Part shown: piece after piece, positions 1-32,000 of the stretch
Numbering within the stretch: position 1 is the stretch's first letter
Layout: each line of letters opens with the position of its first letter
NCBI RefSeq assembly: GCF_002075285.3
Contig: NZ_CP021983.2
Location: 300,001-332,000, forward strand
Reading direction: 5' to 3'
DNA from: Halomicronema hongdechloris C2206
GTDB taxonomy: Bacteria; Cyanobacteriota; Cyanobacteriia; Phormidesmidales; Phormidesmidaceae
Length of the DNA stretch: 32,000 bases
Notes under the pieces: generated by a model
What the model was told of the DNA's origin: nothing
The model's input: only the letters and a program-made list of their open reading frames with translations
The model's database searches: none
Position numbers and translations under genes: made by a program

Positions 1-2
1 CC

Positions 3-2051
3 CTAGATGGTCGCACTCCCCTGCTGGAGCGCCTGAAGTTCATGGCGATTTTTAGCAGCAACCTAGATGAGTACTTCATGGTGCGAGTGGCGGGGCTAAA
101 ACAGCAAGTAGAAGCCCAGGTCAGCAAACGCACTCCCGATGGCCGCACCCCCAGCGAACAGCTGCGAGATATCAGCCAAACCCTGCGACCCATGGTGTTA
201 GAGCAGCACACTCACTTTCAGCAGGTCCTACGGCTAGAAATGGCCGACCATGGTATCTCCCTGGTAGACTATTCGGCCCTGTCCGATGAGCAGCAAGCCT
301 ACCTGGAAAAGTACTTCGAAGAGCAAATTTTTCCGGTCTTGACTCCTCTGGCAGTAGATCCTGGCCATCCTTTTCCCTACATCTCTAATCTCAGTCTCAA
401 CTTGGCCGTGGTTGTCCGCAATGCCCATACTGGCCGGGAGCGCTTTGCTCGGGTAAAGGTGCCTAAAGTGCTGCCCCGCTTTGTGTCCCTGCCCCCCTCC
501 CTAAAACAGGACCAAGACAAGGCTTCAGGTGAATGGATGGGGGTTCCCCTAGAGCAAGTGATTGCCCACAACCTGGAATTTCTCTTCCCCGGCATGATCG
601 TCGAGGACCACCACACTTTCCGCATTACCCGTAACGCCGATCTGGAAGTGGAAGAAGATGAAGCCGACGACCTGATGCTGGCCATTGAGAAAGAGCTGCG
701 GAAGCGGCGTCTGGGGGGCTCTGTCGTCCGCATGGAAATCGAAGCGAATACTCCCGAGCCAGTGCGCACGACCCTGATGCAAGAAATGGGGCTGACTGAG
801 CATGATGTCTATGACATCGATGGCTTAGTGGGCTTAGGCGATCTCATGACCTTCATGGGACTCCCCCTGGAGGATCTAAAGGACCCCACCTGGAGTCCAG
901 TCGTGCCTAGCACCTTTAAGGCTATCCCCAGCTCCAGCGATGAGGATGACATTAACTTGGATCTAGAAGATGGCACCGATATCTTCCGGCTATTGCGCCA
1001 GCAAGACCGATTGGTTCACCATCCCTATCATTCCTTTGCGGGCACGGTGCAGCAGTTTATCACCCAAGCCGCCCAGGATCCCAAGGTGCTGGCCATCAAG
1101 ATGACTCTCTACCGCACCTCGGGGGACTCTCCCATCATCAGTGCCTTGATCTCAGCCGCAGAGAATGGCAAGCAGGTGGCGGTTTTGGTGGAGTTAAAGG
1201 CTCGCTTCGACGAAGAAAATAATATCAACTGGGCCCGCAAGCTAGAGAAATCCGGTGTCCATGTGGTCTATGGATTAGTGGGGCTCAAAACCCACACCAA
1301 GGTTGCCCTGGCGGTGCGTCGAGAAGGCGACCACATTCGTCGCTACGTGCACATCGGCACGGGGAACTACAATCCGAAGACAGCCCGGTTATATACTGAC
1401 TTAGGACTATTGAGCTGCCGAGCTAATTTGGGGGCTGACCTGACGGATCTGTTTAACTATCTGACGGGATACTCGCAACAGCAGTCCTATCGTAAACTCT
1501 TAGTGGCCCCGGTTAATCTGCGCCAACAGCTAACGACGCTCATTCATCGAGAAATTGAGCGCTGTCAGGCTGGAGAAGCAGGCCGCCTCATTGCCAAGAT
1601 GAATTCTCTGGTCGATCCCGAGATCATCGCTACTCTCTATGAAGCTTCCCAGGCAGGGGTAGAGATTGATCTGATTGTCCGGGGTATTTGCTGCCTCCGG
1701 CCTGGGATGGAGGGGATCAGCGATAACATTCGCGTCATCAGCATCGTCGGGCGTTTGCTAGAGCATTCCCGCATCTTTTATTTCCACAACAGTGGGGATG
1801 AAACCTTTTTGATTGGCAGTGCTGACTGGATGCCTCGCAACCTGGATCGGCGGGTTGAGGCGGTAGTGCCCGTTGAGGATCCGCAGTTGCGCCAGGAATT
1901 AATGACCATTCTGGAGGTGTCCCTGGCGGACAACCGGCAAGCTTGGGATCTCCAAGCTGATGGCTCCTATCGCCAACGGCATCCCGGCGATGAGGCCGTG
2001 CGCAGTTCTCAGGCTATCTTCATGGATATGGCCCTGCAGTCGGCCGAGTAA
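3..2051 (+). CDS. ppk1: polyphosphate kinase 1 (5' end lies outside the window)
   Basis: The frame is open from the window edge (LDGRTPLLERLKF precedes the first Met at 42). PPK1 hallmarks are present: SNLDEYFMVRV near the N-terminus, and C-terminal PLD-like domains with GLKTHTKVALAVRRE, HIGTGNYNPKTARLYTD and LEHSRIFYF...SADWMPRNLDRRVE. These closely parallel E. coli Ppk as I recall it. Confidence 0.95.
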   Translation, partial: LDGRTPLLERLKFMAIFSSNLDEYFMVRVAGLKQQVEAQVSKRTPDGRTPSEQLRDISQTLRPMVLEQHTHFQQVLRLEMADHGISLVDYSALSDEQQAYLEKYFEEQIFPVLTPLAVDPGHPFPYISNLSLNLAVVVRNAHTGRERFARVKVPKVLPRFVSLPPSLKQDQDKASGEWMGVPLEQVIAHNLEFLFPGMIVEDHHTFRITRNADLEVEEDEADDLMLAIEKELRKRRLGGSVVRMEIEANTPEPVRTTLMQEMGLTEHDVYDIDGLVGLGDLMTFMGLPLEDLKDPTWSPVVPSTFKAIPSSSDEDDINLDLEDGTDIFRLLRQQDRLVHHPYHSFAGTVQQFITQAAQDPKVLAIKMTLYRTSGDSPIISALISAAENGKQVAVLVELKARFDEENNINWARKLEKSGVHVVYGLVGLKTHTKVALAVRREGDHIRRYVHIGTGNYNPKTARLYTDLGLLSCRANLGADLTDLFNYLTGYSQQQSYRKLLVAPVNLRQQLTTLIHREIERCQAGEAGRLIAKMNSLVDPEIIATLYEASQAGVEIDLIVRGICCLRPGMEGISDNIRVISIVGRLLEHSRIFYFHNSGDETFLIGSADWMPRNLDRRVEAVVPVEDPQLRQELMTILEVSLADNRQAWDLQADGSYRQRHPGDEAVRSSQAIFMDMALQSAE

Positions 2052-2064
2052 GGGCAGATCCTGG

Positions 2065-2904
2065 CTATGGCAGGCGGCGATGACAGCCACGGTAAAACCC
2101 GTAGGCCAAGCTGCCTAGCAGGGCTAGCCCCAGTAACCCTGCCAGAGGATTTTGCCCAATGCCGGTTAACCAAGGGGAAATGTGGGCTGCTGGCCTGACC
2201 ATATCGGTCACATCAACCACGTAATAGGCTCCCACTAAGCCGCCATGCAAGCCGATGGGTAGGGCCAAGCTCGGGGAGCGGTGGCCTAAGCGGGTGCGGC
2301 GGGCCCAGACAAGGGTAAGCCCTAGTAGGAGTAATCCAACAAATTGAGGCAGGCTGTCGAGAATAGCCGCCAGGGGTCTGAGGTAATGTGCGATCGCAAA
2401 TAGTCCGGCATCACCCCAAAGGGCGACCGCCATAGAATAATCCTGCTCCAGCTCAAACAACAGCCAGCCCCGGAAAAACAGCTCCTCGGCCATCCCCACC
2501 CCTAACCCAACCAAGCACCCCTGCCAGACATAGTGCCCCATTGCCAGTGGCAGCGGTTGTAAGGTTCCCCAGCCTAACCCAATCTGCAGCCCTAATAGCG
2601 CACCAACACTGAGGTACCCCAGGGCCAATCCTACCCCCAGACCAGCCACCATCTTGCCAGGATGATGCAGCCCCAAGGTGCGATAGGGTTGGCTGAGGTC
2701 ATGGATGCGCCGTCCCCACCCAGGCAGTAAGCCCAAAAACACAATATACAGAAGCCCTAAAGCCAATGGCCCTGCTGCCGTCCACCGCTCCTCAACACCA
2801 TATAACGGCAGTCCCAGCGGTAACCAGGCCGCCCCTAAGACCATCAGGAACAGGCCAATCCGAAGCGGTGCTGGCCAGCAGCCCATAGCCCTAAGCAGTT
2901 TCAA
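2065..2904 (-). CDS. CPBP-family intramembrane glutamic endopeptidase (CAAX/Abi type)
   Basis: 279-aa polytopic hydrophobic ORF with the family motifs EELFFRGW and FAIAHY. The start is TTG at 2904 or ATG at 2886. It is convergent with ppk1 with a 13-nt gap. Confidence 0.85.
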   Translation of the reverse strand: MKLLRAMGCWPAPLRIGLFLMVLGAAWLPLGLPLYGVEERWTAAGPLALGLLYIVFLGLLPGWGRRIHDLSQPYRTLGLHHPGKMVAGLGVGLALGYLSVGALLGLQIGLGWGTLQPLPLAMGHYVWQGCLVGLGVGMAEELFFRGWLLFELEQDYSMAVALWGDAGLFAIAHYLRPLAAILDSLPQFVGLLLLGLTLVWARRTRLGHRSPSLALPIGLHGGLVGAYYVVDVTDMVRPAAHISPWLTGIGQNPLAGLLGLALLGSLAYGFYRGCHRRLP

Positions 2905-2924
2905 CCATCCTCTGCCCCTAATTC

Positions 2925-3212
2925 CTACTCATCGGGCTCGATGGAGCTAGTCAATCCCCGCCCCCGTAAGCCTTCACAATAAAACTCGGCATGCTCCAGG
3001 GCGCAGGTAATCACCAGAGCCACCTCCGCCGTATGGGCCTGCATCATAATATCGACCGCCTGGGGCATGGTTAGGCTAGGGACTACCTTCATCAACGACT
3101 CCACCACATGCTCCATTGTGTTGAAGTCATCGTTGTGGAGCAGCACCCGGTAGCGGGGAGCAGGTTTGCGAATTGTCGATGTTGAGGAGCGTTCAATGGT
3201 CTCAACCGACAC
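2925..3212 (-). CDS. clpS: ATP-dependent Clp protease adaptor protein ClpS
   Basis: 95 aa. The core YRVLLHNDDFNTMEHVVESLMKVVP...QAVDIMMQAHTAEVALV...LEHAEFYCEGL is the ClpS fold signature. The start is GTG at 3212. Confidence 0.93.
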   Translation of the reverse strand: MSVETIERSSTSTIRKPAPRYRVLLHNDDFNTMEHVVESLMKVVPSLTMPQAVDIMMQAHTAEVALVITCALEHAEFYCEGLRGRGLTSSIEPDE

Positions 3213-3433
3213 GGGGTCCCCCTATGTTCACTAAGGTATGGACTTAAAGACGCTAATAGGGCCTAAAGCGACCTTTTCTACGTTGTATCACACTGCTTTA
3301 TCCACGGGGAGCAGCGAGATGGGCAGAACCCTCGTGGACATCGTCTGGGCAGCATTCCCTAGAGGGCTTAGCTGGCCAACGATACAATAGGGCTGCTTAC
3401 CTACATCACGAGTCGCGCGTCCGTCTCTAGGCC

Positions 3434-3826
3434 ATGGCCTTTCGACCTAACCAAATTCTTTATCTAGAACACAATGGCCGGCGTCTCTATGTGGAGGTCA
3501 TTCAGATTATCGAGTCACGCCAAATCTGCTGGGCTAGGCCACTGCTACTGGTCGATGTCTCAGATAGCCAGGAGATGCCAGACGACATCTCCCCTGAGCA
3601 TGGGCTCCATTGCTTACAGGGTGGTCCCGACATTCTCTGGCCCCTGGCCCAATTTCAACCTGCCCTAGATACTGCCCTGCTGCCGCTGCTGGGTTACCTG
3701 ACTCCCTCTGGCGCCTTCCCAACATCGGCCTCTTTTTCCGAGCGTCGCCTCCATCAACCCCTGCGCCAATTTATGGATGCCCTCTGGATGGATCAGCAAC
3801 AGCAGTTCTTCGGGCAGGGTGCCTAA
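3434..3826 (+). CDS. hypothetical protein (130 aa)
   Basis: Longest ORF in this interval, ATG start, divergent from clpS. I recognise no motif. The competing overlapping ORFs are shorter and Arg/Pro/Ala-rich in the way off-frame translations are. Confidence 0.5.
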   Translation: MAFRPNQILYLEHNGRRLYVEVIQIIESRQICWARPLLLVDVSDSQEMPDDISPEHGLHCLQGGPDILWPLAQFQPALDTALLPLLGYLTPSGAFPTSASFSERRLHQPLRQFMDALWMDQQQQFFGQGA

Positions 3827-4018
3827 GGAAAACTCGAGGAAAACTCAGGCACTTACCCATAAACACGGAGAGCCCTACCGCGAAAACCGAGAAAAATCTT
3901 TACAAATTCGCTAAATCACTTCAGAATCCTTCAATATCTATTACAGTGCCCTTAAAGCCCTTGACGCCTATGGCCTATGGTCCTTTCAGCCTTGGGTTCA
4001 GCCTTGGGTAAAGTCCCA

Positions 4019-4216
4019 CTAAGGGCTTGGCACCAACTTAACCCGCCCAGCATCCATCTCACACATGAGCAATTCCAAGGCCTCGAAATCCACTTCCGAG
4101 ACATAGCCAAGGCGACTCAGTTCGCAGTTGATGCCCTGCTCGATATCAGGGGTCAAGCGACGAATGTACAGTGCTCTTTCAACGAGGGTTCGAATGATAG
4201 TCGATGATGCCTGCAT
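4019..4216 (-). CDS. small hypothetical protein (65 aa)
   Basis: ATG-initiated ORF with a balanced amino-acid composition. An overlapping plus-strand ORF (3977..4207) competes with it, so the strand assignment is uncertain. Confidence 0.4.
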   Translation of the reverse strand: MQASSTIIRTLVERALYIRRLTPDIEQGINCELSRLGYVSEVDFEALELLMCEMDAGRVKLVPSP

Positions 4217-4334
4217 ACCAAGAGCCAGCCAAGCTGGTTAGTGTGTAAGGTGCTAGTTATGATTCTCTGATACCGACTCCATCCAGAGCGTGATCCAGCC
4301 ATAAGCTCTTGCGTGATTAGCGTCAAACACTGTG

Positions 4335-4394
4335 GTGATTTAGATCACATTTGCTCTAGTAGTAACGCAGGGCACTGTACGTGATATCACTTAC
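4335..4394. promoter_or_regulatory. two GTGAT/ATCAC inverted repeats in an AT-rich divergent promoter region
   Basis: GTGAT-TTAG-ATCAC at 4335-4348. GTACGTGATATCACTTAC at 4377-4394, whose core GTGATATCAC at 4381-4390 is a perfect palindrome. Both lie 150-200 nt upstream of the STAS gene. Confidence 0.3.
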
Positions 4395-4541
4395 CTGAAA
4401 CTTTAAACAAATCAGAATGGTCATTAAGATTCAGCGAAACAAACGCCTCGGTCTGGGCATCCCCAGCTGAGCAGCTTAACGTCAATGTCATCGGACGGGT
4501 TTGAGTACGGCGACCTCTGTTGTCAGACTTCGCAGGAGTGA

Positions 4542-4874
4542 ATGGGTATGTACAGCTTCGATACTTCTATGATGTTTATGCAGCCTAGCGGTGCTCTCAG
4601 TGCCGCCAATGCCCAAGATTTTTATGGTCAGATGGCTAGCCAGCTACGGTCCGATCCGGTAACTGGCTTAGTTGTGGACATGAGCCAGGTGGAATCTTTA
4701 GACAGTGCTGGCTTAAATGCCTTAGCCTCTGCCTTGCAGCTAGCACAAACTCTGAACAAGACGTTTCGCCTCAAGGCAGTTCCTCCTTCCATTCAGATTA
4801 TTTTTGAGCTGACTCAGTTGGATGGGGTGTTTGAGCTAGCTGATGACTCGGCAGTGCTGCCTGTGGCTGCTTAA
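4542..4874 (+). CDS. STAS-domain anti-sigma-factor antagonist (SpoIIAA-like)
   Basis: 110 aa. VVDMSQVESLDSAGLNALASAL...FRLKAVPPSIQIIFELTQLDGVFEL is the typical STAS pattern, including the DSAG phosphorylatable-Ser context. An AGGAG sequence lies just upstream of the ATG. Confidence 0.85.
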   Translation: MGMYSFDTSMMFMQPSGALSAANAQDFYGQMASQLRSDPVTGLVVDMSQVESLDSAGLNALASALQLAQTLNKTFRLKAVPPSIQIIFELTQLDGVFELADDSAVLPVAA

Positions 4875-5078
4875 CGTTGATATGGTGCAGCCCCAGTGGC
4901 ACGAAATACCTTAGACGTGCTGGCGATTGTTCATCGCCGCTATGCCGTCTCTGGAATACCTGGCAATACTCTCGGAAATGCTCTCGGAGCAAATGATTCG
5001 GGAGTATTTTACTGGCTCTGTTAAGCCGCCAAGGCCCCCGCAGCTATCCGCTATAGTGAAGGCAATGTCGCAAGCATA

Positions 5079-7811
5079 GTGTGGTTAGTTGTCGTGCCCG
5101 TTGCTATCGAATCCCTGATCAATGCGGATGTTGCCAAACCAGCCCGATATTTAGGCAATGAGCTGGGGGCTGTCCATAAACCCTGGCATCAGGCTCAGGT
5201 GCGATGGGCCCTCACCTACCCAGAACTCTACGAGGTGGGCGCCTCTAATCTGGGGCATATCATCCTGTACAGCATTCTCAATGCTCAACCTCGGCAACTG
5301 TGCGATCGCGCCTATTTGCCTGCTGCCGATTTAGTGACTAAGCTGCGGCAAAGCGGGACGCCTCTGTTTGCCGTCGAGTCCCGTCGCCATCTGCTCGAGT
5401 TCGACATTCTCGGTTTCAGCCTCAGCTACGAACTAGGGGCCACCAATCTGCTAGAAATGCTAGATCTGGCTCAGATTCCGTTGACCTGGCGAGAGCGACA
5501 GCAGGCGGGTCCCTGGGCCGTAGACAGCGGCAGTTGGCCCCTGATCTTTGCTGGGGGGCAAACGGCTACTTCCAATCCTGAACCCTACGCCGATTTCCTG
5601 GACTTCGTTGCCCTCGGGGATGGGGAGGAATTACTGCCTGAGATTGCCCTAGTGGTAGAAGAAGGCAAAGCCGCCGGGCTCAGTCGTCAAGACCTACTGC
5701 TCGATCTAGCTCAGGTGCCAGGGGTGTACGTACCCCAGTTCTATGACATGGCCGCCGATGGTTCCGTGTATCCCAACCGCCCTGATGTCCCGGCTCGGGT
5801 CGTGCGTCGGGTGGCAACACCGATGCCAGAGTATTCCATCGGCTTAGTGCCCTATGTCGAAACTGTCCATGACCGCCTCACGGTGGAAATTCGCCGTGGC
5901 TGCACCCGCGGCTGCCGCTTCTGCCAGCCCGGCATGCTAACCCGTCCCGCCCGGGATGTGTCGCCAGACAAAGTGGTAGACACCATTGAGCAGGGTCTTC
6001 GAAAAACTGGCTACAACGAGTTCTCCTTGCTCTCCCTGAGTTGCTCCGATTATCTGGCCCTACCTTCCCTAGGTGTAGAGGTGAAAAATCGGCTGCAACA
6101 GGAGAATATTTCCCTGTCCTTGCCCAGCCAGCGGGTTGACCGCTTCGATGAAAATATCGCTCACATTATCGGCGGTACTCGTCAAACCGGGCTGACATTT
6201 GCCCCGGAGGCTGGTACCCAGCGGATGCGAGACATTGTCAATAAGGGCCTAACCAACGAAGAGCTACTCCGGGGTGTCAAAACCGCCTATGAGCAGGGAT
6301 GGGATCGGGTGAAGCTCTACTTCATGATTGGTCTGCCGGGTGAGACCGATGTGGATGTCTTGGGGATTGCCGAGACCGTACGGTGGCTGCGGCAAGAATG
6401 TCGCCAGCCAGGACGCAAGGCTCTGGCGGTGAACCTGACCATTTCGAACTTCACCCCCAAACCCCATACCCCCTTCCAGTGGCATGCCGTGTCTACCGCC
6501 GAGTTTGAACGGAAGCAAGCCCTGCTTAAAGAAGAGTTTCGCTCCCTACGAGGGGTCAAGATGAATTTCACGGATGTGCGCATCTCGGCCATGGAAGACT
6601 TTGTCGGTCGCGGAGATCGTCGTCTAGCCGCTGTAGTGCATCGGGCCTGGCAACTGGGGGCGGGTATGGATGCCTGGTGGGAAAGTCTAGATCGGGCCTT
6701 TGCCGCTTGGACCCAAGCCATTGACGAGGCGGGGCTGAGCTGGAAGTATCGGCAGCGAGAGCAGGACTGGAACACGCTGGAGGCAGGCGAGCAGGCTGCA
6801 AGCCTGGAGGCTCCCTTGCCCTGGGACCACATCGATACCGGCATCGATAAAGCGTGGCTGCAGGCCGATCTGCGCCGGGCCTTGGCGGCCGCCACTGTGC
6901 CCGATTGTTCCTTTGAGGGCTGCTCCCACTGTGGGGTCTGTGGCCCCGACTTCGGCCACAACGTGGTGGTGGCGCCACCGCCAATTCCCACCTTTGAGGG
7001 ACACTTTACCCCGCCCCAAGAGCGGGTGCAGCGGATTCGGGTGCGCCTGGGTAAGCAGGGCAATCTCACCTTGCTCAGCCATTTGGATTTGATGCGGTTG
7101 CTGGATCGAGCCGTACGCCGGGCTGCCTTACCTCTGGCCTTTACGGGAGGGTTTCATCCGGGCCCGCGAATTTCTGCGGCCAATGCCTTACCCCTGGGGG
7201 CCACTAGTGCCGGTGAAATCGTCGATTTTGAGCTGACCTCTCCCTTAGCGGTCGCAGCCTTTTGCCAGCGGCTAGGGGCAGAACTGCCCTCGGAGCTCCC
7301 TATTCATGAGGCTGCGGAAGTATCTTTGTCGGCGCCGTCGGCGACCAAGGCCTTGGCGCAGGCTGAGTATGTGATCACGGTGGCAGGGGCCGACGAGGTT
7401 GCGATCGCACCAGCAGAGTGGGCGGCCTGGGTCGCTGCCGTCAAGGCGGCCGATAGGATAATCTGGGACCATCGGACTAAGTCGGGCAAGTTGCGGCAGG
7501 TCAATCTGTGCGATCGCCTCGATAGCCTTGACCCGATAGCGGCTCCGTCTCCTCAGGACCTGCCACCCCAGAGCCACCTCAGCGATCCAGCCCATCAGGC
7601 CCTGATTCGCTATGGGGGCAGTTGTCGCAATGACGGCAGCCAACTGCGCCCCGACCATGTGGTCTTCATGCTAGAGCAGGTGAGCCAACGGCCCCTACGG
7701 CTCTGTCACATCCATCGTCAACGGCTTATCCTTACTCCTACGCCGGGAGATTCTACCCATGCAGCTGAAATGGTTACGGCCTCGGTTACGGCTTCTTTGG
7801 GGACCCATTAA
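5079..7811 (+). CDS. radical SAM protein (TIGR03960-like, B12-binding-type N-domain) fused to a DUF2344/TIGR03936-like C-terminal domain
   Basis: 910 aa. N-terminal KPARYLGNELG motif, CxxxCxxC cluster in EIRRGCTRGCRFCQPG, and a C-terminal half beginning RIRVRLGKQGNLTLLSHLDLMRLLDRAVRRA...PLAFTGGFHPGPRIS. The start is GTG at 5079 or 5094 and is not resolved. Confidence 0.9.
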   Translation: MWLVVVPVAIESLINADVAKPARYLGNELGAVHKPWHQAQVRWALTYPELYEVGASNLGHIILYSILNAQPRQLCDRAYLPAADLVTKLRQSGTPLFAVESRRHLLEFDILGFSLSYELGATNLLEMLDLAQIPLTWRERQQAGPWAVDSGSWPLIFAGGQTATSNPEPYADFLDFVALGDGEELLPEIALVVEEGKAAGLSRQDLLLDLAQVPGVYVPQFYDMAADGSVYPNRPDVPARVVRRVATPMPEYSIGLVPYVETVHDRLTVEIRRGCTRGCRFCQPGMLTRPARDVSPDKVVDTIEQGLRKTGYNEFSLLSLSCSDYLALPSLGVEVKNRLQQENISLSLPSQRVDRFDENIAHIIGGTRQTGLTFAPEAGTQRMRDIVNKGLTNEELLRGVKTAYEQGWDRVKLYFMIGLPGETDVDVLGIAETVRWLRQECRQPGRKALAVNLTISNFTPKPHTPFQWHAVSTAEFERKQALLKEEFRSLRGVKMNFTDVRISAMEDFVGRGDRRLAAVVHRAWQLGAGMDAWWESLDRAFAAWTQAIDEAGLSWKYRQREQDWNTLEAGEQAASLEAPLPWDHIDTGIDKAWLQADLRRALAAATVPDCSFEGCSHCGVCGPDFGHNVVVAPPPIPTFEGHFTPPQERVQRIRVRLGKQGNLTLLSHLDLMRLLDRAVRRAALPLAFTGGFHPGPRISAANALPLGATSAGEIVDFELTSPLAVAAFCQRLGAELPSELPIHEAAEVSLSAPSATKALAQAEYVITVAGADEVAIAPAEWAAWVAAVKAADRIIWDHRTKSGKLRQVNLCDRLDSLDPIAAPSPQDLPPQSHLSDPAHQALIRYGGSCRNDGSQLRPDHVVFMLEQVSQRPLRLCHIHRQRLILTPTPGDSTHAAEMVTASVTASLGTH

Positions 7812-8406
7812 TCCTGGAGTGAGGGTGCTGGCGGCTGCGGGCCTGCTCCTAGGACTAGGGATACCGGCCTGGAGTCAGACGTCATCCCCCGGGGCCAGTA
7901 CCTGCCAGGTAGATATCCTGGGCTCGGAGTTGGCATGGCGGCAATGTTGGCTGGAAGCCACTCCCCTGTTATCCACAGAAAGCGACGCCACCATCGTCGA
8001 CGAAGACACCCTATCCCTAACGACAATGACCCGGCCCAGCCTCTGGTGGCGTCGAGATCAGCTGCCCTCTCGCTTAGGCGGAGATCGCCTGATCGAGGGC
8101 TGGACAGCCTATCACTTGGTCGACCCGACCATGCAGGTCATCGATATTGACATCAATGGACAGGGCTGGCGGATCCTCACCCTGGCGGAGCGTTATGGCT
8201 TGCTGACCCAGTTTGGCTCAGCGGCTAAAGCCTACGGCTATAACGTGCGGTTATATCGGGGCAGCGATCAGTTTCGAGAGCGATTGGCGCTGTATGTGTG
8301 CGATTTTAGTCACACTCCGGAGCTAGAGGGGCAGACAAGCACAGACTCAGACGCTACGGCCCAAATCCCCTGCAACGCTGAATTGTATGACCCTGGCCAA
8401 CTCTAA
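7759..8406 (+). CDS. hypothetical secreted protein
   Basis: 215 aa with a signal-peptide-like N-terminus (KWLRPRLRLLWG...LAAAGLLLGLGIPAWSQ). The ATG at 7759 overlaps the radical SAM gene by 53 nt. An alternative GTG at 7825 follows GGAG at 7816-7819. Confidence 0.6.
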   Translation: MQLKWLRPRLRLLWGPINPGVRVLAAAGLLLGLGIPAWSQTSSPGASTCQVDILGSELAWRQCWLEATPLLSTESDATIVDEDTLSLTTMTRPSLWWRRDQLPSRLGGDRLIEGWTAYHLVDPTMQVIDIDINGQGWRILTLAERYGLLTQFGSAAKAYGYNVRLYRGSDQFRERLALYVCDFSHTPELEGQTSTDSDATAQIPCNAELYDPGQL

Positions 8407-9584
8407 CCAGGGCTGCGCATCTCTTGCCAGAGCCGATCGTAGGCAGTTTGCGCCGAGTCCGATAGGGGCTGCAGAAACTCACTGCGGCCATAGAGGTCTG
8501 CTGGTGGAAAGATCAACGGCTGCTCCTGTAGATTAGAAGGCAATGCCTGGCGTTGCTGCCCAGCGTAGAGCGGAGACCCTCCCTGACTCAGGAGCGATAG
8601 CTGCGCGGCATGGTCAGGCGTGAGGCAAAATTCGATCCACTGTTTTGCTGCCGCAGACAAGGGCAATGGCGCATTGGTGGGACGCACCCACAGATCTGCC
8701 GTCAGTATTGTTCCTTCCTGGGGGATTCCGGCTTGAAATTGGCGATATTGGCTCAACTGGGGCAGCAAATCGGTGGACCAGCCCACGATCAACCAGAGAT
8801 CGCCATTGATTAGGGCTTTCAACCCATGCTCGGAGCTGTATAGCTGCACCTGTTGTTGCAGGGTCTGTAGTCGCTCCGATAGTGCGGCCATGGCCTGCAC
8901 ATCAGGAGAATTGGCCGATTGATTCAGGGCCTTCAGGGCCAGCCCCAACACCAACCGCGGATGATCCGGCAAGGCAAAACGACGCTGTAGATCTGGGTGC
9001 CACAGATCTTGCCATTGGCTAGGCTGCCAGCCTAACCGCTGAAATGGCCGGGGGTCGTAGATCCAAATCAAGCTGCCCCATCGGTAAGGGACGGCCCAGA
9101 TCGCTCCGTCCTCTGCGAATTGACCGTTGCGATCGCGTCGCACCAACTGCTGCCAAGCAGGAGATAGCCGTTGCCAGCCGGGTAAATGCTCTGAGCGCAG
9201 TGGTTGAATCAACTGCTCTTGGACTGCCGCCGTCAGCCAATAATCACCTAAGCTGACCCAATCAGGGGCATTCCCTGGGGATGACTCTGATTGCCAGAAC
9301 CGCACCCAATTCCAAATCCGTTGCCACCGGGGAACCGCCTCTCCAGGGAGCCTCTGCCACCGGCGTAAATCCTGGAATAGCGATAACAGAGAAGGGGTGG
9401 CCGTAAACGTAGCCGACGCTTGGCTCTGCCGTTTAAATCGTTTGATCAGTCGGGCCGGGATTGACCCCTCCAACAGCCTCACCTCAACCTCAGGGGAGGC
9501 GGGGCCACAGGCCGAGAGTCCTAGGCCAATAGTTGCCGCCACTAACTGCAAAAACGTTCTACGCTTCATCGTTGGGATGCTCAC
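8403..9584 (-). CDS. periplasmic solute-binding protein, PotD/PotF (polyamine-binding)-like
   Basis: 393 aa. Signal MKRRTFLQLVAATIGLGLSACG has a twin-Arg-like n-region plus a lipobox Cys. The layout parallels E. coli PotD as I recall it (AVPYRWGSLIWIYD, DLWHP, LIVGWSTDL, EGTILTADLWVRP, WIEFCLTP). Its stop overlaps the convergent gene's stop by 4 nt. Confidence 0.78.
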   Translation of the reverse strand: MSIPTMKRRTFLQLVAATIGLGLSACGPASPEVEVRLLEGSIPARLIKRFKRQSQASATFTATPSLLSLFQDLRRWQRLPGEAVPRWQRIWNWVRFWQSESSPGNAPDWVSLGDYWLTAAVQEQLIQPLRSEHLPGWQRLSPAWQQLVRRDRNGQFAEDGAIWAVPYRWGSLIWIYDPRPFQRLGWQPSQWQDLWHPDLQRRFALPDHPRLVLGLALKALNQSANSPDVQAMAALSERLQTLQQQVQLYSSEHGLKALINGDLWLIVGWSTDLLPQLSQYRQFQAGIPQEGTILTADLWVRPTNAPLPLSAAAKQWIEFCLTPDHAAQLSLLSQGGSPLYAGQQRQALPSNLQEQPLIFPPADLYGRSEFLQPLSDSAQTAYDRLWQEMRSPG

Positions 9585-9757
9585 CGTTATTGCCCACTAT
9601 TAAACCGATATCACAGCCACAGACATTCCTGTCCGTGGCACTCTACTGTATCGTTCGAAACAATTAGTCCTCTTCAGACTGTGAAAGGTTAAATGTTGAT
9701 TGAGCTATTCAGGGATGTCCGAATCTAGAGCCTAGGATAGGAAGGAACTCATGTGAG

Positions 9758-10132
9758 ATGAAATGTCCTATGGACTCTCTTCAGGAACAGGTTACAGTTT
9801 TGACCACCAAGGTAGATGCTTTGCATACCGCCCTGGATCAGGTCAATCATCGGGTCTCTGAAATCCTAAATACCTCCCAACCAACCCTGAACGATGGGTT
9901 CACTGATTCGGTGATGGGAAACGATGGTCAATCCACTGTGATTGCCGAGGGGATGTTTGAGCACAAAGATATTCTGATGGATACCACCTACTCAAAGCTG
10001 GACCACTCCAGTACAGAAACTCAGATCTCTCCAGAAGTACAGGTGCGAAGACTAACGGCTCAGTTAACTGCCGCCTATAATCGCATTGCGGCCCTAGAAG
10101 AGCAGTTGCTGGCGCTACGCAGTCACCATTGA
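9758..10132 (+). CDS. hypothetical protein with a C-terminal heptad/coiled-coil segment
   Basis: 124 aa. The C-terminus RRLTAQLTAAYNRIAALEEQLLALR looks like a leucine zipper. I recognise no family. Confidence 0.5.
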   Translation: MKCPMDSLQEQVTVLTTKVDALHTALDQVNHRVSEILNTSQPTLNDGFTDSVMGNDGQSTVIAEGMFEHKDILMDTTYSKLDHSSTETQISPEVQVRRLTAQLTAAYNRIAALEEQLLALRSHH

Positions 10133-10195
10133 GTAGTTCCCTTCCCGGGGTGATTTTCGTCGACAGTATCCATGACGGGACACCTCCCCTTCATC

Positions 10196-11335
10196 TCAAT
10201 CAATTTGTCCCTGTCCCGACATGCCATTGATTCGAAGCGTTTGTTCCCACAGGGCTTCCACGGCAGCCAAAAGCTCTGGCTGCTGCCAGTTTTTGTGGAG
10301 ATGGGCTGCGATCGCACATCCGCCAGCCCCCACCCCTTCCTTCACAAATCCCTGCTCATAGGCTCGCAGTTGCGGATAATGAGACCTCTCAAAGCTCAAC
10401 TGAGTGGCGATTAGCGGCACATCTGCTACCTGCACAGCAAGGCCAACCGTGTCTCCACTACCATCTGTGGCCACCCAACGGGTCGTTCCCACGGCAATGC
10501 GCTCCGGGGTCCAAGCTAGGCCATGGTAGCCTGCCACTGCCCGCAGCAGCGCGTAGACAGCCAACATTTGGGTCCCCCCCGCCAGCAACACCCCAACCCG
10601 TCGACTTGCCGCAATTGCCATCGCCGCCACCACCACCTGCATCGGGTCACCTACCGCCGCCGCCAGTGCCAATGGATCTAGGGCCCCCTCCGTAAAGGCA
10701 GGGGATTGCCGCCAGGCAGACAGTCCGGCTTGGGCAACTGCTAACTTCTGTGTATGGTTACAGGTGGGATGGCTGCTGTTGACCCGGTCCGTGGCGTCGA
10801 TCCCTAACCCCAGTAGCACGGCCAAGGCCGTTGTGGTTCCCCCTACCACGCATTCTCCCAGGACGAGATACCCTGCCTGGGCCTCTCGAGATAACCGCTC
10901 CCCCCAGTGCACCCCCCGTTGCCATAGCTGCCGCACTTGAGCCATCGGCATAGCCTCTCCCCCACTCAAACAGCTAGCCACAGGCCCCTGCAAGTCAATC
11001 GCAGGAGCGGGTAGAGGGTGAGGCAATCCGGCATTAAATAGCCGCAACGGCAAGTGCTGGCTAGTCACCAGCGCCCGGGTAATGATGGCCGGTGACGCTC
11101 CTGCCATCAACGGCGGTAAGGCATAACGAGGGCGAGGATGGGGACCCTTATAGAGAAATTCCGCGTCTGCCAGTGCCGTCTGCTGTCGATCAGCTGGAGT
11201 TGCCCCTGCCGCTGAAATTCCGGGAATCAAGCCCGTAGCCGTAAAGCCAAAGACAATGGCAATATAAGGCCGTCGCCAGCGACAGCAATCTAACCATTGT
11301 TGTCCAGCCTCAACCTGAGTATGAACCTGGTTCAT
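10196..11335 (-). CDS. CobT-like nicotinate-mononucleotide phosphoribosyltransferase family protein (TIGR00303/UPF0284, archaeal type)
   Basis: FGFTATGLIPGISAAGATPADRQQTALADAEFLYKG and GECVVGGTTTALAVLLGLG match my recollection of this family. I prefer the ATG at 11335 (MNQVH..., 17 nt after the upstream stop) over the TTG at 11380, which would overlap the upstream gene. Confidence 0.78.
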   Translation of the reverse strand: MNQVHTQVEAGQQWLDCCRWRRPYIAIVFGFTATGLIPGISAAGATPADRQQTALADAEFLYKGPHPRPRYALPPLMAGASPAIITRALVTSQHLPLRLFNAGLPHPLPAPAIDLQGPVASCLSGGEAMPMAQVRQLWQRGVHWGERLSREAQAGYLVLGECVVGGTTTALAVLLGLGIDATDRVNSSHPTCNHTQKLAVAQAGLSAWRQSPAFTEGALDPLALAAAVGDPMQVVVAAMAIAASRRVGVLLAGGTQMLAVYALLRAVAGYHGLAWTPERIAVGTTRWVATDGSGDTVGLAVQVADVPLIATQLSFERSHYPQLRAYEQGFVKEGVGAGGCAIAAHLHKNWQQPELLAAVEALWEQTLRINGMSGQGQID

Positions 11336-11352
11336 GGAGAAGGCAAGCGAGG

Positions 11353-12168
11353 TTAACTCTCCAACAAGACTTGTACCCAACGAGGAGGGGCAGGCATCGG
11401 CATCCCCAGTCGTTCTAGCAACAACCCAGCAGCCAGGTGCACGGTGAACAGGTAAACCACATTGCTGATCACTACCATCACCAGCGCCAATCCCTGAACC
11501 GTGAGCAGATCAACCTGGCCCAGAACAGCAACGCCGAGTATACCCAGATCAACCAACCGTTCCAGGATCCAATCCAAGATTTGGGCCATTTGATTGATCA
11601 AATACACCCAGAGATCTTCGCCGATCAGCATTGATAACAACCAGATGCGGAAGAAAAATCCCAAACTACCTAACAAAGTGCCCACAGCAATCGAAACATA
11701 CCAATTGGCCCGACGAAACCACAGGTATCCCAGTTGCACCCCCAAGACTCCATAGGGCATCAGAAACAGTAGGCTGCGAGGGGGTCCCATCAACACCGCT
11801 AACAATAGGCTGGCCACCAATGCCGACATCCATGCCGCCCGAGCTCCCCAACGCAAATACACCATGGCCATGGGCACCGGGAAGAAGATGCGGAGCAGAG
11901 GTCCTGGCGGAAAGTAGGCATTAATTAGCCAGATCAAACTGGCCGTGCTAGCCAAGAATGCCGTTTCCACCATCACTAAGGGACCGGCCTTACTGGCCAG
12001 TTGGTGTCTCAAGCGCTGAGTTCCCACTCCCGATGCCGGAGTATAGGTCAGAAATGCCTCAACGTCCTCAAATTCTGCCTCTATCTCCCGGTCAGAAGAA
12101 CCATCTGGAGACGATGACGACGATGACGAACTGGCCTGAAATGCCCGGTGGGCAAACGAATCACTCAT
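11353..12168 (-). CDS. polytopic membrane protein, DUF2232-like
   Basis: 271 aa. A Ser/acidic N-terminal tail is followed by about 6 hydrophobic helices. Its ATG is separated from the crp-family stop only by GGAGTC (TGA-GGAGTC-ATG), which implies translational coupling. The family name is from memory of the cyanobacterial neighbourhood of TIGR00303 genes. Confidence 0.62.
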   Translation of the reverse strand: MSDSFAHRAFQASSSSSSSSPDGSSDREIEAEFEDVEAFLTYTPASGVGTQRLRHQLASKAGPLVMVETAFLASTASLIWLINAYFPPGPLLRIFFPVPMAMVYLRWGARAAWMSALVASLLLAVLMGPPRSLLFLMPYGVLGVQLGYLWFRRANWYVSIAVGTLLGSLGFFFRIWLLSMLIGEDLWVYLINQMAQILDWILERLVDLGILGVAVLGQVDLLTVQGLALVMVVISNVVYLFTVHLAAGLLLERLGMPMPAPPRWVQVLLES

Positions 12169-12174
12169 GACTCC

Positions 12175-12879
12175 TCAAACTAGCAGACGCTCCAGAGCAT
12201 CAATGTCTGGAATCCGCATAATATCGCGCTCTCGCACGATCAAAGTCTTTTTCTCCAGTTTGCTGAGAACCCGAGTCACTGTCTCTCGAGCTAGGCCACT
12301 CAAACTACTGAGTTCTCGATGGGGTAAATTAGGAATCTCAACGCCATTATCCCCCTCTTGCCCCTGACCATCCGCTAGAAACAAGATAATGTCGGCCACC
12401 CGAGACATACTGTCCGACTCTCGGAGACGCAAGCGGCGATTTACCTGACGTAAACGCCGAGCCATGAGTTGAGCCAATCGAATACCCGCAATAGGTTCGG
12501 TGTGGATGAGATGCACAAAATCGTTGGCTGGCATATTGCCAATCATGGTGGGCACTAAGGTAATCACATCCGTGGAGCGAGGCACCTCATCTAGGGGAGC
12601 CATTTCCCCGAAGACTTCTCCCTTGCCCAAAATATTCAGCGTTACCTCTTTGCCGTCTAGATTGTAGGTACGAATTTTGACCCAACCGTCCAAAATAAAA
12701 TAAACAGAGGATCCCCAGTCATTCTCTAGCAGCAACACCTGGTTAGCAGGGTGTCGACGAGTAACAACCTGAGCCGTTGCCTGCTGCACTGCGGCGTCAG
12801 GAATACCTTGAAAGAAAGGAGCTGAGCGGATCAACTCACTCTCTGAGTGATGATCACGAGGGCCGTAGCGAGGGTCCAT
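12175..12879 (-). CDS. Crp/Fnr-family transcriptional regulator
   Basis: 234 aa. The cNMP-binding beta-barrel signature is VYFILDGWVKIRT...GKGEVFGEMA. The C-terminal HTH is HRELSSLSGLARETVTRVLSKLEKKTLI. It does not match the NtcA sequence as I recall it. Confidence 0.9.
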   Translation of the reverse strand: MDPRYGPRDHHSESELIRSAPFFQGIPDAAVQQATAQVVTRRHPANQVLLLENDWGSSVYFILDGWVKIRTYNLDGKEVTLNILGKGEVFGEMAPLDEVPRSTDVITLVPTMIGNMPANDFVHLIHTEPIAGIRLAQLMARRLRQVNRRLRLRESDSMSRVADIILFLADGQGQEGDNGVEIPNLPHRELSSLSGLARETVTRVLSKLEKKTLIVRERDIMRIPDIDALERLLV

Positions 12880-13410
12880 AGGTTACTACACTAAGTTCTG
12901 GTCAGGGAAACGGATTCGACATGCTATTGAGCCGATAGTCATGCCCGCAGCCCACCACTGCCGCTAGAGACAGTCCAGGCTCAGGGTAGCTATGGGTTAC
13001 TAGCCATGCTTACCATCTCCCTAAGGGAGTCATCAGGTAAAATCAGCAGGTTTACGGATATATTGGCTATCGTTTTCATCCAGGCTGATCAATAGTGGCC
13101 GCAGGGAGTCCTCTGGCAAACTTTCCCAGAAACCTATTAACATACTACCCCGGAGATTTCCTCCCTCTGACCCCGGTGCCACCATCGGTCGACCTCTGGG
13201 CATCAATGCGCTTAGCCACGAAGTATTCGTCACGTCTAACTAAGGCATTCTGTGACGTTTTGTGTGAGTTGGCCTACACTTTGGGCAATCCCTCGGTTAT
13301 CGAGGGCAGTAGCTGATGATTTTCTTGGACTTGGGGGCCTTTATATACCGAGGTGGATTTGGTACCACCGTATTGTAGGCGCTAAATGGGTATGCCTTGA
13401 TGGATTTAAG

Positions 13411-16400
13411 GTGGGTAAGGTGACAGAGCAACGGGATCAACTCGAGACGCTAATAGAAGATATCGATGCCCTTTTGAAGAAGGCATCTCCTCGGTTTGGG
13501 CGTGGTGCCCAGGAGGACAGTCAACAGCGTCAGATCCTGGAGCGAGCCCGCCAGCACATCCTTGATCTGCAGCAATGGATGACTGCGCCGGGAGGGTGGG
13601 GACCAATTGATCCTGCCAGTGGTGCCGTTGACCCTCCTGAGGATTCTAATCCGGATCTTACTGAGTCAGCCCAAACCGTGCTACGGGCATTGCTACAAGA
13701 GATGCAATACCTGCGCAGCCAGTTCATTCAACCCTTGCGTACTGAGATAGAGACACTGCAGCAGGAGCGGACTGAGTTACTGGAACAGGTGCGGCAATTA
13801 GAAGTGGAGCGTCTCAGGCTGCAAGGACAGTCTCCTGAGCCATCTTCCCAGCAGGAGTGGATACAAGTGGTGGCCCACCACCTAGAGGCCTCCTTAGCAG
13901 AGCGCCTTGACCGGGCCGTGGCACGCCGGCAGGCAGAGACGAGTAATCGTCCCCTATTAGAAGGTACACCGCCCCAGCCAGCAGAAGCCGACCTGTCATT
14001 GCTAGATCCCCATCAGCGCTTGGCTTATGTGAGGCGAGTTCAGGCTGAAGCCGATCAGGCATTGCTCCAGCTAGACAATACCCTCCGGGCTGTCTTTGCA
14101 ACTCTGCAACAGAACGCACTCAGCTATCAAGATTCCCTAGCTCAGGGATTAGCCGCCATGCATTCCCTAGGTCAACAGGGAGAAGTCACCCTGCGGGCTC
14201 TGATCAGTGATTTGGGGCAGCAACTGCGTCAAGAAGTGGCTTACCTAGAGGCAGCAAGCACTGATGAGCAGGGGCAATTGCTAGCGGCTCAGCAGACATC
14301 CCCATCCTCAACAGAGCGGCCTGATGATACCGACACCGATAGCATCTCGACGGCGGCAACGGCTGCTGCAGCTCCTGATCTAGACTGGGAGCTGGCCGAC
14401 GAAGTTGAGTTTGAAGCCGACGAAGAAATTACTCTGTTGCAACTCGATCAGGAAATCGAGCAGTTGCAACTGGACGCTACGGCAGATCCTTCCCTATTGT
14501 TGGAAGAGGACACCGAGACAGAAGCTCCTGACGTATCGGAGCCGACTGCCGCTGCCGCTTCAGACTTTCCTGTCGATCCATTAACCGTGTTAGGGCAACT
14601 CGATCAGGCGCTCCCTGATCCTGAGCAGCGGGTAGATGTTCCCGACCGCTCCGTTGATGCCACCATTGCCGCTGCCGCTGAAGAGCTTTTCCCGGATGCT
14701 GAGGCTGAGGCTGAGGCTCTCTTTGCGGATCTATTCGGTCCAGCACCAGCATCCTCTAGCCAGGATACCGCCACCGCAGCCGAGCCTTCCATTCCTGACA
14801 ATGCTGATGAGACTACTGAATCATCTCCTGATGACAGCCTGGCCTCGTCACCAGCGGCAGATGACGATCTTTCTTTAGAGACTGACGAGACCGGAGCGCC
14901 CTCAACCAGCATAGACCGGCTAGACGAAATATTGTTTGACGAGGATCTCTTGCAGGTGCCCCCTGAGTCGTCGAACGCAGACCATCTTGGCACTGAGATA
15001 GATCTATTTGGGGAAGCTACCGCGGCAACCTTAGAGCAGCCTAGGGTTGAGGTGACCGACACCATACATTCTTTGGATCAGCTTCTCCCGAGCGGCAGCC
15101 TTGACCGCGATACTAGCAGCCCTTCCTTGGCCGAATCTGAGGCCCTAGCAGCTGAGCCATTTATTCCTGCCAGTCCCGATGAGGACTTGCTCACTACTGA
15201 GACTGATACGGAGTCGGCTTCGTCTCCTCTATCCCTTGATCCAGATATTCTGGCCCAGTTAACCGCTGACCTCTCTCGCCTGGAGGGACCATCGGTATCC
15301 GCAGAAGATGGTTTGGAATTCTTAGCTGGGGGGCAAGCCCTAGAGGAGGATGACATCCCCGAGCAGCCGACCGATAGAGAACCAGCCCCCCCACCCCCCT
15401 CCTCAGCAGCGACCTGGGCGTCAGACTCGTCTGTCTTTGAAACCACTGTGGATGACTGGAAGACGGCTGTGCAGTCCACGACAGATACCCTGCTAGATGA
15501 ATCGGGGTTGATGGCTGAGGAGCATGAGGCCGAAACACCAAGCGCCCAAGCGTCGGCTCCCCAGATGTCCTCATCGACTGCAGAGGCGCCGGAGTCTGCC
15601 CAGCATCTTGATCTTCCGGATGATGACCTAGATCCCCTCGCGGCTCAAGTGTCAGAGGTTCCCTATGGTTCCCCTAGGGCCGAACATGTTATCGATGCCG
15701 TGGGGACATCCCAATCATCGACACCTGAACCAAATTCCCCGGCCGAGTTAGATCCGGACACGCTGACTTGGGAGACCTGGGCGGATGCAGCCGCTACACC
15801 TACCTCCATTGAAGCCACCGAGGAGGACTTGGCAGAAACCCTGCCACCAGAGGACTGGCTGTCTATAGATACTAGTCCGGTAGCCACGTCAGAGGCGGAT
15901 CGGCCTGACGAGACAACGGCTGCACCAGAAATAGAGTCATATACCGCTGAGTGGAAGGACCCAGAGCAGATAGGCACTGAGGAAAATCCCGAGTCGATCG
16001 ATAGTGCCATCCCGGCGGCCTCTGAGGAGACCCGACAGTCAGCGACTACCTCAGCGCCGGAAGGTGAAGCGTCTTGGTCGTCAGATACCTCCTTGGCAGC
16101 ATCCCCACTGCCAACGACACCCGAGGCAGCCCCAGCGGCTGAGTCCATGTCTGGAGCGGCTGAGATTGACACACACGAAGCACCGATTGAATCGTCAGAG
16201 CAGCTTGAGGCCACTCTAGATGAGCAGCCCCTGGTGGAAACCGACGCCGCTGCTCCATGGCCCTCTGTGGCTGGAGAAGCCCGGGAAGAAACAGCGGCAG
16301 CTTCCGCTAATGCCAGGGTCGAAGAACCTCTGCCAGAGATGACCGCATTGTCCGGTTCTGATGCTGAGGAGGGCGGGGCAGAGTGGTCAGAGGTGCTGGC

Positions 16401-18576
16401 GACTGAGAGCGAGGATGATTGGGTAGGGCAGGATGACACCGACTCTCAGGATAGGGAGCCAGCTATTGCTGGTACGGTGCTGCGTTCCCCTAGTCCTGCC
16501 ACTGCTGACCCCTCGTCTGAGCACTCTGATTCGGTAGAAGAGGCGCGGTTGGATCAGCCTGGGGCTGAAGACGCAGGCGTGTCGGCATCAACCGACGGTG
16601 AGCAGGGCGCAACGGGTGAGTCGCGGCTGGAACCACCATTGGCAACGGCGGAGCCAACGCAGATGGCGGCGACCCCGGCTGGGATGAGTCCTGACGCTTC
16701 GGCATTGCCTGGGGAGACCTCGGGCGAGTGGTTTTTAGGGCTAGATATTGGTACCACTGGCCTGTCAGCGGTCTTGCTCAACCGGGCCGATGGTCAGGTG
16801 TATCCCCTCTATTGGATCGACTCTACTCTGGCAGATAGTGTGGCCGAGAAGATCTTTCGCTTGCCAGCAGTGGTGTCGATAGCGGCTGACTCGGGGGATA
16901 CCTCGATGCCGTGGCGGGTGCGATCGCATGGTATGGCTGCCTTAGCTGTGAACTGGGCAGAGGAGGCGGCACATCCCTACCGGCTGCTGACGGCCATGAA
17001 GCCGCTCTTGCAGCTGGGCATTCCCTACCAAGCCCCTGATACCCAGCACTGGCAACCACAGTTGCCTTGGCCCGAGGGGGACCCGCTGCCCCTGCAGGCG
17101 GTGCAGTTGGGACTGCAATCGCTGCTGCAGACCCTAACCCCTAGCCAAGGGACAGCCCTCGTTTTGGGGGCCACAGACCTCGACCAGCAATCGCTACATC
17201 AGGCCATATCCCACTTGCAAGGGGTCATCGTCAACTATCCGGCGGCATGGTCTGATACCTATAGTTTCAACCTGCGGGAAGCGATTCTGGCGGCGGGATT
17301 AGTCTCGCAACCCGATGCCATCTACTTCATCGAAGATGCGATCGCAGCGATTCTCTCTGGCCTGCCGGATCCGGACCGCCTCGCCCCGCCCCAAGTTCAG
17401 TCCCTGAAGCAGCAGAACCTTTACGGCGGCCAATGGCACGGTGGCACCGTCGTCATCAGTGCTGGGGCCAGCCTCAGCGAAATTGCCGTGGTCAACCTGC
17501 CCCACGACGCCGAGGCCCTGAGTCGAGAAGATTTTGTCCTACAGCGGCTAGACTATGGCGGCAATGCCATCGATCTGGACATCATTTGCCAGCTCTTGCA
17601 TCCCAGTGAGCGTCGCCAACCAACCCAGACATCTGCCGCCCCCGATCCAGATGACACGGGTTGGGGCTGGCAGGCAGCCCTGCCAGAGCTGGCCCATACC
17701 CCCTGGAGTAGCCTAGGGCTCTCGCAGCTATCCTTACCCCGGCCAGGGGACCCGGACCTGGAGATGCGATCGCAGCTGCAGCAACGATTAGAATCCTCCT
17801 TATTGGGGCAAACCGTCTTGGAAGCAGCCCGCCACCTGAAGCTAATCCTGCAGCACCAATCCCAATTCAACCTGGTCCTAGGGAATCAATGCTGGCAAGT
17901 GCGGCGCAAAGAGCTAGAGAGCCAAATCTTACTGCCCTATCAACGCCGACTCAACCAGGCCTTGAATCAGCTGCTGAGTCAAACCGGACTGAGCAATCAA
18001 GCCATTAACCAGGTCATTTGCACCGGTGGTACCGCCTCCCTTAAATTTCTCAGTGACTGGCTGCGACAAAAACTCCCGAACGCCACCATCATCCAGGATA
18101 CTTACCCCAGCAATCGTCCCCCCAGCTGCAGCCGCGTAGCTTATGGGTTAGTCAATCTAGCCCGATATCCCCAACTGCTGGAAAAGACTCGCCATCAATA
18201 CAGCGACTACTTCCTGCTGCTGGAGCTGTTGCGCACCTTCCCCGATCAGCCGATGCCGCTGGCTGGCATTGTCCATTTGCTCGAGCAACGGGGCATTAAC
18301 ATCCAAGCCTGCCAAGACCACCTCTTCGCACTGCTGGACGGACACTTACCACCAGGCCTACTGCCTCCACCCCAGTGGAGTAGCCATCAGCCTGGCCGAC
18401 TACAGGCCCTCAGGAGTGTTCCCCTATTTAGCCGCGGGTCGGGCCAGATCTATGTCCCTAACTCAGCCCAGTGTCAGCGACTTTGGGACTATCTCCAGCA
18501 CATCTTGGCCAATAAGCGCCAGCCCCTGCAAGAGCCCCTCGTGATTCCCCTGTGGACCATGGCCCCAGTCCCCTGA
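13411..18576 (+). CDS. giant protein: N-terminal coiled coil, ~800-aa acidic low-complexity region, C-terminal Hsp70-like (actin-fold) ATPase domain
   Basis: Single uninterrupted ORF. C-terminal motifs WFLGLDIGTTGLSAV (phosphate-1), VIVNYPAAWSDTYSFNLREAILAAGL...IEDAIAAIL, GGTVVISAGASLSEIAVV and VICTGGTASLKFL (adenosine motif) are in Hsp70 order. The start is uncertain: GTG at 13411 or 13420 is likelier than the ATG at 13252, whose first 53 codons (MTFCVSWPTLWAIPRL...) look non-native. Confidence 0.85.
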   Translation: MGKVTEQRDQLETLIEDIDALLKKASPRFGRGAQEDSQQRQILERARQHILDLQQWMTAPGGWGPIDPASGAVDPPEDSNPDLTESAQTVLRALLQEMQYLRSQFIQPLRTEIETLQQERTELLEQVRQLEVERLRLQGQSPEPSSQQEWIQVVAHHLEASLAERLDRAVARRQAETSNRPLLEGTPPQPAEADLSLLDPHQRLAYVRRVQAEADQALLQLDNTLRAVFATLQQNALSYQDSLAQGLAAMHSLGQQGEVTLRALISDLGQQLRQEVAYLEAASTDEQGQLLAAQQTSPSSTERPDDTDTDSISTAATAAAAPDLDWELADEVEFEADEEITLLQLDQEIEQLQLDATADPSLLLEEDTETEAPDVSEPTAAAASDFPVDPLTVLGQLDQALPDPEQRVDVPDRSVDATIAAAAEELFPDAEAEAEALFADLFGPAPASSSQDTATAAEPSIPDNADETTESSPDDSLASSPAADDDLSLETDETGAPSTSIDRLDEILFDEDLLQVPPESSNADHLGTEIDLFGEATAATLEQPRVEVTDTIHSLDQLLPSGSLDRDTSSPSLAESEALAAEPFIPASPDEDLLTTETDTESASSPLSLDPDILAQLTADLSRLEGPSVSAEDGLEFLAGGQALEEDDIPEQPTDREPAPPPPSSAATWASDSSVFETTVDDWKTAVQSTTDTLLDESGLMAEEHEAETPSAQASAPQMSSSTAEAPESAQHLDLPDDDLDPLAAQVSEVPYGSPRAEHVIDAVGTSQSSTPEPNSPAELDPDTLTWETWADAAATPTSIEATEEDLAETLPPEDWLSIDTSPVATSEADRPDETTAAPEIESYTAEWKDPEQIGTEENPESIDSAIPAASEETRQSATTSAPEGEASWSSDTSLAASPLPTTPEAAPAAESMSGAAEIDTHEAPIESSEQLEATLDEQPLVETDAAAPWPSVAGEAREETAAASANARVEEPLPEMTALSGSDAEEGGAEWSEVLATESEDDWVGQDDTDSQDREPAIAGTVLRSPSPATADPSSEHSDSVEEARLDQPGAEDAGVSASTDGEQGATGESRLEPPLATAEPTQMAATPAGMSPDASALPGETSGEWFLGLDIGTTGLSAVLLNRADGQVYPLYWIDSTLADSVAEKIFRLPAVVSIAADSGDTSMPWRVRSHGMAALAVNWAEEAAHPYRLLTAMKPLLQLGIPYQAPDTQHWQPQLPWPEGDPLPLQAVQLGLQSLLQTLTPSQGTALVLGATDLDQQSLHQAISHLQGVIVNYPAAWSDTYSFNLREAILAAGLVSQPDAIYFIEDAIAAILSGLPDPDRLAPPQVQSLKQQNLYGGQWHGGTVVISAGASLSEIAVVNLPHDAEALSREDFVLQRLDYGGNAIDLDIICQLLHPSERRQPTQTSAAPDPDDTGWGWQAALPELAHTPWSSLGLSQLSLPRPGDPDLEMRSQLQQRLESSLLGQTVLEAARHLKLILQHQSQFNLVLGNQCWQVRRKELESQILLPYQRRLNQALNQLLSQTGLSNQAINQVICTGGTASLKFLSDWLRQKLPNATIIQDTYPSNRPPSCSRVAYGLVNLARYPQLLEKTRHQYSDYFLLLELLRTFPDQPMPLAGIVHLLEQRGINIQACQDHLFALLDGHLPPGLLPPPQWSSHQPGRLQALRSVPLFSRGSGQIYVPNSAQCQRLWDYLQHILANKRQPLQEPLVIPLWTMAPVP

Positions 18577-18826
18577 TCAATCCGAGGGGATTAAACCATA
18601 GAGGAAAACAATAACGGTGCCATCTTTGATAGAATTGAATCTATGGGAAATGGTCCAGGTAGGAGGAGACGAGCCACCTTGCCTTTACCAGCTATCCCTG
18701 TCGATTACCGGGTTGATCAGACGGCTGTAGTCAACGGGGACTGCATCCAGATCCCAGGCTAGGGAGCTATCTGATACTCACCCGCTCAACCAACCAAGAC
18801 ATTGGCCAATCAAGGGGGACGTACCG

Positions 18827-19789
18827 TTGATTCATGCAACGCTACATCAACTGAAAGTATTTGAGGCAACGGCCCGCCATGGCAGCTTTACCCGCGCTGC
18901 CGAGGAGCTCTTCTTAACCCAGCCCACTGTCTCGATTCAGGTCAAGCAGCTGACAAAAGCAGTTGGGTTGCCCCTGTTCGAACAAATCGGTAAGCGCCTC
19001 TATCTCACCCAAGCCGGCCAAAAACTCTTGGAGACCTGCCAAGAGATCTTCGCAGGGCTGGATCAATTTGAGATGTCAGTGGCCGACCTCAAGGGCCTGA
19101 AACAAGGCCAGCTCAAGCTAGCGGTCATTACCACCGCCAAATATTTCGTGCCGCGGCTACTCGGTCCCTTTTGCCAGCGCTATCCCGGCGTTGACATTTC
19201 CCTCAAGGTGACCAATCACCAGCATATTCAGGAGCGCATGGCTAACAACGAAGACGATCTTTACATCATCAGCCAGCCCCCTGAACAACCCGATCTCAAG
19301 ATTTATCCATTCTTGGAAAATCCTTTAGTGGTCATCGCTCCCAAAAATCATCCCCTGGTCGGCAAATCTAATGTCGCCATCCAAGCCCTCAATGATGAGC
19401 CCTTTATCATGCGGGAACCGGGTTCAGGGACCCGGCATGCGGTTCAATCTCTCTTTGCCAAGCACAAGATAGACGTGCGGGTACGCTTGGAGCTGGGCAG
19501 CAATGAAGCCATTAAACAGGCCATTGCTGGCGGTCTGGGGATCTCGGTCCTGTCGCTCCATACCATTATTTCCGAGGGCACCAGCGGCGAATTTGCCATT
19601 CTCGATATCGACCATTTCCCCATCGAGCGGCAATGGTATGTGGCCCATTTGGCCGGCAAACAACTCTCCGTAGTAGCTGACACGTTCTTGACCTACTTGC
19701 AAACAGAAAGCCATACCCTGGCCGAGAAATTCTTACCGGGCATCAAACCAGCTAAGGCCAGGCAGGGCAACCTCTCGAAGGCATCGTAG
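18827..19789 (+). CDS. cmpR: LysR-family transcriptional regulator, CbbR/CmpR type
   Basis: 320 aa. The N-terminus ATLHQLKVFEATARHGSFTRAAEELFLTQPTVSIQVKQLTK...LFEQIGKRLYLTQAG and the following LKLAVITTAKYFVPRLLGPFCQRYPG match the cyanobacterial CmpR/CbbR subgroup as I recall it. The start is TTG at 18827. No cmpABCD genes are adjacent, so the symbol is tentative. Confidence 0.82.
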   Translation: MIHATLHQLKVFEATARHGSFTRAAEELFLTQPTVSIQVKQLTKAVGLPLFEQIGKRLYLTQAGQKLLETCQEIFAGLDQFEMSVADLKGLKQGQLKLAVITTAKYFVPRLLGPFCQRYPGVDISLKVTNHQHIQERMANNEDDLYIISQPPEQPDLKIYPFLENPLVVIAPKNHPLVGKSNVAIQALNDEPFIMREPGSGTRHAVQSLFAKHKIDVRVRLELGSNEAIKQAIAGGLGISVLSLHTIISEGTSGEFAILDIDHFPIERQWYVAHLAGKQLSVVADTFLTYLQTESHTLAEKFLPGIKPAKARQGNLSKAS

Positions 19790-19906
19790 CCGCCGTTGCC
19801 TGGCATCTCCTGGTTCGGTGCTTTCTGACAATATTCCAGCAAACAAGTGTCCGTTTCGGGCCGCCTCACTTCATAATGGGGACGATGTCGCAGACTTCGA
19901 CACCCT

Positions 19907-20161
19907 ATGCCAAGAACGCCCAGCGAATATATCATTCACCTACTATTTGATGGCGGCCACCATCAGGAGGTGCGCTTTTCCAGTATTCAAGAGTTTCAGA
20001 AGTGGTACAGCGGTGAGTTAATGCCTAAGGCCAACTCCGATGATTTCATCAGCGTGCCGGTGCCCAAGATCAATCCCGGTGAGTACATGGTGATTCGGCC
20101 CTCGCGCCTGGTCAGCATTCGGGTGGAACCCGTCTTTAGCTCTAGTGTGGAGCGCTTTTAG
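19907..20161 (+). CDS. small hypothetical protein (84 aa)
   Basis: ATG ORF with a balanced composition that ends 6 nt before the mltA-like start, so it is probably co-transcribed. I recognise no family. Confidence 0.5.
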   Translation: MPRTPSEYIIHLLFDGGHHQEVRFSSIQEFQKWYSGELMPKANSDDFISVPVPKINPGEYMVIRPSRLVSIRVEPVFSSSVERF

Positions 20162-20167
20162 GGATCT

Positions 20168-21352
20168 GTGGCCATGGTGCGTTCCCTGTCTCAGGGCTTA
20201 GGGCTTCTGGCCATCGTCGCCAGCCTCAGCTGGGGCTCGTCTCTGAGAGCTCAACCCTCACCGTTGGAACCGCTGCCGCTGCCACTGGACGAGGTGCTGG
20301 GGCCGCAGGGGGGATGCGATCGCAGCCTCTGGGAAACCCCTAGTGAACGGGTGCGGTTAATCCGAGCCATAGGCCATAGCCTCCGCTACCTGGACACCGA
20401 GGCGGCGGCCAGCGCCTACGCTACCTATCCCGTCGCTGGGATTACCCACCGGCGAGTACGTCGCAGTCTGGTGCGCTTTCGCCAGTTGCTCTATCAGAGT
20501 CGCTCCTTTGCCGACTTTCAGCAGGCTCTGCAGCAGGAGTTTATGCTCTATCGTTCTGTGGGTCAGGATGGTGCCGGAACCGTACTCTTCACCGGCTACT
20601 TCCAGCCCACTTACGCCGCCAGTCGGGTGCCCACCGCCGACTATCGCTACCCCCTCTACCGCCGCCCTGCCGACCTAGAACACTGGCCCACCCCGCATCC
20701 CACCCGCCTGGAGCTAGAGGGCAGCGATGGCTTGCAAGGATCTCAGGGGCCCCTAGCCGGGCTAGAACTGGTCTGGCTACGGGAGCGCCTGGAAGCCTTT
20801 TTGATCCATGTGCAGGGCTCAGCCCGATTGCAATTACCTAATGGTGAGCAACTCTCCGTGGGCTATGCTGGCCGCACCGACTATAACTACACCAGCATCG
20901 GCCGCGAGCTGATTAATGACAGTGTCGTCGCCGAGGCCGATCTCTCCTTGCCAGTGCTGCTCGATTATTTTCAGCGGCATCCCGAGGCCCTAGATCACTA
21001 TCTACCCCGGAACCGACGCTTCATCTTCTTTCAAGAGACTGCTGGCGGACCGCCCCTGGGCAGCCTCAATGTCCCGGTCACCGCTGGCCGCTCCATCGCC
21101 ACCGACAAAGCCTTGATGCCCCCAGGCGCTTTAGCACTGATCCGCCTGCCCCTGCCCCAGCTGACTGCCGACGGATATTGGCGCAGCCAAACAGTAGACC
21201 GTTGTGTCCTTGACCAAGATACCGGCGGCGCAATTCAAGGAGCCGGGCGGGTCGATGTCTTTCTCGGCACCGGCTTCGTTGCCGGTGAACAAGCCGGGCG
21301 CCTTCACGGTGCGGGAGAGCTCTATTATCTCTTGCTGCGAGAGAGCCCCTAG
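20168..21352 (+). CDS. mltA: lytic murein transglycosylase A (MltA-like, with 3D domain)
   Basis: The signal peptide is followed by TGYFQPTY, LIHVQGSARLQLPNGE..VGYAGRTDYNYTSIGRELI, GSLNVPVTAGRSIATD and DTGGAIQGAGRVDVFLGTG, which are characteristic MltA/3D-domain motifs. The start is GTG at 20168 or ATG at 20174. Confidence 0.87.
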   Translation: MAMVRSLSQGLGLLAIVASLSWGSSLRAQPSPLEPLPLPLDEVLGPQGGCDRSLWETPSERVRLIRAIGHSLRYLDTEAAASAYATYPVAGITHRRVRRSLVRFRQLLYQSRSFADFQQALQQEFMLYRSVGQDGAGTVLFTGYFQPTYAASRVPTADYRYPLYRRPADLEHWPTPHPTRLELEGSDGLQGSQGPLAGLELVWLRERLEAFLIHVQGSARLQLPNGEQLSVGYAGRTDYNYTSIGRELINDSVVAEADLSLPVLLDYFQRHPEALDHYLPRNRRFIFFQETAGGPPLGSLNVPVTAGRSIATDKALMPPGALALIRLPLPQLTADGYWRSQTVDRCVLDQDTGGAIQGAGRVDVFLGTGFVAGEQAGRLHGAGELYYLLLRESP

Positions 21353-21467
21353 CGCTGTTGCCCATCTGGGGATCCAGGCCTGAGTGATGGGTTACTCAGG
21401 GGGATCTCAGGCTGGTGCGCTATCTGTAGTCAAAGCATATGCAGAGCGAATTCAGCCTTCCGTATCT

Positions 21468-22577
21468 ATGGAGTCGTCAATTTCCCTCAAGCACCACGTT
21501 ATTCAAAATCGCATTCGCCAGGTCGGGATTAATGAGAACTACTGGTATCCCGTGGCCTGGTCCCATCAGTTGCCAGTAGGGCAAATTCTTGCCATCACCA
21601 TTTGGGGCCATTCAATTGCGGTATATCGAGATGTCCAGGGTCAGGTTCATGCCCTGGAAAATGCCTGTCCTCATAAGGGGGTTGAACTGCACTTAGGAGA
21701 GGTGCAGGGCGACTGTCTCGTCTGCCCCTACCATGGCTGGCAGTTTAATCCCCAGGGCCAGTGTGTGGCCATTCCCTATTTTCCAGCCGAGCAAAAGTTA
21801 CCACGAGCTCAAGCTCGCCGCTATCCAGCTGCCGATCAGTACGGCATGATCTGGGTCTTCCCAGGCAATAGCCAACAGGCCTCATCACAGGCAATTCCCG
21901 CCATTCCAGAGTATGACGATCCCAATTGCCTAGCCATTCCGATCACCGGCATCTTTGCGGCCCACTTCTCAATTTGCAATGAAAATACGATGGATGTCTT
22001 CCATGGGTTTTTACATAAAAATCTTCAGGGCTGGTTCAACCCGGTATTGCTAGATCTGCAGGAGGGTGACGATTACGTGAATGCTCGCTATCAGGTCTCT
22101 TATAAAGGGTTTCTCAGTCAGTTTCTAGGGCTAGGTAGCGATAATGCTGGCGTGTCTACTCGTATTGTTTCCATTCATTATCAATACCCCCATTACCACA
22201 GCACTTTGGAAGGGGTGTCATCTCTATACCTGATGCGGTTGCCGGTGAGCCCCACTCAAACTCGCTCATTCTCGTGGTTGTTTTTACCCAAAATTCGCCT
22301 GCCGAAATGGTTGCTACGGCCCCTGAAGCCAACGGTAGTTCCGCTCATTCGTCGATTGCTATTTATGCCTTTCCTGGAGCAGGATATGGCGATGATGGCC
22401 AGCGAACAGCGAACCTATAGCCGCAGCCCCAATCGACAATATGTGGAGGTGAATCCGGCCATTATCGCGCTGCAGCGCGTGATCATGAAGCAATATGAGC
22501 TGTACCAGCAACAGATGCGATGGCCAAAGGCCGGTCGTAGACCATCGCACCCCTCAGGGTTGCCTCTGCCGAATTAG
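21468..22577 (+). CDS. Rieske [2Fe-2S] non-heme-iron oxygenase (ring-hydroxylating alpha-subunit / PaO-like)
   Basis: The Rieske motif is CPHKG...(17 residues)...CPYHGWQF. The mononuclear-iron motif is NENTMDVFHGFLH (E-x3-D-x2-H-x3-H). I prefer the ATG at 21468 (MESSISL) over the upstream GTG at 21384. Confidence 0.87.
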   Translation: MESSISLKHHVIQNRIRQVGINENYWYPVAWSHQLPVGQILAITIWGHSIAVYRDVQGQVHALENACPHKGVELHLGEVQGDCLVCPYHGWQFNPQGQCVAIPYFPAEQKLPRAQARRYPAADQYGMIWVFPGNSQQASSQAIPAIPEYDDPNCLAIPITGIFAAHFSICNENTMDVFHGFLHKNLQGWFNPVLLDLQEGDDYVNARYQVSYKGFLSQFLGLGSDNAGVSTRIVSIHYQYPHYHSTLEGVSSLYLMRLPVSPTQTRSFSWLFLPKIRLPKWLLRPLKPTVVPLIRRLLFMPFLEQDMAMMASEQRTYSRSPNRQYVEVNPAIIALQRVIMKQYELYQQQMRWPKAGRRPSHPSGLPLPN

Positions 22578-22743
22578 CTGGGACGGTAACCAGGGGTGTA
22601 AAGTCCGATGGCTAAGGGGCTAGCGTTTGCTAAAGAGTCTGTAAGGGCGCTACCAGCCAATTCTAGATTCGGCTAGGCTGTGACTGAACCATTTGGGTTC
22701 ATATTCGTCAGTTGTGAAGTAATCCCTATTAAATATTGCGCCT

Positions 22744-23874
22744 ATGTTTGACTGCATTATTGTCGGGGCTGGCCCCGCCGGAGGGACTGCCGCCTATCAT
22801 CTGGCCAAGCGAGGGCATTCAGTACTCCTGCTAGATAAAGATCCCCTGCCCCGCTACAAGCCCTGCAGTGGTGCAGTCTCACCTAGTGTGGCCCAGTGGT
22901 TTGATTTTGATTTCAGCCCCGCCATCGACTTAAAGGTGAGCCGGATTCGCTACACCTGGAAACTCGGGGATGCCATTGATGCCCGCTTAAATACCTCAGA
23001 GCCGATCTGGATGGTGAAGCGGGATGTCTTCGACCATTTTCTGGTGCAGCAGGCTCAGCAGCAGGGGGCAACCCTCAAGGACAATACCCCGGTCACAGGC
23101 ATTACCTTTCAGGGCGATGGCTGGCAGGTGATGACTCCTCAAGGAGCCTTCGATGGCCGCTATCTGATTGCCGCCGATGGAGCTAAGGGACCGATGGCGG
23201 GGTGGCTCGGCTTCAAAGACCACAAACCCCGATTGACCAGTCTCTTAGAGATCAGTGCCAAGGCAGACGGCAACTCCGATGCCCCGATTCAGTTTGAGTT
23301 TGGCCTGGTCAAGAACGGGTGTTTGTGGAGTTTTCCCAAGCGCCAAGGCTATTCCATCGGGGTGGGTTCTTTCCTGGGCAATAACCTCAAGGACTTCCAA
23401 TCTCCCCTGGCCGACTATGCCGCCGAACTCGGCCTTTCCCTGAAGCAGGGCACAGAATATCAGCATCCCTTGCAACTGTGGGACGGCAATCGCCCCCTGC
23501 ATACCCAGCAGGCGCTGCTGGCCGGGGAAGCTGCGGCCATGGTAGATCCCTTGACGGCTGAGGGGATTCGACCGGCCATGTACGGTGGTGTCAAGGCTGC
23601 CGAAGCCATTGACGCCGCCCTGCAGGGAGATGCCAAGGCTCTAGCCGCCTACACAGAAGCTATCCAACAGCAATGGGGGGCTGATATGCAGTGGGCTCAG
23701 CGCATTGCCGGGTTATTTTATCGAATGCCTGGTCTGGGATTCCGAGTGGGCATCAAGCGACCCACGGCGACTGACCGCTTAGGGCAGTTACTGGCCGGAG
23801 ACATCCATTATGCTGATATTGCCAATCGAGTAATTAAGCGCCTCAGCGGCAGTCTGATTCCAGGTCGAGGCTAG
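22744..23874 (+). CDS. FAD-dependent oxidoreductase, geranylgeranyl reductase family
   Basis: The N-terminal Rossmann motif is DCIIVGAGPAGGTAAYHLAKRGHSVLLLDK. Later motifs are YLIAADGAKGP and LAGEAAAMVDPLTAEGI. At 376 aa it is shorter than ChlP and diverges from it. Confidence 0.84.
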   Translation: MFDCIIVGAGPAGGTAAYHLAKRGHSVLLLDKDPLPRYKPCSGAVSPSVAQWFDFDFSPAIDLKVSRIRYTWKLGDAIDARLNTSEPIWMVKRDVFDHFLVQQAQQQGATLKDNTPVTGITFQGDGWQVMTPQGAFDGRYLIAADGAKGPMAGWLGFKDHKPRLTSLLEISAKADGNSDAPIQFEFGLVKNGCLWSFPKRQGYSIGVGSFLGNNLKDFQSPLADYAAELGLSLKQGTEYQHPLQLWDGNRPLHTQQALLAGEAAAMVDPLTAEGIRPAMYGGVKAAEAIDAALQGDAKALAAYTEAIQQQWGADMQWAQRIAGLFYRMPGLGFRVGIKRPTATDRLGQLLAGDIHYADIANRVIKRLSGSLIPGRG

Positions 23875-23964
23875 TAGAGGGGAACGGAGGACGGAAAAGG
23901 GGTGGATGGGTGATGGGGTGTTGGCGGAGCCTGCCCGCAGGGCTTTGGGGTGATGGGGTGATGA

Positions 23965-23985
23965 GGAGTGAGGAGTGAGGAGTGA
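23965..23985. repeat. heptamer microsatellite (GGAGTGA)x3
   Basis: Three exact tandem units read directly from the sequence. They sit in a G/A-rich tract (GGGGTGATGGGGTGATGAGGAGTGAGGAGTGAGGAGTGA). Confidence 0.9.
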
Positions 23986-24010
23986 CGAGAAGGAAGGCCC
24001 CACGGGTTGA

Positions 24011-24031
24011 TGAGTTTTGAGTTTTGAGTTT
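24011..24031. repeat. heptamer microsatellite (TGAGTTT)x3
   Basis: Three exact tandem units read directly from the sequence, followed by TGAGTGAGTGAATG. Confidence 0.9.
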
Positions 24032-24471
24032 TGAGTGAGTGAATGTTTTGGCTCCCTGTCAAACGGTGGATGGGCCGGCAAGTAGGCCGATAGCGGATAA
24101 AGGATAAGAGGACAGGGTAGGGGCGCGGTTGCCGCGCCCAATGCAGAAAACCCTCCATCTCGCGTCTCCGCCGATGCGACGCGATCTTGAACGGCTGATC
24201 GACCATTCCTTCCGCGGGGTCCAGGGCGGCGGAACGCCCTGGTCGTCGGAGTCCGAGGGGAACGAGATCCCCTCGGGCGAGCTCTCTGGCTTGGAAAACC
24301 AAGTGCGGTCTTATCGAGGTCCATCGCTTCCTGGCCGATGCGATGCGACGATCTATCACTACCTATCGACCATCCCATCCGCAGGGTCCAGAGCAATGGT
24401 TCGACTGCGCTCACCACAAGCAGGTCTGGGTCGGAGAACGCTCTGGCTGCTGGCCGAGGGTGACGCTCTGG

Positions 24472-24491
24472 ATTCTCGCCTAGGCGAGAAT
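24472..24491. repeat. 20-nt perfect palindrome ATTCTCGCCTAGGCGAGAAT
   Basis: Read directly from the sequence. It lies 20 nt beyond the speA stop. It could be a hairpin terminator, but no U-tract follows on either strand. Confidence 0.6.
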
Positions 24492-24511
24492 GACGGTACT
24501 AGTGTTCAGTA

Positions 24512-26506
24512 TTATTGCCTCGGCCTAGCCAAATAGGTATAGCGCACCCAGGCGCTATGCTCATAGTGTTGTAGCAATAGCTGCGACTCGTGCAGGGTGA
24601 TCTGCCGATCCTGCAGGGCTTGTTCCGTGCGGCGGCGAATATTTTCCACCAGGTCTTCTGAGTCATACTGCACATAGCCCAGCACTTTTCGGTCATGGTG
24701 TCCCCTTTGACTACATGTTCGATCTGATAGCCTTATGGGGGTGAGGTTGGATGTGGACTGCAATTGGTGTCGCCGAACAGGTTGTGGCAGATTGCCCCAT
24801 AATCTCCTGGTAGGCTCCCCCAGAAATAGGCCCAGATAATAGGGCTCACCAGAGTTAAGGGATGCAACTCGAGTACTGATTTGACATCCCGGAGATCGAT
24901 AAATTGGTCGATTTTTGCCGTCGCTATCGCAGGTGAGGTCAGCCAAGGTAGCCCGACAACTGGGCTCTTCGTCCAGGCGATGGATGGGCATGATGGGAAA
25001 GAGCTGGCCAATGGCCCAAGCATCCGGGGCCGATTGGAAGACGGAGAGGTTGATGTAGTAGATGGAGGCCATGATCTTTTCCAGGTCTTCCAAGTCATCC
25101 GGCACATAGTCTTCATGGCGGATGATGGTGCAGATCTTGGCACAGCAGGCCCAGAAGAGTCGTTCTAGTGTGGCCCGTTCGGTGAGGCTGAGGTAGCCGA
25201 AGCTAAACAGGCTGATGGCTTCTTCTTTGAACTGGAGGGCGTCGTGGTAGACCTCTTGGTAGTTTTTCAGGCCGATGTTGGCATAGGTCTCGTAGAGTTC
25301 GCGGACTAGGGGATGGTCGTCTTCGCCGGGAGGCTCCAGGGTCGCCCCAGTGGGCACGTCACTGCTGCCCAGCACATCGAATACCAGCACGGATTGGTGA
25401 GATGCGATCGCACGGCCACTCTCGCTAATCAGGGTTGGCGGCGTTAAGTGACGGGAGGCGCAAGCCTCTTTCACTTCGGCGACGACATCGTTGGCATAAT
25501 TCTGGATGCTGTAGTTCTTAGACGCGTGAAAATTGGTCTTAGAGCCGTCGTAGTCGACCCCGAGGCCACCGCCCACGTCCAGATAGCGCATATTCGCTCC
25601 CAGGGCAGCCAGCTCCACATAAATACGACTGGCCTCGCGCAGGGCATCCTTAATTACGCTAATGGCCGAAATCTGAGAGCCAATGTGGAAATGCAGCAAC
25701 TGCAAGCAATCCAGCATATTCTCCTGGCGCAACCGTTCCACCACCGTCAGCACCTCGGGAATCGTGAGCCCAAACTTGGCCCGATCCCCGGCTGAGCTAC
25801 CCCAGCGACCAATGCCCTGGCTGCTCAGTTTGACTCGTACTCCCAGTACAGGCTGGATATCGAGGTGATGACTGGCCTGAATCACCAGATCGACTTCTTC
25901 CTGCTGTTCCAGGACGATGATCGGCACCTGCCCCAGCCGCTGCCCTAGCATGGCCGTCTCGATATACTCGCGGTCCTTATAGCCATTACAAATCAATAGG
26001 GAGCCAGGGGTGTTCAACGTGGCCAGAGCGATCAATAGCTCAGGTTTGGAGCCCGCCTCTAGGCCAAATTGATGGGGACTGCCAAAGCGAACTAAATCTT
26101 CGACCAGGTGCCGTTGCTGATTGCACTTCACCGGAAACACGCCGCGGTAGACGCCGCCATAGCGATAGCGGGCAATGGCCTTAGCAAAACAGGCTTGCAG
26201 CCGTTCCAGGCGATCCTGCAAAATGTCGGAGAAGCGAATCAGAATGGGCAGGCCTAGATTGCGCTGCTGCAGAGCCTGAACCAGTTCATAGAGGTCGAGG
26301 GAGCCACCTCGTTCCCCCTGGGGGGAGACGGTGATATGCCCGGCAGCATTGATTGAAAAATAGGGATCTCCCCAGCCTTGGATGCGGTACAGTTCTTCAC
26401 TGTCCTCGATGGTCCACGAGGCACTGGGAGCGAGTAACTGAGCAGTATCATCTGATGACGGTGACTGGGGCTGAGGCTGATAAAGCGATGATGGGATGCG
26501 ACTCAT
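24512..26506 (-). CDS. speA: biosynthetic arginine decarboxylase; the C-terminal ~75 codons are scrambled by compensating frameshifts (possible pseudogene or local sequence error)
   Basis: Strong SpeA similarity runs from WTIEDSEELYRIQGWGDPYFSIN through the PLP fold (FPVKCN, HFHIGSQ, GGGLGVDY) to LADLTCDSDGK, and again from VLGYVQYDSEDLVENIRRRTEQAL to the end. I prefer the ATG at 26506 (GGAGAA 6 nt upstream) over the ORF-track start at 26572. See the finding on 24686-24916. Confidence 0.85.
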   Translation of the reverse strand: MSRIPSSLYQPQPQSPSSDDTAQLLAPSASWTIEDSEELYRIQGWGDPYFSINAAGHITVSPQGERGGSLDLYELVQALQQRNLGLPILIRFSDILQDRLERLQACFAKAIARYRYGGVYRGVFPVKCNQQRHLVEDLVRFGSPHQFGLEAGSKPELLIALATLNTPGSLLICNGYKDREYIETAMLGQRLGQVPIIVLEQQEEVDLVIQASHHLDIQPVLGVRVKLSSQGIGRWGSSAGDRAKFGLTIPEVLTVVERLRQENMLDCLQLLHFHIGSQISAISVIKDALREASRIYVELAALGANMRYLDVGGGLGVDYDGSKTNFHASKNYSIQNYANDVVAEVKEACASRHLTPPTLISESGRAIASHQSVLVFDVLGSSDVPTGATLEPPGEDDHPLVRELYETYANIGLKNYQEVYHDALQFKEEAISLFSFGYLSLTERATLERLFWACCAKICTIIRHEDYVPDDLEDLEKIMASIYYINLSVFQSAPDAWAIGQLFPIMPIHRLDEEPSCRATLADLTCDSDGKNRPIYRSPGCQISTRVASLNSGEPYYLGLFLGEPTRRLWGNLPQPVRRHQLQSTSNLTPIRLSDRTCSQRGHHDRKVLGYVQYDSEDLVENIRRRTEQALQDRQITLHESQLLLQHYEHSAWVRYTYLARPRQ

Positions 26507-26660
26507 AGGGGTTCTCCGCCGTTTTAGGCCAACCTCATGATGCCCGCCAGCCCCTCCTGAGGTCCCAAACACAAGGACGGCCTAGGGCTAAGCACTAGGC
26601 CAGGAGAGCTGTAGGATTACACAGGCTTACGGGCTCAAATTGTAACAAAGAGCCCTAGGG

Positions 26661-27644
26661 CTATTGAGGGGGTACCGAGGAATTCCCCTGATCTGGAAAG
26701 GGCAGGGATACCACTGGGGATGCACTGTCGATCATGTCGAGGGGAACCTGCTGGACGACCGTCTTGAAAATATCGATGAAGGCGTACACGGCTGGGGGCA
26801 GCAGGGCATCCTTCAGGACGATCAATCCGATCACGCGCTCTAGGGGCACTGGAACCTCGGCAACGCGAATGCCTGAGGGGATCGGTTCTGCCGCCAGGCG
26901 AGCCATGATGGTGGCCCCTAGCCCCCGTTTCACCATGCCCAGAATGGTGGAATCTTCTTTGACTTCGTAGGTGGGCTTCACGGTCACCCCACATCGCCTC
27001 AGATGGCGATCGACGTAGGTGCGATCGCTATCGTGGGCTGGTCCTAAGATCAGCGGGTAGGTGGATAGGTGGGGCCAGGTGAAGGGCTGGGGCGGAGGCT
27101 CTGGAGCCGGTGGCAGCAGCACTACGTAGCGATCGTGGAGCAGTTCCCAGGCTTCGAACTCCGGCTGGGTGGGAAGGTAGGTAAAGCCGACATCGGCGCG
27201 CCCCTGGCGCAGATCCTCTTCGACTTGCTGAAAGTTTTGGTATTCGTTGATGGTGATGCCTAAGCCGGGATATTGCTGGCGAAATTGCTGGATCACCACT
27301 GGCAGCAGATGGGTGGCAACGCTACGAAAACCGGCAATGCGTACCTGCCCGGCCTGCAGGCCCCGAGCCGCTTGGGCTTGGCGACAGAGATGCTCTAGGC
27401 CCTGCAAGACCCGGCGCGCCTCTTCGGTGATTTGAGCCCCAATGGGAGTGAGGATGGCCCCCTGACGACTGCGGCTCAAGAGCACCACTCCCAATTCCTC
27501 CTCTAGGGTTGCGATCGCATGACTAACAGCCGACTGCGACAAATTTAATTGCAACGCCGCATCACTGAAGGAGCCGCTGTCCGCAATGGTGACCAGGGCC
27601 CGCAATTGGGAAATTTTTAGTCGATAGGGGTTAATCTTACCCAT
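26661..27644 (-). CDS. LysR-family transcriptional regulator
   Basis: The HTH is LKISQLRALVTIADSGSFSDAALQLNLSQSAVSHAIATLEEELG, followed by a LysR substrate-binding domain. I prefer the ATG at 27644 (MGKINPY) over the ORF-track start at 27767. It is divergent from the TauE-like gene. Confidence 0.87.
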   Translation of the reverse strand: MGKINPYRLKISQLRALVTIADSGSFSDAALQLNLSQSAVSHAIATLEEELGVVLLSRSRQGAILTPIGAQITEEARRVLQGLEHLCRQAQAARGLQAGQVRIAGFRSVATHLLPVVIQQFRQQYPGLGITINEYQNFQQVEEDLRQGRADVGFTYLPTQPEFEAWELLHDRYVVLLPPAPEPPPQPFTWPHLSTYPLILGPAHDSDRTYVDRHLRRCGVTVKPTYEVKEDSTILGMVKRGLGATIMARLAAEPIPSGIRVAEVPVPLERVIGLIVLKDALLPPAVYAFIDIFKTVVQQVPLDMIDSASPVVSLPFPDQGNSSVPPQ

Positions 27645-27818
27645 ACAGTAGACTCCACCCCCCCATGCCGATGATGTGATGGACAATGACAAAATAGTAG
27701 CCTTCTTCAGTTCTCCTGTGGGTCCTTCCCTGCCCCCGGATTGCCTGGACAAGGTGCCTTTCAACAATTAGCGTGATCCTAACTCAACTGTCCTCATGCA
27801 ATCTGGGGGATGCTGATG

Positions 27819-28193
27819 GTGGTGAGTGCAGTCGAACCACCGCCCTAGATCCCGTGGACGGGCTTGTTGGTGAGTAGTCATAGACCTCGATAAGACCATG
27901 CTTAATTGTGCAGCTCGGGGTACTCACCCGGGGAAATTTCGCTTTCCCCGGACCCCTACGACCAGGGCAAACCGCTTGTAGTGTTCGCAAAGCGGCTCCG
28001 CAGGAGCAACGAAGTCGAACTACTGCCCTGGACCTGCGGAAGGACTTATCGGTTAGGCGCAATAGATCGCGTCGCATCGGCAAGGACGCGAGGGACCTTT
28101 CCCCCTTATTCCCTGTCCCCTCTTCACGCTTTACCCTTCGACTGCGCTCAGGGCAAGCTCTTCACTCTTCACTCCCCGTCTCTCCGTCCTCCG
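27819..28193 (-). repeat. structured intergenic repeat, copy B (inverted relative to copy A)
   Basis: Its reverse complement aligns block by block with 23885-24417 (see copy A). Hairpins are at 27928-27951 and 27962-28031, the latter enclosing a nested CCGCTT/AAGCGG hairpin at 27972-27995. The copy occupies most of the lysR/tauE divergent intergenic region. Confidence 0.8.
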
Positions 28194-28201
28194 CTCTGCC
28201 T

Positions 28202-28918
28202 ATGACCGATAGCCTATTGACCGCCGCCGTCTTATTTGGGGCCACCTTGATTTCCTCTACCTTTGGCTTCGGCAGTGCTCTCTTTGCCATGCCCCTCTTG
28301 ACCCTGGTGGTTGGCATTGAGACAGCGACTCCCTTGTTCGGTTTGGTTGGCCCCACCATCGCCATCTCGATTGCCATCATGAGCTGGCAAGAGATTCAAT
28401 TAACCGTCACCAGTCGCCTAATTGCGGCTACCCTCTGCGGCCTTCCCATTGGGGTCTGGCTGATCCGCACCCTTCCTGGGGACTGGTTAGCCGATGGCCT
28501 CGGTGTGGCCCTGATTGGGTTTGGTCTCTATCGCCTGGGCCGGGTCACCCTGCCGAGACTGATTCATCCCGGTTGGGCCTACCCCTTTGGTTTCGTGGCC
28601 GGCATCCTAGCCGGGGCTTACAACACCAACGGTCCACCCGTAGTGGTCTATGGCAACTTGTGTCGCTGGCCGCCAGAGCGATTTCGAGCCACATTGCAGG
28701 GCTATTTTCTGCCAACCGGCTTAGCGATTCTGGCCAGTCATGGTCTCGGGGGGCTTTGGAGTGTTCACATTTTTCAGCTCTATGGTCTCTCGTTGCCCCT
28801 GGTCTTCCTAGCCGTCTGGATGGGCCACTGGTTGAATCGACGGCTACCGACCGAGCAATTCGAGCGGTTCTTGTCTGGGTTGCTGCTGGTGCTCGGCAGC
28901 TTGATGATTTGGCGCTAG
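28202..28918 (+). CDS. TauE/SafE-family (DUF81) anion exporter membrane protein
   Basis: 238 aa from the ATG at 28202 (MTDSLLTAAVLFGATLISSTFGFGSALFAMPLL), with 7-8 hydrophobic helices and two-half internal symmetry typical of the family. The ORF-track extension back to 27908 runs through the repeat and I reject it. Confidence 0.83.
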   Translation: MTDSLLTAAVLFGATLISSTFGFGSALFAMPLLTLVVGIETATPLFGLVGPTIAISIAIMSWQEIQLTVTSRLIAATLCGLPIGVWLIRTLPGDWLADGLGVALIGFGLYRLGRVTLPRLIHPGWAYPFGFVAGILAGAYNTNGPPVVVYGNLCRWPPERFRATLQGYFLPTGLAILASHGLGGLWSVHIFQLYGLSLPLVFLAVWMGHWLNRRLPTEQFERFLSGLLLVLGSLMIWR

Positions 28919-29016
28919 TCCCCAGGCCTGCCTCTCCCTGGGACCTCCCCTCACTGAGCAGTGCTCCACTCTTCGACCGTGGGTCTTACTGCCATGCATT
29001 GCTTACCCAGACTCAA

Positions 29017-29063
29017 GCAGAACGACCCACGAGCAGAAGGACCCACGAGCAGAACGACCCACG
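29017..29063. repeat. 16-nt tandem repeat x2.9 (GCAGAACGACCCACGA)
   Basis: The units are 29017-29032, 29033-29048 (one C->G difference) and 29049-29063. It is intergenic. Confidence 0.85.
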
Positions 29064-29365
29064 TTACCTGCCCAGGATTAAACTTCATGGAAAATCCCAG
29101 ACATCTTTAAGGCGGCTTTGTTCATCTCAGGGCCTTCAAGACGTATTCTCTAAGAGGTGATTCGCCAAGCAAACTCCTATTAAAACTATATTTTTGGTTT
29201 CTGCGCTGATTGGGGCCCAAGGCTCTATCTGAACCTGGTGGACCGTCATCCCCCTAATTCTTAACTATATGAATTTTGCAGCCATGGTTAGATGACCCCT
29301 AGCAGTATCTTTGGTGCTGGTCTGACGACTATTGTCACCATGGTTTTCCTAACTCGGTGTCTTTC

Positions 29366-30373
29366 ATGAAATTGATTATTCAAATTCCCTGCTACAACGA
29401 GGAGGCGACTCTGCCGATCACCCTGGGAGATTTGCCCCGACAAGTCCCCGGCATCGACGACGTCGAGTGGCTGATCATCAACGATGGCAGCACCGATCGG
29501 ACGGTGGAGGTGGCGCGAGAATGGGGAGTTGACCATATCGTCGACTTTGATCACAATCGCGGTCTGGCTAAGGCATTTATGGCTGGCTTAGAGGCTAGCC
29601 TCAAGGCAGGAGCCGATATCATCGTCAACACCGATGCCGATAACCAGTACTATGCCGGCGACATTCCCCGCCTAGTAGAGCCAATTCTGGCGGGGCAAGC
29701 CGAGATCGTCATCGGAGCCCGACCGATTCAACGGATCCGGCATTTTTCTCCGGTCAAGAAGGTCTTGCAAAAACTGGGTAGCTGGGCCGTGCGGATGGCT
29801 AGCCGCACCTCTGTGGCCGATGCCCCCAGCGGCTTCCGCGCCATCAGCCGTCAGGCCGCCCTGCAGCTGAATGTCTTCAACGAATATACCTATACTCTGG
29901 AGACGATTATCCAGGCGGGGCAGCGGGGCATGGCAGTGATCTCGGTGCCAGTGCATACCAATGACTATCTGCGCCCCTCGCGGTTGGTCAAGAGCATTGT
30001 GTCCTATGTGCAGCGCTCCTTGCTCACCATCCTGCGCATCTTTGTCACCTATCGGCCCCTACAATTTTTCACGATTCTGGGGGCGATTCCATTTTCGGCC
30101 GGCTTTTTATTGGGCCTCCGTTGGCTCTATTTCTTTTTAATCGTGGGCTCGGATCGCACCCGCGTTCCCAGCTTGATCTTGACGGCCATTTTGATCTTGA
30201 TTGGTGTCCAGCTCTGGGTCTTTGGCCTGGTGGCCGATCTGCTATCGGTGAACCGCAAGTTGTTGGAAGACATTCAGCTGCGGCTGCGCCGTAACGACAT
30301 CGAAACGGAACGACAGCGACGGCTGTTGCAGCAGCAATCTTCGTCCCTGAAGGTAGGGCGTTCTGGTCGCTAG
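29366..30373 (+). CDS. family-2 glycosyltransferase, polyprenyl-phosphate glycosyltransferase-like (GtrB/ArnC/DPM1 architecture)
   Basis: GT-A motifs are IQIPCYNEE, INDGSTD and NTDADNQY (DxD). Two C-terminal hydrophobic helices (FFTILGAIPFSAGFLLGL, ILTAILILIGVQLWVFGLVADLL) resemble those of ArnC/GtrB. I prefer the ATG at 29366 over the GTG at 29357. Confidence 0.86.
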   Translation: MKLIIQIPCYNEEATLPITLGDLPRQVPGIDDVEWLIINDGSTDRTVEVAREWGVDHIVDFDHNRGLAKAFMAGLEASLKAGADIIVNTDADNQYYAGDIPRLVEPILAGQAEIVIGARPIQRIRHFSPVKKVLQKLGSWAVRMASRTSVADAPSGFRAISRQAALQLNVFNEYTYTLETIIQAGQRGMAVISVPVHTNDYLRPSRLVKSIVSYVQRSLLTILRIFVTYRPLQFFTILGAIPFSAGFLLGLRWLYFFLIVGSDRTRVPSLILTAILILIGVQLWVFGLVADLLSVNRKLLEDIQLRLRRNDIETERQRRLLQQQSSSLKVGRSGR

Positions 30374-30400
30374 CGTTGGCGGTGTTGATTGGAGTGCTTC

Positions 30401-31990
30401 ATGCGAGATCTCTTTGCCCGGGAAGCCTTAGCTCACATTCCTAAGCTCCTCACCCTTCAGGACCGCAATCCCCACAGTCCTACCTATGGCTGCTTCGATC
30501 GCAATTTCTGGCAGTACAAGATCATCGATTTTCCCAGTGGCATGGCCCAGGAGTTTGTCTGGCCCTTGGCCCTGGCCTATGACACGGACTTAGCGGGGAA
30601 TGAGTTCTACCGGCAACCGCGGCTACGGGACTGGGTGGAGGCGGGGATCCGCTATGCGGCGTCTAGTGCCCATCGGGATGGCTCCTGTGATGATTATTTT
30701 CCCTTTGAGCGAGCCAGCGGCGCGGCGGCCTTCTCGTTGCTGGCCTGTTTGCAGAGCTATCGGTTGCTGGATCTCGATGATCCCAAGTTGCTGCGGTTCT
30801 TTGAGAAACGGGCTGACTGGCTAGCTCACCACCTGGAGAGCGGTCGCCTGACTAACCACCAGGCATTGATTGCGCTGTGTTTGGAGTTGGCGTCTCGGTT
30901 GCTGGGCACCGATAAATGGGCGGCTGCCATTCAGAACCGGTTGGAGCTGGTGTTTTCCTGGCAAAATCCGGAGGGATGGTTTCAGGAGTATGAGGGCTGT
31001 GATCCGGGCTATCACACCCTGACGCTGGGCTGTTTGGCCTGGCTCTATGATCTACGGCCCAGCTCCCGCCTCAAGGATGCGATCGCAAAGGGGGTCAACC
31101 TCACCGCCTACTTTGTCCATCCCGATGGTTCCTACGGCGGCGAATATACCAGCCGCAACACCTACAATTTCTTCCCCCATGGCTTTGAGCGCATCGGCCG
31201 CTGGTTTCCGCCAGCCCTCAGTATCAACGACTGCATCCTGGAAGGGCTGGCCCAGGGGAAAGGAGCCTGCTATGCCGATGACCATATCGTGGGGCACCAC
31301 AGCTGGAGTTATCTACTGGCTTGGCGCGACTTCGTGGCCGAGCGACCGCCACTGAAGCCGCCCTCGATGGGGCGCCTATGGCTGCCCGAGGCCCGTATCT
31401 TGATCGACCAGCGGGCCGATACCCGTCTCTACCTGGCCCTGAATAAGGGGGGCGCCTTTAAGGTCTTTCGTGACGAGCGGCTACTGCTCTCCGATACTCA
31501 ATTTTCCCTGGTGGTGCGTCAGGGCCGCAAGGTGAAAAACGCCGTCGGCCATCTGGTGGGTCCCTATCGCTATCACCTGGGCGAGGACGAGGTCGTGGTG
31601 GAAGGGTCCCTGGGCTGGGCCAAGCAGAAGCAGATGACGCCGCTGAATCTGATCATCCTACGATTGGTGATGCTGACGGTGGGTCGCTTCTTCCCCAACC
31701 TGATTCGCAAGCTGCTGCAGACCCTGCTGATTACTGGCAAGACGCCAGCACCGTTTCGCTTTCGCCGCCAGTTGCGCTGGCAGCAGGGGCGCTGGCAACT
31801 GCGGGACGAACTGCGGGCTGATTCCTGGAGTCAGGTGATGGCCGTTGGCATCGGCCCCGACCAGACCTCTATCTATGTGGTCATGAGTCGCACCTTTCAA
31901 ACCGGACAGTTGCACCCCTGGCTGGATCTGACCCCCCAGGTACGGCAGTTGTCGCCTGGAGAGCCCCTGATCGTGGAGCGTACCCTATGA
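30401..31990 (+). CDS. hypothetical protein (529 aa), possibly an alpha/alpha-toroid fold
   Basis: Long ORF 27 nt downstream of the GT2 gene. It has recurring D/EG-aromatic motifs (HRDGSCDDYF, QNPEGWFQEY, HPDGSYGGEY) like those of toroid-repeat enzymes. No family is recognised with confidence. Confidence 0.72.
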   Translation: MRDLFAREALAHIPKLLTLQDRNPHSPTYGCFDRNFWQYKIIDFPSGMAQEFVWPLALAYDTDLAGNEFYRQPRLRDWVEAGIRYAASSAHRDGSCDDYFPFERASGAAAFSLLACLQSYRLLDLDDPKLLRFFEKRADWLAHHLESGRLTNHQALIALCLELASRLLGTDKWAAAIQNRLELVFSWQNPEGWFQEYEGCDPGYHTLTLGCLAWLYDLRPSSRLKDAIAKGVNLTAYFVHPDGSYGGEYTSRNTYNFFPHGFERIGRWFPPALSINDCILEGLAQGKGACYADDHIVGHHSWSYLLAWRDFVAERPPLKPPSMGRLWLPEARILIDQRADTRLYLALNKGGAFKVFRDERLLLSDTQFSLVVRQGRKVKNAVGHLVGPYRYHLGEDEVVVEGSLGWAKQKQMTPLNLIILRLVMLTVGRFFPNLIRKLLQTLLITGKTPAPFRFRRQLRWQQGRWQLRDELRADSWSQVMAVGIGPDQTSIYVVMSRTFQTGQLHPWLDLTPQVRQLSPGEPLIVERTL

Positions 31991-32000
31991 AACGATTCGT
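31987..32000 (+). CDS. 5' end of a downstream ORF (truncated by the window edge)
   Basis: The ATG at 31987 overlaps the preceding TGA (ATGA), the classic translational-coupling arrangement. Only 4 codons (MKRF) are visible. Confidence 0.3.

What the first reader, a model, noticed from the sequence alone, without database searches (positions are those of the whole stretch)
13411..18576. Giant coiled-coil / hyper-acidic disordered / Hsp70-like ATPase fusion protein
One ORF of about 1720 codons has three very different parts. (i) About 280 aa are heptad-rich and predicted coiled coil (LQEMQYLRSQFIQPLRTEIETLQQERTELLEQVRQLEVERLRLQ). (ii) About 800 aa are D/E/S/T/A/P-rich low-complexity sequence almost devoid of Lys (I see only two) and with few Arg. 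This part has no exact tandem repeats but has recurring short motifs such as LDQ[AL]LP, LDEILFDEDLL and QLDQEIEQLQLD. (iii) About 640 aa are an actin-fold/Hsp70-like nucleotide-binding domain with phosphate-1 (LGLDIGTTGLS), connect and adenosine (ICTGGTASL) motifs. This part lacks a recognisable Hsp70 substrate-binding domain and ends in a distinct ~150-aa tail. I do not recognise such an architecture as characterised. Fusing an ATPase module to a coiled coil and a polyanionic spacer suggests a cytoskeletal, scaffolding, cation-binding or condensate-forming role rather than classical chaperoning. It sits divergently from a Crp-family regulator operon across a 530-bp intergenic region.
Basis: partly seen in the sequence, partly recalled or inferred. 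Interest (0 to 1): 0.65.

Follow-up and report, generated by a model that had tools for sequence, protein, structure and literature searches.

The report
Giant acidic Hsp70-like cyanobacterial protein
This is a real, expressed gene for a 1718-residue protein that joins a coiled-coil head, a very long negatively charged floppy spacer and an Hsp70-type nucleotide-binding domain without a chaperone substrate domain; the design recurs in hundreds of cyanobacterial species, all identifiable ones filamentous, and nobody has studied it.

Summary
The ORF is XM38_002960 of Halomicronema hongdechloris C2206, annotated as a hypothetical protein. Its true start is GTG 13420, giving 1718 aa.

It has three modules:
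- a conserved helical N-domain with two heptad segments;
- a 743-aa polyanionic linker with 2 Lys and net charge -161;
- a 638-aa conserved C-terminal region.

AlphaFold2 models the C-terminal region confidently (pLDDT 88.6, pTM 0.91). All 50 listed Foldseek hits are Hsp70 nucleotide-binding domains (E about 1e-12). Sequence profiles stay below threshold for HSP70, PilM and BcrAD. The Hsp70 Asp/Lys/Glu and adenosine glycines are conserved, but the phosphate-2 Asp is Asn, Ser or Thr. No substrate-binding domain follows, only a family-specific 140-aa tail.

It is not a fusion artefact. Fifty-four other genomes encode all three parts in one uninterrupted frame. Their linkers run from 355 to 2148 aa, with net charge down to -581. 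Four genomes split it into two adjacent genes. A divergent Crp-DUF2232-CobT operon is conserved upstream. Every homologue is a "hypothetical protein", and I found no literature.

The most likely role, which is inferred, is a nucleotide-gated tether or scaffold. I class it as a new family and architecture within the actin/Hsp70 (ASKHA) superfamily.

The parts
13420..18576 (+). Gene XM38_002960 (WP_137454982.1), 1718 aa plus a TGA stop. The GenBank model starts 9 nt upstream, at 13411.
   Evidence: Detected with 2 TMT peptides.
13420..14235 (+). Conserved helical N-terminal domain (residues 4 to about 275 in 1721-aa numbering). It is about 31-40% identical across 45 genomes.
   Evidence: No Pfam hit. 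The profile finds only generic coiled coils in the PDB, with ZapB best at E 0.035.
13735..13830 (+). Heptad (coiled-coil) segment 1, residues 109-140: LRTEIETLQQERTELLEQVRQLEVERLRLQGQ.
14011..14220 (+). Heptad segment 2, residues 201-270. It holds the most conserved block, LD..LR.VF..LQ....SY.DSL.QGL..MH.LGQQGE.
14422..14475 (+). Conserved acidic-amphipathic motif EEITLLQLDQEIEQLQLD (family consensus TLLQLDEEITxLQLD).
   Evidence: The same motif is seen in L001 and P0122.
14713..14739 (+). Short linear motif EALFADLFG (family consensus D-x-L-Y-x-S-L-F-G). It occurs once per protein in 43 of 55 full-length proteins, and Gly443 is nearly invariant.
   Evidence: It is also present in gene 1 of the split loci L084 and L085 and in Nostoc P0276.
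14431..16659 (+). Polyanionic disordered linker, residues 341-1083. It has D+E 24%, 2 Lys, 16 Arg and net charge -161, with no repeats and no hydrophobic clusters.
   Evidence: Orthologue linkers run 355-2148 aa with net charge -46 to -581.
16729..18159 (+). Hsp70-type nucleotide-binding domain (ASKHA fold), residues 1107-1583.
   Evidence: AF2 gives pLDDT 88.6 and pTM 0.91. All 50 listed Foldseek hits are Hsp70 NBDs, E 6e-13 to 4e-11. hhalign gives a local match to DnaK at E 6.7e-4. Sub-threshold PilM_2, BcrAD and HSP70 hits.
16735..16767 (+). Phosphate-1 motif LGLDIGTTGLS. The Asp, Gly, Thr-Thr and Gly are conserved in 64-68 of the 67-68 rows with a residue.
16999..17001 (+). Conserved Lys (MKPLL; Lys in 67 of 71 sequences), which I align by eye with the catalytic Lys70 of DnaK (KRLIG).
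   Evidence: The equivalence is an inference from motif order.
17326..17349 (+). Connect-1 motif FIEDAIAA. The Glu is conserved in 67 of 71 sequences and I align it with Glu171 of DnaK (NEPTAAA).
17449..17481 (+). Degenerate phosphate-2 motif VVISAGASLSE (family consensus xAGATxTE). The position of the Hsp70 Mg-site Asp is Asn 30, Ser 23, Thr 13, Asp 2.
18010..18042 (+). Adenosine motif QVICTGGTASL. Gly456 is invariant and Gly457 is present in 68 of 71 sequences.
18160..18573 (+). Family-specific C-terminal tail of about 140 aa in place of an Hsp70 substrate-binding domain. It is a helical/beta unit with a weak winged-helix resemblance.
   Evidence: AF2 of the tail gives pLDDT 84. Foldseek finds no significant match; the best is E 0.39, among forkhead, ArsR, GntR and MarR folds.
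12880..13419 (.). Divergent intergenic region of 540 bp (median 533 bp in 56 loci). No conserved CRP-type palindrome was found.
10196..12879 (-). Conserved divergent operon: Crp/Fnr regulator XM38_002940 (12175-12879), DUF2232 membrane protein (11353-12168) and CobT-like phosphoribosyltransferase (10196-11380).
   Evidence: Conserved upstream in 54, 52 and 48 loci respectively, and also in Nostoc and Trichocoleus.

Best explanation
XM38_002960 belongs to an unnamed protein family of cyanobacteria. All identifiable members come from filamentous taxa.

**Shown**
- The protein is a single cytoplasmic polypeptide with no signal peptide and no transmembrane segment.
- It consists of a conserved helical N-domain with two coiled-coil segments, then two short conserved motifs, then a hypervariable, well-mixed polyanionic disordered linker.
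- After the linker comes an Hsp70-type nucleotide-binding domain, capped by a family-specific tail instead of a substrate-binding domain.

**Inferred mechanism**
- The coiled coil oligomerises or anchors the protein.
- The linker acts as a length-tunable, self-repelling entropic spacer, in effect a polyelectrolyte brush. Its composition is under selection, not its sequence.
- The NBD and tail act as a nucleotide-controlled binding switch. The ATP-binding residues are kept, but the Mg-site Asp of phosphate-2 is lost, so I expect ATP binding with slow or partner-stimulated hydrolysis. That would resemble Ssz1, Hsp110 or PilM rather than a cycling DnaK.
- Some lineages encode the coiled-coil/linker part and the NBD part as two adjacent genes. 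The halves therefore probably also bind each other non-covalently, and the DxLYxSLFG motif is the obvious candidate site.
- Overall it would be a nucleotide-gated tether or scaffold. It may be co-regulated with the conserved divergent Crp-family regulator.
For: **Real gene and real fusion**
- In 54 other genomes the N-domain, linker and C-domain lie in one stop-free frame, giving proteins of 1322-3093 aa.
- The same architecture occurs in Nostoc (P0276).
- The protein was detected in a TMT proteome.

**Split version**
- L075, L084, L085 and L086 carry a split two-gene version, with the genes 40-95 nt apart.

**Fold**
- AF2 gives pLDDT 88.6 and pTM 0.91.
- All 50 listed Foldseek hits are Hsp70 NBDs.
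- hhalign aligns subdomain IIB and the adenosine motif to DnaK.
- 30 of 48 members give weak PilM_2 hits, which supports the ASKHA superfamily at the sequence level.

**Active site and tail**
- The tail is not an SBD.

**Linker properties**
- Hydrophobic residues are less clustered than in shuffles, median z -2.45 over 52 orthologues.
- There is no transmembrane segment; the highest 19-residue hydropathy mean is 1.47.

**Distribution**
- Synteny with the Crp operon is conserved.
- At least 594 species genomes hold a relative, and there are 479 clusters at 50% identity.
Against: - No experiment or annotation bears on function. The mechanism is inference from anatomy.
- Nucleotide binding is untested.
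- The Hsp70-like assignment rests on a predicted structure. Sequence profiles do not reach significance: PF00012 scores 11 bits against 20.6, and the family profile against PDB DnaK gives E 0.52.
- Only about 100 residues show clear heptads, so oligomerisation is unproven.
- 12 of 55 proteins lack a regex match to the LF-G motif.
- The restriction to filamentous taxa is read from named hits only, not from a full phyletic profile.
- Two TMT peptides do not show a full-length product.
Confidence: 0.4

Rival explanations
1. It is a non-canonical chaperone or holdase. The NBD drives an ATP cycle, the family-specific tail takes the place of the substrate-binding domain, and the polyanionic linker keeps clients or the protein itself soluble.
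For: The closest structures are Hsp70 NBDs. The equivalents of Lys70 and Glu171 and the phosphate-1 motif are conserved. One UniRef entry for a Nostoc homologue is named "Molecular chaperone".
Against: There is no SBD-beta, no lid and no interdomain linker, and the tail matches nothing significantly. The phosphate-2 Asp is replaced in 69 of 71 sequences. No J-domain or GrpE gene is linked to it in the window. A canonical, abundant DnaK2 exists in the same organism, with 47 peptides against 2. A conserved coiled-coil head is not expected of a chaperone.
Confidence: 0.17
2. It is a polymerising actin-like cytoskeletal ATPase in the manner of MreB, ParM, FtsA or PilM. The filaments would be decorated by acidic side-arms and bundled through the coiled coil.
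For: It has the ASKHA fold. The best Pfam signal at the family level is PilM_2, in 30 of 48 members with a best E of 4.9e-6. It has a coiled-coil head, as cyanobacterial filament-forming proteins do. All named hits come from filamentous taxa or from MAGs with only coarse labels.
Against: All 50 listed Foldseek hits are Hsp70 NBDs, not actin, MreB, ParM, FtsA or PilM. No PilM_2 match shown with a score reaches the 27-bit cutoff, and the window's match covers only the IIA adenosine region. Hsp70-type NBDs are not known to polymerise (my own knowledge).
Confidence: 0.13
3. The acidic linker is the functional part. It would act as a cytoplasmic sink or buffer for divalent cations or polyamines, or as a nucleic-acid mimic, with the NBD only regulating it.
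For: The net charge is -161 here and reaches -581 in orthologues. Basic residues are depleted in all 55 proteins.
Against: The N-domain, two short motifs and the NBD plus tail are far more conserved than the linker. Linker acidity varies two-fold, from 16% to 31% D+E. There are no known Ca-binding repeats. The abundance is very low, NSAF 0.0016%, which is poor for a buffer.
Confidence: 0.08
4. It is an artefact: a misassembled or mis-called fusion of separate genes, or a chance ORF through low-complexity DNA.
For: Many database homologues are "partial", and contigs often break in the linker. Metagenome contig L001 shows frameshifts. Some lineages do have two genes. Long antisense ORFs lie inside the linker.
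Against: 54 independent genomes, including isolate genomes, carry one continuous frame. The window matches the 5.58-Mb C2206 contig. RefSeq and GenBank both call the full gene. Peptides were detected.
Confidence: 0.01

Closest known systems
Hsp70/DnaK nucleotide-binding domain (PF00012); closest in behaviour to atypical members such as Ssz1 and Hsp110
   Same: It shares the four-subdomain ASKHA NBD fold: the best Foldseek matches have E 6e-13 and target-normalised TM up to 0.68. It also shares the phosphate-1 DxGTT motif, a Lys in a KRLIG-like position, a Glu in an NEPTAA-like motif, the IIB helix and the adenosine GG motif.
   Different: Identity is only 12-16%, and the sequence falls below the Pfam cutoff. 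The phosphate-2 Asp is replaced. The NBD has inserts, about 477 aa against about 380. There is no interdomain linker, SBD-beta or lid, and a unique 140-aa tail takes their place. About 1100 aa of coiled coil and polyanion precede it.
PilM/FtsA-type actin-like proteins (PF11104)
   Same: This is the best family-level sequence signal, weak as it is, and it covers the IIA adenosine region. These proteins are ATP-binding ASKHA proteins that clamp short partner peptides (my own knowledge). That is a useful model for a motif-to-NBD interaction.
   Different: No score shown reaches the gathering threshold, and none of these proteins is among the 50 listed structural matches. The gene is not in a pilMNOPQ context.
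SepJ (FraG) of heterocystous cyanobacteria
   Same: By my own knowledge, SepJ has the same design logic: an N-terminal coiled coil, a long low-complexity linker of variable length and a conserved C-terminal functional domain, in filamentous cyanobacteria.
   Different: The C-terminal domain of SepJ is an integral-membrane permease, and its linker is Pro/Ser/Thr-rich rather than polyanionic. There is no sequence relationship. This comparison was not tested here.
Stand-alone bacterial Hsp70-like ATPases without an SBD (YegD, NCBIfam NF008673/PRK11678)
   Same: Both have an Hsp70-type NBD with only a short C-terminal extension and unknown function.
   Different: The match is negligible, E 0.16 and 10.8 bits against a 331-bit cutoff. 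YegD has no coiled coil or acidic linker (my own knowledge).

Membership tests
Hsp70/DnaK chaperones (PF00012) | The sequence scores above the Pfam HSP70 gathering threshold. | tested here: not met
   11 bits, E 0.12, against a 20.6-bit cutoff. Only 2 of 48 family members reach E <= 0.01. The family profile against PDB DnaK gives E 0.52.
Hsp70/DnaK chaperones (PF00012) | The NBD has the Hsp70-type actin-like ATPase fold. | tested here: met
   The AF2 model has pLDDT 88.6. All 50 listed Foldseek hits are Hsp70 NBDs, E 6e-13 to 4e-11. This rests on a predicted structure, not a solved one.
Hsp70/DnaK chaperones (PF00012) | The full catalytic set is present (DnaK Asp8, Lys70, Glu171, Asp194, Thr199/Asp201). 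| tested here: inconclusive
   The equivalents of Asp, Lys and Glu, and a T-E in phosphate-2, are conserved. The Asp194 position is Asn, Ser or Thr in 66 of 71 sequences. The residue equivalences are read from motif order, not from a structural superposition that I could inspect.
Hsp70/DnaK chaperones (PF00012) | An interdomain linker, a beta-sandwich substrate-binding domain and a helical lid are present. | tested here: not met
   Only about 140 aa follow the NBD. The model of this tail is helical with a small sheet, and Foldseek finds no SBD and no significant match.
Hsp70/DnaK chaperones (PF00012) | ATP hydrolysis is stimulated by J-domain partners. | not testable with these tools
   This needs biochemistry. 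No J-domain or GrpE gene lies in the window.
ASKHA (actin/Hsp70/sugar-kinase) superfamily | A duplicated RNase-H-like core carries the phosphate-1, phosphate-2 and adenosine motifs. | tested here: met
   The motifs and their conservation are. Weak hits to three ASKHA Pfam families all fall on the adenosine motif.
PilM / actin-like cytoskeletal ATPases (PF11104, MreB, ParM, FtsA) | The sequence scores above the family threshold, or these families are the closest structural relatives. | tested here: not met
   PilM_2 scores 16.5 bits against 27. None of these families is among the 50 listed Foldseek matches.
PilM / actin-like cytoskeletal ATPases (PF11104, MreB, ParM, FtsA) | The protein polymerises in a nucleotide-dependent way. 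| not testable with these tools
   This needs purified protein or imaging.
Cyanobacterial coiled-coil-rich proteins (a loose class defined by predicted coiled-coil content) | The protein has substantial predicted coiled coil. | tested here: inconclusive
   Two heptad segments total 102 of 1721 residues, and 0 of 200 shuffles reach that. The profile hits only generic coiled coils weakly. I used a crude in-house score, not COILS or MARCOIL.
NTP-dependent conflict systems with HSP70 components (Kaur et al. 2020, PMC7159879) | The HSP70 gene is linked to TRAFAC GTPase or tubulin genes, or to GAP1-N2/GrpE/DnaJ genes. | tested here: not met
   The neighbourhood here is a conserved housekeeping-type synteny with Crp, DUF2232 and CobT-like genes and no GTPase or tubulin.

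The most novel reading that the evidence does not exclude
This is the founding member of an unrecognised class of bacterial structural proteins. It would be a nucleotide-gated, coiled-coil-anchored polyelectrolyte tether or brush, specific to filamentous (multicellular) cyanobacteria. The Hsp70-type NBD, freed from chaperoning, would act as an ATP-controlled clamp. The polyanionic arm, hundreds to thousands of residues long, would set spacing or exclusion inside the cell, much as neurofilament or MAP side-arms do in eukaryotes.
Probability: 0.2. Interest if true: 0.8.

Novelty: new variant of a known kind. Interest (0 to 1): 0.6.

Why it matters
Filamentous cyanobacteria are a main bacterial model for multicellularity, and few proteins specific to them are understood. 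This is a large protein conserved in at least 594 species genomes, with conserved synteny to a Crp-family regulator. It has no family model, no name and no literature.

Its design is unusual for bacteria. The disordered arm reaches 2148 residues and a net charge of -581, and it is joined to an Hsp70-type nucleotide-binding domain that has lost the chaperone half. If the NBD proves to be a nucleotide-gated clamp on a polyelectrolyte tether, that would widen what Hsp70-fold domains are known to do. It would also provide a tractable bacterial case for how long charged disordered regions work.

The natural split and fused variants, and the 6-fold range in linker length, are ready-made experiments.

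Tried and rejected
1. **Direct profile assignment.** Pfam, NCBIfam and PDB sequence searches with the protein or with the family profile give only sub-threshold ASKHA hits. The N-domain profile finds only generic coiled coils.
2. **Linker as an array of hydrophobic-acidic sticker motifs.** Rejected. Hydrophobic residues are less clustered than in shuffles.
3. **Tail as a recognisable domain.** Foldseek gives no significant hit, only a non-significant drift towards winged-helix folds.
4. **Conserved CRP-type palindrome in the divergent intergenic region.** None is conserved. The only hit is one 2-mismatch site in the window. Promoter and terminator scans are at chance level.
5. **Rfam.** No RNA family in the window.
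6. **Neighbouring Crp as NtcA or PtrA.** It falls below both equivalog cutoffs.
7. **Neighbouring Crp as DevH.** I guessed it might be DevH (alr3952) and the giant gene all3951. That guess is wrong, because all3951 is an ArgRS-anticodon-binding-like protein. Whether the Crp is the DevH orthologue remains open.
8. **Link to Aravind-type HSP70 conflict systems.** The gene context does not fit.
9. **Downstream Bac_transf gene as a conserved partner.** Found in only 4 of 72 loci. The downstream LysR gene is found in only 10 loci.
10. **Literature.** Five keyword searches found nothing on this family.
11. **Exact look-up of the 1718-aa product in the contig index.** It failed. The cluster look-up then succeeded.
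Full report
**1. Is it there?**

A single + strand ORF runs from 13252 to 18576. The window is from Halomicronema hongdechloris C2206. The neighbouring Crp protein is identical to ASC69367.1 (XM38_002940). The ORF read from 13411 is identical to ASC69369.1 (XM38_002960, "hypothetical protein", 1721 aa). RefSeq models it as WP_137454982.1 with 1718 aa.

The 1718-aa start, GTG 13420, is the better one for three reasons:
- the Val it encodes is invariant in an alignment of 45 orthologous N-termini;
- homologues P0121 and P0122 begin VTSHQ and MTSHQ;
- an AAGGTGG Shine-Dalgarno-like sequence lies 5 nt upstream.

A TMT proteome of this strain lists XM38_002960 with 2 peptides, NSAF 0.0016% and log2 far-red/white -0.38. 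Undetected genes show zeros in that table (PMC6416890 supplementary file 3). The protein is therefore made, at low level. Full length is not shown by those data.

**2. The three parts**

| Region (1721-aa numbering) | Composition | Lys / Arg | Asp / Glu | Net charge |
|---|---|---|---|---|
| 1-340 | Q/L/A/E/R-rich | 3 / 25 | 25 / 34 | -31 |
| 341-1083 | D 10.8, E 13.3, S 11.7, T 9.3, A 15.2, P 9.8 % | 2 / 16 | 80 / 99 | -161 |
| 1084-1721 | ordinary globular | 9 / 31 | 33 / 22 | -15 |

Neighbouring proteins in the window average K 2.5%, R 7.1% and D+E 9.7%. The organism is already Lys-poor, and the linker is depleted about 8-fold further in Lys and about 3-fold in Arg.

The linker DNA has no tandem repeat apart from a 21-nt GCTGAG run. 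The protein has no transmembrane-like segment. Its highest 19-residue Kyte-Doolittle mean is 1.47, and that falls on an NBD strand.

A crude heptad score marks residues 109-140 and 201-270, and 0 of 200 shuffles reach that total. The "about 280 aa coiled coil" is better described as a conserved helical domain with about 100 residues of clear heptads.

**3. The C-terminal module**

Sequence profiles do not identify it. The best Pfam hits are all sub-threshold and all fall on the adenosine motif:
- PilM_2: E 0.004, 16.5 bits against a 27-bit cutoff;
- BcrAD_BadFG: E 0.04;
- HSP70: E 0.12, 11 bits against a 20.6-bit cutoff.

NCBIfam gives HscA at E 0.0045 and YegD-like PRK11678 at E 0.16. A profile of 71 family members against PDB sequences gives DnaK at E 0.52. 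Across 48 family members, 30 hit PilM_2 at E <= 0.01 (best 4.9e-6), 3 hit BcrAD and 2 hit HSP70. That places the family in the ASKHA superfamily at the sequence level, with no clear family within it.

Structure settles the question. AlphaFold2, run on the 71-sequence alignment without templates, gives mean pLDDT 88.6 and pTM 0.91 for all 638 residues. Foldseek against the PDB returns 252 matches at E <= 0.001. All 50 listed matches are Hsp70 NBDs (DnaK, BiP, Hsc70, Ssz1), with E 6e-13 to 4e-11, target-normalised TM 0.40-0.68 (about 0.57-0.68 on NBD-only chains) and 11-17% identity.

Column counts in the family are:
- phosphate-1, W-[YF]-L-G-[IL]-D-x-G-T-T-G: Asp in every row with a residue (67/67);
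- a Lys in LKPYLK, in 67 of 71 sequences, which I align with DnaK Lys70 in KRLIG;
- a Glu in E-[DE]-A-I-A, in 67 of 71, which I align with Glu171 in NEPTAA;
- adenosine, Q-V-I-C-T-G-G-T-A-S: Gly456 invariant;
- phosphate-2 reads x-A-G-A-T-x-T-E, and the position of the Hsp70 Mg-site Asp is Asn 30, Ser 23, Thr 13, Asp 2.

By my own knowledge of the Hsc70 D199 mutants (Wilbanks and McKay), that substitution lowers turnover but not binding. I therefore expect an ATP-binding switch with slow or stimulated hydrolysis. That is an inference.

After the NBD come about 140 residues. Modelled alone they reach pLDDT 84. They match nothing in the PDB significantly. The best hit has E 0.39, and the non-significant list is dominated by winged-helix regulators. 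There is no Hsp70 substrate-binding domain.

**4. Orthologues: real fusion, variable linker, natural split**

The C-terminal module finds 301 proteins at E <= 0.001 among the candidates scored. All carry cyanobacterial or cyanobacterium-derived labels, all are "hypothetical protein", and nearly all lack any precomputed Pfam domain. An exhaustive HMM search of 1.84 billion cluster representatives finds 479 at E <= 1e-3 and 371 at E <= 1e-30. Most are 1200-2700 aa, and the profile does not pull in canonical Hsp70s.

I examined 80 of those loci. In every locus whose contig reaches far enough upstream, except L026, L073 and L075, the N-domain and C-domain hits lie in the same stop-free frame. That gave 54 full-length orthologues of 1322-3093 aa.

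| Linker property across the 55 proteins | Range |
|---|---|
| Length | 355-2148 aa (median 1175) |
| D+E | 16-31 % |
| Lys count | 0-15 |
| Net charge | -46 to -581 |

Nostoc sp. N6 has the same architecture in 1468 aa. Its linker is a Ser/Thr/Pro/Gln/Asp/Glu-rich stretch with a 31-aa unit repeated five times.

Database "partial" entries and short contigs arise because assemblies break in the linker. Metagenome contig L001 has frameshifts there.

Four genomes carry a split version: L075, the closed Trichocoleus desertorum genome L084, Leptolyngbya sp. FACHB-711 (L085) and a Synechococcales MAG (L086). Gene 1 encodes the N-domain plus acidic linker, 1058-1089 aa where complete, and ends in ..EKKKx. 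Gene 2 lies 40-95 nt downstream and encodes the NBD plus tail, 631-678 aa. Fused and split states of the same two modules argue that the modules work together.

**5. What is conserved outside the globular parts**

The N-domain is 31-40% identical across genera. Two short motifs follow it:
- TLLQLDEEITxLQLD, which here reads EEITLLQLDQEIEQLQLD at 14422-14475;
- D-x-L-Y-x-S-L-F-G, which here reads EALFADLFG at 14713-14739.

The second motif matches once per protein in 43 of 55 full-length proteins. It also occurs in gene 1 of the split loci L084 and L085.

The rest of the linker cannot be aligned. Its hydrophobic residues are less clustered than in composition-preserving shuffles: median z is -2.45 over 52 orthologues, and none exceeds +2. 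That is the signature of a well-mixed, expanded polyanion. It is not the signature of an array of sticky motifs.

**6. Genomic context**

Immediately upstream and divergent lies a tightly packed operon of three genes: a Crp/Fnr regulator, a DUF2232 membrane protein and a CobT-like phosphoribosyltransferase.
- The arrangement is present in 54, 52 and 48 of the loci respectively, with Crp 65-85% identical.
- It also holds in Nostoc (L083) and Trichocoleus (L084).
- The clade with the shortest linkers (L032, L034, L043, L048, L058, L078) lacks it.
- The Crp is neither NtcA nor PtrA by the NCBIfam cutoffs.
- I found no conserved CRP-type palindrome in the intergenic region, which has a median length of 533 bp.

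The downstream genes are not conserved partners. The LysR/CbbR-like gene occurs in 10 loci, and a Bac_transf gene in 4 of 72. The rest of the window is housekeeping: Ppk1, Rce1-like protease, radical SAM, MltA, Rieske, arginine decarboxylase, TauE and GT2. Nothing suggests a mobile element or a defence island. The HSP70-containing conflict systems of Kaur et al. (PMC7159879) have a different gene context.

**7. How it most likely works**

The following are shown:
- it is a real, expressed, conserved gene;
- the order of parts is coiled-coil N-domain, two short motifs, polyanionic disordered spacer, Hsp70-type NBD, unique tail;
- ATP-site residues are retained except the phosphate-2 Asp;
- there is no substrate-binding domain;
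- fused and split forms are interchangeable.

The following are inferred:
- the N-domain oligomerises or anchors the protein;
- the linker is an entropic, self-repelling spacer whose length is tuned by lineage;
- the NBD and tail form a nucleotide-gated binding module;
- the halves contact each other, plausibly through the LF-G motif, by analogy with ASKHA proteins such as PilM and FtsA that clamp partner peptides.

I give this tether or scaffold reading about 0.4. The rivals are a non-canonical chaperone (0.17), a polymerising actin-like filament former (0.13), a cation or polyamine buffer or nucleic-acid mimic (0.08) and an artefact (0.01).

**8. Comparison with known families, and novelty**

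The domain works like, and looks like, an Hsp70 NBD. It is not a member of the Hsp70 chaperone family. It fails the Pfam threshold, lacks the SBD and lid, and has a degenerate phosphate-2 motif. It belongs to the ASKHA superfamily by fold and motifs.

The overall layout recalls SepJ (coiled coil, linker, C-terminal domain), but the domains are unrelated. That comparison rests on my own knowledge and was not tested here.

All named hits come from filamentous genera: Halomicronema, Nodosilinea, Leptolyngbya, Trichocoleus, Oculatella, Coleofasciculus, Argonema, Spirulina, Nostoc, Tolypothrix, Nodularia, Dolichospermum and Aphanizomenon. The others are MAGs with only coarse labels. No unicellular model strain appears. 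This suggests a link to filamentous growth, but it is not a proper phyletic test.

Five literature searches found nothing on the family.

**Verdict.** This is a new family and a new architecture built on a known fold, so I class it as a new variant of a known kind. Interest is 0.6.

Noticed in passing
L075:34-2886, L084:4759-7935, L085:4717-7905, L086:4690-7959: In the split-gene lineages the coiled-coil/linker protein ends in a short basic tail: ..SDEKKKLQ, ..NEKKKI, ..SEKKKS and ..TEKKN. This is the only Lys cluster in an otherwise Lys-poor acidic protein. A similar TEKKKE lies just before the NBD in the fused Nostocales protein P0093. It may mark the junction or a contact site.
   Followed up: partly
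P0276 (L083:8001-12407) and L001:10358-10933: Some orthologue linkers contain recent tandem protein repeats. Nostoc N6 has a 31-aa unit FFEEDTDLNSPLSFSTPQTDSPTQLDTQPAS repeated five times, and L001 has a roughly 32-aa unit repeated three times. Linkers therefore appear to grow by tandem duplication and then diverge. The window's own linker has no repeat left.
   Followed up: partly
window 12175-12879 (-): The divergent Crp/Fnr regulator is 75-85% identical in most loci across genera, far more conserved than the giant protein, and always sits with DUF2232 and a CobT-like gene. It is neither NtcA nor PtrA. Whether it is the orthologue of the essential cell-size regulator DevH (alr3952; PMC10068817) could not be settled.
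   Followed up: partly
window 12880-13419: GenBank annotates a small hypothetical gene, XM38_002950, between the Crp gene and the giant gene. The proteome table shows zero peptides for it, and no ORF of 80 aa or more lies there other than the upstream extension of the giant ORF (13252-13419).
   Followed up: no
window 13814-16439 (-): Several long antisense ORFs lie inside the acidic linker, for example 15663-16439 (258 aa) and 14604-15065 (153 aa). They look like by-products of the biased composition, because the sense frame is the one conserved in 54 genomes.
   Followed up: partly
window 18827-19789 (+): The LysR-family regulator directly downstream (XM38_002970; best NCBIfam match CbbR, below cutoff) is 83-89% identical in ten other genera. 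This suggests the conserved cyanobacterial RbcR/CmpR-type regulator. It is not consistently linked to the giant gene.
   Followed up: no
L001:7100-8433: Metagenome contig Ga0558101_10782 carries the orthologous gene broken by at least two frameshifts inside the N-domain and linker. The gene caller therefore reported a 284-aa "chromosome segregation ATPase". This shows how the family is fragmented and mis-named in databases.
   Followed up: yes
PMC6416890 supplementary file 3: The Gene Ontology columns of the published TMT table look shifted relative to the gene rows. For example, a TPR protein carries phosphoglycerate kinase terms and the Crp regulator is marked as an integral membrane component. 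Only the peptide counts should be trusted.
   Followed up: no
window 5079-7811 (+): A 910-aa protein fuses a radical SAM enzyme (Radical_SAM_N2 plus Radical_SAM) to a C-terminal DUF2344 domain. Parts of this upstream block (radical SAM gene, a 215-aa ORF, a solute-binding protein) recur upstream in L041, L051 and a few other loci.
   Followed up: no

Follow-up and report, generated by a model that had tools for sequence, protein, structure and literature searches.

Two composite intergenic repeats bracketing the LysR-speA gene pair of Halomicronema hongdechloris are probably mosaics of small, genome-dispersed modules

Results

Here we report the analysis of two composite repeats in a window of 32,000 nucleotides, the whole stretch of DNA that was analysed, from Halomicronema hongdechloris C2206 (NZ_CP021983.2, 300001-332000). 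The locus contains a FAD oxidoreductase (GGR-like) gene (22744-23874, + strand), speA (24512-26506, -), a LysR regulator gene (26661-27644, -) and a TauE exporter gene (28202-28918, +). Copy A of the repeat lies in the convergent 3' spacer between the FAD oxidoreductase gene and speA, and copy B lies in the divergent LysR/TauE promoter spacer in the opposite orientation. The LysR-speA pair is enclosed exactly between A (+) and B (-). All repeat units of the window are intergenic. A preliminary description of the region had noted no transposase, reverse transcriptase or nuclease gene nearby, and none is encoded in the whole window. Repeats elsewhere in the host were taken from the supplementary tandem-repeat (TRF) table of PMC6416890, which covers tandem arrays only; its arrays at 303985, 324011 and 329016 are the window arrays at 3985, 24011 and 29016. 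The window's speA encodes a protein 100% identical to the one known from H. hongdechloris C2206.

The preliminary description had proposed that copy A has a second, inverted and collinear copy, marked by four blocks of identity. All four blocks are found at the places then given, namely GCCGATGCGACGCGATCT at 24170-24187 (+) and 28064-28081 (-), GGTTCGACTGCGCTCACC at 24398-24415 (+) and 27821-27838 (-) with one mismatch, GGTCTTATCGAGGTC at 24307-24321 (+) and 27883-27897 (-), and the 11-mer CGGAGGACGGA at 23885-23895 (+) and 28183-28193 (-). Each of these pairs is improbable by chance; two matches to the first block were reached in 0 of 100 shuffles. The two regions were aligned collinearly by MAFFT, and a repeat finder returned three collinear inverted arm pairs (24159-24423 versus 27813-28098) with a complementarity of 75-88%; over both analyses the identity of the arms is 72-88%. 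The proposed relationship holds for the core, where true homology is confined to 24155-24425 (+) versus 27811-28098 (-). It does not hold for the left 270 nt of copy A, whose counterpart in B, beyond the 11-mer, consists only of purine-rich short repeats of the same class.

Within the core, copy A is a tandem duplication of a unit of approximately 165 nt (U1, 24159-24323; U2, 24324-24425). A three-block pattern (CGATGCGAYGCGA...TCCGCNGG...TCCAG) matches the window at 24172, 24336 and 28028 only, with 0 matches expected. The copies differ from each other by a 48-nt insertion, a 32-nt deletion and the tandem duplication. The earlier view that the region is non-coding agrees with the protein-level searches: the ORFs that overlap the repeats have no Pfam match, the open frames differ between the two copies through frame shifts and have only the peptide PMRRDL in common, and a concatenated six-frame translation of both copies retrieved no protein homologues. 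Because this last query was negative, spurious ORFs over other copies are of no use for locating such copies.

Composite A begins 10 nt past the stop codon of the FAD oxidoreductase gene with the 11-mer (23885-23895, +), which represents 1.5 units of the heptamer CGGAGGA. Its left arm contains a 40-nt dispersed module (23908-23960, +), built from GGCGGAGCCTGCCCGCAGGGCTT and GGGGTGAT octamers with the motif GGCGGAGCCTGCCCGCAGGGCTT-GGGGTGATGGGGTG, and purine-rich tandem arrays detected by TRF (23946-24036, +) with the units TGGGGTGA (2.2 copies), TGAGGAG (4 copies) and TGAGTTT (3.7 copies). Further downstream is a GC hairpin module (24121-24146, +) of the form GGGCGCGG-TTG-CCGCGCCC followed by AATGCAG, with a DNA fold of -11.7 kcal/mol (z -3.5). 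On the same strand, U1 comprises the hairpins H0 (24161-24166/24178-24183), H1 (24221-24228/24235-24242) and H2 (24252-24261/24268-24277) as well as the block GGTCTTATCGAGGTC. U2 duplicates the 5' part of U1 and carries, at the position of the H1 loop of U1, a 24-nt hairpin mini-module (GGTTCGACTGCGCTCACCACAAGC, 24398-24421, +).

The core of copy B (27811-28098, -) consists of U1 and a truncated U2, inverted with respect to A. A 48-nt module (27974-28021, -) lies exactly in the loop of its H1 (stems 28024-28031/27962-27969), and its H2 (27928-27951, -; CCGGGGAAA-GCGAAA-TTTCCCCGG; z -3.05) differs from that of A by three double pair changes. A copy of the 24-nt module with a 5-bp GGTGG/CCACC stem is present in the U2 of B (GGTTCGACTGCACTCACCACCATC, 27815-27838, -), and a third module copy with a CCC/GGG stem follows in the opposite orientation (CCCTTCGACTGCGCTCAGGGCAAGCT, 28134-28159, +). 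The outer end of composite B is formed by pyrimidine-rich repeats (28158-28197, +; CTCTTCA, 2.4 copies, and CTCTCCGT-type units), which stop 9 nt before the ATG of the TauE gene.

It had also been stated that the hairpins of the two copies have different stems that still pair, and that pairing rather than sequence is conserved. Both statements are borne out, the second even more strongly for the 24-nt sub-module described below. H1 (24221-24242 in A versus 27962-27969/28024-28031 in B) and H2 (24252-24277 in A versus 27928-27951 in B) form as described and, like the GC hairpin (24121-24139), fold far better than shuffled sequences (DNA fold z -3.0 to -3.3 for H1 and H2, and down to -3.5 with the GC hairpin included). 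In an alignment of A, its orthologue in a close relative, and B (124 gap-free columns), 71 of 72 pair cells are paired, with four compensatory double changes (one in H1 and three in H2) and no broken pair in H1 or H2. In a simulation that placed eight random changes in the 36 stem positions, this pattern had a probability of P <= 6e-5.

Such compensation is a point in favour of a structured non-coding RNA family, i.e. a small RNA of approximately 270 nt or a cis-acting RNA with two paralogues, whose hairpins would be under selection for RNA structure. The same reading is favoured by the identity of H1 and H2 in the orthologue (89%, versus 58-66% at four-fold degenerate sites), by a candidate long-range helix (GGYGAGY/RCTCRCC) that none of the three copies has lost and that shows one double change, and by a conserved T:G pair at the base of H2 which, with one more G:U pair in H0, weakly favours the sense strand. 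The signals that would accompany an RNA gene point the other way. The preliminary description could not assign the region to a known RNA family by inspection, and Rfam 15, its models for group II introns, retron msr, HEARO/omega RNA, 6S RNA and tmRNA included, gave no match at the gathering threshold in the whole window and none at E <= 10 in 23800-28300, and between 24380 and 24440 only a chance miRNA match (E 5.4) was obtained. No sigma-70-like promoter site was found in 23700-28400, where the search for terminators returned one weak terminator-like site (23996) and no U-tract terminator.

The folding of the whole element is ordinary on the sense strand (MFE z -1.2 and -1.9). RNAalifold gave -62.6 kcal/mol for one strand and -69.6 kcal/mol for the other, with differing long-range pairs and only the local palindromes in common, so that the opposite strand yields an equally good but different consensus fold. 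Also at odds with an RNA gene are the 48-nt insertion, the 32-nt deletion and the internal duplication that separate the copies, the loss of most of copy B in the relative, and the opposite relation of the copies to their neighbour genes (3' of convergent genes versus a divergent promoter spacer). The core identity to the orthologue (77%) does not exceed the range of other spacers (58-76%) to speak of, and the conserved blocks are themselves repeat modules found throughout the genome. The local covariation is real but belongs to the palindromic repeat units; conserved pairing is a property expected of such units and is, taken alone, no sign of an RNA gene. The structured RNA suggested at first is not upheld as a gene of roughly 270-530 nt, and we consider a structured RNA family unlikely.

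The modules of the two composites are also found elsewhere in the genome, including as tandem arrays. The 40-nt module (23908-23960) matches a period-40 array at genome position 126193-126286 in 51 of 53 positions (E 2e-21), and the 48-nt module (27974-28021) matches a period-48 array of three units at 2291741 in 43 of 48 (E 4e-11). For the 24-nt module at 24398-24421, matches of 23/25 and 20/22 were obtained with arrays at 4973535 (four units) and 5452089 (nine units), respectively, and the third module copy (28134-28159) matches a period-38 array of four units at 2832141 (23/26). The GC hairpin with AATGCAG (24121-24146) agrees in 19 of 20 positions with a period-21 array at 2863786, and the pyrimidine-rich repeats (28158-28197) contain CTCTCCGTCCTCCG, which matches an array at 2964650 (14/14). 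Arrays of CGGAGGA/GCGGAGG, the heptamer of the terminal 11-mer, are located at 511204, 2301014 and 2774822. By our own count, purine-rich 7-8-mer arrays of the window types (CGGAGGA etc.) occupy approximately 74 loci in four of the six table parts, which cover about 3.65 Mb or two thirds of the genome.

As in a mosaic of the REP/BIME type, the GC hairpin and the 40-nt and 24/48-nt units are short palindromic units, intergenic in the window, that recur at other genome coordinates, and the heptamers form intergenic tandem arrays at many loci. Their combinations vary: A, B and the corresponding sites in the relative differ in the GC hairpin, the 48-nt unit, the 32-nt H0 segment of U2 and the types of arrays. 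The 48-nt unit (27974-28021) is exactly the extra DNA inside the H1 loop of copy B. When it is removed, a 6-nt loop remains and B aligns to both copies in A with a single 1-nt gap elsewhere; since this deletion restores a clean alignment, the unit behaves as an exact module that a hairpin loop either contains or lacks.

The core unit of approximately 165 nt (H0-H1-H2, GGTCTTATCGAGG) was found at only two sites in about 93 kb comprising the window and the loci of relatives; in the approximately 61 kb of relatives' loci there are no further copies elsewhere. Its blocks are absent from the host tandem-repeat table, which lists tandem arrays only, and a BLASTN search of PLSDB plasmids with the core was negative. 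A scan of genome contigs with GCCGATGCGAYGCGAN{24,34}CCGCNGG, in a collection that does not include the host genome with the window's own three sites, returned 76 matches, all of them chance matches in high-GC non-cyanobacteria. Scans of metagenomes and viral sequences with the stricter three-block pattern gave one chance match each. This pattern misses even the orthologue in the close relative, which differs inside the first block, so that the negative results of the strict pattern are uninformative with respect to relatives. The 40-nt module had no matches in the viral scan.

The history of the two sites can be followed in a metagenomic contig of a close relative (L079), in which speA has 86-88% protein identity, the gene order is kept and four-fold degenerate sites are 58-66% identical. 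Copy A is present in the orthologous spacer with a core identity of 77%; H1 and H2 together are 89% identical, the TGAGTTT block 91% and the tail adjoining speA 36%, and the 40-nt module is identical in 42 of 43 positions (L079 12427-12469). Other spacers of the two genomes are 58-76% identical. The core, at the top of this range, is thus not unusually conserved overall, and its conservation was rejected as a sign of function. H1 and H2 (89%) and the 40-nt module (96-98%) lie above the four-fold degenerate sites (58-66%) between the species, and this better conservation could reflect a host function.

Site B of the relative retains the purine-rich repeats, the H0 block and a GC hairpin, the last of which is missing from copy B of the window. 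It lacks 328 nt (the rest of the element and about 80 nt of flank), in place of which there are 12 unrelated nt, and neither a target-site duplication nor a flanking direct repeat is present at the gap. Its interpretation as an empty site, which would be the signature of an insertion, was rejected because BLAST and re-alignment show that the left part is retained; no insertion polymorphism with an empty site was seen for a whole composite. Both composites are older than the split from the close relative, and they have since been remodelled by gain and loss of unit-sized segments, tandem duplication and deletion. In the simplest history suggested by these alignments, the common ancestor carried the repeats at both sites and the relative later lost most of copy B by deletion. 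In two more distant relatives (75% speA identity) synteny is not kept, speA lies in other contexts, and the loci contain neither the core nor the modules.

This history also bears on a classical MITE or REPIN-type non-autonomous transposon, whose hairpins would be recognised by a transposase or RAYT acting in trans from another part of the genome. Two diverged copies in differing intergenic contexts and opposite orientations are what such an element could leave behind, inverted 14-mers (TGAGYGCAGTCGAA; 27824-27837 and 28139-28152) bracket copy B, and the host has 123 IS-related ORFs of 22 families (PMC6416890). Both 14-mers, however, belong to copies of the independent 24-nt module. Terminal inverted repeats are absent from copy A, as had been observed before, and a target-site duplication was found at neither copy. 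The ends of the composites are undefined, their arms grading into short tandem repeats. Both sites are ancestral, the sole difference from the relative being the deletion-like replacement of 328 nt by 12 nt, and the published IS table of the host contains no IS200/IS605 or RAYT-type entry. A transposon of this kind is improbable here; of the earlier suggestion of a non-autonomous element, the repeat nature of the DNA stands, as a mosaic of small modules and not as one element with defined ends.

The arrangement of the copies would also fit a functional inverted-repeat pair flanking LysR-speA, acting either as a long panhandle between complementary 5' and 3' untranslated regions of a LysR-speA transcript that controls processing or stability, or as a substrate for inversion of the cassette. 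A (+) and B (-) bracket the gene pair exactly, with their CACCAC ends facing inward and their CGGAGGA ends outward, and the outer ends lie directly beside the adjacent genes, at distances of +10 and -9 nt. As B is sense and A antisense to the LysR-speA strand, a read-through transcript would carry complementary ends. The relative nevertheless keeps the gene order although the segment of B able to pair with A is gone from it, and no inversion polymorphism is seen. There is no recombinase nearby, and in more distant relatives the surroundings of speA are different and free of the repeats. We regard a functional pair as very improbable.

The 24-nt unit GTTCGACTNCGCTCANNACAAGC forms a hairpin whose 14-nt loop is invariant and whose 3-bp stem covaries strongly; its form is T-N-N, TTCGRCTNCGCTCA, N'-N'-A-CAAG. 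It is represented by three copies in the window, three tandem arrays of the host, one Anabaena plasmid and 23 stretches of viral-binned sequence. The last were recovered from IMG/VR with the pattern TTCGACTNCGCTCANNACAAG and correspond to about 19 distinct contigs after merging, where approximately one match was expected by a rough estimate. An in-register alignment of 29 instances shows almost no variation in the 14-nt segment TTCGRCTNCGCTCA. Its three closing pairs are formed in 25, 26 and 28 of the 29 instances, with two to four pair types each (UA/CG; CG/GC/AU; CG/GC/UA/GU). The covariation was 0.711, compared with 0.23 in shuffles (reached in 0 of 500) and at most 0.14 when the pairing partner was slid.

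The viral-binned contigs that carry the unit are phage-like and have a G + C content of 36-67%. Two HIP1-rich (cyanobacterial-like) contigs have three to four copies each and one HIP1-free contig has four, and in L130 and L146 the match to the window extends over 33 of 35 positions (24396-24432) and includes the flank AGGTCTG. The contexts resemble those in the window: a perfect 14-bp hairpin carries the motif in its loop in one contig (L197), 7-8-mer tandem repeats flank it in four others (L200, L204, L205 and L206), and its reverse complement spans precisely the interval from a stop codon to the following ATG in L184 and the L192 group. Within plasmid pANA02 of Anabaena sp. 90, the motif is in frame within a gene of the formylglycine-generating-enzyme family (...FKGDGSTSLTNHRPVEQVSW...). 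With the exception of this plasmid, BLAST of a 38-nt motif against annotated phages and plasmids gave chance-level matches only. The 24-nt motif is absent from Rfam 15, and a literature search by sequence string retrieved no paper with the sequence of the unit. A tRNA-like origin of GGTTCGACT was rejected, as ARAGORN finds nothing and position 61 of the would-be T-arm is not conserved.

Discussion

The two repeats are probably BIME/SDR-like mosaics of small modules dispersed in the genome rather than copies of a single structured RNA gene. Their parts would be purine-rich 7-8-mer arrays, GC-rich hairpins, the H0-H1-H2 unit of approximately 165 nt and the 24/48-nt mini-element. The modules may spread by copy-and-insert events or by recombination, with a preference for hairpin loops and short intergenic gaps; the search for an enzyme able to move them was negative for the window and, as regards IS200/IS605, for the published IS list of the host. 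The hairpins may be kept because propagation or maintenance needs a single-stranded hairpin of DNA or RNA; alternatively, they may be kept because palindromes can correct themselves by intra-strand templating. Neither composite is likely to have a gene-specific function at its present site, where it might at most have incidental effects on transcript ends. The mosaics would be specific to the Halomicronema lineage and incorporate an SDR-type mini-element.

Several known systems share features with these repeats. The small dispersed repeats (SDRs) of Nostocaceae are reportedly 21-27 nt long, occur dispersed and seem to be mobile although no enzyme is known for them, and are said to insert precisely and often in the context of larger hairpin-forming repeats. 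The 24-nt module is of SDR size, occurs dispersed at many sites and nested in hairpins, is present or absent as an exact unit in a hairpin loop, and is found in a 14-bp hairpin of a viral contig and in frame in an Anabaena gene. In contrast to the SDRs, its host is Leptolyngbya-like, and HIP1-free phage-like contigs (36-67% G + C) carry the motif as well. The likeness stated here is one of size, distribution and context. SDRs (Elhai et al. 2008, Genome Res 18:1484) are cited in PMC5861425, PMC4390886 and PMC3116915, the first of which reports them as confined to Nostocaceae; measured against that report of their absence outside the family, a Leptolyngbya-like host and phage-like contigs extend the known range.

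In proteobacteria, the REP/BIME/REPIN repeats are extragenic palindromic units that form variable mosaics, occur as single units and inverted pairs, are frequent between convergent genes and keep their stems by compensatory change (PMC3116915). The repeats described here are likewise palindromic extragenic units in variable mosaics with compensated stems. They differ in that they have no conserved 5' tetranucleotide of the GTAG type, no RAYT gene was found in the window and no IS200/IS605 entry in the published IS table, and the modules are longer and more heterogeneous. In addition, the conserved part of the 24-nt unit is its 14-nt loop and not its stem.

The purine-rich arrays resemble the STRR sequences of heterocystous cyanobacteria, which are reportedly heptamer tandem repeats with the units CCCCAGT, TTGGTCA and CAACAGT. 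In both cases tandem heptanucleotide arrays of strand-asymmetric composition occupy many intergenic loci. The units found here are different (TGAGTTT, TGAGGAG, CGGAGGA, GAGTGAA and GGGGTGAT), the host is non-heterocystous, and the arrays are physically joined to hairpin modules. Cyanobacterial MITEs such as Nezha are non-coding, hairpin-forming, multi-copy and intergenic, as are the present repeats, which differ from them in that neither terminal inverted repeats nor a target-site duplication nor a related autonomous IS was found. Structurally, the repeats conform to the definition of a repeat mosaic with an SDR-type unit and conform neither to a classical MITE nor to any Rfam family.

A more tentative proposal, which we regard as possible but somewhat doubtful, is that the 24-nt unit is an undescribed and very widely distributed hairpin mini-element shared by distant cyanobacteria (Halomicronema and Anabaena) and phage-like contigs. 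It would enter hairpin loops, stop-to-start gaps and coding frames by some mechanism, and the H0-H1-H2 unit would be one of its landing pads. If this proposal were true, the unit would be related to the Nostoc SDRs across phyla and possibly carried by phages; alternatively, it would be a functional hairpin of small size, made of RNA or DNA and recognised via its invariant loop.

For annotation, the probable mosaic nature of the composites means that in such regions a repeat mosaic should be masked and no candidate RNA gene annotated. The useful product for biology is the 24-nt hairpin motif, with its conserved loop, covarying stem, unit-exact insertions and in-frame copies, which is found in a stromatolite cyanobacterium, in Nostocales and in phage-like contigs. 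How such small elements move is a question that was reportedly raised in 2008 for Nostoc. The recognisable loop and the wide host range of the motif provide a handle for finding an enzyme or an RNA partner.

The left arm of copy A contains a 40-nt module, composed of GGAGCCTGCCCGCAGGGCTT and GGGGTGAT repeats, which occurs at 23908-23960 of the window, at 126193-126286 of the host genome and at 12427-12469 of L079, a metagenomic contig of a close relative in which the gene order around speA is kept. The module is 96-98% identical across distant genome sites and across the two species, compared with only 58-66% identity at 4-fold degenerate sites. DNA folding of the module gave no significant fold (z +0.66). 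In each left arm of the composite repeats, the purine-rich strand carries several closely spaced GGG/GGGG runs (window 23900-23965; window 28098-28193, minus strand; L079 12466-12500; L079 8620-8680), as in the L079 sequence GGGGAGTGGGGGAGTGGGGGAGTGATGGGG, and these runs confer G-quadruplex potential on the sense strand of the composite repeat.

Other tandem arrays are present in the window and the host genome. The 16-mer AGCAGAACGACCCACG is repeated three times at window 29016-29063, in the spacer between the TauE and glycosyltransferase genes, which measures 438 nt in the window versus 259 nt in L079; the array is also listed at 329016 in the tandem-repeat (TRF) table of the genome paper (PMC6416890). 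According to the same table, CTGCCTT/AAGGCAG is a second abundant heptamer class in the host genome, forming long arrays at many loci (e.g. 1299810, 22 copies; 1964781, 19 copies; 5228845, 31 copies), some of which adjoin the dispersed 48-nt and 38-nt modules, e.g. at 2291910 and 2832267 (PMC6416890). This heptamer class is absent from the window.

Elsewhere in the window, an ORF of 397 aa encoding a Rieske/VanA_C-type oxygenase (21384-22577, plus strand) has no counterpart in the syntenic L079, where its position is occupied only by a spacer of 569 nt containing an ORF of 58 aa. The difference reflects the gain or loss of a gene between close relatives. Two further plus-strand ORFs, of 1774 aa (13252-18576) and 533 aa (30389-31990), have L079 orthologues of 1620 aa and 529 aa, respectively, and neither yielded a Pfam domain at E<=1e-3. 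At 24472-24491, 20 nt downstream of the stop codon of speA, lies the perfect 20-nt palindrome ATTCTCGCCTAGGCGAGAAT, whose DNA fold has a z of -4.1. The palindrome lacks conservation in L079, and no T-run flanks it on either side.

The 24-nt hairpin motif was also observed in viral-binned, phage-like contigs, where its reverse complement exactly fills the gap between one gene's stop codon and the ATG of the following gene (L184, 5633-5657; L192, 7055-7085), as in TAA-GGCTTGTAGTGAGCGGAGTCGAACT-ATG and TAA-CTTGTACTGAGCGAAGTCGAAGT-ATG. L193, L195, L199, L202, L203 and L207 are near-identical to L192 and share this arrangement. In these gaps, the start codon overlaps the 3' strand of the motif stem. 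In Anabaena sp. 90 plasmid pANA02, the motif lies in frame within an annotated gene of the formylglycine-generating-enzyme family (L209 1490-1525, corresponding to about 12600-12630 of NC_019429.1) and adds roughly DGSTSLTN to the gene product, between FKG and HRPVEQVSW, an arrangement suggesting that the 24-nt mini-element was inserted in frame into a coding sequence.
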